A stretch of DNA of 5,522 bases from Candidatus Jordarchaeales archaeon (lineage in GTDB: Archaea > Asgardarchaeota > Jordiarchaeia > Jordiarchaeales > Freyrarchaeaceae). Numbering within the stretch: the stretch's first letter is position 1; every line of letters begins with the position of its first letter. The notes beneath the pieces are model-generated. The model saw only the letters and a list, made by a program, of their open reading frames with translations. It was not told where the DNA came from and made no database searches. The translations under genes were made by a program, and so were the position numbers. Positions 1 to 5,522 of the stretch are shown here, piece after piece. The stretch lies in the NCBI GenBank assembly GCA_038858525.1, contig JAWCFL010000061.1:1-5522 (forward strand), read 5' to 3'.

Positions 1-177
1 CTGGTTGTAGGCGAGCCTAACGAGCCTGTCCTCGGCGTGCCAGTACCCATGGATAGGTTTGGTCTATCAATGGTTGGCGGCATAACTCCGGGGGCGGCGC
101 TCAAGGAGATGGGCATAAAAATTGAAACTTTCGCTCCCCATTGTCTTCTTGAAATCAAAGAAATGAAGATGATATAA
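1..177 (+). CDS. nrpR: C-terminal end of NrpR-family nitrogen regulator (DUF128/NRD domain); partial, 5' end outside window
   Basis: Not in the ORF track. Frame +1 is open from base 1 to TAA at 175-177: LVVGEPNEPVLGVPVPMDRFGLSMVGGITPGAALKEMGIKIETFAPHCLLEIKEMKMI*. The GEPN..LG.PV.....G....GG..P.A.L.E pattern matches my recollection of the NrpR regulatory-domain C-terminus. A canonical NrpR operator at 2911-2924 supports this independently. Confidence 0.78.
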   Translation: MVVGEPNEPVLGVPVPMDRFGLSMVGGITPGAALKEMGIKIETFAPHCLLEIKEMKMI

Positions 178-307
178 TCGGGCGCCATGCTGATGAAAAA
201 GTATGCAGGGTTAAGCTTAACATGCACGCTCGACAATAGCACATAAAAGTCCGTCGTCGGGTTGGTGTACTAATAAGGTTGGGTTCGTCTCCGGGTAACG
301 CTGGTGT

Positions 308-316
308 GAGGAGGAG
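308..316 (+). promoter_or_regulatory. Shine-Dalgarno site for the ZIP transporter
   Basis: GAGGAGGAG lies 5 nt upstream of the GTG start at 322. Confidence 0.7.
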
Positions 317-321
317 TTAAG

Positions 322-1185
322 GTGTTCTTCTATCACTTGACGCTTGAAGGAGCCGCCACTAATGCCCTACTGGCGGGGGTCTTCACTTGGCTCATGACTG
401 CTCTGGGCGCGCTCGCAATTATCCCATTTAGAAGAATTTCTGAGAAGGTTTTGAGTGGCATGCTTGGGCTCGCGGCAGGAGTTATGGTTTCAGCCAGCTT
501 CTGGTCGCTACTTGCCCCGTCGGTTGATCTCTCAGCGGAGGCAGGCAACCCGTGGCTTCCAGCCGTCACGGGATTCCTCCTGGGTGGCGTACTAATAAGA
601 GCACTCGACGTGACAATACCTCACATTCACCTTGGAGTGGAGAAGGCAGAGGGGAGAAGCGTGACGTGGAGCAGAAGAATTCTGCTAGTTGCAGCAGTGA
701 CGCTCCACAACGTACCTGAGGGGCTTGCCATCGGGGTAGTCTTTGGAGCCATAACAGTCACGCTGAACGCGGCTCTCACCTACATGGCTCTAGGAGCAAT
801 AGAACTGTCCTTCGCCACTCTAAGCCACGGGGCAAGTTTCGCATCAGCCGCTGCCCTCACGCTCGGCATAGGGCTCCAAAACCTACCTGAGGGCTTCGCC
901 ATATCCATGCCTCTGCGCGCTGAGGGATTCACGACTGTGCGAAGCATCTTCTACGGTCAGCTCTCCGCAGTAGTCGAACCCATCTTCGCAGTTATAGGAG
1001 CGGCAACAGTGCTCCTCGTATCCTCACTACTACCCTACGTGATGTCTCTCGCAGCTGGGGCTATGATATTCGTCTCGGTAGAAGAGCTAATACCAGAGTC
1101 GCAGAAAAACCCTGACCTAGCGACTGCAAGCTTCATGATAGGCTTCGCAGCAATGATGCTTCTCGACGTCGCATTCACCATTTAA
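322..1185 (+). CDS. ZIP-family (ZupT/GufA-like) divalent metal transporter
   Basis: 287 aa, multi-pass hydrophobic protein. It has TM4 HNVPEG and TM5 QNLPEG metal-site motifs, a His-containing loop (IPHIH) and the C-terminal AAGAMIFVSVEELIPESQ signature. GTG start with a strong RBS. Confidence 0.93.
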   Translation: MFFYHLTLEGAATNALLAGVFTWLMTALGALAIIPFRRISEKVLSGMLGLAAGVMVSASFWSLLAPSVDLSAEAGNPWLPAVTGFLLGGVLIRALDVTIPHIHLGVEKAEGRSVTWSRRILLVAAVTLHNVPEGLAIGVVFGAITVTLNAALTYMALGAIELSFATLSHGASFASAAALTLGIGLQNLPEGFAISMPLRAEGFTTVRSIFYGQLSAVVEPIFAVIGAATVLLVSSLLPYVMSLAAGAMIFVSVEELIPESQKNPDLATASFMIGFAAMMLLDVAFTI

Positions 1186-1240
1186 CCAAAAATCTATTGA
1201 TGAAGTAGAAAAATTAAGAAAGGAGGCTAAAAAGGGGGAC
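1186..1240 (-). terminator. Pyrimidine/T-rich tract downstream of the glutamate synthase-like gene (probable archaeal terminator, convergent gene junction)
   Basis: After the stop, the minus strand reads ...CCCCCTTTTTAGCCTCCTTTCTTAATTTTTCTAC...; oligo-T tracts are typical archaeal terminators. Confidence 0.4.
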
Positions 1241-1250
1241 CGTTCGCAGT

Positions 1251-2840
1251 TTAAACTCCGTCCAGTATTCTTTCCGCTTCTTCCCTGTATGCTTCCATTA
1301 CGTATGGTATTCCTGAAATTTTCGCCGCCTCCTCCGTTAGAGCTATGAGGTCCTTGCGTGAGACCGTTGAGAGCTTGAAGTTTCTGCTTCCAGCCATCAG
1401 TTGCTGGAGTCCAATCTTGAATTTCTGGCAGAAAGTGTAGACTCCTATGGCTCCCAGCGGCATCTTTTTCACTTCCTCTCCATACTTGGACCTCAGTTCC
1501 TCATAAGTGATGAAGATCTCCTCAACAGTGCTTCCGTACTTGGCGACGTTCTTTGGCAGGTCGCCCTCCTCAATCCACTTCCCTATGTTCTTGCCCACCA
1601 TGCCCGGTATCATTAGGGCTCTACCCATGCACACCGCCTTCACGTAGGGTGCGCCCATGGCTATCGCCTTGAAAACCCCATCCTCCGTTGAGAAGCCCCC
1701 AGCCATGGCTATGTCGGGAACCCTGAAGCCCTTCTCCTCAAGCCTCCTGCAGAACTGATACGTCAGCGCTTCAAGGTAGAACGTCGGGATGCCCCACTCG
1801 TTCATCATAGGCCACGGGCTCATGCCAGTCCCACCCGGAGCCCCGTCCACCGTTATAAGGTCAAGCTTCGCCTCAGCACCGTACCTTAAAGCCATGGCCA
1901 AGTCAACAGTAGAGTATGCTCCCGTCTTCAGCGTCACCCTCTTAAACCCAAGGTCTCTCAGTCTGTCAACCTCCTCCAAGAAAGACTCCCTACTTACGAA
2001 GCCCAGCCTCGAGTGCCTCTCAAACTCCTTTATTTCACCCTCTCTGAAAGCCTCTTGCACAGCCGGGTTCTCAGGGTCAGGTAAGACAATGTAGCCTCGC
2101 CTTTTGAGTTCAAGCGCTCTCTCCAGCGAGTTGACCTTTATCTCGCCGCCAATGCTCTTAGCTCCCTGCCCCCACTTGATCTCTATGGCTTCAAGCTCAT
2201 GCTTGCTGGAAACATACTCGGCCACTCCGAGCCTCGTGTCCTCAACGTTCAGCTGCACGCGCAGCTCCCCGTAACCCTCATAATACCTCTTGTAGACTTC
2301 TATCCTCCTGTCCATGTCCGGTGACTTCTTAACTTTCCCCCTAGCGTCCAGCTCGAGCTCCGGGTCAACTCCGCAAACGTTCTCGCCGCAAACAATGGAT
2401 ATCCCGGAGATCGCTGCTCCAACAGCGAAGTGCTCCCAGTTCCTGCGCGCTATCTCGGTGGAGCCGAGAGCCCCCATGAATATGGGAAGAAGCATCTTAA
2501 TCTTGCTATTCCACCCATACTCGGTGGTTACGTCAACGTTGGTGAATATCGCCTCGTCGGGTCCAACGTCTCCGTTTAGCCCCTTAGCCCCCCAACAGTA
2601 GCCCTGAATGTTGATGTGAGAGTAATCTACAGGGTACTCCTTGCGGCCGCCAGCAGTTATCTCGCCGTATGGTTGAGGGTAAAGCATCTCCCTTCCTCTG
2701 AAGGAAGCCATCCAAATGTCGCATCCACCTCTGCACCCGTCAATGCACCTCGAACATATGCCGGACATCGGGACGACGTCTCTTGAGCGGTTAAGTGTTC
2801 CTAGCGCTTCATCAGCGTTGGGACGCCTTAAGTTTACCAT
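1251..2840 (-). CDS. Stand-alone FMN-binding glutamate synthase family protein (GltB FMN-domain-like)
   Basis: GltB FMN-barrel motifs are present: IEIKWGQGAK, ITVDGAPGGTGMSP, AGGFSTEDGVFKAIAMGA and VCMGRALM. There is an N-terminal CxxCxxxCxxxC motif and no glutamine amidotransferase domain. The ORF track starts at 2858, but the SD-like GGAAGTGG precedes the tandem ATGs at 2843/2840, so one of those is the more likely start. Confidence 0.92.
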   Translation of the reverse strand: MVNLRRPNADEALGTLNRSRDVVPMSGICSRCIDGCRGGCDIWMASFRGREMLYPQPYGEITAGGRKEYPVDYSHINIQGYCWGAKGLNGDVGPDEAIFTNVDVTTEYGWNSKIKMLLPIFMGALGSTEIARRNWEHFAVGAAISGISIVCGENVCGVDPELELDARGKVKKSPDMDRRIEVYKRYYEGYGELRVQLNVEDTRLGVAEYVSSKHELEAIEIKWGQGAKSIGGEIKVNSLERALELKRRGYIVLPDPENPAVQEAFREGEIKEFERHSRLGFVSRESFLEEVDRLRDLGFKRVTLKTGAYSTVDLAMALRYGAEAKLDLITVDGAPGGTGMSPWPMMNEWGIPTFYLEALTYQFCRRLEEKGFRVPDIAMAGGFSTEDGVFKAIAMGAPYVKAVCMGRALMIPGMVGKNIGKWIEEGDLPKNVAKYGSTVEEIFITYEELRSKYGEEVKKMPLGAIGVYTFCQKFKIGLQQLMAGSRNFKLSTVSRKDLIALTEEAAKISGIPYVMEAYREEAERILDGV

Positions 2841-2896
2841 CATCCCACTTCCACACATTTAATAGCATAACTTTGGTGTCCAAGAAGAAGGACATT

Positions 2897-2911
2897 TATT
2901 TAAATTTTTCG
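2897..2911 (-). promoter_or_regulatory. Archaeal BRE + TATA promoter of the glutamate synthase-like gene
   Basis: Minus strand CGAAAAA (BRE-like, 2911-2905) is immediately followed by TTTAAATA (2904-2897), about 55 nt upstream of the likely start codon. Confidence 0.72.
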
Positions 2912-2926
2912 GAAACTAGCTTCCGA
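2909..2926. promoter_or_regulatory. NrpR operator (GGAA-N6-TTCC)
   Basis: TCGGAAACTAGCTTCCGA is an 18-bp palindrome with one mismatched pair; its core GGAA-ACTAGC-TTCC is at 2911-2924. It is the only GGAA-N6-TTCC I found in the window, it overlaps the BRE, and an nrpR-like gene is nearby. Confidence 0.85.
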
Positions 2927-2999
2927 CCAAAAGTGTAATCTGTAAAAATAAGCAGTAAAGATGAATTCCCAGGCAACCGAGCAACGATTACTAGTTTCC

Positions 3000-3596
3000 T
3001 CATAACCCCTCCTCCCGCGGCAACCCAAGCTCTTCCCTCATCCACGTAGCCGCCCTCCTAAGCCTGTCCTCAAGCTCCTCTGCAAGTCTCCTCGAAACAT
3101 CAAAGTGCAGCAAATCTTTAACCCTGAGCAGCTTCTCGTCGAAGTGAGCGAGGGTCTCCGTTAGACTTCTACCAGAGCGGATGCCATGCTCAAAAGCCCT
3201 CAAAACACCAACAATTCCAAGGGCATCCAGCTTATCAGCGTCACTCAGTATCTTCGCCTCGACGCTCAACGGCTCAATACGCCTCAGCTGGACATAGCTA
3301 TAACTATGATACTCCACAGCGTTAACAACTAATTCCACAAACTTCCCATCACAACCCCTTCCCCCAAGAAACCCCCTAGCTATCAGTGAGGAGTAGTAAG
3401 CGTGTGGCTCACCGAGCGGCCTACCTACATCATGAAGGTAAACTGATACCTCAAGAAGAGTTCGGTCAAATTTTTCAGCCTCAGAAGATATAACGCTCGC
3501 ATACCTCATAACTCTCTCCACATGCGGATAACCATGAGAGAAACCGCCCCCCAGAAGCTTCCTAGCAAGCTCCCTAGCCTCGCCAGCCAAGTCCAT
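3000..3596 (-). CDS. HD-domain metal-dependent phosphohydrolase
   Basis: 198 aa with the H...HD...D pattern: SHGYPHVERV, YLHDVGR, EYHS and LSDADKLDALG. GGGGG RBS-like run upstream of the ATG. Confidence 0.92.
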   Translation of the reverse strand: MDLAGEARELARKLLGGGFSHGYPHVERVMRYASVISSEAEKFDRTLLEVSVYLHDVGRPLGEPHAYYSSLIARGFLGGRGCDGKFVELVVNAVEYHSYSYVQLRRIEPLSVEAKILSDADKLDALGIVGVLRAFEHGIRSGRSLTETLAHFDEKLLRVKDLLHFDVSRRLAEELEDRLRRAATWMREELGLPREEGL

Positions 3597-3630
3597 TCAT
3601 AGATCCCCCAGCATGCCTCAAAAACAAACT

Positions 3631-3650
3631 CTTAAATATATTTTATTCGG
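3631..3650 (-). promoter_or_regulatory. Putative BRE/TATA promoter of the HD gene
   Basis: Minus strand CCGAATAAAATATATTTAAG lies about 35-50 nt upstream of the ATG at 3596. Confidence 0.45.
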
Positions 3651-3969
3651 CAACAGAGGTGAACAGCGACTAATTGCACCGAATACGCGAAACAGGCAAA
3701 GCCCACCTTTAAGAAAACATGAGCGAACTCGGTCATCCGCTTCATGAGAGCCTGTTTAAATCATTCGACACCTGTTCCCCTCCAACTATGGGCGGGGAGC
3801 AAGTGGAACAAGCAGTTCTCCGAAACGAGAGAAAAATTTATTTCGCTTCAACTTAACTCGAGTGGCCTCATTAAATTAACGCGTGCTTTTTCATCTGATG
3901 CTCCCCCCTTCAATCTACTTCTACTTACTGTTTAATGCCGTTGCTGCTGCGCGCCGCTCCTTTTCTCTT

Positions 3970-3985
3970 CGAAAAAATTAAATCT
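3970..3985 (+). promoter_or_regulatory. Putative BRE/TATA promoter of the toxin-antitoxin operon (likely leaderless transcript)
   Basis: CGAAAAAATTAAATCT; the TATA-like element is centred about 24 nt upstream of ATG 4005, and there is no SD before that ATG. Confidence 0.5.
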
Positions 3986-4004
3986 CTGGTTTATAATTCA
4001 CCAA

Positions 4005-4283
4005 ATGGTGATAAAAGTGGAAGTAAGAATGGATGAGCAGGGCAGAATAGTAATTCCAGCAGAAATAAGGAACTTGCTAAGGGTGAAAAGAAATTCTCGT
4101 TTCTCTATAAGAGTTGAAGGCTCCAAAATAATCCTGGAGCCCGTTTTCGACTTTGAAAGCGCTGTCGACGAGTGGGTTAGAGTCGCAACGTCCACCAAGC
4201 TAGAAGTCATGTCCGAGGAGGTAGAAAATAGCTGGAAGTGGATCGGGAAGGAGTATGCAGAACGGAAACTCGGTCTACAATGA
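4005..4283 (+). CDS. AbrB/MazE/SpoVT-family DNA-binding antitoxin (VapB-type)
   Basis: The N-terminus VRMDEQGRIVIPAEIRNLLRVKRNSRFSIRVEGSKIILEP is a classic swapped-hairpin AbrB motif. It has an acidic C-terminal half and overlaps the downstream PIN gene. Confidence 0.9.
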   Translation: MVIKVEVRMDEQGRIVIPAEIRNLLRVKRNSRFSIRVEGSKIILEPVFDFESAVDEWVRVATSTKLEVMSEEVENSWKWIGKEYAERKLGLQ

Positions 4284-4773
4284 AGGAATTGTCGACGTTG
4301 GAATTCTGGTAGTCGCCATCTTCGAGAACCCATTAAAAGAACAAGCAGTCAAGTTCCTGTCCGACGTCTTAAGGCAGAAGAAGCGAGCCGCAATACCTCT
4401 AACCACAGTTTTAGGCGCATACCACATAGCAACCAGATACCTGAAACTCAAAAGGATAAACGTTAAGCATGTGCTAGACAAGCTGTTAACAACAAGGTCA
4501 CCAGCCCTCTACCCAAACATAACTCCCGAGTTGGCAAGCAGAGCTCTAGACCTAGCCACCTACTACAACATCGAGTCATGGGACGGATACATCGTCGCCC
4601 TAGCAAAAAACATCGGAAACTCCATAATTTACAGCCTCGACAAGGAACTCGAAAAAACAAGAGAAGTCACAGTGATAAACCCATTCCCAGAACACCTCAC
4701 AAAGCAATACCACAACTTCGTCAAGAAACTCTTGAAAAACCAAAACGAAACAAATAACCATCACAGTCAGTGA
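4255..4773 (+). CDS. PIN-domain protein (VapC-like toxin)
   Basis: PIN-like layout: IVD14VG, W-D110-GYIVALA and IYSLD129KE131. It is paired with the upstream AbrB gene. The start position is uncertain (see findings). Confidence 0.85.
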   Translation: MQNGNSVYNEGIVDVGILVVAIFENPLKEQAVKFLSDVLRQKKRAAIPLTTVLGAYHIATRYLKLKRINVKHVLDKLLTTRSPALYPNITPELASRALDLATYYNIESWDGYIVALAKNIGNSIIYSLDKELEKTREVTVINPFPEHLTKQYHNFVKKLLKNQNETNNHHSQ

Positions 4774-4774
4774 A

Positions 4775-4802
4775 CAAAAAACAAAAAACAAAAAACAAAA
4801 AA
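4775..4802. repeat. Perfect heptanucleotide tandem repeat (CAAAAAA)x4
   Basis: Four exact copies at 4775, 4782, 4789 and 4796, just after the PIN stop codon; TGAAC occurs at both ends (4771 and 4803). Confidence 0.9.
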
Positions 4803-4918
4803 TGAACCACAAAAATTAATCAATAAATGCAAGCATACACCAACATCAAGCACCCCCACGAACAAGGTGATTCAAAAAGCACGCACCAACCGCTCAGCAA
4901 AGCCAACCACTAACTGCT

Positions 4919-4943
4919 AAAAGATAAAACAGAAAAAGTAAAA
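4919..4943 (-). terminator. T-rich tract downstream of the nuclease gene (probable terminator)
   Basis: Minus strand TTTTACTTTTTCTGTTTTATCTTTT begins about 10 nt after the TAA at 4956-4954. Confidence 0.5.
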
Positions 4944-4953
4944 GGCTTACTAG

Positions 4954-5522
4954 TTACCTCTGCTTCACCGGGATACGGTATGGCGCAAGCAGTTTTACTC
5001 CGTGCTCCTCAGCCACCTTATCCCCGCTCGGATGAATAACGTAACCAAACATAAAGGCGTACACCCTCATTCCCGGATGCTTCCTCTTCAAAGCCTCAAC
5101 CCTCTCAACAAAGGCATTCACGTCCCTCTCATAAATCCTAGACTTACACTCCCCAACAACAATCAAATCTTCCCCCCTACGATCACGCCCACGAGCAAAA
5201 AGATCAAACTCAACCTCCTTCCCATCAACAACGAAAAAGTACCTCTCAAACTCACCAACAAAAATACCCTCGTTAACATCAAGCCACCCTACAACCATAA
5301 TACGAGCAATATCCTCCAAACCAAAACCAACAACATCACTCAAACGACCAACCTGAGTAGCCAAACTAGACAAAGCATCCCCCATCCTGCGCTGGGCCTC
5401 AGCAAGCTGCTCCAGCCTCTCCTCAGTCCTGCGCTGGGCCTCAGCAAGCTGGTCTACTCTGGCGGCAAGCTGCTCCAGCCTCTCCTCAGTCCTGCGCTGG
5501 GCCTCAGCAAGCTGGTCTACTC
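4954..5522 (-). CDS. Coiled-coil heptad-repeat protein with C-terminal PD-(D/E)XK (restriction endonuclease-like) domain; partial, 5' end outside window
   Basis: The frame stays open upstream of the track's Met at 5385 to the window edge: VDQLAEAQRRTEERLEQLAARVDQLAEAQRRTEERLEQLAEAQRR-MGDAL... The C-terminal domain has E(FGLED)...D(VEFDLF)...E-C-K(VVGECKSRI), followed by YAFMFGY. Confidence 0.85.
   Translation of the reverse strand, partial: VDQLAEAQRRTEERLEQLAARVDQLAEAQRRTEERLEQLAEAQRRMGDALSSLATQVGRLSDVVGFGLEDIARIMVVGWLDVNEGIFVGEFERYFFVVDGKEVEFDLFARGRDRRGEDLIVVGECKSRIYERDVNAFVERVEALKRKHPGMRVYAFMFGYVIHPSGDKVAEEHGVKLLAPYRIPVKQR
5385..5522 (-). repeat. Intragenic tandem repeat encoding coiled-coil heptads (42/63-nt periods)
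   Basis: 5402-5459 is identical to 5465-5522 (58 nt, period 63). The 25-mer TCCTGCGCTGGGCCTCAGCAAGCTG occurs at 5385, 5427 and 5490. Confidence 0.95.

Follow-up and report, generated by a model that had tools for sequence, protein, structure and literature searches.

The window analysed here, 5,522 nucleotides long, is the entire contig C61 of a 2.09-Mb, 92.7 % complete genome (G000) of Candidatus Jordarchaeum (Jordarchaeia), an uncultured Asgard archaeon from a hot spring, and the guess made from the letters that its host is no methanogen agrees with this lineage. It is 99.98 % identical to part of a public contig from the same species (L065:7805-13326). To our knowledge no hot-spring Asgard archaeon of these groups has been cultured, and we know of almost nothing on how transcription is regulated in Asgard archaea. 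The window carries the following features:

1-177, plus strand: 3′ end of nrpR, 58 codons and the stop codon (PF01995 match; identical to the C-terminus of P0122)
322-1185, plus strand: ZIP-family metal transporter, between nrpR and the target (PF02535, E 6e-19)
1251-2843, minus strand: the target, a free-standing member of the glutamate-synthase family, 530 aa, predicted to form an FMN (beta/alpha)8 barrel (PF01645, E 5.8e-17)
2897-2911, minus strand: core promoter of the target as read from the sequence, TATA TTTAAATA at 2897-2904 and BRE CGAAAAA at 2905-2911
2909-2926, no strand assigned: predicted NrpR operator TCGGAA-N6-TTCCGA, 18 bp (sequence, and conservation in five loci)
3000-3596, minus strand: HD-domain phosphohydrolase, upstream of the target and with its own upstream region (PF01966, E 2e-14)

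The regulator, its probable target and their neighbours

The unannotated left end had been taken for the C-terminus of an NrpR/DUF128-like protein, and so it proves: the NrpR regulatory domain (NRD) profile PF01995 matches its frame +1 at 1-174 with E 7.7e-13 over profile positions 183-237 of 238, and the encoded residues are identical to the C-terminus of the full-length NrpR of the same species (P0122, 326 aa). As the window is a whole contig, nrpR is truncated by assembly; the gene is complete at L065:7001-7981, and there the helix-turn-helix for which the sequence-only reading had proposed a check is found as a winged domain (wHTH, PF08461) together with a single NRD. Orthologues from the genus, of 330 and 328 aa, have both domains, and the one from G002 matches PF08461 with E 2.4e-22 and PF01995 with E 8.8e-75, its NRD aligning to PDB 3NEK (MJ0159) with E 6e-27. 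A motif of the wHTH helix, ER.VRY.L, is common to the Asgard copies of NrpR. By its sequence the regulator is NrpR of the NrpRI type, that is a winged helix with one NRD as sensor domain, and a second NRD gene was not found in the Jordarchaeum genome. Autoregulation of nrpR was considered and rejected, the regions upstream of nrpR in G002, G003 and L065 being without the box.

The start of the target follows its homologues and the gene call in L065, and its N-terminus carries a C-x2-C-x3-C-x3-C motif. Relatives that are 74-94 % identical are present in many archaea and bacteria under the name ‘FMN-binding glutamate synthase family protein’, and no paper on this FMN subfamily was found. The earlier label, glutamate-synthase-like, stands in so far as PF01645 matches residues 287-417 above its cut-off; a true glutamate synthase is another matter, as the match covers only 125 of the 369 profile positions, a PDB sequence search gave no match, the fold match is unspecific and a search of the genome, 92.7 % complete, gave no glutaminase domain PF00310 (GATase_2). 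No NCBIfam model matches the target either, and a weak GXGXG match is present elsewhere in the Jordarchaeum genome. A structure model (pLDDT 66.7, pTM 0.72) has its closest fold matches among FMN TIM barrels, with GltS (1OFD) ranking 5th amid alpha-hydroxy-acid oxidases at a TM of about 0.3-0.4; as modelled, the fold resembles FMN barrels in general and does not single out GltS. The orthologue in Archaeoglobus is divergent from glnA, and in Bathyarchaeia a paralogue, 48 % identical, has GltD-like and PyrK-like genes as its operon partners.

Synteny within the genus places the ZIP gene in the equivalent position in G002, G003 and L065, with no evident link to the regulation of the target. The HD gene likewise precedes the target in G002, G003, L042, L043 and L065; gene order makes it a syntenic neighbour, and it is taken here as no more than that.

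The palindrome on the promoter

A palindromic box on the BRE of the glutamate-synthase-like gene had been reported from the letters, and it is there: TCGGAAACTAGCTTCCGA at 2909-2926, with an exact GGAA-N6-TTCC core at 2911-2924 and a palindrome that extends to 18 bp. On the minus strand it is directly followed by AAAATTTAAATAAA; the half-site nearer the promoter shares 3 bp with the BRE, the TATA is 54 nt ahead of the ATG at 2843, and transcription would be expected to start near 2872-2878. RNA library X14 has contigs on the body of the target (1283-2722) but neither on its promoter nor on the HD gene, such contigs being uninformative on start, level and absence.

The core alone is unremarkable. 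The 2.09-Mb genome has 59 copies of these 8 bases, against 43-68 for other spacings (N2-N11); 9 of the 59 sites are intergenic, which is no enrichment, and there is no excess over palindromes of the same composition. The expected number of core matches in one 140-bp gap is 0.004. What lifts the box above chance is that five related loci keep it at this promoter and that it recurs at equivalent nrpR-adjacent promoters in other lineages. All five Jordarchaeum-like loci retain the half-sites [TA]CGG[AC]A and TTCCGA, while five of the six spacer positions are variable; the TATA is invariant, the BRE has single changes, and neither the 30 nt upstream of the box nor the sequence downstream of the core promoter is conserved. 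In run X9, from a near-identical strain, the two bases at the centre of the spacer (2917 and 2918) are changed, and CTAG has become CCGG with the symmetry intact.

With 16 of its 18 bases self-complementary, and located 75-90 nt past the stop codon of the HD gene on the same strand, the palindrome could be an RNA or DNA hairpin, for instance a terminator of that gene, or simply a chance palindrome. Archaeal termination relies on oligo-T, however, and neither strand has a T-run after the stem, a T5 run being further upstream; moreover, two of the five copies, with GGCA as the left half, have lost base-pairing and retained NrpR-like half-sites, and conservation in five loci speaks against chance. 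A hairpin or an accident is accordingly highly improbable.

That the box would be found before orthologues of the target is borne out within the genus; beyond it, the target orthologues of Archaeoglobus sp., Methanothrix, G028 and L044 have no box, and the promoters of G012 and G023 have only a CGGAA-N7-TTACG-like element, which was left uncounted. The Archaeoglobus case, in which NrpR is present in the genome and the target orthologue is 83 % identical, is among the points in favour of another factor binding the palindrome, or of an extended core-promoter element, with the nearby nrpR a coincidence; the lack of genome-wide enrichment of the core is a second, and a third is that conservation of the right half-site is explicable by its being part of the BRE. 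The left half-site, though, is 12-17 bp from the BRE and is conserved while the spacer drifts, in other phyla the same motif class turns up next to nrpR on promoters unrelated to this one, those of gdhA and glnA, and an orthologue of 87 % identity in another context, with no HD gene upstream and no nrpR on its 6-kb contig, lacks the box. We regard coincidence with nrpR as improbable, and NrpR itself as the preferred candidate for binding the box.

Recurrence of the pairing beside nrpR

The closest relatives of Jordarchaeum NrpR match it in length, are 60-72 % identical to it and form a large clade spread over Bathyarchaeia, Methanomethylicia and Nitrososphaeria. In each of the ten related loci fetched, a gene for a glutamate- or glutamine-forming enzyme is within about 3 kb of nrpR. 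The partner is GltS-like in Jordarchaeum, a member of the Methanomethyliaceae and two Bathyarchaeia, GltD-like at the end of a GltS-like operon in a third Bathyarchaeon, gdhA in Wolframiiraptor and two Nitrososphaeria MAGs, and glnA in Hod/Wukong Asgard archaea. A GGNA-N6-TNCC palindrome is in the partner promoter at eight of the ten loci; counted by promoter region it is in 11 of 13, at 5.3 per kb against a background of 0.21-0.27 per kb, the relaxed motif having been set after the sites were seen and the 13 regions amounting to about six independent lineages. The stricter CGGNA-N6-TNCCG is found once per locus in seven nrpR/GltS-like loci, each time in the GltS-like promoter, and nowhere else in 164 kb. 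NrpR was found in 5 of 41 Asgard genomes, and those five and G028 carry the target type at >70 % identity. The linked regulator, operator and target first proposed for this one window is, as a pairing, repeated in Methanomethylicia, Bathyarchaeia, Nitrososphaeria and Hod/Wukong Asgard archaea.

The TACK members of the clade resemble Jordarchaeum in having NrpR beside a GltS-like gene or gdhA with GGCA-N6-T[GTA]CC palindromes, and differ from it in that GGCA, and not GGAA, predominates as their half-site and that their site is just downstream of the TATA box, between it and the start, so that only repression fits that position; no publication on these sites was found. Archaeal activators also bind just upstream of the BRE, and NrpR might act on the Jordarchaeum box as an activator of the Ptr2, TFB-RF1 or EarA type, recruiting TFB/TBP from there. 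The box is indeed upstream of BRE/TATA and not over the transcription start, a geometry shared by the Wukong glnA site. Against this, the 3-bp overlap of half-site and BRE leaves TFB no room, the site of the closest relatives is placed for repression, and all characterised NrpR proteins are repressors (PMC2723118, PMC9765008). Activation thus has little probability, and repression is the reading followed below.

A probable local switch and its relation to known NrpR systems

The sequence-only reading had expected further boxes at glnA and amtB/glnK. In the Jordarchaeum genome there is no operator-like site before glnA or gdhA, and amtB, PII (glnK) and nif were not found. A genome-wide NrpR regulon was rejected as the 59 core sites are no excess and, across five genomes, the 16-mer allowing one mismatch turns up less often than the reversed control. 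Individual G000 sites (C8:29714, C18:24323, C20:4644, C31:3942 and C1:104580) were also rejected, being coding-like or between convergent gene ends and in no case conserved in sister genomes; CGGAATGTTTTTTCCG near glnA (C31:3943) was discarded too, since it is flanked by convergent gene ends and lies 630-850 bp ahead of glnA, the range reflecting the choice of start codon, and so outside the glnA promoter. One promoter-placed site is left in the genome, that at the GltS-family gene. With no box at glnA or gdhA, and AmtB and PII not found, the arrangement looks, from sequence comparison, like a local switch of one promoter, with the classical NrpR regulon absent.

We think it likely that the locus is a local unit of regulator, operator and target in which NrpR represses the GltS-like gene via the BRE-overlapping box and 2-oxoglutarate relieves the repression. 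NrpR would bind the 18-bp palindrome, 2.7 kb from its own gene, as a symmetric dimer, and once bound would most likely hinder assembly of TFB/TBP, keeping the target gene off. When 2-oxoglutarate accumulates, through nitrogen shortage or carbon surplus, its binding by the NRD would lower the affinity for DNA; the target would then be expressed, and the enzyme probably consumes 2-oxoglutarate to form glutamate.

The reference for such a switch is NrpR of Methanococcus maripaludis, which work by Lie and Leigh in 2003 and by Lie and co-workers in 2005 reportedly established as a repressor. It represses nif, glnA and glnK-amtB from the operator GGAAN6TTCC, a published consensus that the Jordarchaeum box matches exactly (PMC2723118). 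The two systems have in common the wHTH and NRD family, the operator consensus, a target in glutamate/glutamine metabolism and 2-oxoglutarate as presumed signal. They differ in host, an Asgard archaeon as against a methanogen, in the one NRD of the Jordarchaeum protein where that of M. maripaludis has two, in an operator that overlaps the BRE instead of being at or after the transcription start, and in regulon, with a single promoter-placed site in Jordarchaeum, none at glnA, and nif, amtB and glnK not found. In domain architecture and size class the Jordarchaeum protein is like NrpRI of Methanosarcina mazei and M. acetivorans, a wHTH with a single NRD, reportedly a repressor released by 2-oxoglutarate (Weidenbach et al. 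2008, cited in bioRxiv 10.1101/2020.05.06.080432). NrpRI there is paired with NrpRII, which lacks the HTH, and serves a global regulon, whereas the Jordarchaeum switch is apparently local.

A 2012 paper described NrpR as apparently restricted to Euryarchaeota (PMC3584215), and no paper was found that links it with Asgard archaea or Bathyarchaeota. With NrpR in an Asgard host and a textbook palindrome on a GltS-like promoter, both the lineage and the target are new for a switch that is itself known, as the sequence-only reading had suggested for the case of a non-methanogen host; it is not a new kind of system. A bolder and rather doubtful extension is that the single-NRD NrpR clade is a widespread TACK/Asgard 2-oxoglutarate switch and no speciality of methanogens, typically guarding one adjacent glutamate-forming gene, and that its target in Jordarchaeum, taken as a free-standing FMN/Fe-S protein that lacks a glutaminase partner and belongs to a genome that yielded neither AmtB nor PII, may be an uncharacterised ammonia-dependent glutamate synthase driven by low-potential electrons and the main regulated point of nitrogen entry.

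NrpR is common in Thermoproteota-type lineages and present in at least two Asgard groups, beside glnA, gdhA or GltS-like genes. This Asgard regulator, site and target can be put to the test with a single recombinant protein and 60 bp of DNA, and the link to a 2-oxoglutarate sensor offers a clue to the role of an FMN ‘glutamate synthase family’ protein that is very widespread, highly conserved and as yet uncharacterised.

Host, gene content and regulator

The window is one complete contig (5,522 bp) of a 2.09-Mb host genome that is 92.7 % complete, and it carries the following.

1-177, plus strand: 3′ end of nrpR
322-1185, plus strand: ZIP transporter gene
1251-2843, minus strand: PF01645 ‘glutamate synthase family’ gene, 530 aa (the target)
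3000-3596, minus strand: HD phosphohydrolase gene
4005-4773, plus strand: AbrB/MazE-PIN gene pair
4954-5520, minus strand: coiled-coil protein gene, running past the contig end

The sequencing runs containing this DNA are hot-spring metagenomes. As the syntenic contig of another genome, G003, is labeled ‘Candidatus Jordarchaeum sp.’ (JAHLWX010000054.1) and NCBI labels the NrpR protein of a further genome, G002, ‘Candidatus Jordarchaeales archaeon’, the host is an Asgard archaeon, that is, a non-methanogen as the sequence-only reading had weakly suggested, and not the TACK archaeon it had also considered. The 58 residues encoded by 1-177 match the final quarter of the NrpR regulatory domain (NRD, PF01995) profile (E 7.7e-13), and since a profile search found no second NRD match anywhere in the assembly, the remainder of nrpR is just missing from the assembly. 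The full window recurs at 99.98 % identity in a public contig of 266 kb (L065, GCA_038861695.1) that extends further upstream and has an intact nrpR of 326 aa, P0122, in which a PF08461 winged helix is joined by a single PF01995 domain; the last 58 residues of P0122 are identical to the window fragment, which bears out the identity proposed for the upstream ORF. The G002 and G003 orthologues share this architecture, and their NRD aligns with the M. jannaschii NrpR-like structure 3NEK (E 6e-27). The Jordarchaeum layout is NrpRI-type with a single NRD; public annotation already calls these proteins NrpR.

In both the window and L065 two genes that overlap by 29 bp sit between the HD and coiled-coil genes, one for an antitoxin of AbrB/MazE type (92 aa), the other for a PIN-domain toxin (172 aa). 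The pair was not found by tblastn at the equivalent place in G002 and so looks like an inserted toxin-antitoxin cassette. Between the PIN and coiled-coil genes (4774-4950) is A/C-rich low complexity sequence with AAAAAAC-type repeats and no ORF. The end of the coiled-coil gene (5390-5522) has tandem repeats of ~63 bp encoding LAEAQRRTEERLEQL-like units, and because the window and the 266-kb L065 both break off within them, they are probably the cause of the assembly break.

Predicted operator, core promoter and target

The predicted operator, the box TCGGAAACTAGCTTCCGA, occupies 2909-2926, overlapping the BRE just where it had been placed. Read on the minus strand, AAAATTTAAATAAA follows it without a gap, so that the BRE (CGAAAAA, 2905-2911) and the right half-site have three bases in common; the TATA box is at 2897-2904, with the start codon 54 nt further on. 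Taken alone the box is not more than chance: the genome has 59 copies of its 8-base core, which is neither commoner than versions with other spacings nor concentrated between genes. The case rests on comparison.

Alignment upstream of the target in five Jordarchaeum-like loci (the window, G002, G003 and two metagenome contigs) gives [TA]CGG[AC]A, six mostly variable bases (GCTAGT, ATTGTT, ATTAAT, ATCGAT, ACTATT) and TTCCGA, followed by BRE/TATA, while the 30 nt upstream of the box and all sequence past the TATA box are essentially unconserved. A near-identical strain from a different hot-spring run has seven differences from the window over 2.5 kb, two of which are the central spacer bases 2917 and 2918, where CTAG becomes CCGG with retention of dyad symmetry. 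The expectation of a box before orthologues thus holds for the five loci and fails for an 87 % identical orthologue in another gene context and for an Archaeoglobus genome that encodes NrpR but lacks a box at its orthologue (83 % identical, divergently oriented to glnA). On the Archaeoglobus evidence the operator is a lineage-specific acquisition and not a property of the target family. Upstream of the Methanothrix orthologue (L041:5866-5884) is an everted palindrome, TTTTCCGA-TGG-TCGGAAAA, with the same half-sites in opposite arrangement and the start codon ~120 bp downstream.

The target protein is extraordinarily conserved yet uncharacterized, with 74-83 % identity across Archaeoglobi, Bathyarchaeia, Methanothrix, Thermotoga, Anaerolineae and others. 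Its Pfam match spans just one third of the profile, and it has no match in NCBIfam or in a PDB sequence search. An AlphaFold model (pLDDT 66.7) matches FMN TIM barrels generally, with GltS (1OFD) among alpha-hydroxy-acid oxidases. That it may convert 2-oxoglutarate to glutamate rests on context: adjoining glnA in Archaeoglobus, GltD-like partners of a paralogue, and NrpR itself.

Recurrence in other lineages

A profile search with one genome per species gave ten loci with this NrpR type, and all ten have a gene for a glutamate- or glutamine-forming enzyme within ~3 kb of nrpR.

Enzyme genes near nrpR
Methanomethyliaceae and two Bathyarchaeia: GltS-like gene, 48-49 % identical
Third Bathyarchaeon: GltD-like gene, last of an operon of the Bathyarchaeia kind; the contig ends before the remaining genes
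Wolframiiraptor and two Nitrososphaeria MAGs: gdhA directly 3′ of nrpR
Hod/Wukong Asgard archaea: glnA, divergent from nrpR

The Bathyarchaeia GltS-like gene comes first in an operon that also includes PyrK-like and GltD-like genes. Each locus with nrpR beside a GltS-like gene has one copy of CGGNA-N6-TNCCG, always in the GltS-like promoter, and the motif is absent from the rest of the 164 kb (the host genome rate is 19 per 2.09 Mb). The nrpR-gdhA gaps carry GGCA-N6-TGCC or GGCA-N6-TTCC, and the Wukong glnA-nrpR gap has a perfect TAGGAAATTTATTTCCTA adjoining a TATA box. The relaxed pattern GGNA-N6-TNCC, picked after the sites were seen, occurs in 11 of the 13 promoter regions of this kind, representing about six independent lineages, at 5.3 per kb against a background of 0.21-0.27 per kb. 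An unbiased listing of every 4+4 palindrome (6-base spacer) in the promoter regions leaves GGAA (four regions) and GGCA (two) as the sole recurring half-sites containing G+C.

NrpR was found in five of 41 Asgard genomes, three of Jordarchaeum and two of another family; the target type with >70 % identity occurs in these five and in one further genome, G028, and the remainder have the ~50 % type or none. Upstream of the Methanomethyliaceae nrpR, at a distance of ~0.5 kb and beyond a NUDIX gene, lies a gene set for a 2-oxoacid:ferredoxin oxidoreductase (ferredoxin, POR_N and TPP subunits; L010:2277-5462), so that a 2-oxoglutarate sensor lies between possible 2-oxoacid-making and possible 2-oxoglutarate-consuming enzymes.

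Regulon extent and probable mode of control

Sites had been expected at glnA and amtB/glnK, and this was not borne out. The host glnA promoter has no operator-like site; a 16-mer that lies between two convergent gene ends, 630-850 bp before the glnA start, is unconserved in sister genomes. Instead, glnA has a divergent partner (C31:4009-6150 for the pair), a 168-aa ORF that, by eye, looks like an Lrp/AsnC-type regulator, an arrangement recalling the glutamine-responsive Sa-Lrp of Sulfolobus (PMC3584215). Searches of the 92.7 % complete genome turned up no ammonium transporter amtB (PF00909), no PII protein (PF00543) and no class-II glutaminase domain (PF00310). gdhA has no site, nor does the region upstream of nrpR itself in Jordarchaeum, and other relaxed sites fall within coding-like sequence. 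The switch therefore looks local, confined to a single promoter. The gdhA-like gene (C15:37324-38500) is split among reading frames, which may reflect one or more mini-introns, or frameshifts; a repeated PVDILVPGARPY flanks a short insert.

NrpR is known to repress from the site GGAAN6TTCC until 2-oxoglutarate releases it (PMC2723118, PMC9765008, bioRxiv 10.1101/2020.05.06.080432); for the target promoter we infer that it binds, which way it acts on expression and what its effector is. As the predicted operator overlaps the BRE and not the transcription start, exclusion of TFB/TBP would be the most likely mode. In TACK relatives the site follows the TATA box and precedes the start, a position that fits repression only.

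According to one paper, NrpR ‘appears to be restricted to the euryarchaeota’ (PMC3584215), and our literature search found no paper linking it with Asgard or Bathyarchaeota biology. What is new here is the lineage (Asgard), the target class, the BRE-overlapping predicted operator and the apparently single-promoter regulon.
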